A stretch of DNA of 64,000 bases, taken from the NCBI GenBank assembly GCA_963740355.1, contig CAVUDW010000003.1, positions 288,001-352,000 on the forward strand, in the 5' to 3' direction. Numbering within the stretch: position 1 is the first letter of the stretch; each line of letters opens with the position of its first letter. The stretch is from an uncultured Gemmatimonadaceae bacterium (GTDB lineage: Bacteria; Gemmatimonadota; Gemmatimonadetes; Gemmatimonadales; Gemmatimonadaceae). The notes under the pieces were generated by a model. It had not been told where the DNA came from, made no database searches, and saw nothing but the letters and a program-made list of their open reading frames with translations. Of this stretch, positions 1 through 64,000 are shown piece after piece. A program made the translations under genes and the position numbers.

Positions 1-96
1 GAACAGTGGGGCGAGGACATCGCGAGCAGACTCTGCCGCACCGCCGCCGGAACCGGCGTTGAGGATGACGGCGAAGCGTCGCGTGGTCTCTGGCAT
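1..96 (-). CDS. Diacylglycerol kinase/YegS-like lipid kinase, N-terminus only (runs off window)
   Basis: Manual translation from ATG at 96 gives MPETTRRFAVILNAGSGGGAAESARDVLAPLF; the VILNxxSGxG motif is typical of the DAGK catalytic-domain N-terminus. Not in the ORF track. Confidence 0.6.
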   Translation of the reverse strand, partial: MPETTRRFAVILNAGSGGGAAESARDVLAPLF

Positions 97-291
97 CGCC
101 AACCATGCCCTGATCGGTGCCCAAGCGATAGTCGCAACGCGTGAAATGTCAGCTATCGTGACTTCACGTCGCCAAACATTAGTGTGGCGGACATGGTGTT
201 GCGTCCGAGACTAGCCCAATATGCAGCATCGCCGCCTCGACTCGTGGCGGCCACCGTCACGTCATTCATTCCGCAACGTCATCTCTCAGTC

Positions 292-1101
292 ATGACATCC
301 ACCGTCATGCAGGATCGGCTGGGAGCGACCATCACTGGCAACGGTGATCGGACGATCGTGTTCGGCAATGGGCTTGGCACCAGCCAGAAGACGTGGCGCT
401 ACGTGGTCGAGGCATTCGAGACCCGCGCACGCATGATTCGTTTCGACAATGTCTGCTCGCCCGCAGCACCGACGGGCGGATATCGCGCCGAGGCGTATGG
501 CTCGATCTACGGATACGTCGACGACCTGGTGGCGCTCCTCGATGAGTTCGAGGTACGGGATGCTCTCTTCGTCGGGCACTCCATCTCCGGCATGATCGGG
601 ATGCTGGCGGCGATTGCGGCGCCGGAGCGCATCGGTCGCCTGATGATGATCAACTCGACGCCGCGGTTTCTCGAGGACATCGACTTCCAGACGGGCTTCC
701 CACGCCACGTCATCGACGCCCTGCTCAGCTCAGCGCAGCAGGACTTCCCCGTCTGGGCCACCGGTTTCGCATCAACGGCCATCGGCGCCGGCGCGAGCGA
801 GGCACACCGGCGCGAGTTCACCGAAGGGCTCTCCTCGATCAGGCCGGATGTGGCGCTGCGCGTTTTCCAGACGGTGTTTCTCGGCGATTTCCGAGTGATG
901 CTGCCGCGGGTGCAGCAGCCGGTCACCGTCCTGCACGCCCCGCTCGACCTCTCCGTGCCTGCAACCTCGGGCGAGTTCCTCGTGCAGCAGTTGCCGCACG
1001 CCAACCTGGTCCCTCTCGTCACCTCGGGCCACGTTCCGCAGTTGACGGCACCGCAGGAAGTCATCGGCGCGGTCTCGCGCGTACTCGACGAGTGGACGTG
1101 A
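292..1101 (+). CDS. RsbQ/KAI2/D14-like alpha/beta hydrolase
   Basis: GHSISG nucleophile elbow, STPRFL, D (PLDLSVP) and H (SGHVPQL) triad residues; about 269 aa from ATG 292 (ORF track starts at 184). Confidence 0.85.
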   Translation: MTSTVMQDRLGATITGNGDRTIVFGNGLGTSQKTWRYVVEAFETRARMIRFDNVCSPAAPTGGYRAEAYGSIYGYVDDLVALLDEFEVRDALFVGHSISGMIGMLAAIAAPERIGRLMMINSTPRFLEDIDFQTGFPRHVIDALLSSAQQDFPVWATGFASTAIGAGASEAHRREFTEGLSSIRPDVALRVFQTVFLGDFRVMLPRVQQPVTVLHAPLDLSVPATSGEFLVQQLPHANLVPLVTSGHVPQLTAPQEVIGAVSRVLDEWT

Positions 1102-1126
1102 CGACGGGCCGGCAACGGGGCTCGCG

Positions 1127-3130
1127 ATGCTGACTGCGGTCCGACAACTGGCGGCAGCCGACTTCATCGCGTTGGTCACCTGGGTTGGTGATGACGTGCT
1201 CGAACTGACGGAGAGCGATCCGTGGTTGCTCCCCACGCAAGCGCTGCGAGCGCCGCTCCCATGGTTCGATGATCCAGCTGGTGCGGTGTTCGAGTCGAAC
1301 ACACCGCGCCGCCTGCTGCCGTCAGCCGTCCTGTTGGCGCTCCCACAGCCGCCGGCGGCGGTGTGTATCGTGCACAGCCCCGTCACGGGTGACGGCTCGC
1401 GCGGCCCCTCGCTGGTGCTGGTGTGGCTGGAGGGCGATTCCGTCCCGCTCACCATTCGTTCCGATCCGAAATTCCTGCAGCACCTGCTGGTGGGTCGGGC
1501 ACCGAAGAGCCGCAGCGGCTTGCCCATCGAGGCAGTGCGCCTGGATGTGATCATGGCGCACGTTCCGCAGGGCATCGTGTTCGTGGATGAGACGCGCAGC
1601 GAAGCCGTGGTCAACACCGCTGCCGGCCAGTTGCTCAATGTTCCGGCAGGCCGCACCACCCGGCTCGAGCTGAGCGACGCGATGCAGCAACTGTTTTCCC
1701 GGCTCAAGAACCAGGAGTTCGTGCGGCAGGAGGTGACCCGCATCGCCACCGATCCCGAAGCGCGGATCGACGACTGGAGCTGGGAGCTGGAGGGGGCCAA
1801 CGGCGCTGACAGCGTGACGCTGCGGGTCATGAGTGTTCCGCTCATGGGTGACGTCGGTCGCGGACGCCTGTGGACCTTCGACGATGTCTCCCGCGAGCGT
1901 GCGCTGCTCCGCCAGTTGTCGCGTGCCCGCGTGTTCGAGGAGAAGCTGCGGCAGGTCCAGAAACTGGAATTGGTGGGTCGGCTGGCCGCGAGCGTCGCCC
2001 ACGATTTCAACAACCTGCTCACCATCATCGGCGGCAGTGCCGAGATGTTGCAGGATGCACCGCTGGATGCCGATCGTCGTGCCGACCTGCACAACATCGA
2101 GCACGCCACCGACCGCGCACGTCGCCTCACGCGACAGCTCTTGACGTTCACGCGCCAGCAGGTCGAGCAGAGCGTCTCCTTCGCGCTCGATGTGAGGCTG
2201 CGCGAGACGTCCTCCTTGCTCAATCGGGTGTTGGCACCCTCCGGCACTTTGGCGCTGGAACTGGGCGCCGACGGGGCGCACGTATACGCCGATCCGAGCC
2301 AGATCGAGCTGGCCCTGCTCAACTTGCTGGCGAATGCACGCGACGCGATGCCGGAAGGCGGTGCCGTACGCCTGACCACGCAGATCGAGCACCTGACCGG
2401 TGAACGGGTGAACGGCTCGCCCAATCCCCTCGCCGGCACACACGTCGCCATCACCGTGCGCGACACCGGCGCAGGTATCGACGAGACGACGCTGACGCAC
2501 ATGTTCGAGCCGTTTTTCACCACCAAGCCGGCCGGCCAGGGGACGGGACTCGGCTTGGCGACCGTGCTCTCGATCGCACAGCGCGCGGGCGGTGGAGTGC
2601 GCTGCGAAAGTCGGGTCGGTTTCGGCACCGCATTCACGATCCTGTTGCCGCGCGCGAACAGCCTCGAGTTAGGCGTGCCGACGACCGACGGCATCGCGGC
2701 GCCGCCAGCGCTGCCGCCACAGGAGTTCGTGCTGCTCGTCGACGACGATCCTGGGCCTCGTGACACGCTGCGTCGGCTTCTCGCGCACGATGGATTCCAC
2801 GTCGAGGTCGCTGACTCCGGCGCGGCCGCGTTGCAGATTCTCGACGCCCGCGGCGACGACGCCTTGGCGCTGGTGACCGACTATATGATGCCGCACATGT
2901 CCGGCCGCGAACTGCTCGTCCGGGTGCGTGAGCGCTGGCCTGCCCTCCCCGCGATCGTGATCTCCGGATTCGCGGCCGACGACGTGACCACCGATTTTCT
3001 TGCGCGCGTGAATGCGGCCTTTCTCTCCAAGCCCTTCAGCGGTCGGGAGTTATCGGCTGCGATCCGGCTGCAGATGGCGGAGACGACCGGGAGCACCGCA
3101 GGGACGCGACCGCGCGCGAATCCGGGCTGA
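1127..3130 (+). CDS. PAS-containing hybrid sensor histidine kinase/response regulator
   Basis: H-box AHDFNNLL, N-box NLLANARDA, G/F boxes [21 protein letters not shown]-terminal receiver (LLVDDD, TDYMMP, KPF). Confidence 0.93.
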   Translation: MLTAVRQLAAADFIALVTWVGDDVLELTESDPWLLPTQALRAPLPWFDDPAGAVFESNTPRRLLPSAVLLALPQPPAAVCIVHSPVTGDGSRGPSLVLVWLEGDSVPLTIRSDPKFLQHLLVGRAPKSRSGLPIEAVRLDVIMAHVPQGIVFVDETRSEAVVNTAAGQLLNVPAGRTTRLELSDAMQQLFSRLKNQEFVRQEVTRIATDPEARIDDWSWELEGANGADSVTLRVMSVPLMGDVGRGRLWTFDDVSRERALLRQLSRARVFEEKLRQVQKLELVGRLAASVAHDFNNLLTIIGGSAEMLQDAPLDADRRADLHNIEHATDRARRLTRQLLTFTRQQVEQSVSFALDVRLRETSSLLNRVLAPSGTLALELGADGAHVYADPSQIELALLNLLANARDAMPEGGAVRLTTQIEHLTGERVNGSPNPLAGTHVAITVRDTGAGIDETTLTHMFEPFFTTKPAGQGTGLGLATVLSIAQRAGGGVRCESRVGFGTAFTILLPRANSLELGVPTTDGIAAPPALPPQEFVLLVDDDPGPRDTLRRLLAHDGFHVEVADSGAAALQILDARGDDALALVTDYMMPHMSGRELLVRVRERWPALPAIVISGFAADDVTTDFLARVNAAFLSKPFSGRELSAAIRLQMAETTGSTAGTRPRANPG

Positions 3131-3191
3131 TCCAGAAGTGACTATCGTTGGGGAGACGTGCCTTGCCGCGCCACTCCCACACACCGACGAC

Positions 3192-5930
3192 GTGACTGCA
3201 CATCCGGACGAGGCTCTCGATCAGGACATCAGGCTGCTGGGCCGACACCTCGGCGACCTGATCGCCGAACAGGCGGGGCCCGAGGTGTTCGACCTCGTCG
3301 AATCGATGCGGCGCGAGGCGGTGCAAGCTCGGCGCGCGGGCGGCGACGCAACATCGGTCATCGATGGCCTGCTGGCGGGTGTGTCACTCGACACCGCGAT
3401 CATCCTGATTCGCGCGTTCAGCTGGTTTTCGCTGCTCGCGAACATTGCGGAGGACGTGCATCACGCGCGTCGGCGGCGACATCATCGTGAGTCCGGGTCG
3501 CCGGCGCGGCCCGGCACGCTCGACCACACGGTGTCTGCGTTGCAGGCGTCCGGCCTCGACGACGACCAGATCGTGGCCACGCTCGCCGGCGTGCAAGTCA
3601 GCCCCGTGCTCACCGCGCATCCCACCGAGGTGCGTCGCAAGACGATCCTCGATACACAGCGTCGCATTGCGGAACTGCTGGTAGAGCGCGATCGCATGCG
3701 GATGAATGCAGACGAGGAGCGCGACTGGGATTTTTCGCTGCGCCTGCAGGTGCTCACACTGTGGCAGACGTCACTGCTGCGACTGGCGAAACTCCGCGCG
3801 CGTGACGAGATCGCCGAGGCGCTGCGCTACTACGACCTGACACTCTTTCAGGTGTTGCCCGCATTGCAGCTGGCGGTGCAGGAACAGGTCGATGCCCTGG
3901 CGCCTGGTCACGCTCCGCGCGCCCTGCCCGTGGTGCGCATGGGTTCCTGGATCGGTGGCGATCGCGATGGCAATCCCTTCGTGACCGCCGAGGTGCTGCA
4001 GATGGCGGTCGACCGGCAAGCGACGACGGCACTGTCACATCACCTGAACGCGGTGTTCCAGTTGTCGCTGGAGCTCTCGATGTCGCTCCGCCTCATCACG
4101 CCGACGGATGAACTGCTGGCGCTTGCCGACAGGTCAGGTGACGACTCACCCTTCCGCGCGGATGAGCCGTACCGTCGCGCGTTGCGTGGGGTGCACGCGC
4201 GGCTCCACGCCACGGCGAAGGCGACGCTGGGCGTGGCGCTCGGCCGCGCGCCGCATAAGGAGTTGGCCCCGTATAACACGCCAGCCGAACTGTCGCAGGA
4301 TCTCGCGATCATCGAACAGTCGTTGCACTCCCATGGAGCGGGTGCACTCGCCGACGCGCGCGTCGAGCCGATCCGGAGCGCCGTCGAGCTGTTCGGTTTT
4401 CATCTCTGCACACTCGACCTGCGCCAGAATAGCGATGTCCACGTGCGCGTCGTGGATGAATTGCTGCGATGTGCCGGCGTGGTGTCCAACTACGCCGAAC
4501 TGACCGACGCTGAGCAGGTGGTGATCCTGCGTCGCGAGCTCGCGACACCGCGACCGCTGGTCAGCCCTGCAGTGTCGTACAGCGAGCTGACGAAAGGCGA
4601 ACTGGCGATCCTCAACACTGCGGCACGCGCCATCGATCGCTTTGGCTCCGGCGTGATCGGGCACTACGTCATCTCGAAGTGTCAGTCTGTCAGCGACATG
4701 CTTGAAGTGGCGATCCTGTTGCGCGAGGCCGGCCTGTTCTTTCCCGGCGACTCACCGCGACTGGCAGTGGACATCGTGCCACTGTTCGAGACCATCGAGG
4801 ATCTCGAGTTGGCGGCGGGAACCCTGACTGAGCTGTTCGCCATTCCCGAATACCGTCAGTGGATTCGCAGTGTGCGTGGCGACCTGCAGGAAGTCATGCT
4901 CGGCTACTCCGACAGCAACAAGGACGGCGGGTACCTGACCGCCAACTGGGCGATCTATCGGGCACAGGCAGAGATCGTGGCCGTGATGCACGCTACCGGA
5001 GTACGTCTGCGGTTTTTCCATGGTCGTGGCGGTACAGTGGGACGCGGTGGTGGGCCGAGCTACGACGCCGTGCTGGCGCAGCCACCAGGCGCGGTGGATG
5101 GCTCGCTTCGACTCACCGAACAGGGCGAAGTCATCGCGGCGCGGTATGCCGATCGCGACCAGGCGCGACGCAGTCTCGAGGCACTCGTCTCGGCGACGGC
5201 CATCGCCACTGCGCATGGCGTCATGCCCCACCCCACCGATCCGACGTTCGCCGCGGCGATGGACGAATTGTCCGCGCTTTCGTTCGCGGAGTACCGGAAC
5301 CTTGTGTACGAGACACCTGGCTTCGTGCCGCTGTTTCGGGCGATCACGCCGATCCGGGAGATCAGCACACTCAACGTCGGCAGCCGTCCCGCGTCACGGA
5401 CTACATCGGAGCGTATCGAGGATCTGCGCGCCATTCCCTGGGTCTTCAGCTGGAGCCAGTGTCGCATCCTGCTGCCCGGTTGGTACGGCGCCGGGGCCGC
5501 GTTCGACGCCTGGGCAACGGATGATGCGCGCGTGGCACTGTTGCAGCGCATGTACCGCGACTGGCCGTTCTTCCGTACCACGCTGTCGAACATGGGCATG
5601 GTGCTGGCCAAGAGTGACCTGGCGATCGCCGCGCGCTACCTCACGCTGGCGCCTGACGCCGAGTTCGCTGACGTCGCGTTCGCGCGGATCAGCCAGGAGC
5701 ATGCGCGGGCCGTCGCGTGGGTGGAGCGCATTACCGGTGCCCCGTTGCTGGGGGACAATCCGTCACTCGCGCGCAGCATCCGGAACCGTTTCCCGTATCT
5801 CGATCCACTCCACTCGCTGCAAGTGTCGCTGCTGCGTCAGCTGCGCAGCGGTGACGAGGACGCTCGACTCGTTCGGATCATCCAGCTGACGCTCAACGGA
5901 GTGGCGGCGGGGCTGCGGAACAGCGGCTGA
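3192..5930 (+). CDS. ppc: Phosphoenolpyruvate carboxylase
   Basis: VLTAHPTE, SWIGGDRDGNP, QEVMLGYSDSNKDGG, FHGRGGTVGRGG, LRAIPWVFSW, C-terminal GLRNSG; likely GTG start at 3192. Confidence 0.97.
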   Translation: MTAHPDEALDQDIRLLGRHLGDLIAEQAGPEVFDLVESMRREAVQARRAGGDATSVIDGLLAGVSLDTAIILIRAFSWFSLLANIAEDVHHARRRRHHRESGSPARPGTLDHTVSALQASGLDDDQIVATLAGVQVSPVLTAHPTEVRRKTILDTQRRIAELLVERDRMRMNADEERDWDFSLRLQVLTLWQTSLLRLAKLRARDEIAEALRYYDLTLFQVLPALQLAVQEQVDALAPGHAPRALPVVRMGSWIGGDRDGNPFVTAEVLQMAVDRQATTALSHHLNAVFQLSLELSMSLRLITPTDELLALADRSGDDSPFRADEPYRRALRGVHARLHATAKATLGVALGRAPHKELAPYNTPAELSQDLAIIEQSLHSHGAGALADARVEPIRSAVELFGFHLCTLDLRQNSDVHVRVVDELLRCAGVVSNYAELTDAEQVVILRRELATPRPLVSPAVSYSELTKGELAILNTAARAIDRFGSGVIGHYVISKCQSVSDMLEVAILLREAGLFFPGDSPRLAVDIVPLFETIEDLELAAGTLTELFAIPEYRQWIRSVRGDLQEVMLGYSDSNKDGGYLTANWAIYRAQAEIVAVMHATGVRLRFFHGRGGTVGRGGGPSYDAVLAQPPGAVDGSLRLTEQGEVIAARYADRDQARRSLEALVSATAIATAHGVMPHPTDPTFAAAMDELSALSFAEYRNLVYETPGFVPLFRAITPIREISTLNVGSRPASRTTSERIEDLRAIPWVFSWSQCRILLPGWYGAGAAFDAWATDDARVALLQRMYRDWPFFRTTLSNMGMVLAKSDLAIAARYLTLAPDAEFADVAFARISQEHARAVAWVERITGAPLLGDNPSLARSIRNRFPYLDPLHSLQVSLLRQLRSGDEDARLVRIIQLTLNGVAAGLRNSG

Positions 5931-5960
5931 GTGCGCAACGACTAAGGGTGCGCCACTGTG

Positions 5961-5976
5961 TGTGATATGTGTGACA
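5961..5976. promoter_or_regulatory. Putative CRP/FNR-family binding site
   Basis: TGTGA-N6-TGACA, one mismatch to TGTGA-N6-TCACA, in the intergenic region about 140 bp upstream of the cheB/cheR gene. Confidence 0.35.
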
Positions 5977-6116
5977 CCAATGCAACATGAGCGGTGGCAC
6001 ATGTGGGCAATCTTGGGTACGCGATGGCATTTGTCCGCGTGGGGGACTCTATTGCCGTAGCACGCGCGGCGCCGTGAACGGCGCTGCGGTCCAATCTGGA
6101 CGGTGCGTACTCCTCT

Positions 6117-8738
6117 GTGAGCGAGTTCGACGTGCGCACCGCAGTACCAGCCATCCCTGTTGTCGGGATCGGCGCTTCCGCTGGAGGGCTCGACGCCCTC
6201 GAGCGATTCTTCCGCAACGTCCCGGTGCCATCCGGGCTCGCCTTCGTCGTGGTCCAGCATCTGGATCCGACACACAAGGCGCTGCTCGCAGAGCTGCTCC
6301 AGCACGTCACAAGCATGCCAGTGACGCAAGTTCGGAGTCGCACACGCGTGAAGGCGGATTCGGTGTACGTCATCCCGCCGAACAAGGAACTGACGCTCGA
6401 AGGCGGGGCGCTGCACCTGCATGATCCAGTCGCCCAGCGCGGCCATCGGCTACCGATCGATGTCTTTTTCGCATCGCTGGCACTGAACTCAGCCGAACAC
6501 GGAGTGGGTGTGGTGCTGTCGGGCATGGGGCATGACGGCACGGCGGGAATGCGCGCGATCAAGGAGCACGCCGGTGCGGCATTCGTCCAGGAGCCCACGA
6601 CGGCCAAGTTCGCTGCCATGCCGTCGAGTGTGATTGCGGCCGGGCTGGCCGACATGATCGCGCCGCCAGAGGAATTGCCCGCCCTGATCGTGGCGCACCT
6701 CGCCCGCGCTCCCGGCGCCCGAACGACACGGCCAGCGCTGACCGTGGTCGGACGCCTGACAGGCCTCGACCGCATCCTCGTAGTGCTGCGAGAGCGTACC
6801 GGACACGATTTCTCGCTCTACAAGCAGAGCACGATCCACCGCCGCATCGAACGTCGGATGGCGCTCCACCACATCGACGCGCTGGACGCATACGAGCGTT
6901 TCATACAGGCGACGCCGGATGAAGTACACTCGCTCTTCAAGGAACTCCTGATCGGCGTCACGAACTTCTTTCGCGACCCGGATACGTGGAACCAGCTTTC
7001 GCAGGAGATCGTGCCAGCGCTGATCGATGCGCGCCCGGTGGGTACGGCCGTGCGCTGCTGGGTGGTCGGCACGGCGACCGGCGAAGAGGCCTATTCCCTC
7101 GCGATCACTCTTGCCGAAGTGATGGAGAAGCGGACGGCGCACCCGCACGCGGTCAAGATTTTTGCGACTGACCTCGACGGTGCCGCCATCGAGAAGGCGC
7201 GCGCCGGGATCTATCCACCGACGATCGCAGCCGATGTTTCGCCGGAGCGATTGCATCGCTGGTTTTCCGACGCGCCCCCGGGCTATCAGGTTGCCAAGCG
7301 GATCCGGGAGATGGTGATCTTCGCGCAGCACAACGTGATCATGGATCCCCCGTTCACACGCGTCGATCTCGTGTCGTGCCGAAACCTGCTCATCTATCTC
7401 ACCGAACCGTTGCAGCAACAGATACTCCAGCTCTTTCACTACGCATTGAATCCAGGTGGCACGCTCGTTCTTGGCAGTTCCGAAACGATCGGCGCGGCCA
7501 CACACCTCTTTGCGCCGATCGACGGACCATCGCGGATCTATCGCCGGCTCGATGTCGTCGCGCCAGCGGTGCCGCACCTTGTGGCGTTCACACCACCGGT
7601 GATCGCGTCCAAGGCATCGGCCGGCGTCTCCACACGGCAGCACTATTCACTTCAGGGTGATGTCGAGCGACTGCTGCTCGCGCAATTTGCGCCCGTCGCT
7701 GTCCTGACGAATCGCAAGGGTGACATCATCTTCGTGAGCGGTGATACCTCACCGTATCTCCGATCGGTCTCGGGGAGCAGCGCTTGGAACGTCTTCGCGA
7801 TGTCGAGCGACGGGATGCGTGATGCAATCAGCGAGGGATTCCGGGAGGCGCTGCTCGCGGCCAGCCCGGTCACACGCGTGCATCGCGATTCGGCTGAGGC
7901 ACACGCTGTCAACATTCGCGTCCAGGCCGTGCGGGAACCGCTGTCGTTGAAGGGCACCCTCCTGGTCGCCTTCACCGACGACTCTGTGTCGCCAGGCCCG
8001 CAGCGCGCCACACGAGTCACGGCGGCAGCGAAGACGCGCATCGCGGACCTCGAAGCGCAGTTGAATGCGGGGCGACTGGAGATCCAGACGCATCGTGAGC
8101 ACACACAAAGCACCAATGAGGAAGCCAGTGCGGCGAACGAGGAATTGCAGTCGACGAACGAGGAACTGCAATCGACCAATGAGGAGCTGACGACGTCGAA
8201 GGAAGAAATGCAGTCGATGAACGAGGAACTGCAGACACTCAACCGTGAGCTCGAGACGCGCGTCGACGACCTGTCACGACTCACGAACGACATGAAGAAC
8301 CTCATTGACAGCACCGAAATCGCGATCGTCTTTCTCGACCTCCACCTGCACATCCGGCTCTTCACCGCTGGCTCGACAAAGATGTTCCGGCTCATCCCTG
8401 GTGACATTGGCCGCCCGCTCACCGACCTGGCCTCATTGGTGATCTACGCGGACCTGGCCTCGGATGCGCGCGAGGTCCTGCGCACCCTGGTCGCGACGCA
8501 GCGTGAATCGGAGACCCTGGACAGGCGCTGGTGTCTCGTGCGCATCATGCCGTACCGCACACTGGACAACCGGATCGATGGCGTGACGATCACCTTCTCG
8601 GATATCACCGCGTCAAAGGCGCTGGAAGAGGCACTGCGTACGACGCAGGCCGGCCTGGAGCAACGGATCGTCGTGCAGGATCAGCAGCTCCAGGATACGA
8701 GCGGCACCGCTGGGCGCCCGGTGGAGCGCGCGACGTGA
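6117..8738 (+). CDS. CheB methylesterase-CheR methyltransferase fusion with coiled coil and PAS domain
   Basis: CheB GIGASAGG/QHL/LSGMGHDG; CheR IGVTNFFRD, TGEEAYS, IFATD, SCRNLLIY; NEELQS heptads; C-terminal PAS-like region (RIMPYRT...IDGVTITF). Confidence 0.93.
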   Translation: MSEFDVRTAVPAIPVVGIGASAGGLDALERFFRNVPVPSGLAFVVVQHLDPTHKALLAELLQHVTSMPVTQVRSRTRVKADSVYVIPPNKELTLEGGALHLHDPVAQRGHRLPIDVFFASLALNSAEHGVGVVLSGMGHDGTAGMRAIKEHAGAAFVQEPTTAKFAAMPSSVIAAGLADMIAPPEELPALIVAHLARAPGARTTRPALTVVGRLTGLDRILVVLRERTGHDFSLYKQSTIHRRIERRMALHHIDALDAYERFIQATPDEVHSLFKELLIGVTNFFRDPDTWNQLSQEIVPALIDARPVGTAVRCWVVGTATGEEAYSLAITLAEVMEKRTAHPHAVKIFATDLDGAAIEKARAGIYPPTIAADVSPERLHRWFSDAPPGYQVAKRIREMVIFAQHNVIMDPPFTRVDLVSCRNLLIYLTEPLQQQILQLFHYALNPGGTLVLGSSETIGAATHLFAPIDGPSRIYRRLDVVAPAVPHLVAFTPPVIASKASAGVSTRQHYSLQGDVERLLLAQFAPVAVLTNRKGDIIFVSGDTSPYLRSVSGSSAWNVFAMSSDGMRDAISEGFREALLAASPVTRVHRDSAEAHAVNIRVQAVREPLSLKGTLLVAFTDDSVSPGPQRATRVTAAAKTRIADLEAQLNAGRLEIQTHREHTQSTNEEASAANEELQSTNEELQSTNEELTTSKEEMQSMNEELQTLNRELETRVDDLSRLTNDMKNLIDSTEIAIVFLDLHLHIRLFTAGSTKMFRLIPGDIGRPLTDLASLVIYADLASDAREVLRTLVATQRESETLDRRWCLVRIMPYRTLDNRIDGVTITFSDITASKALEEALRTTQAGLEQRIVVQDQQLQDTSGTAGRPVERAT
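8115..8240 (+). repeat. Six degenerate 21-bp tandem repeats encoding NEELQST heptads
   Basis: Units include aacgaggaattgcagtcgacg, aacgaggaactgcaatcgacc and aacgaggaactgcagacactc, in frame within the CheB/CheR gene. Confidence 0.8.
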
Positions 8739-10834
8739 AGCCGCGTCGCCCGACGGGCAGCGGTGACGCGCAACTTCGACAGCTGGCGGAGCGGCAACTG
8801 GCGCCGGTGGCGGGCACAGGCGAAACGGAAGGGAGAGAGATGGAGCGCCTGGTGCACGAACTCCAGGTGCACCAAATCGAGCTCGAGCTGCAGAACGAGG
8901 AGCTCCGATCAGCGCGCGATGAAGCCGATGCGCTGCTAACGCAATTCACCGAATTGTATGACTTCGCACCGGTCGGATACCTGTCCGTGAACGAAGCTGG
9001 CGTGGTGACGCAGGCGAACCGCGCCATCGGCCAACTGCTCCAGATCGAGCGATCGCCCTTGATTGGTCGGCGATTCGGGCTCCTGCTGCAGGAAGCGGAT
9101 CGCGTTGCCTTCAGTGACTTTCTCCGCGGCATCTTCACCGGCACGCCACAGAAGCCGATGGAGCTTTCGCTCGAGGGCGACACGGGCACCTCACACTGGT
9201 GTCGGCTCGAGGCGACCCTTCCCCCTGGCGCCGCCGAGTGCCACATAACGGCCACGGACCTGACGGAGCGGCGCGCCGCTGAAACCGGTTTGCTCCAGGC
9301 AGAACAGTTCGCACGGGATGCCCTCGACGCCCTTTCGGCCAACATCGCGATCATCGATGGCAGCGGCACGATCATTCGCGTCAACCAGGGATGGACTGAC
9401 TTTGCGATCGCCAACGGCGCCACGCCGCAGAATGTCGGCATCGGCCGCAACTATTTCGACGTGTCGATGGCGAAAACAGATGTCTCGCGGCTCTCGGCGG
9501 AGGGCTTGGTGGCTGGCATCAACGCGGTCTTGTCCGATGACCTGCCGGAATATCAGTTCGAGTACCCCTGTCACTCACCGGATGAAGAGCGGTGGTTCTC
9601 GGTGCGCGCGACACGATTCACCGACCATGGTGCGCCATGCGCGATCGTGGCGCATCAGGACATCACGGCCCGCATCCAGCTGCAGACGCAGCTGCTGCAC
9701 GCGCAGAAGATGGAGATCGTGGGCCAACTCGCCGGCGGCATCGCCCATGACTTCAACAACCTGCTGACGGTGATCAACGGTGTCGCCGAGCTCGCGCTTA
9801 CGGCAACCGAGCCTGGCACGCCCCTCGAACGCGACCTGGTCGACATCGCCAGCGCCGGGCAGCGCGCAGCGCGGTTAACGCGGCAGCTTCTCGCCTTCAG
9901 CCGGAAGCAGGTGATGTCCTTCGAAACCGTTGCGGTCGACGAGGTGGTGTTGAACTTGCGCAGCCTGTTGCAGCGCCTGGTCGGCGACGACATCACACTC
10001 GAGATCGAGTGCGACGCGGAGACTGGAAGCGCACTCGTGGACGCGAACCAGCTGGAGCAGGTGGTGATGAACCTCGTCATCAACGCACACGACGCCATGC
10101 CGGATGGTGGCATCCTCAGCATTCGCACCGGCAAGCTCGTCCTCGATGATTCGAGGGAGTCGGCACGGTGGCAGCTGCCTCCGGGACCCTATCTATCGAT
10201 CAGGATCAGCGACACCGGAACTGGAATGACCGCTGCGGTTCGCGAGCGAATTTTCGAGCCGTTCTTCACCACCAAGGAGATCGGGCGAGGGACGGGCCTC
10301 GGCCTGTCGACCGTGCAGGGAATCGTGGCGCAGAGTCAGGGGAGCATTTCGGTCGAAAGCACCCTAGGCGTCGGCACTGATTTCTGCATCCTCCTTCCGC
10401 GGGTGGAGCCGATGGCACCGACGAAGACGATGCCACCAGTCGGCCTCGAGTCTGGCGGCCGCGGAACGATCCTGATCGTCGAGGACGAGTCCGCCGTGCG
10501 ACGCATTGCCGAGCGCGTGCTTCTCCGCGATGGCTACGCTGTCCTGTCCGCAGCCAGCGGCGAAAGCGCACTCGAGATGCTGGCGCTGCACAGCGGCGCA
10601 GTGGACCTCATGCTCACGGACATGCGGATGCCAGGGATGAGCGGCGCGGAGCTGGCGGCGGAAGCGCGCGCACGCTTTCCAGCATTGCGGGTGGTCTTTG
10701 CGTCCGGCAATAGCGCCAACTCTCTCGATACGGAATTCAGCTCTCCGGCGCCGGAGTTCTTCCTCGGAAAGCCATACCTCTCCGCGCAGCTGCTGCACGT
10801 CGTCCGTGCCGCCCTGCTCTCCCCGCCCCGATAG
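8735..10834 (+). CDS. PAS-PAS hybrid histidine kinase/response regulator
   Basis: GTG start overlaps the cheB/cheR TGA (GTGA); [17 protein letters not shown] helix, [33 protein letters not shown], receiver domain. Confidence 0.92.
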
Positions 10835-10861
10835 ACCGTCCCGGCGCGGCGTCGAATCGCG

Positions 10862-10921
10862 CTGACATGTCAGTGCACATGGGTCAGCGTACCCATGTGC
10901 GCCGATCATGCAACATATATT
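10862..10921 (+). promoter_or_regulatory. Two inverted repeats plus a TATATT -10 box; probable (leaderless) promoter with operator
   Basis: ctgacatgtcag perfect palindrome (10862-10873); gcacatgggt-N6-acccatgtgc (10875-10900); TATATT at 10916-10921, ending 6 nt before GTG ATG (10928/10931). Confidence 0.5.
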
Positions 10922-10930
10922 CTCGCAGTG

Positions 10931-11377
10931 ATGCACCGCCCGTTCTGGCTCCGCGCCCTGGTTGCTGTCTGGGGACTCTGGTTCACGACTGCTGTCGTCG
11001 AGCCGGCGGGGTTGTTCGCGTGCGTCAAACACAACGGTCTGGCAGCGGTCGGGCAGCAGGTCGCCAGCAGCGCACCGTCGGCGAGTGGTAGTGGCCACGA
11101 GCACCACGGTGTCACTGCCGACCGTCACACCGCGCACAGCACGGACGCCGCGGTGCCTGACGGCGAGTCGGCGCCGGAGAGCCATGACTGCTGCACCTGC
11201 ATCGGGCACTGCTGCGCCACCGTACCAGTCACGGCACCGCGGCCGACCGTCATCGTCGACGCTGAAATTGCCAGCGAGACGTCGCCACAACCACGTGCCC
11301 CGGAGCCGTTCAGCCCGGGGCGCGTCGCCTACGTCTTGCCATATGCCAACGGTCCGCCGGCCATCGCGCTGAGCTGA
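10931..11377 (+). CDS. DUF2946/CruR-like His/Cys-rich leader protein
   Basis: Hydrophobic N-terminus, CVKH, His-rich linker, HDCCTCIGHCC, Pro-rich tail ending LPYANGPPAIALS; lies directly upstream of a TonB-dependent receptor. Confidence 0.7.
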   Translation: MHRPFWLRALVAVWGLWFTTAVVEPAGLFACVKHNGLAAVGQQVASSAPSASGSGHEHHGVTADRHTAHSTDAAVPDGESAPESHDCCTCIGHCCATVPVTAPRPTVIVDAEIASETSPQPRAPEPFSPGRVAYVLPYANGPPAIALS

Positions 11378-11598
11378 TCCGCCGTTGCACCGACGCTGGC
11401 CGCACACAGTGGCTTCGCGTCTGCGCCAGCCCAGCCTGGCGCCTCCCACATCTCGTTCTCTGCAATGCCGCGACACCCGTTGGTGCTTCGGGCTGCGCCG
11501 CGCTTGCCGTGCGTTCAAGTCGCACGTCGGTCGCGCGCCCGTCGAGTACCGTCGGTGCGCCGGTGTTGGATTTTCACGCCTCCAATCGACGCCACACC

Positions 11599-13892
11599 AT
11601 GAAGCATCCTGCAGTTTTCATCGCGCTCATCGCGATCGCATCCTCTCTCCACGGTCAGTCGCGCCCTGCGCAGGCCGAGCCTGATACGCTCGCCAAGCGG
11701 CCCACGACACTGGGCGGCGTGACGGTCACCGCAGACCGCGACCGCCGGCCCTCGATCACCAAGCTCACCATGCCCGTCTCGGCCAGCATCACCGCCACCA
11801 AGGTGCGTGAGACGGTGAACCTCATCGACACCGAGGACGCCGTGAAGTACCTGCCGAGTGTCTTCCTGCGGAAGCGCAACAACGGCGACACGCAGGCCGT
11901 GATGGCGACGCGATCCTGGGGGGTCAGCTCCAGCGCGCGCAGCCTGGTGTTCGCCGATGGTGTGCCGCTGACGGCATTGATCGGCAACAACAACACCATC
12001 GGCGCGCCGAGATGGGGGCTGGTGGCACCAGAAGAGATCGAGCGCATCGACATGATGTACGGCCCATTCTCGGCCGCGTACGCCGGCAACTCGATGGGCG
12101 CGGTGATGGAGATCACCACGCGGGTACCGGAGCGACGTGAAGGATCGATCACCCAGACGGGCGCGCTGCAGTCGTTCGACCTGTACGGGACGAGCCGCAC
12201 CTACGGCACGTCGCAGACCAGTGCACGCCTGAGCGATCGTATCGGCAAGTTCAGCTTCGTGGCCAGCGGGAACTACCTCGACAGCCGCAGCCAGCCGCTC
12301 AGCTTCGTCACGGCGTCGACCTTTCCGACCGGGACGACCGGTGGCTTCCCCGCCACGACCAAGCTGAACACACCGGCGAACATCCTTGGGGCGAGCGGCG
12401 TGTTGCACACCCGCATGGTCAATGGGACGTTCAAGCTGGGATACGACATCACGCCCACGGTGCGCGCGGCGTACACCTTGGGCTCTGGCAGAACGATGCC
12501 GACGCGACCGTCGATCCGTACCTGCAGCGCACCGGGGCACCGACGTTTGCAGGACAGGCTGGCTTCGCCAGTGGCTTCTACGCACTGCTCCAGCGGCACA
12601 CATCGCAGAGTCTCTCGGTCCGCACCAATCGTCGCAAGGACTGGGACGCGGAAATCATCGGCACCACCTATCGGATGGATGTCGATCGTCAGCGGTTCGC
12701 GACATCGGCATCCGCCACAGACACCACCCTTGGCAACAGCGGCCGCGTCGCGTCGCTGACGGGCACGGGCTGGTCATCGCTCGACGTGAAGGGCGCGTGG
12801 CATGCTGGCGGCAGTAGCGTGGCGGCACACACGGTGACGTTCGGGGCGCACGCCGACTATTACCGCTTGCTCAATCCGACCTACAACACGCTGTTCTGGC
12901 GATCGCAGGCGCCGGTGTACACCAGCGTCGCGACGGAAGGTGATGGCAAGACGGCGACGCAGGCTCTCTGGGTGCAGGACAACTGGCGACTTGCACCGAC
13001 GCTGCGTCTCACCGTAGGTGGCCGGTACGAATGGTGGAAGGGATTCGATGGATACAATGTGAATGGCGCGTCGCGTGTGACGCAGCCCACGGTGTCCGCG
13101 AACCGCTTCTCGCCCAAGGCATCGCTGGACTGGAAGCCAAACGTGGACTGGAACTTCACCGGCTCGATCGGGAAGGCGTATCGGTTCGCCACGGCGTCGG
13201 AGCTCTATCAGCTGGTCTCGACCGGCACGACGTTCACGTCGCCGGACCCGAACCTGAAGCCGGACAACGTGTTGGCCATGGAGCTGCGCGCGGCACGCGA
13301 GTTCGCACGCGGACGAGTGCAGTTGTCGCTGTTCAACAACGACGTGCACGATGCCATCATCTCGCAGTTCAAGCCGCTGGTGGCTGGCTCGCCAACCTTC
13401 TACTCGTTCGCCTCGAACGTGGACCACATCCGACTGCGCGGCATCGAGTTCGTAGTGCAGGAGCGCGATCTGCTGGTGCCGGGCCTCGAGCTGCAGGGCA
13501 GCCTGACGGCGCTCGATGCCACGATTCTCGCCACCTCGGGTCGGGCGAGCGCCACGGCGGCCCCTGACGCCGCCATCGGCAAGCAGGTGCCCAACGTGCC
13601 GAAGTTGCGCGGCACGGTGCTCGCGACCTACCGGCCGATCGACCGCCTCGCCCTCTCACTGGGTGGCCGCTACAGCGACAAGCTGTATACCACCCTCGAT
13701 AACGCAGACCTCAATACCAACACGTATCAGGCGTTCAGCGCCTGGTTCGTCGCCGATGCACATGTGAACTACCGCGTGAACAATCGATTGAACGCCTCGG
13801 TCGGCGTCGACAACCTGCTCAATCGCAAGTACTTCCTCTTCCATCCGTTCCCGCAGCGCAGCTTCGTCACGAGCGTGAAGTACGGGTTCTGA
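11599..13892 (+). pseudogene. TonB-dependent receptor, split by a 1-nt deletion near 12484 (pseudogene or sequencing error)
   Basis: Signal peptide MKHPAVFIAL; plug EIERIDMMYGPFSAAYAGNSMGAV; barrel ending GVDNLLNRKY...VKYGF. Junction ttg ggc tc tgg cag aac rejoins as YTLG-x-WQND. Confidence 0.85.
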
Positions 13893-13987
13893 GCATGGCG
13901 TGTGAGGAGGCTGTCACGGCGGGCGACACCAGACGAGTACGCCAGCAACGACCAGAAACGTGGCTACGGTGTAGATGTTGAAAGGTC

Positions 13988-14026
13988 CCGCGGCGTCACT
14001 CTGGCGAGTGGCGCCGCGGATTTTTT
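13988..14026 (+). terminator. Rho-independent terminator
   Basis: ccgcggcgtcactc-tggc-gagtggcgccgcgg stem followed by a-tttttt, downstream of the TonB receptor gene. Confidence 0.8.
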
Positions 14027-14050
14027 AGCCGCTTCCCTGCACCCTATCGT

Positions 14051-15408
14051 GTGCCTCAACAGACCCATGTGAATCGCCGTCAGTTGGTTGCATCGATCGC
14101 GCTGCTCTGCTCGGCTTGCGGGCACTCAGCCACGTTGCCGATCGAGTCAGGTTTCGGCCCGAGCGCCAGTGCTGCCGGAACCGCGCAGCTCGCTCATTCC
14201 AATGACGAAGGTCGCACGGGCAGTCGGATGGGCGTCGGGGCGGGCGCCGATCGCGGCCCAGGGCCTGCACGTGGCTCCGTTCGCAACGGGGCTGACGCAT
14301 CCGCGCTTCGTCTATGCGTTGCCCAACGGCGATGTGTTGGTGGCGGAAACGAACGCGCCGAAGAGGCCCGACGATGGCAAGGGAATCAAGGGATTCTTCT
14401 TTCGCTATTTCCAGCGCAAGGGCGGTGGTGCAGTTCCCAGTCCCGATCGCATCTCGCTCCTACGCGATGCCGACGGCGATGGCGTTGCGGAGACTCGATC
14501 AGTGTTCCTCAGCGACTTGCATTCGCCGTTCGGCATGACCCTGGTCGGGCACACCTTGTATGTCGCGAACACCGATGCGTTGGTCCGGTTTCCATATGTG
14601 GATGGTGCAACCAGCATCACCGATACGGCAGTCACGGTGCTTGTCGCTCCCCGCAGGGACACTCAACCATCATTGGACGAAAACCGTGGTGGCATCGGCT
14701 GACGGAAAGACGCTGTACGTCAGCATCGGCTCGAACAGCAACGCGGGCGAGAATGGGCTGGACAAGGAGGTGGGACGCGCAGAGATCTGGGAAGTGAATC
14801 CTGGCACTGGTGCACACCGTGTGTTCGCCAGCGGATTGCGCAACGCCGCCGGCCTCGCAATCGAACCCCAGACTGGCGCGCTCTGGGCTGCCGTGAATGA
14901 ACGCGATGAAATCGGAAGTGACCTCGTTCCCGATTACATGACCGCGGTTAAGGACGGTGGATTTTATGGCTGGCCGTGGAGCTATTTCGGGAATCGTGTC
15001 GATCCACGGGTGCAGCCTGCCCAGCCGGCGCGCGTCGCCACCGCCCTCGTCCCTGATTACGCGCTCGGTGCCCACACGGCGTCGATTGGCTTGATTGCAG
15101 CGGAGGGGGCGCGCCTGCCTGCGGCATTCTGCCACGGGATGTTCGTGGGACAGCACGGCTCCTGGAATCGCAATCCACGCAGCGGCTACAAGGTGATTTT
15201 CGTGCCTTTTGTGGCTGGACGGCCCCGAGGGGCGCCAGTCGATGTCTTGAGTGGTTTTCTCAACGCCGAGAACGAGGCAATGGGCCGGCCCGTCGGTGTG
15301 GCCATCGACCGCCGTGGCGGCCTGCTGGTGGCAGATGATGTCGGCAACGTGGTCTGGCGCGTGCGCGGGGATTCGGTCCCGAACCCGGAGTGCGTCAGCA
15401 CACGCTGA
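14051..15408 (+). pseudogene. L-sorbosone dehydrogenase / PQQ-dependent sugar dehydrogenase family lipoprotein, two +1 frameshifts (~14165, ~14640)
   Basis: Three ORF pieces join: lipobox [72 protein letters not shown]. Confidence 0.82.
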
Positions 15409-15474
15409 CAGGTGACGCAAACAGCGCACAATGCAGAAAAAGCCGCGTGCCGCGCCTCGACGTCTTGCTGGCCG

Positions 15475-16410
15475 TCACCCGCCTGCGGAAGCCATCACCT
15501 GTGCAACCGCGCGCGTGATGGCTTCCACGCGACTGGCGTCATCTCGCGGAAGATCGCGCAGCGATGCCGTGCTGACATCCCAGGCATCGGCCTGCTGAGG
15601 CCTTTCGGTCAGGAGGTGTGCCAATTGTGCGGAGGCACCTCCGTCGACCGTGAAGAACTCCCGATGCCCGCTGTGAATCGCGATCTGGGCGGCGCCAGTC
15701 CACACCCCAAGGTCGAACCACGCGGGCTGTTGAAGGATCCCCTTCAGTGCCAGACCAATCTCGCCTCGCGACGCGTCGCTGCCGAAGGAGGATTCCCGAC
15801 CCATCGAGTCGAGTCGCGAAGCGACAGGCGCGGCACCCGCGACGTCAGACAGCAGTTCCCGGATCTGCGACGTCGCCGCCATGACGGCCACCGAATCACT
15901 CGCGCGCGCTGCGATTTCGAGTTGCGCGAGGCGCACACCGATGCGGAACGCACGCCTCGTGGCGATCTGCGTCGATTCCGAGCCACGAGAGACCGACCAG
16001 CCTGGCACGTCCCAGCCCGCACCGAGTGTGCGCGCGAGCGAACCGGCACCCGTGGCGCCTTCGAGGCGCGGCACGACGGCCAGGCTGACGGTCGCATCCG
16101 GACGACCAGTGCCACGCAAAAACACCACGATCGCAATCGTGGCAGCGACGAGCGCGATCGGCGCGACGTATCGCCAGCGACCTTTTCGTCGTGACACCAG
16201 CACTACCGAATCGCGCGCCTCGTTCGCGCCAGATGCCGCTGCCCCAGTCTCGGCCGCCAGTTCACGATGAATGGCAACCGCGTCGACGAAGATGGCGTGT
16301 GCCTCGCGTGAACTCGCCAGTATCCGCATCGCCGCCGCGCGTTCGTCCGGCGTGGCCGTGCCATCGATGACGCTGGCAAGCAGTTCTGGATCGATCAGCG
16401 GAGCGTTCAT
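15475..16410 (-). CDS. Putative membrane-anchored anti-sigma factor
   Basis: Follows the ECF sigma gene; N-terminal IDPELLASVIDG..DERAAAMRIL resembles a ZAS-like helix without Zn ligands; single TM (YVAPIALVAATIAIVVFL); extracytoplasmic domain. Confidence 0.65.
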   Translation of the reverse strand: MNAPLIDPELLASVIDGTATPDERAAAMRILASSREAHAIFVDAVAIHRELAAETGAAASGANEARDSVVLVSRRKGRWRYVAPIALVAATIAIVVFLRGTGRPDATVSLAVVPRLEGATGAGSLARTLGAGWDVPGWSVSRGSESTQIATRRAFRIGVRLAQLEIAARASDSVAVMAATSQIRELLSDVAGAAPVASRLDSMGRESSFGSDASRGEIGLALKGILQQPAWFDLGVWTGAAQIAIHSGHREFFTVDGGASAQLAHLLTERPQQADAWDVSTASLRDLPRDDASRVEAITRAVAQVMASAGG

Positions 16411-16459
16411 GAAGTCCGTCCGTGACGGAGCCGCAGGAAACAGGCGTGGGGAAGTCGAG

Positions 16460-17230
16460 CTACCATGACGCACCACTGGACAGCAAGTCGCGGACCCGCT
16501 CGATGTCGAAGCCGCGCGACGTCAGCAGCCGCCGCAACTCCTGCTCGATCGAGTCGATGCGACGGTACAAGGGCTTCGGCTCGAGATTGAGGGCCCGGGC
16601 AATGTCAGCGACCGAGATGTTATCCCAGTACCGCATGTGCAGGATGACCTGATCCTCCACCGGCAGCTCCGTCATTGCGCTCAGGAGCTCGGCAAAATCA
16701 CTTTCGTGCCCATCGGGGTTCGAGGCGCTGACATCCACCTCCTGCGGCAGGCCAGTCAGCGCCTCGAGCGGCACCTCGCTGGACGGCTGCCGTACCGGAA
16801 GGCTTCGTGCCATCCGTCCCAGTTCGACATCGCTCTCGGGAAATCCGGCGGAGCGCAGAATCTCGATGGCTTCCCGCAGTGTGTAGTTGTCGCGGTGCAG
16901 CAACTCTTCCAGCCGCATGCCGACCGGCCCCATTCGAGTGGCAGCCATCGACGGCCGCCACCGGCCCCACACACTGTTGCGATAGTCGTGAAATAGGTTG
17001 CTGAGGACGACGGATAGATAGGTGGCGATTGACGAGCGACCCGCGTACTTCCGGAAGATGCCGTAATCGGTATCCACGATGCGGGCGCGCACCCAAGAGC
17101 CGAACTCGTCCGCATCAGACGGCGAGAGTGCATTTTTTATCGCAATGATCCCAATCACCTTGTCGATGGTCGGCAGGTGTTCGAGAAACGCGCGTTCGGG
17201 ATCGGTAATCGGCACGCCAGCGGCGGTCAT
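16460..17230 (-). CDS. ECF-type RNA polymerase sigma-70 factor
   Basis: Region 2 (DADEF...FRKYAGRSSIATYLSVV..NLFHDYR) and region 4 (LPVEDQVILHMRYWDNISVADIARAL); ATG at 17230. Confidence 0.85.
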   Translation of the reverse strand: MTAAGVPITDPERAFLEHLPTIDKVIGIIAIKNALSPSDADEFGSWVRARIVDTDYGIFRKYAGRSSIATYLSVVLSNLFHDYRNSVWGRWRPSMAATRMGPVGMRLEELLHRDNYTLREAIEILRSAGFPESDVELGRMARSLPVRQPSSEVPLEALTGLPQEVDVSASNPDGHESDFAELLSAMTELPVEDQVILHMRYWDNISVADIARALNLEPKPLYRRIDSIEQELRRLLTSRGFDIERVRDLLSSGASW

Positions 17231-17796
17231 CAAACTCAGACGTGTCGGATAGAAGAGCACACCGCGCCGAAACCTTCCCGCAAGCCGCGGTGCGCCACTG
17301 CTCCACAAAAGCTCAGCCCGGTCAGGCCGGTCAGGCCAGAGCCAATGTAGTCGAATTCCCGACGGTGCTGCCACCCGGACGCCCCCTCCCCCACCTGCCG
17401 CCCGCAGGAGTGAATTGGCCGTATGCTGTAACGAACTCACGCGGAATAAGTGCGTATTCTGAACAAGTCACCCCTCATGACCGAGACTACGGTCTCATCT
17501 GCGACAGCGGCACAGGCGCAAGAGTGACGAGGCCTGACCTTTCGAGGCGCGGGCATATGCCCGGCATTTGTCTCTTGGACTGTCGTTCCAATCGGAATTC
17601 CCCACACGAACGCAGGCCCGGTGCGTCTCGCGATCCGTGTCGCCCGCCAGACTGGGGCGTCTTCCTACTGACTGCCGATGGGCACGGATGGGGGTACCCC
17701 CAACGTTTCCCTGTCTCATGTTTAGTCCGACGCTGCGCACTTAGCGCCGACCGGTTCTTCGGTCTCTGGCAGCGCGCCAACCCCTCCCGAGCCGAG

Positions 17797-20700
17797 ATGA
17801 CGGACGCGCTGTCGAATCCCGATCGCACCTCGTTCACTGGTGGTGCCCGCCTCGGGCTCCGCCGTCCCGTCAGGCTCCTGCTCGCGCTCTGTTCCGCTGC
17901 CCTCGCGGCATGCGGCGGTGGCGACGGCGGCGACACCAAGCCCGTGGTCCGGCCAGCGACGGTCGCATCGGTGCTGATCTCTCCCGCTGCAAGCACCGTC
18001 GACACCGGAAAGACCGTGCAATTGGCGGCCTTCGTCCGCGACGGCAGTGGCGCAGCGGTCACCGGCAAGACGATCACCTGGGTGTCATCGGTCCCGACGG
18101 TGGCGACGGTCAGCCCTGCCGGGCTGGTGACGGCGATCACGGCAGGCACCGTCACGATCAGCGCCAGCACCGACGGTGTCACAGGCACTGGCACGGTGGT
18201 CTCGACGGTGCCCGTCTCGGCCCGCTGCGACGCGAGCACCGTCATCACGCTCGGCCAAACCGTGACCGGCACACTGCTCGACACTGATTGTCGCCTCAAC
18301 GACAACAGCTATGTCGACAAGTACGTGCTCACGCTGACGGAGGACACACCGGTGCGCATCTCGATGACGAGTGCGCTGGTCGATTCCTACCTCATCCTGC
18401 AGGACTTCACGACTGGCGCCATCGTGGCCGAGAACGACGACGGCAATGGCGATACCGGGTCACGCATCGAGCAACTCGTTCCTGCTGGAAAGTACGTCAT
18501 CGGCGCCAACAGCTTCGACGCCAACCAGTTCGGCGACTACAAGCTGACCGTGGAACGTGCCGCATCGGCCTGCCTCGCCTCCACGCCGATCAGCACACCG
18601 AGTACAGTCAACGGGAATCTCGCGGCAACGGCCTGCCTCCTGCCGGACAGCAGCTACACCGATCGCTATCGCCTCACGGTGGCCAGTTCCACGATCGTCA
18701 CGGCCACGATGCGCAGTTCCGCGATCGACTCCTACCTGTTCATCGAGAACACGAACGGCACGTCGATCGGTCGCAATGACAATTCTTCGATTGGCACGCG
18801 CGACGCGCTGGTGTCGGCGACACTCGACCCGGGCACGTACATCATCAATGCCAACAGCGCGCTGCCGCGTGAGGTCGGGGCATACACCCTCACGCTCTCG
18901 TCGCGCATCGATCCGTGCGGCGTGAGCCGCGTGGTGACCGTCGGATCGACCACCAGTGACACACTGTCCTCCAGTGCCTGCAAGCTCTCTGACGGCAGTT
19001 ACGTCCGGCGATACGGATTTTCGCTCGCAACATCCACGGCGCTGCGCATCGACCTCACCAGCACCCAGTTCGATCCGTACCTGTTCGTGCAACAGGCCGG
19101 GTCAGCGCCGAAGCTGGCCGAAGATGATGACAGCGGACCGGGGCTGAACGCGCAGGTGCTGCAGGTGTTCGCACCAGGCGAATACGTCGTCACCGTCACC
19201 AGCGCGACCGTCGGCGAATCCGGCGCCTTCGAGCTCGCGATCGCCGGCCCGGCCTCCGCGGGCGTTGGCCTCACGGTCACTCCGCCAACGGCAACACTGC
19301 TGCCAGGGCAGACACAGCAGCTGACGGCGGCCGTGACAGGCGCCACCAACACGAATGTGGCGTGGAAGAGTTCTGCGCCAGGCATCGCATCCGTCGGCGC
19401 CACCGGCATCGTCCGCGCCATCACCGCCGGTGCGGCGACCATCACCGTCACCGCGGCCGCCGATCCGGCGCGCACCGCCACCAGCGAGATCACCGTCAAC
19501 GCCGGCACGGACGTCAATCTCGACGTGCCGCTGGTCTACCTGACGCAATCGGCGCAAACGCCAGACGGTCGCATTCCCCTTGTAGCTGACCGCCCGACGG
19601 TTGCGCGCGTCTTCGTGCGCGGCAGCCGTTCCGGGCTCGGCAACGCCGCCGTGCGGCTACGAGTCTTCAATGGCGCCACGGTCACCGGTACGCTGACTGG
19701 AACGGCGACCATTGCCGTGGCGACCGACGAGGGCTGCTGCTCGGCCGATATCCCCGTTCCCGCGTCGTTGATCCGCGATGGCATGACGATCGTGGCCGAT
19801 GTCGACCCGAACAACGCCATCGCCGAGTCGAACGAGACCGACAACGCGTGGCCGCTGACGGGTGTGTCGAAGCCGATTCGCGTCGTCACCGTGCCGCCGA
19901 TCAACATCCAGCTGGTTCCGATCCGGCATCGCGTCGCCAGCACCGTCTCGGCACCAACGACGAGGTTGACCGAACTGCTGCAGCGCATGTACCCGCTGTC
20001 GGCCGTGAATGTCACCATTCATGCCGAATATGCCACCGACACACCTGCGCCATCCAGCTCGGACACATGGGTGGACATGCTGCGCCAGATGGACGTGCTT
20101 CGCGCCGCCGAGAGCAGCAACAACTACTACTACGGGGTGCTGGCGCAGCAAGCGGCTCCAGGCATCATTGGTATCGCAGGTGTGACGGGCTTCACCGGCG
20201 TCGGAATCAGCGGTCCCGATTCGCTGGCGGCGGAGACACTGACGCACGAATTTGGGCACAGCTTTGGGCGGCAACACTCACCGACACCGTCCACCTGCGG
20301 AACGCCAGCGAACGTCGACGCAAACTTCCCGCGCAGTGATGGCACGATCGGGATTGTGGGCTTCGACGTGGCCGCGAATGCCATCTATCGGGCTGACCGC
20401 TTCGATGTGATGGGATACTGCAACAAGAGCTGGGCGAGTGAATACACCTATCAGGGCATCCTCGCCTACCTCCGGAGTGGGGTGATTCCGCTGGCGGTCG
20501 CGACGCAGGCTGAGGTGCCGGCGCTGATGATCAGCGGCTCGCTCGTGGGCGGCGCCGTGACGCTCGATCCTGTGTTCACGATCACGACGAAGGCCACCGC
20601 CCAGCGTGCGTCCGGCCGCTTCGTCGCCGAAGGGACGTCGGCCGATGGTCGAGTCCTGTTCCGCCATCGCTTTGACGGCTACGCGATGAGTGATGTGGAC

Positions 20701-21099
20701 GCAGCGACGCGCACCTTCGTGGCCCTGGTGCCGTACGACGCCAGTGTGAGCGGCGCCGTGGCGAACATCACGGTGCGTGACGAAAGCGGCGGTGGACGAT
20801 CCGGCGTGCTACTCCGCGCTGGGAGCTATGCGGCCTCGCCGTCAGGCGTGAGCCTGCGCGTGGATGCTGACCCGCAGCTGGTCGTGCGCGCCGCGGGCAC
20901 CAACCGGTATGACGTCACCTGGAACACGTCGCGATACCCATCGATCATCGTGCGCGACAAATCCACACGGCGCGTGGTCGGCATCGGCCGCCGCGGCGCA
21001 CTCACGATCAACGCCGCGTCACTGAATGCGCTCGAGGTGCTCTTGTCGGATGGTGTCGGAAGCAGCACGCGCGCCCTGTCGGTCGGTGGTGCGCCATGA
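17797..21099 (+). CDS. Large lipoprotein: Ig-like (Big_2) + three PPC-like repeats + Big_2 + CARDB-like + metzincin zinc metalloprotease (M66-like)
   Basis: Lipobox LAAC; TWVSSVPTVATVS and WKSSAPGIASV Ig motifs; three DSYL/DPYL...NDD repeats; VDPNNAIAESNETDN; HEFGHSFGRQH and Met-turn DVMGY. Confidence 0.82.
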   Translation: MTDALSNPDRTSFTGGARLGLRRPVRLLLALCSAALAACGGGDGGDTKPVVRPATVASVLISPAASTVDTGKTVQLAAFVRDGSGAAVTGKTITWVSSVPTVATVSPAGLVTAITAGTVTISASTDGVTGTGTVVSTVPVSARCDASTVITLGQTVTGTLLDTDCRLNDNSYVDKYVLTLTEDTPVRISMTSALVDSYLILQDFTTGAIVAENDDGNGDTGSRIEQLVPAGKYVIGANSFDANQFGDYKLTVERAASACLASTPISTPSTVNGNLAATACLLPDSSYTDRYRLTVASSTIVTATMRSSAIDSYLFIENTNGTSIGRNDNSSIGTRDALVSATLDPGTYIINANSALPREVGAYTLTLSSRIDPCGVSRVVTVGSTTSDTLSSSACKLSDGSYVRRYGFSLATSTALRIDLTSTQFDPYLFVQQAGSAPKLAEDDDSGPGLNAQVLQVFAPGEYVVTVTSATVGESGAFELAIAGPASAGVGLTVTPPTATLLPGQTQQLTAAVTGATNTNVAWKSSAPGIASVGATGIVRAITAGAATITVTAAADPARTATSEITVNAGTDVNLDVPLVYLTQSAQTPDGRIPLVADRPTVARVFVRGSRSGLGNAAVRLRVFNGATVTGTLTGTATIAVATDEGCCSADIPVPASLIRDGMTIVADVDPNNAIAESNETDNAWPLTGVSKPIRVVTVPPINIQLVPIRHRVASTVSAPTTRLTELLQRMYPLSAVNVTIHAEYATDTPAPSSSDTWVDMLRQMDVLRAAESSNNYYYGVLAQQAAPGIIGIAGVTGFTGVGISGPDSLAAETLTHEFGHSFGRQHSPTPSTCGTPANVDANFPRSDGTIGIVGFDVAANAIYRADRFDVMGYCNKSWASEYTYQGILAYLRSGVIPLAVATQAEVPALMISGSLVGGAVTLDPVFTITTKATAQRASGRFVAEGTSADGRVLFRHRFDGYAMSDVDAATRTFVALVPYDASVSGAVANITVRDESGGGRSGVLLRAGSYAASPSGVSLRVDADPQLVVRAAGTNRYDVTWNTSRYPSIIVRDKSTRRVVGIGRRGALTINAASLNALEVLLSDGVGSSTRALSVGGAP

Positions 21100-21623
21100 G
21101 GCGATTCACGGTCGGCCTCGTGATGGCACTGCCCATGGCCCTCGTGTCCGCCTGTGTCAGTTCGCGTGCACAATCCGCTGACACGGACAGCGCCGTAATG
21201 CCCAGCGATTCGATCGCAGTGGTGTCGTTGTCGCGCGGTGCCTGTCACGGCACTTGCCCGATCTACGGTCTCACGCTGCACGCGAGTGGGCGTGTGCTGT
21301 TCACTGGCGAACGATTCGTGCAGCCGGTCGGCCAGGATTCGGCACGGATTACCTCGGCGGCAGTCGTCGCCGTGCGCATGGCGTTCGACGCGCGAAAGTT
21401 CGAGCAGGTCCCGGCATCGATCGAGTACAACACGCCATCGTGTGGCACCTACGTTGCCGACCTTCCGACCGTGGTGCTGGCCGTTGCCACGGCAACCGGT
21501 GAGCATCGAGTGCGGTACGACCAGGGCTGTCGCAATTATCCGCGCATGCTGGACACGCTGGCGCAGATGATCGATTCCGTCAGTGGCGCATCCCGTTGGA
21601 CCTCCGCGTCACACCGGCCATAA
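21096..21623 (+). CDS. DUF6438-like lipoprotein
   Basis: ATGA overlap with the protease gene; lipobox VSAC; LSRGACHGTCPIYGLTLHASGRVLFTGERFV motif. Confidence 0.7.
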   Translation: MRRFTVGLVMALPMALVSACVSSRAQSADTDSAVMPSDSIAVVSLSRGACHGTCPIYGLTLHASGRVLFTGERFVQPVGQDSARITSAAVVAVRMAFDARKFEQVPASIEYNTPSCGTYVADLPTVVLAVATATGEHRVRYDQGCRNYPRMLDTLAQMIDSVSGASRWTSASHRP

Positions 21624-21666
21624 CATGGCTTTCTACAGCTTTCTCGCCTTGCTCCCGAGCACACCG

Positions 21667-21984
21667 ATGCAAATCCGACGTGCACGACTCCTTCGCGTCC
21701 TTGCGGCGGCGGGAGTCATTGCCCTCACCCCGGCACTGATTCAGGCACAGTCCGCGCAGCGCACAGTGGCCGATGCGCCTTCGTCGAGCCGTGAGACGCG
21801 GCTTCAGCACGACTCGCTCACGGTCCACTTCATTCGCACACCGAAGGGCAAGCCCGCCTCTATGTCGATCGCGGGCAAGCCGTCGTCGACGGAGCTGAAG
21901 TTCCGGGGCAAGGCCATACCGCAGGGCACCGCAGCACCCGTGGAGACCCCCCTGCCGACACGCGCCAAGGTCACCAAGCCGTAA
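21667..21984 (+). CDS. Small basic secreted hypothetical protein
   Basis: Signal-peptide-like N-terminus (IQA-Q cleavage), Lys/Pro-rich body, GC3-rich codons. Confidence 0.55.
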   Translation: MQIRRARLLRVLAAAGVIALTPALIQAQSAQRTVADAPSSSRETRLQHDSLTVHFIRTPKGKPASMSIAGKPSSTELKFRGKAIPQGTAAPVETPLPTRAKVTKP

Positions 21985-22021
21985 GCGCCGTCCGCATCGT
22001 TTCAGCGGACGCTGGTGCCGA

Positions 22022-23653
22022 TCAGCCGACGGCGGAAGTACCGCCGTCGCTCATCGGCACCGTGCTGTTGACGGGTGCCGGGGTCCCCAGCAGGCTGCCT
22101 TCAGGAACCGGGCTCCGGAACGCCGACGTGCCGATGCCGCGACAGACTTCCGCCCGATTCCACACGGCGATGCTCTGATTCGCATATCCAACATGGATTT
22201 CGTCACCACGCACGGCCAGTCGCGACACCTCGGCGATCACCACTGGCTCCGTCCACCGTCCGCTGATGACATCGAGCACTCGAAGCCTCGTGCACGGCTC
22301 GTCACTGCTCACGATGGCATCGAGCACGAGGAGCCAGCCCGGACCGATCCATTTCGCCAGACTCGCCTGATCACAGGCGTACTGTGACCTGATGACGCCT
22401 GTGTCGACATCCACGATGGCCAGACCGTCATCACCCAGCACTGCGGCAACGGGACGCTGTGCCCACGAATCAACATCCAGCTCCGCGACCAATTCGAAAG
22501 TCATGGATGAGGTGAGCTCGGTGGTCCACTGCCCGCTGACGCGCAACTGGCCGTCAGCATCAGGCGCAACCCGCGCGCCGATCAGCGTCGTGCCGACCAG
22601 TGCAACGACACGCTCGCCGATCGTGATCAAGCGTGAGAAGCGACCATTCACCTTCGCCAGCCGACGCCGCTCACCCACCACCTGGGCGCCATCGAGGCAC
22701 ACGATCTTGCCATCGTGCAAGCCGAGCAGGAACCCGCCAGCGCCCCACGACGCGACGGCCGTGACAGGATCGGTGTCGATCGCACGCCACTGTCCGTTGC
22801 CTGTCGCGACGAACCCCTGCAGCAGCAGCGAACGCGCGAAACAGGTGGTGCCGTCACGCGAGAGCCAGACGTCGGTGAACCGTGTGCAGTCCCACTCGCT
22901 GCGATGCCCGGGCATCGCGGCCATCGGCTCCAGTGCGGCCGCATCACGTCGCACCGCGTAGAGCACGTTGTCGCTTTCACAGAGCCCACCGTTCGGCTGC
23001 AGGCTGCAGAACACACCGCGCGGGCTCTCGAACGCAGACCATTCCGGTGACAGGTGTTCGCGCAGCGGAATCCGCGGCGTCGATCGCGAGATCGACAAGG
23101 CAGCGCGCCGCACCCACTCCTCGGTCGTGAGCAGTTCGTCGTTCAACTCATAGGCGTGGAGCGCCGCCACGTCCCACGAAAAGGCACTCACGAACTCACG
23201 CAGTGCATCGCGCGAGTTGGTGTCGGTGAGGTGCATTTCCGCCTCGAAACCAGGATCGCCATCGCCGAACCGGACCACGCGCAGGTCCTTGGTGAGGCTG
23301 CCAGCCGCCCAGTGCTGGAGGTCGGCGGCATCGATGGCGCCCACACGCGACGTGCTACCGTCACCCCGGTGCCAGTACACCTGCGCGCTCACCCGGTCGG
23401 GCCAGATTTCGACTACGAAGGGCGGACACGAGGGCGCGGCATCGGCATCGCCGAGGGTCAGGCCGGCAACGCGGTAGGCCATGGTGAGCCCACGATAGCC
23501 CACTGCGTCACGCATCGACGCGGCGCCGTCGTGCATCCACGAGAAGTCGACGCGGGTCCAGGTGTCGACTGCTGCGAGTTCACCGCCGAGCATCTGGAAG
23601 ATGCTCGCATCGCGATCGTGCAGGTCTCTGGAACGGCCGTCAGGAGTCAACAT
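22022..23653 (-). CDS. Hypothetical protein with possible C-terminal beta-propeller
   Basis: Long ORF; WD40-like blades (PVTAVASWGAGGFLLGLHDGKIVCLD; VSRLAVRGDEIHVGYANQSIAVWN); start uncertain. Confidence 0.6.
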   Translation of the reverse strand: MLTPDGRSRDLHDRDASIFQMLGGELAAVDTWTRVDFSWMHDGAASMRDAVGYRGLTMAYRVAGLTLGDADAAPSCPPFVVEIWPDRVSAQVYWHRGDGSTSRVGAIDAADLQHWAAGSLTKDLRVVRFGDGDPGFEAEMHLTDTNSRDALREFVSAFSWDVAALHAYELNDELLTTEEWVRRAALSISRSTPRIPLREHLSPEWSAFESPRGVFCSLQPNGGLCESDNVLYAVRRDAAALEPMAAMPGHRSEWDCTRFTDVWLSRDGTTCFARSLLLQGFVATGNGQWRAIDTDPVTAVASWGAGGFLLGLHDGKIVCLDGAQVVGERRRLAKVNGRFSRLITIGERVVALVGTTLIGARVAPDADGQLRVSGQWTTELTSSMTFELVAELDVDSWAQRPVAAVLGDDGLAIVDVDTGVIRSQYACDQASLAKWIGPGWLLVLDAIVSSDEPCTRLRVLDVISGRWTEPVVIAEVSRLAVRGDEIHVGYANQSIAVWNRAEVCRGIGTSAFRSPVPEGSLLGTPAPVNSTVPMSDGGTSAVG

Positions 23654-23975
23654 CTGCAACGCGGTGTCCGTGGGTCGTGCACTGTGAAGGCAACGAGCGT
23701 TCCGGTCAGACGAGCACGCCTGAGAGATACTCAACCGCACGTGAAGGTAAACCGGCCCAGCAACTGGTCGGTGCCATCCCTGAAGGGCGGGCTCGACTGC
23801 ACACCCTGAATACACGGCCGCGGAAGGTTAAAAGCAACTCACCGGTAGAAGTCGTCATCTGTTTGTCACCTTCGCGGTCTGACCGGCACGGCCGGATCAC
23901 GCGTCGGACGCCCCGGTGTCGCAGGTCCGGCCCCTTGTTCCTCTCCCCTCGACCGGATATCTCTTAAAGGCCTAG

Positions 23976-24027
23976 TTGACACACTCACGACACGGGTGCA
24001 GACTCTTCCCAGCAACTAAACGTTTGG
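23976..24027 (+). promoter_or_regulatory. Sigma70 promoter and putative BlaI operator
   Basis: TTGACA-N17-CAGACT (23976-24004), then imperfect palindrome CTAAACGTTTGG (24016-24027) next to the GGAG RBS of blaI. Confidence 0.55.
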
Positions 24028-24035
24028 GAGATGGG

Positions 24036-24416
24036 ATGCCGACTTTCACCGCCCGCGAGCTCGACATCATGACCGCCCTCTGGCAACGGGGGGCCGCCAC
24101 CGCGGCCGAGGTGCGCGACGCACTCGCCGACGACGGCATCGAATTGGCCTACAACACTGTGCTGACGATCCTGCGCATCCTGCAGGACAAGGGCTTCGTC
24201 GCCCATAACGTGGAGGGCCGCGCGCACCGCTTCCGGCCCTTGGTGGCGCGTGAGGCGGCGAGCAAGAGCGCGGTAAAGCGCCTGCTGGACGGTCTGTTCG
24301 ATCGGTCGCCGGAAGCCTTGATGACGCACCTCGTCCGCGATGAGGGACTCGATCGCGCCGCACTCGAGCGCCTGAAGGCGCTGGTGGAATCGGAACTGCG
24401 CCAGGACGACGAATGA
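24036..24416 (+). CDS. BlaI/MecI/CopY family transcriptional repressor
   Basis: FTARELDIMTALWQRG..., LAYNTVLTILRILQDKGFV, GRAHRFRP. Confidence 0.92.
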   Translation: MPTFTARELDIMTALWQRGAATAAEVRDALADDGIELAYNTVLTILRILQDKGFVAHNVEGRAHRFRPLVAREAASKSAVKRLLDGLFDRSPEALMTHLVRDEGLDRAALERLKALVESELRQDDE

Positions 24417-25966
24417 TCGCGGCCACCATGCTGTACCTGACGCTGTTCGGCGCACTGGTCGCTGGCGCCGCCTGGTCGGCCGAACGAGTGTGCATCCGGC
24501 TCGACATCGCCCGTCGCTGGACCTGGCTCGGGGCCATGACGCTCATGTGCGCGATGCCGTTGGTGCCCGCCGAGATCACATCGCGCCTGCAACCGTCCAT
24601 CGGCGTCGTGGACGTCCGCTCGGCAGCGTCGCCGACATCGCAACTCGACCGCGACCTCTCCAGCTTCGTTGCGCCAAGCACGTCGAGTGACCAACTCGGC
24701 CTGCTGCCGGTCGGGGTGGTGCATGCGGTCGCCAACCTGATTGCCAGCTCGGCTGGCCTCATGCGGCCGCTCGATCTGCCGCTGGCGATCGCGTGGGCAC
24801 TCGCGAGCGTCACATTGCTCGGTCTCGCATTCACGAGCGCACTCCGCATAGCACGCATTCGCGCATCGTGGCGCATTTGGAATCGCGAGACCTTTCTCGC
24901 GCCAGCAACCTGGCTCTCCGAAGACGTGGGGCCGGCAGCCTTCGGCGCTACGCGAGGTGAAATAGTCGTCCCTCGCTGGGCGATGGCACTGCCGACGCTC
25001 GATCGCCGCCTGCTGCTGATGCACGAGCGTTCGCACGTGGAGGCACGCGATCCGATGCTCCTGTCGCTCGGCATGCTGCTCGTCATCATCATGCCGTGGA
25101 ATGCCCCGCTCCGCTGGGCGCATCGTCGGCTGCAGCGTGCCATCGAGCATGATTGCGACCGACGTGTGCTGTGCAGTCCAACAATGGCCAGACGGTACGC
25201 CGATCTGCTACTGCATGTGGCCGAGCGCGGGATCGCGATGCCGACGTGGCCACAGCGCGCGATGTGCGCGGGGAATCTTGGAGGGTCCGCCACATCGCTG
25301 ATGAGCGGCGAGCCGGATCTCGAGTCGCGTCTTCGAGCGCTGATCCGACCGGCGGTCTCCTGGCGAACGAATGTCCGCGCGATTGGCGCGGCGGGCGTGG
25401 CGCTCCTGCTGACGCTGATGGCCTGCACCGTGCCGATGCCGCGCCGGGCGGCACTGGCGCAACCCTCGCAGACGCCGCGGAATCTGGCGCTCGGCCGCGC
25501 GACGCGTGATCCCGACTGGGTGATGCGAACGAAGGACCCTACCGCGAGGGAACCTGCCCGCAATCTGGGTGACTCGCTGTATACGGCACGCGCCGATTCC
25601 CTCGTCATCGATGCCATCGAGCGCTCGCGTCCGACGCTGCTCAACCTCGCGACAACGGAGACGCCGTATGTCGCCATTGCGCTGACGCCATCGAATGAGG
25701 TGATCTCGCATTCGATCCGGGCCGGAGCACCCATCCGCCGCGACACCTCGGCGGAATCGGCAATGGTCGCACGGCTCGAACGCGCGGCAGCGCAAGCCGG
25801 CCTGGGGAGCAGCGCCTACAGCGATGCCGACTTCCGGGGTCGCATGCAATTGCTCGCGAACAGTCCCTTCTCCTATCTCGATTCCCTCGGCATCAGCCAC
25901 CTGCAAGTCGGCGACCACCCGCTGACCGTGCTCTGGGTGCGCTTCCGCGACCGGACCGGAGTGTAA
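24413..25966 (+). CDS. M56 (BlaR1-like) membrane metallopeptidase
   Basis: ATGA overlap with blaI; TM helices; GPAAFG, HERSH zinc motif, PWNAPL, EHDCDRRV, LESRL. Confidence 0.88.
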   Translation: MIAATMLYLTLFGALVAGAAWSAERVCIRLDIARRWTWLGAMTLMCAMPLVPAEITSRLQPSIGVVDVRSAASPTSQLDRDLSSFVAPSTSSDQLGLLPVGVVHAVANLIASSAGLMRPLDLPLAIAWALASVTLLGLAFTSALRIARIRASWRIWNRETFLAPATWLSEDVGPAAFGATRGEIVVPRWAMALPTLDRRLLLMHERSHVEARDPMLLSLGMLLVIIMPWNAPLRWAHRRLQRAIEHDCDRRVLCSPTMARRYADLLLHVAERGIAMPTWPQRAMCAGNLGGSATSLMSGEPDLESRLRALIRPAVSWRTNVRAIGAAGVALLLTLMACTVPMPRRAALAQPSQTPRNLALGRATRDPDWVMRTKDPTAREPARNLGDSLYTARADSLVIDAIERSRPTLLNLATTETPYVAIALTPSNEVISHSIRAGAPIRRDTSAESAMVARLERAAAQAGLGSSAYSDADFRGRMQLLANSPFSYLDSLGISHLQVGDHPLTVLWVRFRDRTGV

Positions 25967-25968
25967 GC

Positions 25969-28900
25969 ATGCGCAAGCTGTACGCCGTGATCGTATTGTG
26001 GCTGGTGCCTTTGGTAGCACTTTGCTCTCAATCACGTCCGGATACCCTGCAAGGCCGGCTGACCACCGATTCCGCGGTGGCCCTCTCCGATGCCGAGGTG
26101 ATCGTGACGCGCGGACCCGACCGCACGGTGTTTCGCACACGCACTGATGCTGCGGGCCGGTGGCGCGTCGTCGCCGATCCGGGCACCGGTGACTACCTCG
26201 TCTTCGCCAGCGCGGTGGGCCGGGTATCCCAGCGCAAACGGGTGACGCGCACCGCGACCGAGACCAGCTTCACAGTGGACCTCTCGCTGGCGTCGAGCAC
26301 GGTGCAGCAGCTCGCACGGGTGGAAGTGCGTGCGACGAAACGCGAGGCACCGGATCGACAATACGCGGGCGAGCCGGCACGAGGCAGCGCTGAATCGGAA
26401 TGGGACGGCGTGTACGCCGCCGTGTCGCCTTCACTCACAGGCAGCGCATCAGCTCTTGCCGCGACCATCGTGGGGCTGCAGACGGGCCCCGGTGGTATTT
26501 CAGCTCTCGGCCTGCCGGGCTCGCAGACGCAGTTCACGATCAACGGCATGGCTGGCGGCGCGGAACTGCCGCGCGGCATGGTGGGACAGGTGCGGGCCAG
26601 CACGACGGCCTGGGATGTTGCGCGCGGCGGCTTCAGCGGCGCACAGATCGATGCCAATATCAGTACGGGCTACCCATACAAGTACCGCACCGCCAGCATC
26701 GTGGTCGACAATCCCCTGCTCCAGTCCACCGATGCGGTAGGTCGGGCACTGGGACAAAGATCGAGCCTCATCGATGCAAACCTGACGGCGATCGGACCGA
26801 TCGATCGTCAGGATCGCTTCGCGTACTCGGTGGGTGCGCGCGTCCGTCGGCGGGAGGCCGATCAGCCGTCTCTTGCAAGCGCGAGCAGCGTTGCCCTCGA
26901 GGCAGCTGGTGTCGGGCGTGATACCGTGGCACGCCTGCTGTCGGAACTGACACGTCGTGGTATCCCGATCGGTGGCGCTAACGGCACGCAGCGCACGGAC
27001 ATCCAGTTGGCGGCCCGCATCGATCGACTGGGGTATGATCAGGAGGCGAACACGCCGATACCGCGGACCTATGGCGTGGTGGGGATTCTCAACGCCGGTA
27101 TCGATCGCGGCACTGGGATTGGTCCGACGGTGACCCCCGCCACCAGTGGCAGCGGCCACGACGTCCTGGGCACGGTGCAGCTGGTGCACAACCTTCGTAC
27201 GGCGCGTTGGCTGCATGACACGAAGACTTCGCTCTCGATACGTGACGCAGTCGCAACGCCGGCACTTCTTCTGCCATCGGGCGGTGTGCGCACGGTTGGC
27301 AGCAACGCCGAGACGGGCGGCGTGGCGTCACTCGGCTTCGGAGGGGGCGGCGCGCTGGCACGGGATCAGACGCGGCTGACATGGGAAACGACCCAGGAGT
27401 CGCAGACCTACGTGACGGCTGGCACACGACATCGCGTGAAGCTGTTTGCTCAGGCGCGCCTGGAATCGGCCGCAGAGCGATCGAATCCCAATGCACTCGG
27501 CGCATTCAGCTACAACTCCCTCGACGATCTCGCAGGCGGCCGACCGTCGAGTTACTCCCGCACGTTGGCGCTGCCCACACGTCGCGGGACCGCATTCAAC
27601 ACGGCACTCGGCGTGGGGAGCATCTATCGCACGTCGGCAAACTTTGCGCTGCAGTACGGTGCCCGAGCCGAGGGCAATGCGTTTCTCACCCGTCCTGATG
27701 CGAACGCGGTGCTGCTGCAGTCATTGGGTGTGCGCACGAACGTCACACCCGCGGCCTGGGGCATCAGCCCGCGCCTGGGGTTCCGGTGGGTGTACCGGAA
27801 GCGGCCGCGAAACGAAGTGATCTACTATTCGGCGTTGGGCAGGTTCAATCGCGAAGTAATCGGTGTACTGCGCGGCGGCATCGGCGAGTTCCGCAGCTTC
27901 TATACGCCCGATCAGGTCTCAGGCGCCGTCGCGGCGACCGGCCTTGCCGCGAGTACCCTGCGGCTGTTGTGCGTTGGCGCCGCAATTCCGGTGGATGACT
28001 GGGAATCCTTTGGTTCGACGGCGGCGTCCATTCCCAGTGCATGCGCGAATGGCGCACCTGCGCTGGCGGATCGAACGCCCTCGGTTCGCGTCCTCGATCC
28101 AGCGTGGCGCGCTCCGAGGAGCTGGCGCTCGAACCTGAACTGGTCCACTCGCGCACTAGGCAGTGACCTGTCGTTCGAAGGAATTGCGAGCCTCAATCTC
28201 GATCAGGCAGGCAGCATCGATGCCAACTTTGCCGGCGCGCCACGTTTCGCGCTGGCGAGTGAAGGCGGTCGCCCAGTCTTCGTGAACGCGTCGAGCATCG
28301 TGGCCGAGAACGGTGCTGTGTCGCCTGCCGATGCCCGTCGCGATCCGGCGTTCGGGAGTGTGCTGGTGAGCCAATCAGTGGCCCGCTCGGTGAGCACCCA
28401 GTTTCGCGTGACGGTTTCCCCGACCATGCCGCAGGGCACGAGCTTGCGCGTCGCCTATGTGGCGAGCCGAATTCGCGCTCGGGAGAATGGCTTCGATCGC
28501 AATACCGCGGGCGATCCGCGGCTGAGGGAGTGGACCGCAGGTGAGCTCGATTCCCGCCACCAGCTTCAGGTCCAGGGCTCCGTACAGGTGAAGCGCGTCG
28601 GCATGAGTGTCTTCTTCAACGCCGTCTCGGGCACGCCCTTCACGCCTGTCGTGTCGGGCGACGTGAATGGCGACGGGTTCAGCTTCAATGATCGGGCCTT
28701 CGTCACGCGTGGAGGCCTCGGTGCGACGCCGCAGTTTCAATCAGCGATGGCGACACTGCTGTCATCGTCCTCGAACGACGTGCGCCGCTGCCTGACGGTG
28801 GCGCTGGAGCAGATCGCGGCGCGCAATTCCTGCCGCAACCCATGGTCCGCGACCATGAATGCGCAACTGAGCAGCGACGGACGCATCCTGCACCTGCGCC

Positions 28901-29607
28901 GTCGCGCAACGGTGACGCTCTCATTGATCAACGTCCTGGCGGGTATCGATCGCGCCGTGAATGGCAACCAGCTTCGCGGCTGGGGGTCGCGTGGATATGC
29001 CGACCCGGTGTTGTACGCCGTGCGAGGCTGGGACGCCAGCGCTCGCCGCTTCATCTACGACGTCAATCCACGGTTCGGTAACACGAGCCCACGTTTCAGC
29101 ACGCTTCGGATGCCGTTCGCGGTGACACTCGACGTGAACACACCATTCGGTCCGACGTTCGGCCGCCAGCAGCTGAATCGTGCGCTGCGCAATGGTCGCA
29201 ACGGCTTTCCCGGAAAGCGCCTTGACTCCGCCGGCGTGGCGGCGCGGTATGCGAGGGAGAGCCAGGACATCTACGAAGGAATTCTGGAACAGCGCGACTC
29301 GCTCTTCATCACCGCCGAGCAACTCACGCAGCTCGAAGCAGCACGCAGGAGCCTTGTCGCACGGAGCGACTCGGTCTGGGGCGCTCTCGCAGGCTACCTG
29401 CTCAGCCTTGGTGACGATTATCAAACGAAGGAAGCCGTGCGGCGACAGACGCTGGCGTCGATCGCCGTCTGGGAACTGAGTCGCCTCGACGCCCACGCCC
29501 TCGACCGCATCCTCACTCCCGGCCAGATCAAGTTGCTCCCGTTCCTGCCGACCTATCTCCGCCAGCAAAAGAAGCCGATCAACGCCAAGGACGTTTTCAT
29601 CGACTGA
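25969..29607 (+). CDS. TonB-dependent-receptor-like outer-membrane protein with N-terminal carboxypeptidase-regulatory-like domain and C-terminal helical extension
   Basis: Signal peptide; RTRTDAAGRW...GDYLV; plug-like NGM..., GGFSGAQI; barrel SPRLGFRW, SGTPFTP.V.GDVNGDG..ND. Confidence 0.75.
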   Translation: MRKLYAVIVLWLVPLVALCSQSRPDTLQGRLTTDSAVALSDAEVIVTRGPDRTVFRTRTDAAGRWRVVADPGTGDYLVFASAVGRVSQRKRVTRTATETSFTVDLSLASSTVQQLARVEVRATKREAPDRQYAGEPARGSAESEWDGVYAAVSPSLTGSASALAATIVGLQTGPGGISALGLPGSQTQFTINGMAGGAELPRGMVGQVRASTTAWDVARGGFSGAQIDANISTGYPYKYRTASIVVDNPLLQSTDAVGRALGQRSSLIDANLTAIGPIDRQDRFAYSVGARVRRREADQPSLASASSVALEAAGVGRDTVARLLSELTRRGIPIGGANGTQRTDIQLAARIDRLGYDQEANTPIPRTYGVVGILNAGIDRGTGIGPTVTPATSGSGHDVLGTVQLVHNLRTARWLHDTKTSLSIRDAVATPALLLPSGGVRTVGSNAETGGVASLGFGGGGALARDQTRLTWETTQESQTYVTAGTRHRVKLFAQARLESAAERSNPNALGAFSYNSLDDLAGGRPSSYSRTLALPTRRGTAFNTALGVGSIYRTSANFALQYGARAEGNAFLTRPDANAVLLQSLGVRTNVTPAAWGISPRLGFRWVYRKRPRNEVIYYSALGRFNREVIGVLRGGIGEFRSFYTPDQVSGAVAATGLAASTLRLLCVGAAIPVDDWESFGSTAASIPSACANGAPALADRTPSVRVLDPAWRAPRSWRSNLNWSTRALGSDLSFEGIASLNLDQAGSIDANFAGAPRFALASEGGRPVFVNASSIVAENGAVSPADARRDPAFGSVLVSQSVARSVSTQFRVTVSPTMPQGTSLRVAYVASRIRARENGFDRNTAGDPRLREWTAGELDSRHQLQVQGSVQVKRVGMSVFFNAVSGTPFTPVVSGDVNGDGFSFNDRAFVTRGGLGATPQFQSAMATLLSSSSNDVRRCLTVALEQIAARNSCRNPWSATMNAQLSSDGRILHLRRRATVTLSLINVLAGIDRAVNGNQLRGWGSRGYADPVLYAVRGWDASARRFIYDVNPRFGNTSPRFSTLRMPFAVTLDVNTPFGPTFGRQQLNRALRNGRNGFPGKRLDSAGVAARYARESQDIYEGILEQRDSLFITAEQLTQLEAARRSLVARSDSVWGALAGYLLSLGDDYQTKEAVRRQTLASIAVWELSRLDAHALDRILTPGQIKLLPFLPTYLRQQKKPINAKDVFID

Positions 29608-29642
29608 GACGTGCGAAAGCGCTGAAGCGGGATGGAGCCATC

Positions 29643-29697
29643 CTTCCTCATGCTGTTCCCCGCGACTCCGCGTCCCCCGCGGCTCCGCGTGAGGAAG
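29643..29697. repeat. Short intergenic REP-like element
   Basis: Direct repeat ccccgcgactccgcgt / ccccgcggctccgcgt (15/16 identical, period 17) enclosed by inverted repeat cttcctcatgc...gcgtgaggaag, between convergent genes. Confidence 0.5.
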
Positions 29698-29772
29698 TGT
29701 GGACAATGCTCGCCGGAACGGCGCGCGAGGCCGTCAGCCACCGACGTGTCTCACGTTCGCGCGGTTCGCGAC

Positions 29773-31665
29773 CTAGCGGTATCCCGCCGCCTGCAACTCG
29801 AACAGCTCGGCGTACCGACCGCGCTGTGCCAGCAACTCGGCATGCGTTCCGGCGGCCTCCACGCGACCGTCGGCCAGGACGAGGATGCGGTCGGCCATGC
29901 GCACACTGGAGAAGCGGTGCGAGATCAGCACTCCCGTCTTCCCTTCGCTCAGTTCCTTGAATCGCTCGAACACCTCGAATTCGGCGCGCGCATCGAGCGC
30001 CGCCGTCGGTTCGTCGAGGATCAGCAACTGGGCGTCGCGCATGTAGGCACGAGCGATCGCCACCTTCTGCCATTCACCGCCCGACAGGTCAACACCCTTC
30101 CTGAATCGGCGACCCACTTGCTGGTCGTAGTGTTTCGGCAGCTTCGCAATCACCTCGCTGGCCAGGCTCCGGTCGGCGGCGGCTTCGATACGCGCCTGAT
30201 CGTCACGGGCCTCGATGCGGCCGACGGCGATGTTCTCGCCTGCAGTCATGTTGTAGCGCACGAAGTCCTGGAAGATCACGCCGATGTTCGATCGCAGATC
30301 TTCGAGGTCGTATTCCCGCATGTCATGTCCGTCGACGAGGATCCGGCCCTCGTCAGGATCGTAGAGCCGCGCCAGCAGCTTCACGATGGTGGTCTTGCCG
30401 GCACCATTTTCGCCCACCAGTGCCAGCACCTCGCCCGCGCGCAGCGTGAAGCTCAGGTGCCGAACGGCCCAGCGCTCGGCACCCGGATACTGGAAGCCGA
30501 CATCCTCGAAGACGATCCCCTCGCGCAATGTCGTGGGAAACGGTCGTGGATTCGGCGGTGAGAGAATCTCCGGTTGCACGTCGAAAAAGGAGAACAGGTC
30601 GTCGAGATACAGTGCCTGGCTGGCCGTCTGCGTGAAACCGATCAGCAGTCCTTCCAGCAGGTTGCGGAGTCGGCGGAACGACCCTGCGAGGAACGTCAGG
30701 TCGCCGATCGAGAACTGTCCGGTGAGTGTGCGGAAGACGATCAGCGCGTAGGCCACGTAGTAGCCAAGTGTGCCAAGGGCGGTGAGCAGACCACCCCACC
30801 CCGCGCGGCGAATGGCGAGACCGCGATTGGCGACGTAGAAATCGCCAGCCAACTTGCGATAGCGATCGATCAGGAAGTCGTTCAGCCCGAAGATCTTCAC
30901 TTCCTTCGCCGTCTCGACGCTCGCACCCGTCTGGCGGATGTAGTCCAGTTCTCGTCGATCCGCGGTTCGCGAATAGGCCAGCGAATAACTGCGCTCGTTG
31001 AAGTAGGCTTCGCCAAGGAACGCAGGGATCAGCGCCACGAACAGCAGCACGATCAGCCATGGCGCATAGGCCACGAGGCCGATACCGAAGCTGAGGATCG
31101 TGACCAGATCCTGTGCCTGCCCGAAGAGCTGATTCATCAGCGTCATGCGACCCGAGGCCTGGCGGCGAGCGCGTTCGAGCTTGTCCTGCTGCTCGCTGTC
31201 CTCAAAATCCTCGAGGTCCAGCGTTGCCGCGTGCTCCATCAGCCGGATGCTGGTGATGTTGGAGAATTGCTCCGAGAGCAGCGAGTCGAAGAGTGCCACG
31301 AGTCGCCCCAGCACGTCGGAACTCACCGCCAGCGCGAACTCGGCACCCAGCAGCCAGAGCAAGCGCGCCGAGCCGACGTTGTGCAACCATCCGCTGACGG
31401 ATGTTGGGGCGCCGCCCGCGGCAGTGCGCGCCATCACCTCGTCGATGATCAGCTTGCCGACGTAGAGCGTGATGACCGGCAACACTGCTCGGACGAGTCG
31501 CAGCAAGACCGTCCAGACGGTGAGCGGCTTGCTGGTCGCCCAGATGAGGGCGAGGAACGGCGGGATGTTGCGAATCGCGCCGAGTCGGTCGCGGAGCGAG
31601 CGGGTCGGTGGCGTCGAACCGCGCGGGACGGGTTCAGAAACGACGATCGGGCGGCGTGGGGGCAT
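29773..31665 (-). CDS. ABC exporter, fused permease/ATP-binding protein
   Basis: N-terminal TM domain; Walker A GENGAGKT, LSGGEWQK, ILDEPT, SHR. Confidence 0.93.
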   Translation of the reverse strand: MPPRRPIVVSEPVPRGSTPPTRSLRDRLGAIRNIPPFLALIWATSKPLTVWTVLLRLVRAVLPVITLYVGKLIIDEVMARTAAGGAPTSVSGWLHNVGSARLLWLLGAEFALAVSSDVLGRLVALFDSLLSEQFSNITSIRLMEHAATLDLEDFEDSEQQDKLERARRQASGRMTLMNQLFGQAQDLVTILSFGIGLVAYAPWLIVLLFVALIPAFLGEAYFNERSYSLAYSRTADRRELDYIRQTGASVETAKEVKIFGLNDFLIDRYRKLAGDFYVANRGLAIRRAGWGGLLTALGTLGYYVAYALIVFRTLTGQFSIGDLTFLAGSFRRLRNLLEGLLIGFTQTASQALYLDDLFSFFDVQPEILSPPNPRPFPTTLREGIVFEDVGFQYPGAERWAVRHLSFTLRAGEVLALVGENGAGKTTIVKLLARLYDPDEGRILVDGHDMREYDLEDLRSNIGVIFQDFVRYNMTAGENIAVGRIEARDDQARIEAAADRSLASEVIAKLPKHYDQQVGRRFRKGVDLSGGEWQKVAIARAYMRDAQLLILDEPTAALDARAEFEVFERFKELSEGKTGVLISHRFSSVRMADRILVLADGRVEAAGTHAELLAQRGRYAELFELQAAGYR

Positions 31666-31743
31666 CGCGCAGCCTAGTGCGACTGGGCGCAGCTGGAAAC
31701 TGGCCGGATGTCCCGGACTGCCAGCCCAGCACGCGGGCGGGCC

Positions 31744-32409
31744 TTATGCCGCAGGCACCTTTTGCATGAACGCGGCCATCGAGCGGGCGGCCACAGCGAC
31801 CTCACGCCAGGCCACAAGATCCAGTGGGGCCACCGGCACCCACAACCCCAGTGTGCGCGCCTGATGCGTGAACAGCGACAGCCACACCGTGATGCGTTCC
31901 TTCTGGCGCGTCACCGCATCGCAGCGCTCCGTGGCACCGACCCACGCCACGAGCGCCTGCAACAGGCAGGAGAGGGTGGACCGACCGGTGTCGTCGAGCG
32001 GATCGATCAGCTGCCACACCGCGCCTGGTAGCGACGGGCGGAGCGACAGCTCGCAACGCTCGAGCCGACGCCGAATGCGCCGGAGACGCACCATGTCACG
32101 CGGCGACAGGATCCGCACCGGAAGCGCGACCATCTCGCCGAAGGTCGCGAGCCACTCGTGCACCAACGAGATGTCAAAACCGGCGACCGGCTGCTCTTTC
32201 GGCCAGCCGCGATCGCAGAGCACCAGCCAGGCGAGTTGCTGATCGTGGCGTGCAGCGACAGACGCCTGCAGTTCTGCTTCAGCTTCGACGCAGACCGTTT
32301 CGAGTTGTTGGGCGAGCCGCTCTGCACGCGCCGCAAGCTTGCGCTCATCCCGGATTCGATCGACACGGGAGGCTTGCGAGTGCGGTTCAGAAATCGTACC
32401 GGTAGGCAA
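31744..32409 (-). CDS. Hypothetical helical protein, paralogue A
   Basis: 221 aa, TTG start; aligns without gaps to 34066-34734. Confidence 0.75.
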   Translation of the reverse strand: MPTGTISEPHSQASRVDRIRDERKLAARAERLAQQLETVCVEAEAELQASVAARHDQQLAWLVLCDRGWPKEQPVAGFDISLVHEWLATFGEMVALPVRILSPRDMVRLRRIRRRLERCELSLRPSLPGAVWQLIDPLDDTGRSTLSCLLQALVAWVGATERCDAVTRQKERITVWLSLFTHQARTLGLWVPVAPLDLVAWREVAVAARSMAAFMQKVPAA

Positions 32410-32629
32410 AATCGTGCTCGCAAGTGCTGCGCGCGAAACGACCCCTCATGCACCAGATCCCGACGCCGGAATCGTACCGCGCATGGCATTCGACCGTGCA
32501 AGACTTTGCCCGAACGCCGGAGCCGCTCTTCTCTGCCAGCTGATCGTCACCAACCGCCTGATGATCAACGACGACATCATAGCAGACAAATGAGCGATCT
32601 CCTACCCCCACGCTTCAGGGAATTCGCAT

Positions 32630-33877
32630 CTATTCGTGTCGGATCGCGTCTATCGGACTCATCCGTGATGCCCGCAGTGCTGGGTACGTCCCGAACGCGA
32701 GCCCGACCAGCACGGCGCTGAGCACGGCCACCGCGACTGTCGTCCAGGTGAATCCGGCGTGGAAGAAGGGTGCGTTCGCGGTCCGGCGAATGATCGCCGT
32801 CACCACCAGGGCACCCGAGAGACCGAGCACCACACCAATCGCACTACCGGCACCTGAAATCGCCACGGACTCAGCGAGGAACTGCATCAGGACATCACGG
32901 CGGCGTGCCCCGAGCGCCTTTCGGACGCCAATCTCCCGCGTCCGCTCGGTCACGGAGGCCAGAAGGACGTTCATGATCCCGACGCCTCCGACCAGCAGCG
33001 AGATGCCGGCGATCGACGCCATGAAGATCTTGAAGATCAGGATACCCTGCTCCGTTTGGGCGAGCCGCATTTTTTGCGTCAGGATGTCCAGTTTCTTCAG
33101 CCTCGCCGAGAAGCGCCGAGCCGCCCAGTCTTCGGCGGCGTTCCGGAGCGACTCGACCGACTCGATAGACGGGGCGCGGAGCATCATCACCGTCGGCCGC
33201 GGACTGGCGGTGGCCGGAAAGACCTTGCGAGCGGTCTCGAACGGGACGTACGCGCTGGTGGCGGTCTCCCCCTTGAACGTGGCGAGCACGCCGACAACAT
33301 CGAGCGTGGAACCGTCCATGCGCACTTGCTCACCGACCAGCGTTTCAGGATCGCCGTCGCGCGACAACTCCCGGGCCAGCTTGTGGCTGAGCACAATCAC
33401 CGGTGTGCCGCGAGCGGCCTCGGCGTCCGTGAAAAATCTGCCGTGTGCGAGTATGAGGGCGTGGAACTGGTCCGCGCGTGAGAGGACCCCGGAGACACCG
33501 GTCGCGCGACGGCGATTGGAGGTGACGCTTTCCACCGTCATGGACGACGTCATCATCAGCGACATCCCGGTCGCGCCGGTCGCACGCTCAGCATTCGCCG
33601 CATCCTCCGGCGTGAAAACCGGGTAGTTCCGAACCGGCATCCACACGCCGTCCACCTGCTCGGTGGTCTTCGGCGTCAGCACCACCGTTTGGACTCCGGT
33701 GATTCGCTCCACCTGACTCCTGGCGGCGTCCTGCATGCCATCACCAAGCGAAAGCACCGCAACCAGTGAGGCTACGCCGATGATCACACCAAGCGTCGAG
33801 AGGAGCGTGCGGAGCGGGTTCGAGAACAAAGCCTCGCCGCCGATGCGCAGCGCCGTACTCGTAGAGGAAGGGTGCAT
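32630..33877 (-). CDS. MacB/FtsX-family ABC transporter permease
   Basis: RTLLSTLGVIIGVASLV; GRFF; ISLLVGGVGIMNVLLASVTERTREIGVRKALGA; YPALRASRMSPIDAIRHE. Confidence 0.93.
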   Translation of the reverse strand: MHPSSTSTALRIGGEALFSNPLRTLLSTLGVIIGVASLVAVLSLGDGMQDAARSQVERITGVQTVVLTPKTTEQVDGVWMPVRNYPVFTPEDAANAERATGATGMSLMMTSSMTVESVTSNRRRATGVSGVLSRADQFHALILAHGRFFTDAEAARGTPVIVLSHKLARELSRDGDPETLVGEQVRMDGSTLDVVGVLATFKGETATSAYVPFETARKVFPATASPRPTVMMLRAPSIESVESLRNAAEDWAARRFSARLKKLDILTQKMRLAQTEQGILIFKIFMASIAGISLLVGGVGIMNVLLASVTERTREIGVRKALGARRRDVLMQFLAESVAISGAGSAIGVVLGLSGALVVTAIIRRTANAPFFHAGFTWTTVAVAVLSAVLVGLAFGTYPALRASRMSPIDAIRHE

Positions 33878-34065
33878 GCGTTCGGGGAGCCGTTGGCGGG
33901 AGGGGAGCGAACGATCGCGTCGCTACGCGACGTCGGGCAGACCGGCGCAGGTACGTGCGGAGGGGCACGCGAGTTTCCCGGTCGCAAAGTAAAGCTCGCG
34001 GGCGACCGGCATTCGCGGTCGCGCAACCCTTGGCTCGATCGCCCGACGACGCGCCTGGCTCGCGC

Positions 34066-34734
34066 CTACCGGCGTGATGCGACTCGCGGCAGTACGTCCG
34101 GTGCTGTCTTCGCCAACTCGGCCAGCGCCTGCCAGCCGGCAAGATCGAGGGAATCGCTGGGCGGTGTCAGGTCGAGGGCTCGCGCCTCACCCACCAGACG
34201 CTCGACGCGTTCACGCAGGTGGGTCGTCCGTTGTGCGGCCAGCAGGGCGCGCGAATGGGCATCGACCCACGCCGCCAACGCCTGCAGCACACATGCGAGG
34301 GTCGCGCGGCCAAGGGCGTCGAGCGGGTCAACCAGTTCCCAGACTGCCCGGGGTAGCGACGGCCGAAGCTCGGCTTCACAGCGACCCAGCAGGCCGCGCA
34401 TCTCATGTTCGTGCGCCGTGTCGAGCGAGGACGTGATGTGCACCGGCAGGGTGACGTACTCACTCCACGCCGCCATCCATGGGCGGGCGGCAGTCAGCGT
34501 CTCCGCATCGGCTCGCACCTCACGCGGCCACCCCCGTGCGCACAGGATCAGCCAGGCCATCGCCTCATCGTCCAACGCCTTGTCGGCCGTCAGCAACTCC
34601 TGCGACGCATCGGCGCAAAAGGTCTCGATGGATGTCGCCAGCCGTCGCGCCAACTCGGTCCGATCGCCATCCAGACGGAGTCGATCGAGTCGCGAACCCT
34701 GCGATTCAGAATGCCGGCGGGCGGACGATGCCAA
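34066..34734 (-). CDS. Hypothetical helical protein, paralogue B
   Basis: 222 aa, TTG start; shares AWLxLCxRGWP, RCExxLRPSLPxAVWxLxDPLD and CxLQALxAWV with paralogue A. Confidence 0.75.
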   Translation of the reverse strand: MASSARRHSESQGSRLDRLRLDGDRTELARRLATSIETFCADASQELLTADKALDDEAMAWLILCARGWPREVRADAETLTAARPWMAAWSEYVTLPVHITSSLDTAHEHEMRGLLGRCEAELRPSLPRAVWELVDPLDALGRATLACVLQALAAWVDAHSRALLAAQRTTHLRERVERLVGEARALDLTPPSDSLDLAGWQALAELAKTAPDVLPRVASRR

Positions 34735-34974
34735 GGGCGAGCCTCGTTGCCCTCGCGGGCGGGTCGGACGGGTGCACAGAACGGGTCGAACCGTCGAACA
34801 GTCGGTCGGGAAGGCGGAGCACTACTCGGGATGCACGGGGACCGGCACGCCCTCTCACTGACGACGAATGGTGAGCCCGCAGGTCACCCTGCGTCGGGCA
34901 GCGCCGCCGTCCCATCCAGCGTCCCTGACCGGTCGCTATGTTCCCCGGCGGACCCTACCAGAGGAGAGCATTAC

Positions 34975-36765
34975 GTGGTTCAGGCCAGTCCCAAGTCGCA
35001 GACGAATTACGATGTGATCGTCGTCGGATCAGGCGCCGGCGGTGGCATGGCGGCGTACCAGTTGGCCGTCGCCGGCCTCAAGGTGTGCGTGCTGGAAGCG
35101 GGGCGTAGCTATGACCCGGTGCGCGAGACACCGATGTTCAAGCTGCCGCGTCAGGCACCGCTGCTTGGTGCCGGCACCAAGCACAAGCCGTTCGGCTTCT
35201 ACGACGCCACGGTTGACGGCGGCTGGGAAGTGCCGGGCGAGCCGTACACGAACGCACCTGGCACCGACTTCAAGTGGTGGCGCGCGCGCATGCTTGGTGG
35301 GCGCACGAACCACTGGGGCCGCATCTCGCTGCGCATGGGCGAATACGATTTCAAGCCGAAGACGCGCGACGGACTCGGCGCGGACTGGCCGCTCACGTAC
35401 AACGACCTCGCGCCCTACTACGATCGCACCGAGATGCTGATCGGCGTATACGGCGGCGATGACAACCTGGAGAACACACCAGCGTCATCCCCCGGCGTGC
35501 TGATGCCCGCCCCTGCGCCACGCGCGACGGAGCTGCTGACGAAGAAGCATGCGGCTCCGATGGGCATTCCCGTGATCCCGGCCCACCTCGCGATCATGAC
35601 GCAGCGTCAGGACGCCGACACGCTGCCGAAGAAGATCCATCCCAACAATCCCCTGGCGCAGAAGGTGCTGGCGCAGTCGATGCGGCAGCGCGCCGCCTGC
35701 CTCTGGGCGACGCCATGTGGGTGGGGCTGCTCGGTGAAGGCGAACTTCCAGTCGACCACCGTGCTGCTGCCGCCGGCGATGATGACGGGGAACGTCGACA
35801 TCGTTCCCGATGCGATGGTGCGCGAATTGATCGTCGATGCGAGCGGCAAGGCGACTGGCGTGCACTACATCGACAAGACCACGCGCACCGACCGGCAGGT
35901 GAAGGCCCGCGTCGTGGTGCTGGCGGCAAGCGCCTGCGAAAGCGCGCGCATCATGCTGAACTCGAAGAGTTCCCTGTTCCCGAACGGTGTCGCGAACAGC
36001 AGTGGGCTGGTGGGCAAGTACCTGATGGACACTGTCGGCGCCGGGATCGGCGGGCAGATCCCGATGCTCGAGAACCTGCCGCCGCACAACACCGACGGTG
36101 CCAGCGGCATGCACATGTATGTGCCGTGGTGGGAATACAAGAACCAGCTCGCCGGAAAGCTCGGCTTCGCACGCGGGTACCACATCGAGTTCGGTGGCGG
36201 GCGTGGCATGCCGGGCGCTGGTGAGTTCGGCGGCCTCGAGAACTACACCCAGGGCGCGTACGGCAAGCGGTTCAAGGAGGAGGCGCGCCGCTACTACGGC
36301 AGCTTCATGTACTTCGATGGTCGCGGCGAGATGATTCCCAACGAGGACTCGTACTGCGAGATCGATCCGAACGTGGTGGATCAGTGGGGCATCCCCGTGC
36401 TCCGCTTCCACTGGAAGTGGTCGGAGCACGAAACGAAGCAGGCCGCGCACATGGTCAAGACCTTCGCCGACATCATCACGTCGATGGGCGGCAAGGTGAA
36501 TGGCACGGTGCAGACCGATGGCAGCAAGGTGATTGCAGCGGGTGGCCAGATCATTCATGAAGTCGGCACCTGCCGCATGGGCACCGATCCGAAGACGTCG
36601 GTGCTCAACGAGTACTGCCAGTCATGGGACGTGAAGAACCTGTTCGTCACGGACGGCTCGGTGTTCGTGTCGAATGCAGACAAGAATCCGACGCTGTCGA
36701 TCCTCGCACTGGCCTGGCGCACGTGCGATCACATCCTGGCTGAGATGCAGCGGGGGAATATCTGA
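34975..36765 (+). CDS. GMC family FAD oxidoreductase (glycoside/gluconate dehydrogenase large subunit)
   Basis: GAGGAG RBS then GTG 34975; YDVIVVGSGAGGG, LGGRTNHWGR, HEVGTCRMG, KNPTLSILALAWR. Confidence 0.92.
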   Translation: MVQASPKSQTNYDVIVVGSGAGGGMAAYQLAVAGLKVCVLEAGRSYDPVRETPMFKLPRQAPLLGAGTKHKPFGFYDATVDGGWEVPGEPYTNAPGTDFKWWRARMLGGRTNHWGRISLRMGEYDFKPKTRDGLGADWPLTYNDLAPYYDRTEMLIGVYGGDDNLENTPASSPGVLMPAPAPRATELLTKKHAAPMGIPVIPAHLAIMTQRQDADTLPKKIHPNNPLAQKVLAQSMRQRAACLWATPCGWGCSVKANFQSTTVLLPPAMMTGNVDIVPDAMVRELIVDASGKATGVHYIDKTTRTDRQVKARVVVLAASACESARIMLNSKSSLFPNGVANSSGLVGKYLMDTVGAGIGGQIPMLENLPPHNTDGASGMHMYVPWWEYKNQLAGKLGFARGYHIEFGGGRGMPGAGEFGGLENYTQGAYGKRFKEEARRYYGSFMYFDGRGEMIPNEDSYCEIDPNVVDQWGIPVLRFHWKWSEHETKQAAHMVKTFADIITSMGGKVNGTVQTDGSKVIAAGGQIIHEVGTCRMGTDPKTSVLNEYCQSWDVKNLFVTDGSVFVSNADKNPTLSILALAWRTCDHILAEMQRGNI

Positions 36766-37463
36766 TGAGCGAGGAACAGACTCCCCCGATGGATCGCCGC
36801 GAGGCGCTGAAGGTGATTGCGGCCGCCGCTGCGAGCGCCTCGCTGGCCGAGGGGCTGAGCCCGTCGGCGGCAGAGGCGCAGCAGGTGGCGGGCGGTCCGA
36901 AGCCGAAGCCGCGCGCCGGAGCTGCCGCACCGGTCCCGCCGAAGTCGGGTCCGCGAGGCACACTCACCGATCCCGACCTGCAGAATCCGACGGCGAACTG
37001 GCCGCGATTGTTGTCGGCGTCGGAGATGCTGACGCTGGCCGCGCTCTGCGACATGATCATCCCGGCGGACGACAAGAGCCCAGCCGCCTCGACCGTCGGC
37101 GCGCACAAGTACATCAACGAATACGTCAGCGCCCCGTACGATTGGGCCGAGCGGGCGTTGGTGCGGGTGCGCGGCGGTCTGGCCTGGCTCGACGTGGAAA
37201 GTGATCGACGGTTCTCACGACGGTTCACGGCGCTGACGAATGCCGAGCGCACCAAGATCTGCGACGACATCTGTTTTCTGCCCAATGCGAAGCCGGAATT
37301 TCAGGCCGCTGCGCGCTTCTTCGACCAGATTCGCGATCTTACGGCCAGCGGCTTCTACACGACCGATGCGGGCATGAAGGACCTGCAGTACATCGGCAAT
37401 GTGCCACTCGCGAAGTTCGATGGGCCACCGCCAGAAGTCCTGCGCAAACTCGGACTCGCCTGA
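36765..37463 (+). CDS. Gluconate 2-dehydrogenase subunit 3 family protein (Tat-exported)
   Basis: Overlaps the GMC stop; Tat motif DRREALK; LCDMIIPAD, GFYTT..G...LQYIGN. Confidence 0.88.
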   Translation: MSEEQTPPMDRREALKVIAAAAASASLAEGLSPSAAEAQQVAGGPKPKPRAGAAAPVPPKSGPRGTLTDPDLQNPTANWPRLLSASEMLTLAALCDMIIPADDKSPAASTVGAHKYINEYVSAPYDWAERALVRVRGGLAWLDVESDRRFSRRFTALTNAERTKICDDICFLPNAKPEFQAAARFFDQIRDLTASGFYTTDAGMKDLQYIGNVPLAKFDGPPPEVLRKLGLA

Positions 37464-37550
37464 CTGTCAGCGTCCGCTGGGCTCCACTGACGGCACTACA
37501 GTTGTCATAGCAGGCCAAGCCTGAAACTGTCGGCGCGCTCACCGCGTCGA

Positions 37551-37592
37551 ATGAACGTCGGATGCGAACGCGCGTCCGACGTTCGTCGTTTT
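37551..37592 (+). terminator. Rho-independent terminator
   Basis: atgaacgtcggatgcg-aacg-cgcgtccgacgttcgt stem followed by cgtttt. Confidence 0.65.
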
Positions 37593-37854
37593 CTGCTGCA
37601 CGTAGGGGCACTGCCGTGCTCAAGTGTCGTTGCAGGGGTGCCGAGTGTTGATGAGTGTCAGCGTGCTGATGTGTCAACTCTGTGACGGAAACCAGCGCCA
37701 CACCGTCACTGTGTGTACACCTCTTTCGAGGACATTTGCATCCCGTGGTATCGTGCATCAGTCGAATTGCGCGATTTCTGTGTGTTCGGCACAGAGCCTC
37801 GGCTTGCAGGCCGACTCGGTTCCGGATAACATTAGAACGCTTTAAGAAAAGGTT

Positions 37855-38112
37855 ATGACGACGCCGACCCAGATGAACTCCCCGATGCCTCTCGAAGAAT
37901 TGGTTGCCGCCGTGCTCGACCTCGAACTTTCCGAGGTTTCGCTCGACAGCTCCCGCGAGAACACCGAGAAGTGGGACAGCCTCGCCCAGCTGTCGATTCT
38001 CTCGGCCGTGGAAGACACCTACGGCGTGACGCTCTCCACCGACCAGATGATGCAGGTGGATTCCGTTCGGGCGATTCGAGCGTTGCTCAAAACGAAGGGA
38101 ATTTCTGGGTGA
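37855..38112 (+). CDS. Acyl carrier protein
   Basis: 85 aa, acidic; WDSLAQL phosphopantetheine site. Confidence 0.88.
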   Translation: MTTPTQMNSPMPLEELVAAVLDLELSEVSLDSSRENTEKWDSLAQLSILSAVEDTYGVTLSTDQMMQVDSVRAIRALLKTKGISG

Positions 38113-39800
38113 CGCTGAAGCGAAAGCTGTCGTGGCGTTCCCTTCAATCGACTCACGACGACACGGCGCTTCGCATCGCCGTTCTCGCCACCTTCACGGC
38201 TGAACCGATCGTGCCGTTTCTCGGAACGGCGATGCACGCGGAAGGATTCCCGGCGCGGTTGCAGGTCGCGCCGTACGACCAGATCGTCGCACAGTGCGTC
38301 GATCCAACCAGCGAGACGGCCACATTCCGGCCGGACATCCTGGTGGTCTGGCCGCGACTGACAGATGTGTGGCGAGGCCGCGACCTGCCGCTGGTGGATC
38401 CGGTCGAGAGTTACGTCGAGCCGCTGCTCAGCATCGTTGACGCAGCCATCAACGCCGGCAGTTCGCTTCAGGCGACGCTGGTGTTCGTGCTACCCGTCCT
38501 GCCGGAAGTCCGGCCGCTCGGTGTTGGTGATGCCGGCAACCCGCGCGGTGTCCTCGCCACCGCAACTGCGGCACGCGAGGCCGCGCGTCAGATGCTGGCT
38601 GCCGCACCAGGCACCCTGATCGTGGATGCCGAGGAAGTGGTGCGCGCCATCGGGAGCCGCAAGGCGTTGGATGCTCGCACGCTCACCATCGCGCGCATTC
38701 CCTACACCGATGCCTGTTTCGCCGAAGTCTCCGACAACATCGCCCGGCTGTTGCGCATCGCACGTCGAGGTGCCGCCAAGGTGGCGGTGGTCGATGCCGA
38801 CAACACGCTCTGGGGTGGCGTGGTCGGCGAAGATGGTGCCGCTGGCATCGACCTGCTCGACAACGGTCCCGGTGAGTCGTTTCGCGAGTTCCAGCGCTGG
38901 CTGCTCGAACTGCGCCGCGCCGGCCTGCTGATCGCACTGGCGTCGAAGAACAACGAGTCCGATGTGTGGGAGGGATTCGCGCGTCCGGAGATGGCGCTGA
39001 AGCAGGAGCACCTCGCGGCATGGCGCGTGAACTGGAGCGCCAAGTCGGGCAACATCAGCGAAATCGCCGATGAGTTGAACCTCGGCACGCAGAGCTTCGT
39101 ATTCATCGACGACAGCCCGATCGAGATCGGTGAAGTGGCGGCTGCCGCACCGGAGGTCCGTGCGCTGCAGATGCCGGCGGATCCGACGCAATGGAAGCAG
39201 TTGATCGCGGCCTCCGGGGCGCTCGATCGACTGGCTCCGACGGATTCTGACCTTGGTCGCGCTGCGTCGTACGCCGTCGAGTCGACACGGCGGGTGATGG
39301 CGCAGAAGATGACGCACGAGGAGTATCTCGCATCGCTGGGCATCGCGGTGCGCATCGCCGAGCCGTCACAGACGGACATCGCGCGCTTGTCACAGCTCGT
39401 CGCGAAGACGAACCAGTTCACTCTTGGCGGACCTCGGCACGCGGAAGCCTCGCTTGCCGGGTTCCTGACCGATCCGCGCTACGCCGTGCGGGTGGTGCAT
39501 GCCGTGGATCGCTTCGGCGACTACGGCGTGATCGGCGCGCTGATCGTGGCGCATGATGATGGGCACGCGCGGCTCGATACGTTCGTGCTCTCGTGCCGTG
39601 CCATGGGCCGCGGCGTGGAAGAGGCAATGTTATGCAGCGCGTTCGAGGCGGCGGCACCGCAACAGTTGACGTGCACGCTGGTGGCGACGGAGAAGAACAA
39701 GCCTGGTCGGACGTTCTTCGCGCGCCATGGCGTCGCCGAGCCAGGCGTCGCGACCGTGATGGCACCGGTCGCGTGGCCAACCCACGTCGAGCGACGCTGA
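38109..39800 (+). CDS. FkbH-like HAD-IIIC phosphatase / glyceryl-ACP transferase
   Basis: GTGA overlap with ACP; DADNTLWGGVVGEDG, SKNN, NWSAKS, FIDDSP.E, KTNQF, DRFGDYG, LSCRAMGRGVE. Confidence 0.9.
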   Translation: MTLKRKLSWRSLQSTHDDTALRIAVLATFTAEPIVPFLGTAMHAEGFPARLQVAPYDQIVAQCVDPTSETATFRPDILVVWPRLTDVWRGRDLPLVDPVESYVEPLLSIVDAAINAGSSLQATLVFVLPVLPEVRPLGVGDAGNPRGVLATATAAREAARQMLAAAPGTLIVDAEEVVRAIGSRKALDARTLTIARIPYTDACFAEVSDNIARLLRIARRGAAKVAVVDADNTLWGGVVGEDGAAGIDLLDNGPGESFREFQRWLLELRRAGLLIALASKNNESDVWEGFARPEMALKQEHLAAWRVNWSAKSGNISEIADELNLGTQSFVFIDDSPIEIGEVAAAAPEVRALQMPADPTQWKQLIAASGALDRLAPTDSDLGRAASYAVESTRRVMAQKMTHEEYLASLGIAVRIAEPSQTDIARLSQLVAKTNQFTLGGPRHAEASLAGFLTDPRYAVRVVHAVDRFGDYGVIGALIVAHDDGHARLDTFVLSCRAMGRGVEEAMLCSAFEAAAPQQLTCTLVATEKNKPGRTFFARHGVAEPGVATVMAPVAWPTHVERR

Positions 39801-39802
39801 GC

Positions 39803-40375
39803 ATGGAAAGTGTTGGTGCGGTGGTTGGCATGGCATGGGCGTCGATCTCCCCGTCGGGCGTAGCACTGGTCTTTGCACAGCTCTTCCTGCGTGTATTGCC
39901 CGGCTTCGCCAGTGGCCGGCTACGCAGTCGGCTCTATCGCCTGCTGGGCATGGACATCGAACGCGACGCCTTCCTGATGGGGAACCTGACCTTTCGCGGT
40001 GGCCGCGGTGGGCACCAGCGTCGCCTGCACATCGGTCCGCGCGCGCGAATCAGCACCGATGTCACGGTGAACTGCGACGACCACATCACGATCGGCGAAA
40101 AAGTCACCATCGGGCCCTTTGTCAAGATCTACACCTCGACACACAGCCTTGGCCCCGGGTCGGAGCGCTGCCTGCCGGATGTCGTCTGCAAGCCGGTGGT
40201 GATCCAGCAGGGCGCATGGGTGGCGATCGGCGCGACCATCCTCCCGGGCGTGACGGTTGGGCATGGCGCCGTGATCGGCGCGGGGGCCGTCGTGACACAC
40301 GACATCCCGCCCAACGCCTACGCCGAGGGCGTGCCGGCCAAGGTGATTCGCATGCTGCCCATGGGCAATCGCTGA
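39803..40375 (+). CDS. Hexapeptide-repeat (LbH) acyltransferase
   Basis: ITIGEKVTIGP, PVVIQQGAWVAIGATILPGVTVGHGAVIGAGAVV, GVPAKVIR. Confidence 0.88.
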   Translation: MESVGAVVGMAWASISPSGVALVFAQLFLRVLPGFASGRLRSRLYRLLGMDIERDAFLMGNLTFRGGRGGHQRRLHIGPRARISTDVTVNCDDHITIGEKVTIGPFVKIYTSTHSLGPGSERCLPDVVCKPVVIQQGAWVAIGATILPGVTVGHGAVIGAGAVVTHDIPPNAYAEGVPAKVIRMLPMGNR

Positions 40376-40565
40376 TTCGCGGCGACCTGGCCGGGCTCGT
40401 GTCAGCACTTCCCTGACCCTCACCAGGGCCGTTCGGGAAAAGATTCGGTCGCAGCGCGTCTAAAGGTCAGTCGCTTCGACGATGAGTGTCGACTGGCGCC
40501 GAATGGCCCGGTTCGTGCAGCCCCGCGGCGGCAGGAAACGGTACTTCTTCCACCAACGGTTCGTT

Positions 40566-43500
40566 ATGGGCGACGCTGCTCATCGGTTCTGCTCCCCGCG
40601 CCTCTCCCGCGCGGTCGTGCTGGCGGCACTCGCTGCGAGCACATCATGCGGTGATTCTGGGTCCACCGACCCGGCGCCGATCGTCAAGACTCCGGCGCCC
40701 GCGACTGCCATCGCACTCGTCACGCCATTCGATGCCGCGTCGCCCTTCACCCGGCGCGCCAACGACAGTCTGCCAAGCGCACTCGCAGTGCAGCTCCGTG
40801 ACGCCACGGGTCAGGCCGTGAGGCAGGCCGGCAGAACTGTGACGCTGACCGTGTCCGAACCAGGCGGGGCGCCGACCAGCCGGATCCAGATCCGCCGCGG
40901 CGGCAGTGCCGTCACCGATACGGCAGGCATCGCCCGGCTGACGGAGCTGGTTCTGTCGGGACGTGTCGGGGATGCCGAGCTCTCGGCCAAGGTCGACTCG
41001 CTGCCAGCCCTGAGCATCCCGATGCGGCTCGGCGTCGGAGCGCTCTCCACCACAGCCTCGGCCGTCACCGTGGCACCGGATACCGTCCCGGTGGGTGGCG
41101 TGGCGCAGGTGGTGGTGATGCCGATGGATGCGTCGGGCAACAAGCGGGGCGCCAATGAACAGGTGACGGCTGCCCTCGACGGCGATCAGACGCTGGCAAC
41201 GGTAAGCGCGTTCACCTGGACGCCTGCGGACTCCTCGTATCGCGGTTCGATCACGGTGGTCACCCCATCCCCGGCGCGGCCATTGCGCGTCACCGTCAAC
41301 GGCTCGGCACTTGGCCTGACGCCGTCATTCACCGGTATCGCGGCACCTCCGCCACCGGCCAATCCGGCCACCGCACTGCGCTTCGCCACGCTCCCGGGCG
41401 ACACGACGCCGTCGTTCAATGCCGTGAGCGCGTCGATCTGGCCTGCGACCAGCGTGCAGTTGGTCGATGCAAGTGGAGCCAGCGTTCGGCAGTCGGGTGT
41501 CGCCATCACGGCTCGCGTCACGAATCCGGCCGGACAGGCGCTGCCGGGCGCCACCTTGAGCGGCGCGGGCCCCGTCAGCACCGATGCATCGGGGGTGGCC
41601 GCGTTCCCGGCCCTCTCGCTGTCATCGCCAGCTGGGCTGGCACGGGTGCGGTTCGAAGCCGGCAACCTCACCGCAGTCAGCCTGCCGGTGCTGGTGTCGC
41701 CAGCGGTCGTGACCGCGAGCAGCCCGGTTAGCCTGACCCCCGACACGATCGCGGTGGCCGGTGTCGCGCAACTGGTCGCGACGCCGCGCGACGCCGGTGG
41801 GCGCAAGCTCGGTGCGGGTCAGACGGTCGTCGTCTCGGTTGCCGGCGGTACCAGCGTCGTGACCGTCGGCGCCGTCGCGTTCAGCGCGGGCGATTCATCG
41901 TATCGCGCCAGCCTCACCGGCGTGACGGCTGGTACAGCCACCACGGTCACCACGACCGTGAATGGCGTCACGCTGAGCACCACGCGCCCGCTTACGGTCC
42001 GCAGTGCCGGCGGCGTACCGGGTGCTGCGGACATCAGCGGCACGGTGAACGGCAGCAACACCTTCGAGATCTCGCGCTTCATCTACGGCGGCAACTTCCT
42101 CGACGACTTCAGCAGTTGGGGCAACTCGACACCGCCGGCGGAGATGACCCTGAATCGCATGGGTGGCAATCGCCTCTCGGCGTACAACTGGGAGAACAAC
42201 TACAGCAACGCCGGCAACGACTACTTCTACAACAACGATCAATTTCTGAGCGGGAGCGCCACTGCCGGCCAGGCCGTGAAGACGCGGGCCACCGCGGCCT
42301 TTGGGCGCGGTCAGGCATTCATGGCAACGGTGCCGATGATCGGCTACGTGGCGGGTGATGCGTGTGGGTGCAACGTCGGCATCACCGATGCAGACCGCGC
42401 GAATCGGCTCGCGACGCGCTTCCGCGTCAGCAAGGCCGTGAAGGGGAGCGCGTTCTCGCTCACGCCCAGCACCGGCGACGGCTTCGTCTACCAGGACGAA
42501 TTCGTGAACTGGTTCGAGTCGAACTTCCCGGGCCGCACCACCAACAGCACGGCACCGGTGTTCTTCTCGCTCGACAACGAGCCTGACATCTGGCACACCA
42601 CGCATCAGGAGATCAACAGCAACATCGGCGACAACTCGTCAACACCACGCATCCAGACATACACGGGCTTCACGGATACCAGCGTGGTGTATGCAAAGGC
42701 GGTGAAGAACGTGTTGCCGAATGCGATGATTTTCGGCCCTGCCACCGCCACCTATGCGGGCCTGGCCACGCTGGGCCGCTACCCGACGCCCGATCCGGTA
42801 TACGGTTCGCAGAATTTCTTCGATGTGTACCTCGACCGGATGCGCGCAGCCAGCACCGCCGAAGGGCGTCGCCTGCTGGATGTGCTGGACCTGCACTTCT
42901 ATTCCGAGGCCACGCCAGGCAGTGGCACGGTGAGCGACGACTATTCCACACAGTCGGCGGCGATGATCGAGGCTCGATTGCAGGCGCCGCGCTCACTCTG
43001 GGATCCGACCTACACCGAGAACAGCTGGGTGTCTGGCGTGACAGGTGGGCCGATCCGACTGATTCCGCGACTCCGCGAACAGATCGCAGCGCACTATCCG
43101 GGGACGAAGCTCGCCATCACCGAGTACTACTATGGCCGCGGTGGCGACATCTCCGGTGGCATCGCGCAGGCGGACGTGCTGGGCATCTTCGGGCGCGAAG
43201 GGTTGTTCGCCGCCACGATCTGGCCGCTCGGGCGCACCGATGCCTCTGGCTACAACGGCAGCGGCACGCTGACCTACCAGTACATGTACGGTGCCTTCAA
43301 GATGTATCGCAACTACGACGGCGCTGGTGGCGCGTTCGGTGTTACCGGGCTGCAGGCCACGACATCGGATGTTGCAGCGAGCTCGATCTATGCCAGTCGC
43401 ACCACATCAGGCAAGACGGTGCTGGTGGTGATCAACAAGACCAGCGCTGCGAAGGTGACGCGCATCACCCTCAGCAACGTCGGGTCGCCGACCGGTGCGC

Positions 43501-43625
43501 AGGTCTACCTGATGCAGAACGGAACACCAAATCCTGCGCGACAGGCTGATGTCGTGGTCAGTGCGGGCGTGCTCACCTACACCATGCCGGCGCTGAGTGT
43601 CTCGACGCTGGTATTGACGCCATGA
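40566..43625 (+). CDS. Glycoside hydrolase family 44 lipoprotein with duplicated Ig-like N-terminal modules
   Basis: Lipobox-like STSC; RMGGNRLSAYNWENN.SNAG.D, LDNEP (acid/base), DLHFY, QAPRSLWDPTY.ENSW, AITEY (nucleophile). Confidence 0.85.
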   Translation: MGDAAHRFCSPRLSRAVVLAALAASTSCGDSGSTDPAPIVKTPAPATAIALVTPFDAASPFTRRANDSLPSALAVQLRDATGQAVRQAGRTVTLTVSEPGGAPTSRIQIRRGGSAVTDTAGIARLTELVLSGRVGDAELSAKVDSLPALSIPMRLGVGALSTTASAVTVAPDTVPVGGVAQVVVMPMDASGNKRGANEQVTAALDGDQTLATVSAFTWTPADSSYRGSITVVTPSPARPLRVTVNGSALGLTPSFTGIAAPPPPANPATALRFATLPGDTTPSFNAVSASIWPATSVQLVDASGASVRQSGVAITARVTNPAGQALPGATLSGAGPVSTDASGVAAFPALSLSSPAGLARVRFEAGNLTAVSLPVLVSPAVVTASSPVSLTPDTIAVAGVAQLVATPRDAGGRKLGAGQTVVVSVAGGTSVVTVGAVAFSAGDSSYRASLTGVTAGTATTVTTTVNGVTLSTTRPLTVRSAGGVPGAADISGTVNGSNTFEISRFIYGGNFLDDFSSWGNSTPPAEMTLNRMGGNRLSAYNWENNYSNAGNDYFYNNDQFLSGSATAGQAVKTRATAAFGRGQAFMATVPMIGYVAGDACGCNVGITDADRANRLATRFRVSKAVKGSAFSLTPSTGDGFVYQDEFVNWFESNFPGRTTNSTAPVFFSLDNEPDIWHTTHQEINSNIGDNSSTPRIQTYTGFTDTSVVYAKAVKNVLPNAMIFGPATATYAGLATLGRYPTPDPVYGSQNFFDVYLDRMRAASTAEGRRLLDVLDLHFYSEATPGSGTVSDDYSTQSAAMIEARLQAPRSLWDPTYTENSWVSGVTGGPIRLIPRLREQIAAHYPGTKLAITEYYYGRGGDISGGIAQADVLGIFGREGLFAATIWPLGRTDASGYNGSGTLTYQYMYGAFKMYRNYDGAGGAFGVTGLQATTSDVAASSIYASRTTSGKTVLVVINKTSAAKVTRITLSNVGSPTGAQVYLMQNGTPNPARQADVVVSAGVLTYTMPALSVSTLVLTP

Positions 43626-43635
43626 CGTGAGGGTT

Positions 43636-43662
43636 GTGGAGGCAGCGTCGCGCTGCCTCCAC
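43636..43662. terminator. Hairpin between convergent genes, probable bidirectional terminator
   Basis: Perfect 12-bp stem gtggaggcagcg-tcg-cgctgcctccac. Confidence 0.6.
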
Positions 43663-43675
43663 CGCTGAGCGCGAT

Positions 43676-44362
43676 TCAGCGCGCGCGCAGCTTCGTCAGT
43701 TCGACCTTGCGAATCTCCACGGCAGCGCCTTCCGACTGGATGGCCACCTGGCCACGGTCAGCGGTGGCGTTGGTGCCGCGATTGACGAGTGTGCCGTTCA
43801 CGAACACGGTGATCGTCCGTCCGACGGCTTCGACGACGATGCGATTCCATTCGCCGAGCGGCCGTTCGCGACCATCGACGAGATGTACGATGCGACGCCC
43901 CTTCCCTTCCGTGATGCCCCATTCCGCACGCGGGCCACGACGGCGAACCATGTCGGGCACCCGAATGTCCTCGACGATGCACCAGAAGTCGCCGGCATTG
44001 CCGGACTCCATCTGCACCTCGATCGATTTCGGGAACATGGCGTAGAGCGCGCGCGGCGTGGATGCGTGGATCAACACGCCCGCGTTGCCTGGCTTTCCCG
44101 GAAAGCGGTACTCCACCTCGAGCCGATAATTCCGGAACGTGGAGTCGGAGATCAGGTGACCGCCCGGCACACCGGAGATCAGCAACAGGCCGTCCTTGAC
44201 GGTGAACGGTGAGGCGAGTCCTGGGGTGGTGTCGGCCGCCGGCACGTCGGTGTGCCATCCGGTGAGATCGGTGCCATTGAAGAGCCGCCGCGTCTGCGCC
44301 GGAGTCTCGACGGCGAGCAACGCGGAAGCGGTGACGATCGATAGGAGGGCGACGGATCGCAT
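43676..44362 (-). CDS. DUF1080 (3-keto-disaccharide hydrolase-like) secreted protein
   Basis: Signal peptide; LFNGTDLTGW, GNAGV, IEVQ, GEWN, GQVAIQSEG. Confidence 0.87.
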   Translation of the reverse strand: MRSVALLSIVTASALLAVETPAQTRRLFNGTDLTGWHTDVPAADTTPGLASPFTVKDGLLLISGVPGGHLISDSTFRNYRLEVEYRFPGKPGNAGVLIHASTPRALYAMFPKSIEVQMESGNAGDFWCIVEDIRVPDMVRRRGPRAEWGITEGKGRRIVHLVDGRERPLGEWNRIVVEAVGRTITVFVNGTLVNRGTNATADRGQVAIQSEGAAVEIRKVELTKLRAR

Positions 44363-44505
44363 CTCGAGGCGGGTCAGGGACGACGTGAGGGCCACCGAAG
44401 GCGGTCCGGTGCGGAGTGCTGCGCAACTTCGCCGCCGGGGCGAACTCTCGGGAGGGGCACGGCGCCGTCGGAGCCACGGTCCGAGCGCCGTCGCTAAATT
44501 CCGGG

Positions 44506-45063
44506 ATGACTTCTTCACTCTTTTCCGCTCGTCGGGCGCTGCTGTCATCTGCAACCGCGCTCATCTTCGCGCTGTTGCCGTCGCAGGTTGCTGCGCAGGC
44601 GCCCGCGACGTTTCTCGGCTACACCACCACCGTGCCAGCCGGGTGGGTCGCGGCACCATCGTCATCCTCGATGCGACTGGCCCAGTACACCGTGCCTGAC
44701 CGGGATGGTGCGGTGGGCGCCGAAGTGGTCGTGTATTTCTTCGGGCAAGGTCAGGGCGGCGACGTTGCGGCAAACCTCGCGCGGTGGAAGGCGCAGTTCT
44801 CAACGCCCGATGGTTCGCCCGTCTACGACCAGGTGACCCATCCATCGCCGGTGAATTTCCGCACCACGGTGGCGGAGTATCGCGGTACCTACGCGCGCGG
44901 CACCGGCGCCGGAGATACCGCGAACGCGAAGCCGGGTCAATCGTTGATTGCTGCAATCGTCGAGACGCCGAAGGGGACACTCTTCGTGCAACTCTTCGGC
45001 GCGACGGCCAAGGTCACCGCGCAGCGCGAGAAATTGCTCGCGTTCGTGATTGGGCTGCATTGA
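44506..45063 (+). CDS. Secreted hypothetical protein
   Basis: Signal peptide; PSSSMRLAQY, YFFGQGQGGDVAANLARWKAQF motif; typical codon usage. Confidence 0.7.
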   Translation: MTSSLFSARRALLSSATALIFALLPSQVAAQAPATFLGYTTTVPAGWVAAPSSSSMRLAQYTVPDRDGAVGAEVVVYFFGQGQGGDVAANLARWKAQFSTPDGSPVYDQVTHPSPVNFRTTVAEYRGTYARGTGAGDTANAKPGQSLIAAIVETPKGTLFVQLFGATAKVTAQREKLLAFVIGLH

Positions 45064-45133
45064 TGCCAGCGGGGAAACACTGCGCTCTCGATGTCACCGT
45101 CAGTATTGTCGGCGGTCGAGTTGAAGGCAGTCG

Positions 45134-46672
45134 TCAGCCCGGCGTCTCGCCGTAGCGGCCGAACACGGCCACCGACTGCGGGTGCAGCACGATGCTCTGC
45201 TCCCCATTCTGATCGACGATCAGCGGTTGCCAGGTCGCGGGCCAGAGGGCGTCATAGCTGGCGCCGGCCACCAGCCCTTTCATCTGCACGGTTGCCGCGT
45301 CGGTGCCGACGTTGATGGCGATCACCGTCTGGTCGTCGTCGAGCCGGCGCACGAAGCCGAAGGCAGTGCCGTTCACCGTCACGCTCTCGTAGCTGCCGAA
45401 GGCGATGGAACGCCGAGTGTTCCGCAGCCCGATCATCGCCTTGTAGAAGTGCAGGATCGAGTCCGGGTCGGCACTCAGTGAGGAGACGTTGTTCGACCGC
45501 ACATTCGGAGAAAAGTTGCGGAAGGGCGTTCCCGTGCTGAAGTCGGGCCGCCCCTCGTCATGCGTCCAGCTCATCGGCGTCCGCAAGCTTTCGTCGGCAC
45601 TCATGCCCTGGCCGCTGGCCATACCCACTTCCTCGCCGTAGTAGATGAACGGCACGCCCGGCTGCAGCAGGTAGAGCGCGGCCGCGAGCTTCATCTGCGC
45701 GAGGTTGCCGCCCAGTTGGTCAAAGACCCGCGTTCCGGCGAAGGCGTCGTGATTGCTGAGGATGGTGGCGATCGTCGGCGGCGCGACGGGTGGAAAACCA
45801 GCCACTCGCTCGAGCGCCCATCGGTCGCCGCGCGCCGCATCGATCAGGTCACGGTGATGACCGAAGGCAAAGGCGCTCCCACCTGGGTGGGTGGTGGCGA
45901 ATCCAATCGGGTCGGTGGGCGCCTCGCAGACCATGAAGCGATTCTGGTAGCTGTCGATCAGGGCTTCCAGTCCGGCCACGATCGCGTAGCTCTCGCGCTG
46001 GTTCTGGTATTCACCGGGGCTGTTCTCGACCAGGTTGCCGACGGCGTCTAAGCGAAAGCCGTCGATGCCGCGATTGAGCCAGAAGCGGAGGTTGTCGTGG
46101 TGCCAGGCGATCACATCCGGGTTGCGCAGGTTCCAGTCCGGCATTTGGTCCCAGAACGCACCGAAATAGAAACCCGTCGGATCGGCGTGCCACGGATCCG
46201 AGCCGTAGATGCTCCACCCGTCCGGCTTCGGGTCGGCCCAGAGGTACCAGTTCCGGAACTCCGACTCGACGTTGAGGCGCGCGTTCACGAAGGCGGGATG
46301 CTGTGCCGCGCTGTGGTTCATCACATAGTCGAGGATCACGCCGATGCCGCGCGCGTGCGCTGCCGCAATCAGTGCATCGAGGTCGGCGAGGCTGCCGTAT
46401 TGCTCCTCGATGTTGCGATAGTCGATCGTCGCATAACCGTGATCGTGATCCTGGCTTCGCATCACTGGCATCAGCCACAGGCCCGTGACACCCAGATCCT
46501 CGAGGTAGTCGAGTCGTGCGATGAGGCCCTGCAGGTCACCGATGCCATCGCCATCGGAATCCTGGAAGGCACGCACGAACACCTCGTACATGGCGCCGAA
46601 GTACCAGTTGGGCGGCAGTGTCGAGCCGGGGTCGGCGTTGGGGACGGGCGCGAAAGTCGGGATGGGCGTCAC
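45134..46672 (-). CDS. GH13 alpha-amylase family glycosidase
   Basis: FQDSDGDGIGDLQG, HGY, DYVMNH, GFRLDAV, NHD, YYGEEVGM, RTPMSW. Confidence 0.92.
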   Translation of the reverse strand: MTPIPTFAPVPNADPGSTLPPNWYFGAMYEVFVRAFQDSDGDGIGDLQGLIARLDYLEDLGVTGLWLMPVMRSQDHDHGYATIDYRNIEEQYGSLADLDALIAAAHARGIGVILDYVMNHSAAQHPAFVNARLNVESEFRNWYLWADPKPDGWSIYGSDPWHADPTGFYFGAFWDQMPDWNLRNPDVIAWHHDNLRFWLNRGIDGFRLDAVGNLVENSPGEYQNQRESYAIVAGLEALIDSYQNRFMVCEAPTDPIGFATTHPGGSAFAFGHHRDLIDAARGDRWALERVAGFPPVAPPTIATILSNHDAFAGTRVFDQLGGNLAQMKLAAALYLLQPGVPFIYYGEEVGMASGQGMSADESLRTPMSWTHDEGRPDFSTGTPFRNFSPNVRSNNVSSLSADPDSILHFYKAMIGLRNTRRSIAFGSYESVTVNGTAFGFVRRLDDDQTVIAINVGTDAATVQMKGLVAGASYDALWPATWQPLIVDQNGEQSIVLHPQSVAVFGRYGETPG

Positions 46673-46806
46673 GGGTGCTGACGAGAGGTACAGGCGGAGG
46701 ATCGGAATGGACGACGCTCGTGCCGTTGAGTCTACTCAGGCAGGCCGGGCACTGCGATGATCGGAGGATCGCTCGCGTGCCGTGATGCACATGCCCATCA
46801 TTCGGC

Positions 46807-48096
46807 ATGCACCGACGCGACCTGATTGCCTCGCTCGGCGGGCTTGCCGCCGCCCGCGCCTTCGGCTTCGCCGGCGACGTTGATCTCTCGTCAGGCGAGA
46901 CGACCAGCGCACCGGCGATGCCGACCGCTGGCGCGACCTTTCCGCGAAGGCAGGACTTCAGCATCGAGGACGGCTACTCGTACCTCAATGCCGCCTACAC
47001 CCACCCGATTCCCCGCGTCTCGGTCGAGGCAGCGCGCCGATCCCTGGAGGGCCGTGGCCTGCTGCGCGCCCCCGGACCGCCGGGAATTCCCATCGGCTCG
47101 CCGACGCCACGCGACCTGTTCGCATCCCTGATCAACGCCAAGCCGACCGAGATCGCCTACGTCTCGAGCACCAGCGACGGCGAGAACCTGGTGGTGCGCG
47201 CACTCGGCCTCGACCACGACTTCCGCGGCAACGTGGTCACTGACGGCCTGCATTTCGAAGGCTCCATCATGCACCTGCTGGAGCTGAAGAAGCGCGGCCT
47301 CGATGTGCGTGTGGTGCCACCCACAGCCGATTCGCGGATCGAGATGTCGGCCCTCGAACGCGTCGTCGATCGCAAGACGAAATTGATCGAGGTCTCGGCG
47401 GCCGCGATGTACAACGGCTTCCAGCACGACCTGAAGGCGATCGCGGATCTGGCACACGCGGTTGGCGCCTACGTCTACGTGGACATGGTGCACGCAGCGG
47501 GTGCCCAGCCGTTCGATGTGAAGGCGACCGGAATCGACTTCGCATCGTGCTCCAGCTTCAAGTGGCTGATGGGCGACTTCGGCCTCGGTTTCCTCTACGT
47601 GCGCGAGGAACTGCTGGATCGAATCCAGCGGCCGGTGGTGGGCTACTACCAGAGCGACGATATCGATGCGAACTATCCACCCAACCTTCCCGCCGGCCCG
47701 TATGCGCCGGTGACGTACACGTTCAAGCGCAGTGCGGCAGGGATGTTCGAAACCGGGGCGATGGTCGGCAGTGCGGAAGTCGGCGTGGCCCTGCTGGCGA
47801 GTTCACTCACCTACGTCCAGGCGCTGGGGGTCGAGAACATCCAGGCCCATCGACAGCCGCTGATCCGCCGGCTGCAACAGGAGTTGCCGCGGCTTGGCTT
47901 TACGTCGGTGACACCTGCGGATGCCACGGGCGGCAACGTGACATTCGCCAAGGCGAACGTATCGGAGAGTGATGTTCCGAAGCGCTTACAGTCGGCCAGG
48001 GTGAATGTTCGCCTGGCCCGCAACTGGATGCGCATCTCACCGTCGGTCTACAACGACATGGCGGACGTCGAGCGCCTCCTCGAGGCGCTGTCGTAG
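46807..48096 (+). CDS. Class V PLP-dependent aminotransferase / cysteine desulfurase-like, with Tat signal
   Basis: HRRDLIASLGGLAAA Tat-like leader; YLNAA, STSDG, DMVHAAG, SSFKWL (PLP Lys), RISPSVYN. Confidence 0.85.
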   Translation: MHRRDLIASLGGLAAARAFGFAGDVDLSSGETTSAPAMPTAGATFPRRQDFSIEDGYSYLNAAYTHPIPRVSVEAARRSLEGRGLLRAPGPPGIPIGSPTPRDLFASLINAKPTEIAYVSSTSDGENLVVRALGLDHDFRGNVVTDGLHFEGSIMHLLELKKRGLDVRVVPPTADSRIEMSALERVVDRKTKLIEVSAAAMYNGFQHDLKAIADLAHAVGAYVYVDMVHAAGAQPFDVKATGIDFASCSSFKWLMGDFGLGFLYVREELLDRIQRPVVGYYQSDDIDANYPPNLPAGPYAPVTYTFKRSAAGMFETGAMVGSAEVGVALLASSLTYVQALGVENIQAHRQPLIRRLQQELPRLGFTSVTPADATGGNVTFAKANVSESDVPKRLQSARVNVRLARNWMRISPSVYNDMADVERLLEALS

Positions 48097-48104
48097 TCAG
48101 GACA

Positions 48105-49548
48105 TCACCGCATCAGCGCTACGGCCCTTGCCTGCTCTGCCTCGAGTGCGGCGCGATCCACCTTGTACTGTGCGCTGCGCAACACCTGCTCCGAGACGGT
48201 TTCGCCATACGCGACCTGGAATGACGCGATCATCTGCGAGTACTTCGCGATCTGGTCTTCGTATTTCCGCGCATCGCTCTTGAGGCCATCGGTGCCCGGC
48301 GCCAGGGCATTGAAGCCGGCGAAGAACACGGAGGTCAGAGTGTTGATGCCGCCGGCCAGACGTCGAGTGTCGTCGGCCTTCGCCAGCTGGAACGAGCCGG
48401 CGATGAGCGCCGTGGCCAGTGCAATGATGCTGCGACGACGGCGCGACCGATCACTGGAATTGATCTGGTCGCGGATTTCTTCCAGCCGTGTATCGAGTTC
48501 CTGCGCGGTGATCTGGGCGCTGGCGAAAAAACGCGCGTGCGCCGCCTGCTCGACGCGGAGGCGCTCCGGCTCCATGCGGGCGCGGACATTGACGCGCGTG
48601 GTGCAGAGATCTGACTGCGCGTTCTGCGTGTCGATGGCGCGCCATTGGAAGTCGAGGGCGCGCTCCGCGGCACCATTCTCGACCGTGCCCCACGGAATCT
48701 GCCAGCGATACCCGGACGAATCGACGCGGCCATTCGTCAACTCGCGTTCCGGCCGGTAGCGCAACGCATCACCATTGGGATCGGTGGCGCCGAGTGGCAG
48801 CACGACGTCTGACCCTTCACTGGAGGTGATGCTGGCGATGGTGAGCGGGCATTCCGGTCGCGCGTTCTGGCCACTGACCAACACCGCGAAGATCGCCGCG
48901 GCGATATTCGTGCCATCGGAGACTTCGACCTTGAACTGGTACGGCGTGCCGGCGGCGTTGCTCGACGACGGCGCATGCCAGCGGAAATGGCCTGTCGAGT
49001 CGATTGTCGCTGGCTGCGCGCCGGATGACATGTCGGTGACCAGATAGGTCAGGGAATCGCCGTCAGGGTCCGCGGCGCCGACCATGAAATCGAGCGTACC
49101 ACCTGCCTGCACCTGCTTCGATGCGATCCGGACGATCGGTGCGCGCTGCGCGCGATCGACAGTCAGCTTGAGCTGTCGACAGGCAAGGGCCGCTGTGCCT
49201 TGCCGTGCGACGACCGTGAGGTAGTTCGACACCTTCCATCCCACGCATCGGGCGCCAGCGAAAGACGTTGTTCGCGTCCACCACGCCGCGATCGATCCCG
49301 GCCGGGACGAACGTGATTCGACCGGCTGGCGCGTTGTTGAGCGAGAGCCCGATGCGAACGCTGTCGCCCACGAGGTACTTCGCCGCGGGATCTGTATCGA
49401 ACACGATGGCGGGAGCATTGGCTCGCGCCGAGTCGGCCACGACTGGGCAGTCGGCGCTGGGCGACTGCGCCGCGATGGCTGCGGGCGTCACGAGCGCGAC
49501 AAGGGCTACGAGCGCCACCGGGAACCGGCCGACGGGCAGACGGAGCAT
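48105..49548 (-). pseudogene. Secreted cadherin/Ig-like repeat protein with C-terminal hydrophobic hairpin and coiled coil; +1 frameshift ~49228
   Basis: ORFs 49063-49548 and 48105-49418 join at RGMEG-V-NYLTVVARQG; AADPDGDSLTY, ATDPNGDALRY, FRW motifs. Confidence 0.7.
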
Positions 49549-49668
49549 CAGAGCGAGGCTGTCAGGAAAAGGGCGTCACGACACAGCTCGACCACCGAGC
49601 TGTGCCAGAATGTAAAACCGATCCGCCATTGTACAGCTCGGCAGATCTGGTGATCCGAGTGGAGCTCC

Positions 49669-52278
49669 TCACACCCACCGAGCGAGGTATCCGGCGGTCC
49701 TGCTCCCCGCCGTGGACACGATCACCTCAGGTGGCCCCGCAGCGACGATCCGACCGCCTTCGTCGCCGGCACCGGGACCCATATCGATCACCCAGTCACT
49801 CGACGCCACGATGCGCATGTCATGCTCCACCACCACGACGGTGCTGCCAGCGTCCACGAGGCCATGCAGCTGCGTCATCAGCCGGTCGACGTCTGACGGA
49901 TGCAAGCCGGTGCTCGGCTCGTCGAGCACGTAGAGCGTGTCACGACGCTGTGCGCGCTGCAGCTCGGTCGCGAGCTTGATGCGCTGGGCTTCGCCCCCGG
50001 AGAGTTCAGTCGCGGGCTGCCCGAGTCGCAGATACCCAAGACCGATCTCCTGCAGCAGCGCCAGCGGTCGTGCAACGCTGGTTTCGGCGGCGAAAAACTC
50101 CAGCGCCTGATCGACCGTCATCTGCAACACCTGTGCGATGTTGCGACCGTTCCACTCGACCTTGAGTGTCGCCGGATTGAAACGCGAGCCATGGCAGGTG
50201 GGACATGGCGCGTAGACCGTCGCCATGAACAGCAGCTCGACGCTGACGAAGCCCTCGCCCTCGCAGGTTGGGCACCGACCGGGGACGAGGTTGAACGAGA
50301 ATCGTCCGGCATCGTAGCGCTTCGCTTTCGCCGCGCGTGTGGCCGCGAAGAGTCGTCGCACGTGATCGAACAATCCCGTGTAGGTCGCAAGGTTCGATCG
50401 AGGCGTGCGACCGATCGGTTTCTGGTCGACGCGCACGAGTCGCCGGATGAATTCTCCGCCCGAGACGATTCGCCCCCTCGTCTTCGCGGTCAGCCCGGGC
50501 TCGGGATCGTCCCCGCCAGTGTCGCTGCTCGCAGCGATCGCCGCGGCATCCTGACCGAGCTGCTCGCCCACCAGGTCCACCAGCACCTGGCTGACGAGGG
50601 TCGATTTGCCCGAGCCCGACACACCGGTCACCATCGTCAATGCACCGATCGGGATTCGTGCGTCGATGTGGTGCAGGTTGTTTCGCGAAAGCTCCGCCAG
50701 CTCGAGCCAGCGCGTCGGCGAACGACGCGGCCGTGCGATGCGCGACACACGATCGAAGAGATATGGTGCCGTGCGAGACGCAGTGACGCTGCGCAGGCCG
50801 TCGGGCGGACCACTGTGCAACACGTACCCTCCCCCTGTGCCGCCGTCAGGGCCGACGTCCACCAACCAATCCGCGCGATGCATGATCTCGAGATCGTGCT
50901 CCACCACGAAGACGGAGTTCCCTGCGCGCTTGAGCAAGTCGAGCGCCGCGAAGAGGGCTTCGTTATCGGCCGGATGCAACCCTGCCGATGGTTCGTCGAG
51001 CACGTAGACGACACCGAAGAGATTCGAGCGGATCTGCGTTGCGAGCCGCAGCCGCTGCAACTCGCCGGCAGACAAGGTGGTGGTGGTGCGCTCGAGCGAG
51101 AGGTAGCCGAGTCCAAGGGACTCGAGCGTGCGCACACGCGACAACACGTCCTGCGCAATACGCTGCGACGCAATGCGCTTTTCCTCGGTCATGGTCCCAG
51201 CGGCGATGCGATCGCTGGCAGCAGGTTCCAGCCGGCTGGCGAGATCACGCAGCGTCAACTGCGAGAGGCTACCGATGTCCAGTCCGCCGAATGTGACGGC
51301 CAGCGCCTCACGCTTGAGCCGTCGTCCGTCGCAGGTTGGGCAGACGGCTCCGGACATGTAGCGCGACACGCGCTTCTTCATCATCGCGCTTTGTGTCGTC
51401 GCAAAGGTGTCGAGCACGTACTTCCGAGCGCCGACGAACGTTCCCATATAACTCGGCTCGAGCTTGCGCCGCAGTGCCTCGCGCGTTTCAGCGGGCGTGA
51501 AGCCGGCGTAGACCGGCACAGTGGGCTGCTCCTCCGTGAACAGGATCCAGTTGCGCACCTTCTTCGGCAACTTCTTCCAGGGTAGATCCACGTCGTAGCC
51601 AAGCGTGACCAGAATGTCGCGCTGATTCTGTCCTTGCCACGCCAGGGGCCATGAGGCAACGGCGCGTTCGCGGATCGTGAGCGAATCGTCGGGCACCATC
51701 AACGCTTCGGTCACATCGTACACGCTGCCCAGGCCATGACACTGCGGGCAGGCGCCCTGCGGTGTATTGGGTGAAAAGTCCTCCGCATACAGCATCGGCT
51801 GGCCGTCCGGGTAGGTACCAGCGCGAGAGTACAGCATGCGGAGCAGGTTGGAGATCGTCGTGACGCTGCCGACGGACGATCGCACACTCGGTGCACCGCG
51901 TTGTTGCTGCAACGCAACGGCCGGTGGCAATCCGTCGATCGAGTCCACGTCGGGCACGCCCACCTGATCGAACAGCCGTCGCGCGTAGGGTGCCACCGAA
52001 TCGAGGTAGCGACGTTGCGCCTCGGCAAAGATGGTTCCGAATGCCAGCGACGATTTCCCGGAGCCCGAGACACCGGAGAACACCACCAGCGCATTGCGCG
52101 GCACATCGACGTCGATGTTGCGCAAGTTGTGCTCGCGTGCGCCGCGAACACGAATGAAGGCATCGCGGCTGTGTTCGTCCGTCGGCATGCCGTGTGACGC
52201 GTCCGTCCGTGCGGCGGATGCACGAGGGGCGGCAGCACGGGTGCCGGATGACTGGCCTGATTTCGAGCGAGGCGACAT
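49669..52278 (-). CDS. uvrA: UvrA-family excinuclease ATPase (class II / UvrA2-like)
   Basis: GAREHNL, GVSGSGKSSLAF, two LSxGE signatures, CxxC zinc fingers, GPGAGDEGG; shorter than canonical UvrA. Confidence 0.9.
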   Translation of the reverse strand: MSPRSKSGQSSGTRAAAPRASAARTDASHGMPTDEHSRDAFIRVRGAREHNLRNIDVDVPRNALVVFSGVSGSGKSSLAFGTIFAEAQRRYLDSVAPYARRLFDQVGVPDVDSIDGLPPAVALQQQRGAPSVRSSVGSVTTISNLLRMLYSRAGTYPDGQPMLYAEDFSPNTPQGACPQCHGLGSVYDVTEALMVPDDSLTIRERAVASWPLAWQGQNQRDILVTLGYDVDLPWKKLPKKVRNWILFTEEQPTVPVYAGFTPAETREALRRKLEPSYMGTFVGARKYVLDTFATTQSAMMKKRVSRYMSGAVCPTCDGRRLKREALAVTFGGLDIGSLSQLTLRDLASRLEPAASDRIAAGTMTEEKRIASQRIAQDVLSRVRTLESLGLGYLSLERTTTTLSAGELQRLRLATQIRSNLFGVVYVLDEPSAGLHPADNEALFAALDLLKRAGNSVFVVEHDLEIMHRADWLVDVGPDGGTGGGYVLHSGPPDGLRSVTASRTAPYLFDRVSRIARPRRSPTRWLELAELSRNNLHHIDARIPIGALTMVTGVSGSGKSTLVSQVLVDLVGEQLGQDAAAIAASSDTGGDDPEPGLTAKTRGRIVSGGEFIRRLVRVDQKPIGRTPRSNLATYTGLFDHVRRLFAATRAAKAKRYDAGRFSFNLVPGRCPTCEGEGFVSVELLFMATVYAPCPTCHGSRFNPATLKVEWNGRNIAQVLQMTVDQALEFFAAETSVARPLALLQEIGLGYLRLGQPATELSGGEAQRIKLATELQRAQRRDTLYVLDEPSTGLHPSDVDRLMTQLHGLVDAGSTVVVVEHDMRIVASSDWVIDMGPGAGDEGGRIVAAGPPEVIVSTAGSRTAGYLARWV

Positions 52279-52347
52279 GCAACAGGACTGGTTGGCGTGA
52301 GGCGCGAAAGATGGTCGCGCCCTCGCCGGCTGCGTACCACCCACGGG

Positions 52348-53025
52348 TTACGTGCCTTCCAACTCCCGCAATCGACGATCGAGATGCGAACGATCAGCGA
52401 CCGCCTTCGCCAGCGGCCCGCGGGGACCGAACTCCACCACGCTGACCGACCCGGTTGGGCAGCCGAACCGGTAGCGGAAGCGACCGACGTCAACACCGAG
52501 CAGAGTGCACAGCAGGGCTCGGATGGAGGCCTTGTGCGTCACGAAGAGCACATCGCCATCGGAAACGGTTTGTGTGACCTCCTCCACCACACCAAGCATA
52601 CGGCGCGCCAGTGCAATTGCCGTCTCGCCGTCTGTTGGTGCATTCCAGGCGGGGTCTGCGGTCCAGCGCACGTAGTCGTCGTGGAATTCATGATCCACGA
52701 CCTCGGCACTCAGTCCGTCCCAGCGGCCATAGTCGATCTCCGTGATTGCATCGCGCGTCTGCACCGGCAGTCCCGCCTTCGCGGCGATGATGCCGGCTGT
52801 CACCTGCGTGCGCAACAGCGGCCCCGCATAGATCGCCTTCCATGCCGTCGCGGTGTACGCAGCCGCAAATGCCTCGGCCATCGCGACGCCGTCGGGCGTC
52901 AATTCCGGATCGAGGTGTGCGCCGCAGAAGACGTTGTCGCGACTGGTCGGAGTCTGACCATGTCGAAGCAGGTGAAGGCGAAGCGGCACAGTGTCGGTGG
53001 ATGCAGGGAGCGGAGTGACGGGCAC
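52348..53025 (-). CDS. Histidine phosphatase (phosphoglycerate mutase family)
   Basis: LLRHGQT, EIDYGRWDG, VTH motifs. Confidence 0.9.
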   Translation of the reverse strand: MPVTPLPASTDTVPLRLHLLRHGQTPTSRDNVFCGAHLDPELTPDGVAMAEAFAAAYTATAWKAIYAGPLLRTQVTAGIIAAKAGLPVQTRDAITEIDYGRWDGLSAEVVDHEFHDDYVRWTADPAWNAPTDGETAIALARRMLGVVEEVTQTVSDGDVLFVTHKASIRALLCTLLGVDVGRFRYRFGCPTGSVSVVEFGPRGPLAKAVADRSHLDRRLRELEGT

Positions 53026-53070
53026 GAAGAAGGCACATCCACGACAGCGACGTTCAGCATCGTCGGGAAA

Positions 53071-55062
53071 TCAGTGCTTCCCGTCGAGCGAGAACGCAAG
53101 CAGTTCGGCGTTCTCACCACCACCGGTGGCGATCACGACGTACTGTACCCCGTTGGCGCCGCGATATGACACCGGGTTCGCATATCCACGACCGGCTGGC
53201 AATTCAAACTGCCACAGCACTCGTCCGTCGCGTGTGTCGAGTGCATACAGCACGTTGCCACCGCCGGTCGCGAAGATCAGGCCACCTTTCGTCACCGTAC
53301 CGCCGGGTGCTCCGGCCACACCGAGCGGCGGCAGCGCCACGCCCTTGAGCAACGGATGCTCGCGAATGGACGGCGTGTCACCGAACGTCACCTGCCAGCG
53401 TTGCTTGCCTGTATCGAGGTCGATCGCCGTCATCGTACCGTATGGAGGCTTGATGAGCGGCAGCTGTTCTGGCGGTGCGTGATCGGCCCGGCCCGAATCG
53501 GGATCAGCAGTGACGCCGATTCCACTCTGCCCGAGGTTGGCGGTGTACTCGAAACCGATGGTGTCGTTCGGCACTCCCTTCTCGATGCGGAACAACGCCG
53601 GGCTGTTGGTGGCCTTCACGAAGAGCGTGTGCGTTTCCGGATCGTACGAGGTGCTGCCCCACCCTGCACCGCCGATGGCACCAGGCATGGTGATCGTGCC
53701 CTGTGTGGATGGTGGGGTGAAGATCGGCCCGCTGCGATACCGACCGAACACTTCGAGGGCTCGGCGTTTCAGCTCCGGCGTGAAGTCGATCAGGTCGGAT
53801 TCAGTGACGGTTTGGCGAGAGAACGGTGCCGGGAGCGTCGGCATTGGCTGTGTCGGCGACGCACGCTCGCCGACCACATCGCTGGCGGGCACCGGTCGCT
53901 CGGGGATAGGCCAGATCGGCCGACCTGTCACACGATCGAAGACGTAGATCCACCCCGTCTTCGATGGTACAGCGACCACGTCGCGCGGGCGCCCCTTCCA
54001 GTTGATCGTGGCCAGCACCGGCGGCGCAGGGAGATCGTAATCCCACAATCCATGATGCACGACCTGGAAGTGCCACACACGTCGCCCAGTCCGCGCGTCG
54101 AGTGCCACCACCGATTCCGCAAACAGGTTGTCGCCCTTGCGATCACCACCGTACCAGTCGTTGGTGGGTGTCGACACTGGCAGGAACAGCAGCCCCCGCC
54201 TTGCATCGAGGCTCATCGGTGCCCACACGTTGGTGTGGCCCATGTACGCGTACGAGCCATTCTCCCAGGTCTTCCAGCCGAACTCCCCGGAGTCAGGAAT
54301 GGTGTGGAAGCTCCAAACACGACGTCCGGTATTGACGTCGAAGGCCTGCACGTCGCCCGGTGGATCGTTGGGATAGCGCAGGCGATCACCAACACCATTG
54401 CCGACGATCACGAGATCGCCGAACACCACCGGTGGCGACGTATTGGTGTAATGCTCGCGCCGGATGCGGCGGCGCAGTTGCGCGGTGAGGTCGACCTCGC
54501 CGTTGCGGCCGAATGTCGGAATCGGCTTGCCGGTGCTGGCATCGATGGCGATCAGCTTCCAGCGGGCGTTGATGAAGACGCGCCGCGCGGTAGAGGACGC
54601 CCAGGTCGCAATGCCGCGATGCACGAAACCCGTGCCATTCGACGGCTGGCCCATGCGCCAGACTTCGGGATCGAACTTCCACAGTTCACGGCCGGTCTGC
54701 GCATCGAGTGCGGCGACAGCGGCATACGGCGTGGAGACATAGAGCGTATCGCCGATGACCGTCGGAGACGATTGAAAGAGCCCCGGGCGCGCCGGCAGCT
54801 GACCGGGGCTCGCGGCGATGGCACGTTCGCCTGTGCTCCAGCGCCACGCTGGCTTCAGCCGCGAGACAGTCGATCGATCGATGTCGCCGATGGGCGCGTA
54901 CCGCATGGCGCCCGGATCACCGCTCGGGCTTGCCCAATCGACGCGCTGCGCACCAGCTGAGATCGCTGTCGAGATTACTGCAAAGACCGCGGTGAAGGAG
55001 TGTGCAAGCACACGCTGTTGGCGGTGATGGCGCGCCGCTGAGACCGCACAGGACATAGTCAT
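53071..55062 (-). CDS. PQQ-dependent (quinoprotein glucose-type) dehydrogenase
   Basis: ALDAQTGRELWKFDP, HRGIATW, WHFQVVHHGLWDYD, KPPYG, YALD..DGRVLW PQQ repeats. Confidence 0.9.
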   Translation of the reverse strand: MTMSCAVSAARHHRQQRVLAHSFTAVFAVISTAISAGAQRVDWASPSGDPGAMRYAPIGDIDRSTVSRLKPAWRWSTGERAIAASPGQLPARPGLFQSSPTVIGDTLYVSTPYAAVAALDAQTGRELWKFDPEVWRMGQPSNGTGFVHRGIATWASSTARRVFINARWKLIAIDASTGKPIPTFGRNGEVDLTAQLRRRIRREHYTNTSPPVVFGDLVIVGNGVGDRLRYPNDPPGDVQAFDVNTGRRVWSFHTIPDSGEFGWKTWENGSYAYMGHTNVWAPMSLDARRGLLFLPVSTPTNDWYGGDRKGDNLFAESVVALDARTGRRVWHFQVVHHGLWDYDLPAPPVLATINWKGRPRDVVAVPSKTGWIYVFDRVTGRPIWPIPERPVPASDVVGERASPTQPMPTLPAPFSRQTVTESDLIDFTPELKRRALEVFGRYRSGPIFTPPSTQGTITMPGAIGGAGWGSTSYDPETHTLFVKATNSPALFRIEKGVPNDTIGFEYTANLGQSGIGVTADPDSGRADHAPPEQLPLIKPPYGTMTAIDLDTGKQRWQVTFGDTPSIREHPLLKGVALPPLGVAGAPGGTVTKGGLIFATGGGNVLYALDTRDGRVLWQFELPAGRGYANPVSYRGANGVQYVVIATGGGENAELLAFSLDGKH

Positions 55063-55125
55063 GGCTGGAACATTGCACCCAAAACAAGCGAGCGCGACCT
55101 GCGATCATCTGAGAATTTCTGACAA

Positions 55126-55141
55126 TGGCGTGCTGATTGCA
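55126..55141 (+). promoter_or_regulatory. Sigma-54 (-24/-12) promoter
   Basis: TGGCGT-GCTGA-TTGCA, exact GG-N10-GC spacing, about 115 bp upstream of the GlsB/YeaQ gene. Confidence 0.6.
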
Positions 55142-55255
55142 TTGCTTCAGGGTTACAGTGACTCGCGGAGTGCGGCCGACGACAGGTCGCCTCGCATCAG
55201 TGCCGGACGTACGGCACACAATTCAGATCTCACAGTCTTTTCAGGATATATCACC

Positions 55256-55525
55256 ATGAACATCATCATCTGGCTCTGTGTCGGCGGCGTGCTTGGGTGG
55301 CTGGCCAGCATCGTCATGAAGACCAATGCCCAGCAGGGCGTGTTGCTCAACATCATCGTCGGAATCGTGGGTGCCATGCTTGCCGGCTGGTTCCTGTCAC
55401 CGCTGGTGGGCGTTGGAACGATCAACCAGAACAACTTCAGCCTGCCGTCGCTGTTGGTGTCGTTCGTCGGTGCTGCAGCCCTGCTCGCGGTCGTGAACCT
55501 GATCCAGCGCGGTTCCGCGCGCTGA
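55256..55525 (+). CDS. GlsB/YeaQ/YmgE family stress-response membrane protein
   Basis: AGGA RBS; GWLASIVM, NIIVGIVGA, SFVGAAALL; 89 aa. Confidence 0.9.
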   Translation: MNIIIWLCVGGVLGWLASIVMKTNAQQGVLLNIIVGIVGAMLAGWFLSPLVGVGTINQNNFSLPSLLVSFVGAAALLAVVNLIQRGSAR

Positions 55526-55697
55526 TATGTCTTGAGTGCACGGCATCGGGTGCAGCGGCGGTAGTGACCGTCGTTGCATCCTGTGCTGCGCTTGGCGTTG
55601 CGGCTGGCTGGCGCGCTGGGCTGTAGGTCAGCATTCTACGGAGGGACGAACGCGCAACCGGCGCGGACGATTCGTCGCCACTCACCTCCGCCAGCCG

Positions 55698-58064
55698 ATG
55701 ATGACGCCCCGCCCTCTGCCGCGCGACTCACGATTCCTGTCGCTCGTCGCGCTGTGTGCCGCAGGCCTTGCAACGTCCGTTCACGCCCAACAGGCGTCCA
55801 CGGCACCGCGACCCATGAACTGGGTCGATGTCCAGAATGTGCGTCAGGCCGGTGCTCCCGTGCCGAGCCCCGATGGACGGTTCGCACTCTACACGCTTTC
55901 CGTGCCGGACTGGAAGGAGGCGCGTCGCCAATCCGACATCTATCTGGTGTCGATGACGCAGGGTGTGTCGAGCACCAAGCGCATGACCGCCACTTCTGAC
56001 AAGAGCGAATCAGCTCCCGCCTGGACACGCGATGGGCAGGCATTCGTGTTCCTGTCGGATCGTGATGCCACCGCCAATGCCGCGGCGCCTGCGACGCGCG
56101 GCAGCACACTGCCGACCTCCGGTCCCGGCATGCAATACCTGCCGGCAGCGGCAGGCGGCGGCATGGGCAGCCCCACGTCGCAGCTGTTCCTCATGCGGCC
56201 CGATGGTGGTGAAGCACGAAAGATCACCGAGGCACGCGACGGTGTCACGACGTTCGCGTTCTCGAAGGATGGCCGTTGGCTTGTGTACCGCTCAGGTCAG
56301 GCGACGCAAGAACAGTTGTACGCGTTGCCGGTGGCCGCGCTGATGGCAGGCGACACCACGAAGCCAGTCCAGTTGACGCGGCATGCGACGGGCGTCGGCT
56401 TGTGGCGTTTCTCGCCGGATGCGAAGCGGATCTACTTCACCGCCGCCGATACCGTCGATGCCGATGAAAAGGCTCGACTGGAGAAGCGATTCGACGTGCG
56501 GGTGCGCAACGCCGAGTCGCCACTCTACAGCCTCTGGGCGCTGGACGTCGATACGAAGAACACGACTCGGCTGACGCGCGACACGACGTTCAGTGTCGGC
56601 GACATGTCGATCTCGCCGGATGGCAAGTGGATTGGGTTCCATGGGTTGAGCGCCAATCGCTTTGAACGAAATGTGCTCGAGCAGGAGATCTTCGCCGACC
56701 TCTACCTGCTGGAGGTCGCGAGTGGTTCGGTCGAGCGGCTGACACGGAACAAGGAGATCGGTGAAAGCAGCGTCAGCTTCTCGCCCGACAGCCGGACGGT
56801 GGCGTTCTCCGCGCCGGACGACTTCATCATGCGTCACAACCTGCGCGTGTACACGCGCGACGTGAGCGCACGCGGCTCCGCATTCAAGAAGCTTGGCGCG
56901 GGTTTCGATGGGCCAGTGACCATCGATTTCTGGTCGAAGGATGGCGGCACGATCTACTTCGATGTCGGCATCAAGGCGACGGACCAGCTGGCAGCACTCG
57001 ATGTCGCGTCCAATCGTGTGCGACAGGTCACGACCGACAAGGCCAGCGTGCGCGTGCGCCAGGACGACGACTCCGAGCGCATCTTCATCACCCGCAGCGA
57101 TCCGCAGACGCCGTCCACCATCTACACCGTCGCCTCGCCGGCTGACGTTGCCACGCGCAGCAGCTGGACGCAGCTCACCGATGCCAATGCGTGGACGCGA
57201 TCACTGGCACTTGGCGAAGCGGATGAGATCACCTGGAAGGGGCGTGATGGCACGCCTGTCGGCGGCGTTTTGGTCAAGCCGGTCGGCTACCAGCCAGGCA
57301 AGCGGTATCCGCTCATCGTGCAGATCCACGGCGGCCCACAGTCGGCCGACGTTCTGACCTTCAATGGCGGGTATGGCTCGCAGGTCTACGCCGGCGCGGG
57401 CTACGTGGTGTTGCTGCCGAACTACCGCAACTCCACGAACTACGGCCAGAAGTTCGAGATCGAAAGCCAGGGCGACTACTTCACCAAGGGGTATCAGGAC
57501 ATCATGGCCGGTGTGGATCACCTGATCGCATCCGGCATGGTGGACAGCACGCAGATGGGCGTCCTCGGCTGGAGCGCAGGGGGCCATTGGTCGAACTGGA
57601 TCCTGACGCACACGAATCGCTTCAAGGCCATTTCGACCGGCGCGGGCGTCTACAACTGGATTTCGATGTGGGGCGTGAGCGATACGCAGCGTGGTCGCCA
57701 GTGGTATCTCGGCGACAAGATGTACTGGGACGACATGGAGCATTGGTGGCGTCAGTCACCCGCGGCGTACATCAAGAACGCCCGCACGCCGACGATGATT
57801 CACGTCGTCGACGGTGATCCACGAGTGCCGCGTCCTGAAAGTGAAGGGCTGCACATGGCGCTGAAGCGACTGGGCGTTCCGACGGAGTTTTATGTCTATC
57901 CCGGCGGAACCCACGGCATTCCCGATGCGCGCAACCAGTTGGTGAAGGCCACGGCTGAAATGGCCTGGATGGACTACTGGGTGCGCAATTCGGGGCACAA
58001 GTTCGCGTGGCGCGATGTGTTGCGAACGGTGGAAGAGCCGAAGGCGACGACCCTCACGCCATGA
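55698..58064 (+). CDS. S9 prolyl oligopeptidase family peptidase
   Basis: SPDG propeller repeats; IHGGP, NYR.S..YG, GWSAGG nucleophile, DPRVP, H in GGTHG. Confidence 0.92.
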   Translation: MMTPRPLPRDSRFLSLVALCAAGLATSVHAQQASTAPRPMNWVDVQNVRQAGAPVPSPDGRFALYTLSVPDWKEARRQSDIYLVSMTQGVSSTKRMTATSDKSESAPAWTRDGQAFVFLSDRDATANAAAPATRGSTLPTSGPGMQYLPAAAGGGMGSPTSQLFLMRPDGGEARKITEARDGVTTFAFSKDGRWLVYRSGQATQEQLYALPVAALMAGDTTKPVQLTRHATGVGLWRFSPDAKRIYFTAADTVDADEKARLEKRFDVRVRNAESPLYSLWALDVDTKNTTRLTRDTTFSVGDMSISPDGKWIGFHGLSANRFERNVLEQEIFADLYLLEVASGSVERLTRNKEIGESSVSFSPDSRTVAFSAPDDFIMRHNLRVYTRDVSARGSAFKKLGAGFDGPVTIDFWSKDGGTIYFDVGIKATDQLAALDVASNRVRQVTTDKASVRVRQDDDSERIFITRSDPQTPSTIYTVASPADVATRSSWTQLTDANAWTRSLALGEADEITWKGRDGTPVGGVLVKPVGYQPGKRYPLIVQIHGGPQSADVLTFNGGYGSQVYAGAGYVVLLPNYRNSTNYGQKFEIESQGDYFTKGYQDIMAGVDHLIASGMVDSTQMGVLGWSAGGHWSNWILTHTNRFKAISTGAGVYNWISMWGVSDTQRGRQWYLGDKMYWDDMEHWWRQSPAAYIKNARTPTMIHVVDGDPRVPRPESEGLHMALKRLGVPTEFYVYPGGTHGIPDARNQLVKATAEMAWMDYWVRNSGHKFAWRDVLRTVEEPKATTLTP

Positions 58065-58092
58065 GCTGGCGGCGACCAGAATACTGATCAGC

Positions 58093-58204
58093 CCCGGGGG
58101 GCCCGACACTCCGGGGAGCCCCCCGGGCAACTGCCGACGCGGAGGCCGCTGCGTAACTTCAGGCGGATTGGCAAACCCATGCCGCCCTGGCCGCACGCAG
58201 CGGC
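58093..58204. other. Two adjacent GC-rich hairpins (terminator and/or structured leader)
   Basis: cccggggggc/gccccccggg (58093-58127) and gccgctgcgt/acgcagcggc (58145-58204) with nested ggcgg/ccgcc. Confidence 0.5.
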
Positions 58205-58242
58205 GCCGCTCGCACCATCAAGTACAGTCCGTTCCTTTTCAC

Positions 58243-58890
58243 ATGCCCTATCGTACCGACGACACTCCTGCTTCACGACCGGCCGCCAAGGCACCCGCGC
58301 AAGCGGCCAACAGGTCAGCGTCGACGCAACAGCCAAGACAGCAATCGAAAGCGGCGCCGAAGTCTGCTGCCAAGCCAGTCGCGAAGCCGGTCACGATGGC
58401 CGCAGCGAAAGCCGCCACGCCAAAGCCCGCCGCGGGTGGCTCCGGTCGGTCTCGCTCGCGCGGTGGGCGCGGGGCGCGCGGCCCGAAGGGCGTGCAGGAG
58501 TCGGCACTGACATCGATGCCGACCGGGCGTCTGGCCTACGCGGACACCCGCACCTGGCTGGTGAAGCAGCATGGGCTCATCTGCGCGTATTGTGCGAAGA
58601 AGGTCCCTGCCAAGGATCTGACGCTCGACCACGTCGCACCGCGGCGCGGCATGACGGCGTACGATCGACGCGACAACCTCGTGCTCTGCTGCCTCGCCTG
58701 CAACATCGCCAAGGCCGACAAGACGACGATGGCGTGGCTACTGGGCCGGCGGAGTCGCGCGGTCAACCTGATCCGATTCGGCAGTCATCTGAGTCAGCTG
58801 CTGGTTGAGATGGCACACGACCTGGCGGGACCGGAAGGCATTGCCCTGGCGGAGCGATTGTCTGATCCGGACTATCCCTACGCGGACTGA
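58243..58890 (+). CDS. HNH endonuclease with basic low-complexity N-terminus
   Basis: CAYC...TLDHVAP...DNLVLCCLACNIAK; Ala/Lys/Pro/Arg-rich first ~90 aa. Confidence 0.88.
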   Translation: MPYRTDDTPASRPAAKAPAQAANRSASTQQPRQQSKAAPKSAAKPVAKPVTMAAAKAATPKPAAGGSGRSRSRGGRGARGPKGVQESALTSMPTGRLAYADTRTWLVKQHGLICAYCAKKVPAKDLTLDHVAPRRGMTAYDRRDNLVLCCLACNIAKADKTTMAWLLGRRSRAVNLIRFGSHLSQLLVEMAHDLAGPEGIALAERLSDPDYPYAD

Positions 58891-58912
58891 GCGGTCTGCG
58901 TGGACGCTGGGT

Positions 58913-59326
58913 TCATGGAAAGAGAGCCAATGACTTCACATGCAACGGCCGCACAACTCCGAAGTGTTTGCGATCAGTGGTGAGAATCCCTCGACTGCCA
59001 AGGCGCTCTGCGACTGCGATCACGGATGCGTCCACGAAGCCCATCGGAAGATCTGCGTATTCACGCATCAGGACCGCCGATCGCGCAACGTCCTCGGGCT
59101 CGATCGCTTCCGTGATCAATTCGCCGGTCGCGATCGCTGCGACGAATGCCGTTTCGGCTGCGGGGCCGATCCGCGTCTGGAGCAAGTAGCAGACTTCCGG
59201 CAGGACCGACATCGGAATCACGATGTCGCGCGCCGCTTCGCTCCACCACCGCGTCACGCGCGCATGCCATGCATCCCGCTTGTCGACCAGCGCGTACAAC
59301 GGGCCGGTGTCGGCAACGATGATCAC
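58913..59326 (-). CDS. vapC: PIN-domain VapC toxin
   Basis: IVADTGPLYA, VLPEVCYLL, FVDASVIAVAERL, ILTTDRKHF. Confidence 0.9.
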   Translation of the reverse strand: MIIVADTGPLYALVDKRDAWHARVTRWWSEAARDIVIPMSVLPEVCYLLQTRIGPAAETAFVAAIATGELITEAIEPEDVARSAVLMREYADLPMGFVDASVIAVAERLGSRGILTTDRKHFGVVRPLHVKSLALFP

Positions 59327-59553
59327 CGGTGCGGGTCGCGCCAGAGCAGCTCGTCAACTCGCTCCGACGTATCGGAGTCATCGCTCTCGAACTGTCCCGC
59401 GATCGATGGTATCCCAGCGGGAGCGCGGGGCGCCGCGAGGTACGCAGAAATCGCCTCGCGAATCAGCGAGGCTGAACTCACACCCGTGCGCTCGGCAACT
59501 TTCTGAAGCCGCAGCAGGGTCTGTTCGTCGAGAAAAACGGAGGTTCGGCGCAT
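59323..59553 (-). CDS. CopG/RHH antitoxin (VapB-like)
   Basis: MRRTSVFLDE...LQKVAERTGVSSASLIREAISAYL; 4-nt overlap with vapC. Confidence 0.85.
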   Translation of the reverse strand: MRRTSVFLDEQTLLRLQKVAERTGVSSASLIREAISAYLAAPRAPAGIPSIAGQFESDDSDTSERVDELLWRDPHR

Positions 59554-59589
59554 AGGCATATATATGCCTGCGACAGGCATACATGTCAA
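59554..59589 (-). promoter_or_regulatory. TA promoter with palindromic operator
   Basis: Perfect 16-bp palindrome aggcatatatatgcct abutting the ATG; overlapping tatgcctg-N3-caggcata; TTGACA on the minus strand at 59584-59589. Confidence 0.75.
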
Positions 59590-59658
59590 CGGGGTGGAAG
59601 ATAGGTTGCGACCTGACCCGCCTGCATTCGGCATCGGGTCAAGGCACAATCCGACGCC

Positions 59659-60552
59659 CTACCGCCGCAGCCCTTCCTCGAACACCGCGCGGATGAAGCG
59701 CTCGTGCCCGCCCGGCCACTCCTTTTCGTACTCGGCGCTCAGTTTCATCGCCAGCACCTGCTCGATCGTCTTCTTCGCGCGGAGCTGCTGTTGCACGCGA
59801 CCGCGCACCGTGTAGATCGCGTCGCGCCAGGCCTTGAGGCGATTGCGATCGGTGACCTGACCGTGGCCGGGGACGATCTGCGTCTGCGCATTGGTCATTG
59901 CATAGACACGATCTGCCGCGGTGATGAAGCCGTCCACGACGCCACCGCTTGCACGATCGATGAACGGCAGGCCGGTGTTGTTGAACACGTCGCCCATGTG
60001 CACGACGTTGGCCTTCATGAAGAACACGACCGCATCGCCATCGGTGTGCGCCGGCAGCACGTGCACGACGGCGACGGAATCGCCGTTGAGGTGCAGCGTC
60101 ACCGCATCCGAGAACGTCACGACCGGCAGCGCCGCATGTGGTGAGGCGGGTGCGGTGGTGTTGGTGGCCGCAATGAAGCGTTCCACGGACATGCGCTTCC
60201 GCACGTTGTCATGCGCGACGATGACGGCACCGGCATTGCCGAAATTTTCATTGCCGCCGGTGTGGTCACCATGCCAATGGGTGTTGATGACGAACTTCAC
60301 CGGCTTGTCGGTGAGCGTCTTGATGGCCGCGACGATCTTCGGCGTCAGTGGCGCAAATTGATCGTCGATGATGAAGGTGCCATCGACACCTGTCGAGACG
60401 CCGATGTTGCCGCCAGCACCGAAGAGCACGTGCAGCCCGGGCGCGAGTTGCGCCGCGCGCACTTGCACCGTGTCGTAGTTGGTCTGCGCGGAGAGCGAGG
60501 TGGCGACGCCGAACAGCGCCAGTGCAGCGACGGGGCGGATGATGGAGCGCAT
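59659..60552 (-). CDS. Secreted MBL-fold metallo-hydrolase (cyclase-like)
   Basis: Signal peptide; GGNIG, NTHWHGDHTGGN, AHTDGD, HMGD, VPGHG. Confidence 0.9.
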   Translation of the reverse strand: MRSIIRPVAALALFGVATSLSAQTNYDTVQVRAAQLAPGLHVLFGAGGNIGVSTGVDGTFIIDDQFAPLTPKIVAAIKTLTDKPVKFVINTHWHGDHTGGNENFGNAGAVIVAHDNVRKRMSVERFIAATNTTAPASPHAALPVVTFSDAVTLHLNGDSVAVVHVLPAHTDGDAVVFFMKANVVHMGDVFNNTGLPFIDRASGGVVDGFITAADRVYAMTNAQTQIVPGHGQVTDRNRLKAWRDAIYTVRGRVQQQLRAKKTIEQVLAMKLSAEYEKEWPGGHERFIRAVFEEGLRR

Positions 60553-60661
60553 GGGCGGAACTCGAAGGAGAGGGAGACCCGGAGTTCGCCGGGATCGTGC
60601 AGGGAATCTCACCCTGGGGCGGCGAACCGACAGAGTGCAGCACACGGCAGGCGACGTCGCA

Positions 60662-63600
60662 CTAGTTCGGCGTGCGTGACAGCGACTTGAAGTACTCGTT
60701 CACCATCTCGCGATATTGAGCCGGCACCCCCTCGGATCCACCGAGCACCGGTCCGCCGGTTTCCGACGCGCCGATCGTTCGCCGCAGTGCGAATTCGAAC
60801 GCCTTGAGTGCGTCCACGACACCGGCGCGGAACTCCTTCATCGCCTGCTCGCTGCCCAGCACCTTCTCGCCATCGACTGCGCTGAGGCGTGCGATGGCTC
60901 GGTCCAGCTCGCGGGTGTCCACCCCCGTGCCGGCAACCGAACGACGCAGTTGTTGCGCGGCCTCACGCCGAGCGCGCAATTCGCGGGACAGTTGGCGCGC
61001 TTCCTCGACTGTGAACGACTCGCCAGCGCCAGCGCGCCCAGGACCACCCTGTCCGGCGCCGCCAGACTGCTGGCCGTCACGGTTTCCGCCGCTGCCACCC
61101 GTCGCGCCGGATTGACCCTGACCCTGACCTAGGCCCTGACCTTGGCCCTGACCCTGTCCTTGGCCTTGGCCCTGACCATTTGCGCGCTGACCCTGCCCCT
61201 GCCCTTGGGCCTGGCCCTGCTGCCCTTGGCCCGGTCGCCCGCTTTGTGACTCGCCCTGCCCTTGCCCCGTCTGGCCAGCGCGACCAGCGCCCACAGGCGC
61301 GCGCGACTGCCGCTCCTGCAGCCGATCGTCGAGTGAGCTGAGACCGCGCACGAGATCGCGCGCCTGCGCCAAGGCCCGCGACGACTTCTGCGCCGAATCA
61401 CGCCCCGCGAGTGCAGCGCCCGCGGCTCCCGCGACACGCTGCTCCAGACTGTCGAGATCCTGCTGGATCGAACGCTCGAGACTCTTCCCGTACGCCGCCG
61501 ATCCCCCGGAACGAAGTACATCGCGCGAGTATCGGATCTTGTCGCCGAGTCGTGATTCACGCACCGACGATGCGGCCTCCTGCGCCGCGCGGGCGGCGCG
61601 AGGATTCGTGCCGCGATTCTCGCGCGCCAGGCGATCGAGATCACTCGACAGCGCCTTCACCCGTTCCTCCATGCCGGCCTTTCGTTCGTCGAGTCGTCGC
61701 TGACGTTCCGCGCGATCGGCACCGGCGTTGCCGAGTTGCTCGACATCCCGCTGCACATCGCGCTGCTCTTCCGCGAGCGCACGCGCACGCGCGGTCGCAT
61801 CACTCAGGCCACTTCCGGCTGCCTGGTCGCGCGCAGACTCGAGCGCACGACGCGCCGATTCGAGGCGGTCCGACGCCGCCTGCGCCGCACCGGCGCCGCC
61901 GGACGCTGCCGAGCGACGCATGGATTCCGCCGCCTTCCGCATTTCCTGCGCAGTCGCTTCCATCTCGCGCGACTGCTGTTCGCGCGCCAGCCGCTCAAGT
62001 TGTCGCGCCGCCTGCTCCGTCTCTTCAGCGAGCTGACGCTGCGCTCCACCGCCGCCACCCGCCGAGGCACCGGATTGCTGCGCGCGCTGACGGGCCAGTT
62101 CCTGCTGCTGCCGCGCCGCCAGCTGCTTCAGCCGCTCGAGCGTTTCGTCAGTCTTTCGCGCACCGCTCTCCTCGCGACTCCGCTGCACCTGGTCATACTG
62201 GTTCCGCATCTTGTCGGTCTCGAGCTCCAGCAGATCCGCCAGATCGGAAGCACTGGCGGCGCCGCCGCCACCACCGCCGCCACCTTGCTGCTGCATGCTG
62301 ACCTGTACCTCGCGGAACGCCGCCTCCGCCTTTTCCAGCCACTGCAATGCGCGCTGCTCAGGCGCGAGCGCATCGGCGGTCTTGCCCTGCACCAGCAGTT
62401 CCTCGGCCGACTGCATTTCGGTCGCCGCCTTCGGCAGCACATCCGCGAGGATCCTGAAGCTGGTGTCCGCCGCCTGTGCCGCAGGGCGCGCCACACGCTT
62501 GAGCAAGGCGGTCAACTCCTCTCGCAACCGTCCCTGCGAAAGATGCAACGTGCTGATGTCGCCACGCAGCGTGGCCGCATTCGTTCGCGCACGGTCGCGC
62601 TCAGTCTTGAAGGTGCCAGCGACGATGTCGCGCTGTCGCTGGACGAGTGACCCCGGATTCATCTCCTGCGGTCCACCGCCCTCACCACCGCCACCTTGCT
62701 GGTTCTGCTTGTACTCGCGACTGAAGGGACGAATCGTGAGGAACTGGATGTCACTTGCACCCGGCTTTGGCCGGGGACGTTGATCGTTATCCAGAGCCCG
62801 AGCGTAGTAGCTGATCACATCGCCCTGCTTCAGCCCCATCTCCTCGAGGAAGAGTGTGTGCGACGCGATCACTTCACGCGGACGCACTCCACTGCCCTCG
62901 GCGAGCGTGATTGCCTTCTCGTCACCACCGTTGACGCGATAGACCAGCTCCAGCTTCCCGACGCCGTAGTCGTCCGTCGCCTCGGCCTCGATCATCACTT
63001 CGTCGACGTTGGTTGGCCGGAGATCGCGGCCCGGCTGCTTGATGCGCACTGATGGCGCGGCGTCATCCAGCGCGTCGACGGCATACTCGACCGAACCACG
63101 CACGACGGTACCATCGGTCGACGTCAGCTCGACGCGATAGAAGCCATCGCGACGAATCGTCACGCGGGCAGCGACCGTGGAGTCATCGAGGCGCTGGAGT
63201 GGAACCGTCGTTCCATCATCGAACACCAGTGTGCCCGATGCGACAGGCCGAGTCGCGTGCACGCGCAGCAATGCGGCCGTGCCACCGGGTGCCGCGATGT
63301 CGCCACCGTCCTCGGTGACGTCTGGTGGCATGTTCATGTATGACGGGTACCGCAGCTCGACACCGATGCGATCGACACCTGGCAGATCCTTCACTGTCAG
63401 GCGCCCGGTGATGGAGCGCACGCCGCCCGCTTCCGCGTAGTACTCGGCATCCTCGGCAACGTCGAGCAGTCGAACGACGAACGCGCCGCGCGCCGCACCG
63501 ATGCCCATCGGGATTCGCTCCCACTCTGCACTCGTGCCACGCCGCACCATCATGTCGACCGCCTCACTCTCGAACCCACCGAGTGCGGCGGAGAGCTGCA

Positions 63601-64000
63601 CATCACTGCCACGCGGGACGACCAGCGACTTTGGTTCGAGCGCAATCGAGTACACTGGCGATGCAGTGGCATCCTTCCACGGCGACAGCAGATGGCGCGC
63701 ACCGGTGCGCAGGAATGCCGGCCCGAACTGAAACGCGAGAGCGGCCAGCGCGACGGCTCCGAACGCAATCGACAACGCGCGAATCGTCGTCGGGCGCTCG
63801 AGCAGCGGGACGGTGGGCGAACTGCCGAGGCGACGGGTGGCATCGGCCACGAGTCCGCGCTCGAGCATCACCGAATGACCAGTCTCCGCGTGCGGCCGCA
63901 ACGTGACGGCGGAGTGCACCGCGCCACCCAGTTGCGGCACACGTTCCTCGAGATAGAGCGCAAGGCGATCATCGGGCAGGCGGCGCATCAACGGCCAGGC
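60662..64000 (-). CDS. DUF4175-family membrane-anchored coiled-coil protein (5' end outside window)
   Basis: TM segment, Ig-like region, D.APSV.I..PGRD, DDYGV, Gln/Gly-rich coiled coils, C-terminal VPAQYREMVNEYFKSLS. Confidence 0.8.
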   Translation of the reverse strand, partial: AWPLMRRLPDDRLALYLEERVPQLGGAVHSAVTLRPHAETGHSVMLERGLVADATRRLGSSPTVPLLERPTTIRALSIAFGAVALAALAFQFGPAFLRTGARHLLSPWKDATASPVYSIALEPKSLVVPRGSDVQLSAALGGFESEAVDMMVRRGTSAEWERIPMGIGAARGAFVVRLLDVAEDAEYYAEAGGVRSITGRLTVKDLPGVDRIGVELRYPSYMNMPPDVTEDGGDIAAPGGTAALLRVHATRPVASGTLVFDDGTTVPLQRLDDSTVAARVTIRRDGFYRVELTSTDGTVVRGSVEYAVDALDDAAPSVRIKQPGRDLRPTNVDEVMIEAEATDDYGVGKLELVYRVNGGDEKAITLAEGSGVRPREVIASHTLFLEEMGLKQGDVISYYARALDNDQRPRPKPGASDIQFLTIRPFSREYKQNQQGGGGEGGGPQEMNPGSLVQRQRDIVAGTFKTERDRARTNAATLRGDISTLHLSQGRLREELTALLKRVARPAAQAADTSFRILADVLPKAATEMQSAEELLVQGKTADALAPEQRALQWLEKAEAAFREVQVSMQQQGGGGGGGGAASASDLADLLELETDKMRNQYDQVQRSREESGARKTDETLERLKQLAARQQQELARQRAQQSGASAGGGGGAQRQLAEETEQAARQLERLAREQQSREMEATAQEMRKAAESMRRSAASGGAGAAQAASDRLESARRALESARDQAAGSGLSDATARARALAEEQRDVQRDVEQLGNAGADRAERQRRLDERKAGMEERVKALSSDLDRLARENRGTNPRAARAAQEAASSVRESRLGDKIRYSRDVLRSGGSAAYGKSLERSIQQDLDSLEQRVAGAAGAALAGRDSAQKSSRALAQARDLVRGLSSLDDRLQERQSRAPVGAGRAGQTGQGQGESQSGRPGQGQQGQAQGQGQGQRANGQGQGQGQGQGQGQGLGQGQGQSGATGGSGGNRDGQQSGGAGQGGPGRAGAGESFTVEEARQLSRELRARREAAQQLRRSVAGTGVDTRELDRAIARLSAVDGEKVLGSEQAMKEFRAGVVDALKAFEFALRRTIGASETGGPVLGGSEGVPAQYREMVNEYFKSLSRTPN
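61112..61177 (-). repeat. 6-bp tandem repeat encoding (GQ)n
   Basis: Units accctg/gccctg/gccttg, encoding GQGQGQGQGQGQGQGLGQGQGQ. Confidence 0.8.

Follow-up and report, generated by a model that had tools for sequence, protein, structure and literature searches.

The systems closest to the locus described here are CruR of Bordetella pertussis, CutF of Rhodobacter capsulatus, CopL of Xanthomonas and the RAPP/RGPP peptides. CruR is the DUF2946 upstream open reading frame (ORF) of the cruR-bfrG/crtA-bp2921 operon; 45 residues lie between its Cys motif and its PP motif, and this spacing, conserved to 1-2 residues, is reported to be required (PMC9426467). In the case of CutF, EF-P and a stem-loop are described as being involved at the EGPPP motif (bioRxiv 10.1101/2025.02.05.636593). 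For both CruR and CutF, the mRNA is reported to be translated while the protein escapes detection in the cell. According to a rule given for CutF-like genes, the protein is <150 aa long, carries a signal peptide and has PP among its final 15 residues, and a gene on the same strand follows within 1000 nt; SilD of pMOL30 is termed CutF-like in the same source (PMC9973294). An enrichment of TonB-dependent receptors and copper genes is stated for the genes that follow RAPP/RGPP small ORFs (PMC12992588).

The window analysed here is a stretch of 64,000 nt from an uncultured Gemmatimonadaceae bacterium. Gemmatimonadota are a common phylum of soil and freshwater, and to our knowledge almost no regulation has been characterised in them. 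In a preliminary description of the window, a small ORF was proposed to be a metal-sensing arrest leader of a TonB-dependent receptor (TBDT), equivalent to CruR and CutF in another phylum. The features referred to below are the following.

10916..10923, + strand: -10-like box, TATATT (10916-10921) overlapping TATTCT (10918-10923), 9 and 7 nt before the ATG, respectively; putative promoter function
10931..11377, + strand: small ORF, putative metal-sensing leader peptide, 148 aa and stop; the sole match of the family HMM in the window (E=6e-43)
10943..10996, + strand: codons of the N-terminal hydrophobic helix (residues 5-22), signal or anchor segment; helix by AlphaFold2, R8 and W17 conserved in at least 90%
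11021..11032, + strand: C31-V-K-H34, first candidate metal site; family consensus C-P-M-H, C31 invariant and H34 conserved in at least 90% (132 sequences)
11183..11215, + strand: Cys cluster H85-D-C-C-T-C-I-G-H-C-C95; family core CxCxxxC, with C88, C90, G92 and C94 conserved in at least 90%
11216..11335, + strand: Pro/Ala/Val-rich spacer, residues 96-135, candidate "ruler" of fixed length and free sequence
11336..11359, + strand: L136-P-Y-A-N-G-P-P143, putative arrest motif, from family motif counts and synonymous codon variation
11360..11377, + strand: AIALS tail (5 residues, unconserved) and TGA stop; the family tail has 1-9 residues, in one case 19, and is free in sequence
11378..11598, + strand: intergenic region of 221 nt, candidate attenuation site, C-rich (C 87, G 64)
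11550..11575, + strand: weak terminator-like hairpin (11550-11565) followed by TTGGATTTTC
11599..13892, + strand: TBDT gene, frame A 11599-12483 and frame B ~12480-13892; Plug E=8e-11, barrel E=2e-43

The small ORF and its start signals

The ORF at 10931-11377 (+) is translated into a protein of 148 aa. A 160-aa version starting at 10895 was also listed by the ORF finder; the start was placed at 10931 since all six close relatives open with MHRP(F/A)WLR at that position. The hydrophobic N-terminus, the CxxH, the His cluster (H56-E-H-H59, between the CxxH and the Cys cluster), the Cys cluster and the Pro-rich spacer seen earlier were all confirmed in the translation.

The structure predicted by AlphaFold2 from 132 sequences consisted of a single helix at residues 5-22, the remainder being coil, with pTM of 0.30. 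The helix is preceded by basic residues and had pLDDT >90, and the mean pLDDT of residues 1-20 was 91-93. The segment E24-P25 is well conserved in the family alignment, similarly to R8 and W17. The conservation of the N-terminal helix exceeds the need of a throw-away signal peptide, which may point to a role of the protein as such. The reading of L-F-A-C31 as a lipoprotein signal was set aside, because L-H-x-C is the consensus in the family and the Cys is set apart from the hydrophobic core by an E-P-A segment. Readings as a RiPP precursor, as an anti-sigma factor or as a sorting-signal protein were rejected, since there are neither neighbouring maturation genes nor a C-terminal transmembrane segment.

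The -10-like box of the window, which was absent from the preliminary description, recurs in the family. In 28 of 43 loci the start codon is preceded by a TAnnnT hexamer whose end lies 4-12 nt before it, compared with 1.4% expected, and the count became 29/43 after three start-codon corrections. T was enriched 22 and 23 nt upstream of the box (19/29 and 17/29). A sigma-70 consensus scan of 10600-11800 under a strict rule gave no promoter-like sites. The position of the box, abutting the start codon at 5-9 nt, implies a leaderless or near-leaderless transcript.

The observation that the receptor gene is without a clear Shine-Dalgarno (SD) sequence was correct, and such absence is normal for the class. 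The observation is uninformative, since few of the 25 longest ORFs of the window have an SD-like motif in front of them. For the class Gemmatimonadetes, Table 1 of PMC10783764 gives 22% SD-bearing mRNAs.

Distribution of the family and its relation to known families

The protein search yielded 315 representatives of the small-ORF family at E<=1e-3, with no Pfam domain, and all 33 matches of the profile search were unnamed or "hypothetical", likewise without a Pfam domain. The genome loci were found by a gapped DNA pattern scan of genome contigs, which catches only members of the type CLGxC...PFANGPP and is thus uninformative on motif variants. The family HMM matched 43 of the 44 loci retrieved in this way, and 42 of the 44 belong to Gemmatimonadota; beyond species-representative genomes, the distribution of the family comes from protein searches only. 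Locus L016 comes from a MAG of Gemmatimonas phototrophica. Of the 178 family proteins examined, 171 have the motif and the Cys cluster at the conserved spacing. To judge from this conservation, the features of the small ORF are far more than chance would give.

The expected DUF2946 membership was not borne out. The score of the window protein was 15.7 bits (Pfam PF11162, E=0.026), with a cut-off of 23.7. Among 132 members, DUF2946 matches at E<=0.1 were obtained with 21, the best E being 0.0011, and with CopL_fam (NF033807) 45 members matched at E<=0.1, the best score being 21.9 bits with a cut-off of 40; other families matched three members at most each. No member scored against DUF2946 and CopL_fam reached the Pfam or NCBIfam cut-offs. 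DUF2946 and CzcI are the named Atlas clusters nearest to the family. The hhalign comparison of the family with a 27-sequence CopL alignment gave a probability of 5% over 17 columns; in a forced global alignment the motifs lined up, with a probability of 0.9%, which is not significant. By sequence, homology of the family to DUF2946/CopL is thus only sub-threshold, and the negative hhalign result together with the absence of members at the cut-offs means that the likeness may be convergent. In the case of SilD of pMOL30, no Pfam matches were found and the hhalign alignment with the family covered 3 columns only. The tblastn search of plasmids with the small protein of the window gave no matches. 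On a plasmid of Gemmatirosa kalamazoonensis a CopC-CopD gene is present, with no small ORF or TBDT adjoining it.

The C-terminal motif and its distance from the Cys cluster

The ANGPP had been placed at the C-terminus; it lies near the C-terminal end, the five residues AIALS coming after it. In 146 of 149 representatives, x[G/A]PP was separated from the C-terminus by 1-9 residues. Among these 146 members NGPP occurred 104 times, TAPP 13 times, NAPP 8 times and IGPP 5 times, in addition to others. The exact LPFANGPP was present in 70 of the 149 representatives, eight upstream residues also being conserved, which agrees with the conservation of LP[FY]ANGPP predicted from the window alone.

The first motif position was occupied by N, T, I, H, L, S, Q or V, and by Arg in none of the 146. 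The proposal that NGPP replaces R(A/G)PP did not hold, as in the published RAPP peptides the Arg is described as irreplaceable, AAPP and AGPP serving as arrest-defective controls (PMC12992588). With Arg essential there, NGPP is not an equivalent of RAPP, and a family without Arg could not use the RAPP short-circuit mechanism unchanged. If the motif stalls, it would do so via the diprolyl motif and its own upstream context LPFA, by analogy nearer to the EGPPP of CutF. At a GPP alone, stalling is as a rule relieved by EF-P.

The codons of L, A, G, P and P in the motif vary freely by synonymous change among the family loci, which indicates selection on the peptide and not on the RNA. CCT, a rare codon, encodes the first Pro of the motif at 20 of 42 loci or, counted by cluster, in 16 of 29, the share of CCT among the Pro codons of the neighbouring TBDT genes being 4.1%. 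This codon preference also goes beyond the preliminary description.

The Cys cluster and x[G/A]PP were 42-47 residues apart (mode 44-45, SD 1.0), and the CxxH and the Cys cluster 28-82 residues (SD 11.7), both in 171/178 proteins. Residues 96-130 had the highest entropy, 3.16 bits, with 1% gaps, compared with 31% gaps in residues 35-84. A spacer free in sequence and fixed in length is unusual for a folded domain and is expected of a tunnel-spanning linker. With respect to a conserved CXXC of the CruR type, C87-C-T-C90 of the window contains CxxC, and the family-wide pattern is C88-x-C90-x-x-x-C94.

The region between the small ORF and the receptor gene

The 221-nt spacer reported earlier was recovered at 11378-11598, and across the loci the spacer is 120-340 nt long and C-rich. 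An excess of C over G (C>G bubble), a further addition to the preliminary description, extends from the Cys codons (+0.13, positive in 36 of 39 loci) into the first 100 nt of the spacer (+0.14, 37/39). Elsewhere in the 39 loci the skew was +0.008 in the TBDT body and -0.002 in the upstream region.

No Rfam matches were found in 10500-12000. The spacers of 17 orthologous loci were unalignable outside one close clade, and no spacer sequence or structure conserved across the family was found. In the window, the segment 11340-11630 folded no better than shuffles (z=0.02). Over the loci, the stop-codon segment with the first 100 nt of the spacer folded better than dinucleotide shuffles, with a mean z of -1.0 (below -1 in 24 of 44 and above +1 in 2 of 44), and hairpins including or abutting the stop codon were found in many loci. 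The folding of the proximal spacer is a misfit with a purely unstructured rut site.

The lone TACCGT hexamer of the window spacer lies at 11547-11552, 46 nt before the receptor ATG. Since weak terminator-like hairpins occurred in 2 and such a hexamer in 1 of the 17 orthologous spacers, neither is a conserved part. This hexamer was the only -10-like one in the spacers of the 17 loci, corresponding to 0.0003 per position versus 0.0015 in the background. The depletion of hexamers in the spacer, together with the box before the small ORF, argues for co-transcription; in the locus of the window, TACCGT may represent a separate receptor promoter.

The receptor gene and its neighbours

The gene following the small ORF has the Plug and TonB-barrel domains of the receptor that had been named there, and in the assembled sequence it is interrupted by a 1-nt frameshift. 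Its start is the ATG at 11599, not 11600. A 1-nt deletion near 12481-12483 splits the receptor between two frames: with four orthologues, tblastn switched frame at 12480-12483, where the orthologues read AYTLGWWQND. A further putative frameshift of the assembly lies at 14560-14700.

TBDT or copper genes had been predicted as neighbours in the homologues, and both were found. A TBDT is directly downstream of the small ORF in 36 of 41 testable loci, and by BLASTP in one more (L021); in four loci (L006, L009, L017 and L025) CopC-CopD comes after the TBDT. The downstream TBDTs belong to at least three subfamilies, some being only 25-29% identical and some having a CarboxypepD_reg domain. The receptor of the window matched the TonB-dependent copper receptor OprC/NosA model TIGR01778 with E=8e-4 and 18 bits, the cut-off being 472. 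By sequence it is not a relative of OprC or CrtA, and the best generic subfamilies were below their cut-offs. The nearest solved chains (PDB: PhuR, Cir) matched its plug domain only. When the L004 receptor (residues 22-764) was modelled together with its small protein (residues 27-148), the complex scored 0.00, with the mark at 0.32, a result that is not evidence either way.

Discussion

By analogy with the described systems, the small ORF is on balance probably the first gene of a small operon, acting mainly as a CruR/CutF-type cis-regulatory leader rather than as a stable protein. A promoter abutting the start codon would yield a leaderless mRNA, and the N-terminal helix would bring the nascent chain to the membrane or the translocon. 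The ribosome would be slowed or stopped at the joining of the two prolines of LP(F/Y)ANGPP. At this point the CxCxxxC cluster, ~45 residues upstream, would be just out of the exit tunnel, where it could bind a thiophilic metal, copper being the most likely one, and metal binding would alter the dwell of the ribosome on the motif. The occupancy of the 3' end of the ORF by the ribosome would then decide the read-through of RNA polymerase over the C-rich spacer into the TBDT gene. The favoured output is Rho-dependent attenuation as in CruR, by which metal excess would switch the importer off.

The presence of long spurious ORFs, common in a window of 65% G+C, raises the question whether the frame is a chance one, or whether the real gene is the longer opposite-strand ORF of 384 aa at 10364-11518. 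To this we give practically no weight. The antisense ORF has no Pfam family, whereas the small ORF has its 315 homologues, the family HMM at nearly all loci and motif substitutions that are synonymous in the + frame, so that on sequence comparison this reading is already refuted. A stable exported or membrane-anchored metal-binding protein, either a metallochaperone or a receptor partner, is a more serious candidate, although we regard it as rather improbable; LPFANGPP would then be a contact or processing motif, and the two genes would be co-expressed without arrest. The good conservation of the helix (R8, W17, E24-P25), the three conserved Cys/His sites, the constant pairing of the small protein with outer-membrane proteins, the sub-threshold CopL_fam matches and the NCBI name "metal-binding regulatory protein" are in its favour. 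A stable protein is nevertheless difficult to reconcile with an AlphaFold2 model that has no fold beyond the one helix, with a spacer free in sequence yet fixed in length, and with a motif always 1-9 residues before the stop. The C-rich gap of 120-340 nt is also atypical for simple co-expression, and CCT, the rare codon, is over-represented at the first Pro.

The other question concerns the output. The ribosome paused at GPP could, as in CutF/SecM, melt the hairpins at or after the stop codon, and the refolded spacer would free the SD-less receptor start, metal inducing the pause. The better-than-shuffled folding of the stop-codon region and the first 100 nt, the hairpins at the stop codon in many loci and the G-P-P shared with the EGPPP of CutF agree with such a translational output, which we nonetheless consider unlikely: the receptor start, 120-340 nt from the stall site, is beyond the reach of direct unmasking, the family as a whole shares neither a conserved hairpin nor a conserved sequence, and there is no SD to shield. 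Moreover, importer-like downstream genes (TBDT, CopC-CopD) would fit metal shut-off, the logic of CruR, better than they would fit induction by metal.

More tentatively than the leader function as such, we propose that these phylum-specific leaderless uORFs of Gemmatimonadota could form a new class of metal-sensing arrest peptide. It would consist of an Arg-free LPFA-[N/T]-[G/A]-P-P stall module, which the CCT frequently present at the first Pro may assist, and a CruR-like ruler of ~45 residues, either independent of DUF2946/CopL or diverged from them beyond detection. Such peptides would gate TBDTs of several subfamilies and probably, with TBDT and CopC-CopD, copper acquisition. Should the motif indeed arrest ribosomes, the family would provide an xGPP/xAPP arrest module that occurs in nature without Arg and in a sequence context of its own, upstream, widening the sequence rules of programmed stalling. 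If the proposal is true, a metal-sensing ruler of 45 residues has a counterpart in a remote phylum, whether inherited or convergent, and a leaderless start would add a regulatory upstream ORF translated without a 5' UTR. Several hundred "hypothetical proteins" would gain a name and a testable function, and the downstream TBDTs, with the CopC-CopD behind some of them, are flagged as candidate metal-uptake systems of Gemmatimonadota.

Comparison with known systems

The length of CruR (Bp2923), 145 aa, is comparable with the 148 aa found here (PMC9426467). CruR has an export-type N-terminus, to which the hydrophobic helix at residues 5-22 here may correspond. Both proteins have a Cys motif, a spacer of ~45 residues conserved in length and an xxPP motif, after which both end within 3-5 residues. 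CruR is predicted to be unstructured, or described as poorly structured, as is the protein here. In both systems the C>G bubble occupies the ORF in its 3' half and reaches on into the spacer, in CruR as the rut region, and TBDT or copper genes are downstream of both upstream ORFs. In contrast to the RAPP of CruR, the family has NGPP or TAPP with no Arg, and instead of CXXC it has CxCxxxC and an extra CxxH. The Pfam DUF2946 model is not reached by the family, the TBDT is not CrtA-like, no PepSY_TM gene was seen, and the -10-like box abuts the start codon. The homologues of CruR are reported mainly from Proteobacteria, whereas the family belongs to Gemmatimonadota; Table S1 of the CruR paper (PMC9426467) has no entries containing "Gemmatimon".

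With regard to the rule for CutF-like genes, the small ORF has 148 aa, PP 6-7 residues from the end and the next gene on the same strand after 221 nt, the signal peptide being judged by the hydrophobic helix only. CutF (cutFOG) shares the G-P-P core, in the form of EGPPPRL, and Cys/His metal sites (bioRxiv 10.1101/2025.02.05.636593); it differs in having PPP and CxxxC, compared with NGPP and CxCxxxC here. The stem-loop described for CutF covers the SD that belongs to a multicopper oxidase gene shortly downstream, whereas here SD is absent and a long, unconserved spacer separates the ORF from its putative target, a TBDT. Three supplementary files of the CutF-like survey (PMC9973294) do not contain the term Gemmatimonadota; its list D may include a cluster from this phylum.

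CopL is collinear with the family, having a hydrophobic N-terminus, a C/H site, a variable region, a DCC...CxCxC cluster, a gap-free spacer and, near the C-terminus, a conserved LP-x-x-x-x-PP with 2 residues after it. It differs in LPHLIRPPIG, which contains Arg, in having 39 residues of spacer after its last conserved Cys, and in preceding copAB, while the family is followed by TBDT. The RAPP/RGPP peptides (ApdA, ApdP, SecM-like) are likewise small exported proteins with xxPP near the C-terminus, upstream of a regulated gene (PMC12992588, PMC10951233). The Arg core required there (PMC12992588) is replaced in all 146 members here. The equivalence to CruR/CutF first suggested for the locus is thus lost with respect to DUF2946 membership and RAPP, and it stands with respect to the position of the motif, the ruler of 42-47 residues, the synteny with TBDT and the C>G bubble.

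The small ORF and the receptor gene

The small ORF was read as a metal-sensing leader peptide that precedes the gene of a TonB-dependent receptor (TBDT). The following features were located in the window:

10916-10923: -10-like box region before the small ORF, with TATATT at 10916-10921
10931-11377, + strand: small ORF, 148 residues (translation)
11599-13892, + strand: TBDT gene, ATG at 11599, Plug and TonB-barrel domains (domain search)
14088-14702 and 14560-15408: beta-propeller gene in two overlapping frames, weak GSDH, NHL and DUF7133 matches

Translation of 10931-11377 confirmed the preliminary description of a 148-aa ORF with a hydrophobic N-terminus, CxxH, a His cluster, CCxCxxHCC and ANGPP. 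The product starts with M-H-R-P-F-W-L-R and a hydrophobic stretch, and its Cys/His sites are C31-V-K-H34, H56-E-H-H59 and H85-D-C-C-T-C-I-G-H-C-C95. An Ala/Val/Pro-rich stretch connects the Cys cluster with the C-terminal L136-P-Y-A-N-G-P-P143, which is followed by A-I-A-L-S and the stop. The automatic ORF list places the start 12 codons earlier, at 10895; the MHRP position was the start in 6/6 close relatives. A 384-aa antisense ORF across the small gene had no Pfam family. In the AlphaFold2 model, based on a 132-sequence alignment, the protein has one helix (residues 5-22) and is otherwise coil, with a mean pLDDT of 68.7 and pTM of 0.30.

The described 221-nt gap and TonB receptor were also found: the gap measures 221 nt and the next gene encodes the Plug and TonB-barrel domains. 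In the alignment to four orthologues, the window TBDT followed one frame up to 12483 and another from 12480 onward. At the point where G-W-W-Q is encoded in the orthologues, the window has GGGCTCTGGCAG, consistent with a 1-nt deletion. The frameshift site, 12476-12486, at which the orthologues have AYTLGWWQND, contains no homopolymer run. No counterpart of the beta-propeller gene was found by BLASTP in the 44 related loci. The frame breaks of the two genes are due either to mutation or to assembly error; the intact leader ORF adjoins two successive broken genes. Upstream, at 6117-10834, a CheB-CheR-PAS fusion protein and a PAS-HisKA-HATPase-receiver hybrid kinase are encoded, and no sign was seen that either belongs to the leader-receptor unit. 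Downstream, at 15475-17440 on the - strand, lie an ECF-type sigma factor (weak region-4 match) and an unannotated 333-aa ORF.

Distribution of the family and gene order

An exhaustive phmmer search found 315 family representatives at E<=1e-3, of which 48 reached E<=1e-10. The profile search of a 90%-clustered collection gave 33 matches, 0/33 with a precomputed Pfam domain, and the sole name among them was 'hypothetical protein' (Gemmatimonadaceae or Gemmatimonadetes). With one gapped DNA-pattern scan over species-representative genomes, covering the Cys-cluster and PFANGPP codons, 44 loci were collected (L001-L044). Their titles were Gemmatimon- in 40 cases, Longimicrobiales of the same phylum in two, and bins labelled Actinomycetota and Kuenenia in two. 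The family HMM matched one ORF per locus in 43/44 loci and one in the window. L010 and L044 have their Cys-cluster and PFANGPP codons in different reading frames (the pattern covers 160 and 162 nt), so the small ORF is frameshifted in both MAG contigs. The Longimicrobiales-type loci L014, L015, L023 and L039 carry a small-protein variant with a different N-terminus.

A TBDT was the next same-strand gene in 33 of the 41 loci with enough downstream sequence (Pfam); after choice of the right ORF in L019, L024 and L042 the count rose to 36/41. L001 and L036 were left out because their sequence ends too early downstream, and L021 holds a cut TBDT start (BLASTP). The five exceptions were the four Longimicrobiales-type loci, where a 355-359-aa protein that neither Pfam nor NCBIfam assigns to a family precedes an OmpA-family protein, and L022, with a 315-aa protein without family. 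Seventeen of the TBDTs were orthologous to the window's receptor (55-78% identity); some others shared only 25-29% identity with it over the plug domain or carried a CarboxypepD_reg domain.

The predicted TBDT/copper neighbours were thus recovered, with a CopC-CopD fusion of 440-455 aa behind the TBDT in four loci (L006, L009, L017, L025). This suggests a copper uptake route from the outer to the inner membrane. The window receptor did not resemble OprC or CrtA in sequence, so the evidence for copper comes from CopC-CopD and the Cys/His/Met sites of the peptide. Other genes behind the TBDT encode redoxin (L004, L019, L031, L040), weak BNR-like proteins (8 loci), CHAD proteins (4 loci), and DM13 with an ECF sigma factor and RskA-type anti-sigma factor (L002, L003). 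Plasmid 1 of a cultured Gemmatimonadota strain, Gemmatirosa kalamazoonensis (L045, 122525-135595), holds a CopC-CopD gene that shares 55% identity with the one in L006; neither a small ORF nor a TBDT adjoins it.

Conservation of the motif, Cys sites and spacing

PP was located <=20 residues from the end in 146/149 family representatives, followed by 1-9 residues after the motif. NGPP was the major form (104), with TAPP in 13, NAPP in 8, IGPP in 5, TGPP in 4, LGPP in 3 and others rarer. The conserved LP[FY]ANGPP expected for homologue C-termini was borne out, the exact LPFANGPP being present in 70 of the 149. Residues C31, P142 and P143 were invariant in 132 aligned sequences, and R8, W17, H34, H56, C88, C90, G92, C94 and P137 were >=90% conserved.

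Spacings were determined for the 171 of 178 proteins in which all motifs were located; the other 7 lacked a motif or were truncated. The distance from the first Cys to the Cys cluster varied from 28 to 82 residues (SD 11.7), and that from the Cys cluster to x[G/A]PP from 42 to 47 (SD 1.0). The latter stretch had the top column entropy of the protein, 3.16 bits, yet gaps of 1%; in the region 35-84 gaps reached 31%.

The motif codons differ synonymously among the loci, with Gly in all four codons (14/11/11/6); the motif is conserved as peptide, not as RNA. The first Pro was encoded by the rare codon CCT in 20/42 loci and in 16/29 clusters at 70% identity; in 23 TBDT genes next to the small ORFs, CCT accounts for 4.1% of the Pro codons (n = 705). 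The window's own codon is CCG (11354-11356). For the motif Gly, GGT and GGA were over-used, in 22/42 loci versus 27% of Gly codons in adjacent receptor genes. Where the Pro codon is CCG, as in L009, L012, L034 and L043, CCGTT and AACGG of the P-F-A-N-G codons make a small hairpin, which seems incidental, as CCG occurs in merely 13/42 loci.

Nucleotide signals around the small ORF

A TAnnnT hexamer ended 4-12 nt (mostly 6-9) before the small-ORF start codon in 28/43 loci, and in 29/43 after three start corrections; the hexamer frequency of these loci would predict 1.4%. T was enriched 22-23 nt upstream of the box after the corrections, and a T-T was noted about 17 nt upstream of it. Elsewhere in the window long ORFs seldom have such a -10-like box. 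Its position implies that the small-ORF mRNA would be leaderless or have a 1-3-nt leader. The missing Shine-Dalgarno before the receptor, noted earlier, carries no weight: such motifs are scarce ahead of long ORFs across the window, and Table 1 of PMC10783764 lists 22% SD-bearing mRNAs for the class Gemmatimonadetes.

The intergenic spacer is 221 nt long in the window (C 87, G 64) and 120-341 nt across the loci, could not be aligned beyond one clade, and matched no Rfam family. The mean C>G skew was +0.13 between the Cys codons and the stop (positive in 36/39 loci) and +0.14 in the first 100 nt of the spacer (37/39), the corresponding values being +0.008 for the receptor body and -0.002 for the upstream region. 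Terminator-like hairpins were detected in just 2/17 orthologous spacers. From 45 nt before the small-ORF stop to 100 nt after it, folding exceeded dinucleotide shuffles with a mean z of about -1.0 in 44 loci (below -1 in 24, above +1 in 2). The hairpins frequently include or abut the stop codon, though their sequence is unconserved.

Possible mode of action

The leader-type hallmarks are the peptide-conserved diprolyl motif near the stop, the spacer of about 45 residues to the Cys cluster, conserved in length only, and the absence of a predicted fold. Moreover, the small ORF comes first before a transporter gene, and the C-rich intergenic spacers have no promoter-like box apart from one TAnnnT hexamer in 17 orthologous spacers, the window's TACCGT, which is located 46 nt upstream of the receptor ATG. 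The main rival explanation is that the small protein is a stable chaperone; in its favour, the N-terminal helix is conserved to an unusual degree.

For a leader peptide, the ribosome would pause at G-P-P, the just-emerged Cys cluster would bind metal, and the duration of the pause would be altered by it, which would control read-through into the receptor gene. Rho-dependent attenuation, by which metal excess would switch the importer off, is favoured because C exceeds G across the bubble, terminators are lacking, and the downstream genes (TBDT, CopC-CopD) are of importer type. A CutF-like translational or hairpin-melting variant would be in accordance with the folding of the proximal spacer and with the motif's GPP core.

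Comparison with known systems

CruR is described in PMC9426467 as a 145-aa DUF2946 upstream ORF with CXXC at 90-93 and RAPP at 139-142. The 45 residues between them are constant to within 1-2 and required for regulation; three more residues come after RAPP, the spacer measures 162 bp, a C>G bubble contains a rut site, and a TBDT lies downstream. Copper relieves the arrest, after which Rho terminates (PMC9426467). CutF, with CxxxC and EGPPPRL, is reported to require export and EF-P, its pause melting a stem-loop that covers the next gene's SD (PMC9973294; bioRxiv 10.1101/2025.02.05.636593). The window's small protein falls under the 'CutF-like' rule as worded in PMC9973294: fewer than 150 aa, PP among the 15 C-terminal residues, signal peptide (here judged from the hydrophobic helix) and same-strand neighbour within 1000 nt.

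DUF2946 membership was not supported by the HMM search, the score being 15.7 bits with a cut-off of 23.7; 21/132 family members matched at E<=0.1. With CopL_fam the score was 21.9 bits (cut-off 40) and 45/132 members matched at E<=0.1. These matches are not random, because every other family was matched by <=3 of the 132 members. When the family profile was compared with a profile of 27 real CopL sequences, the probability was 5%, and a forced, not significant global alignment placed CxC onto CRCAC and LPFANGPP onto LPHLIRPP. In the ESM Atlas two Gemmatimonadota clusters were followed by DUF2946 and CzcI clusters, which is a lead only.

The proposal that NGPP replaces R(A/G)PP was not supported. 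Arg was absent from the first motif position in all 146 representatives with PP, and NGPP cannot mechanistically be a simple RAPP variant, because the RAPP Arg is reported to be irreplaceable, with AGPP/AAPP as dead controls (PMC12992588). No paper was found joining Gemmatimonadetes to DUF2946 or Gemmatimonad to 'arrest peptide'; 'Gemmatimon' and 'NGPP' were absent from Table S1 of PMC9426467 (2,172 lines) and from three supplement files of PMC9973294. An apparently leaderless start sets the family apart from CruR/CutF. By comparison, the family was rated as unannotated and phylum-restricted, CruR/CutF-like in all respects compared but divergent in its motif and its Cys pattern.
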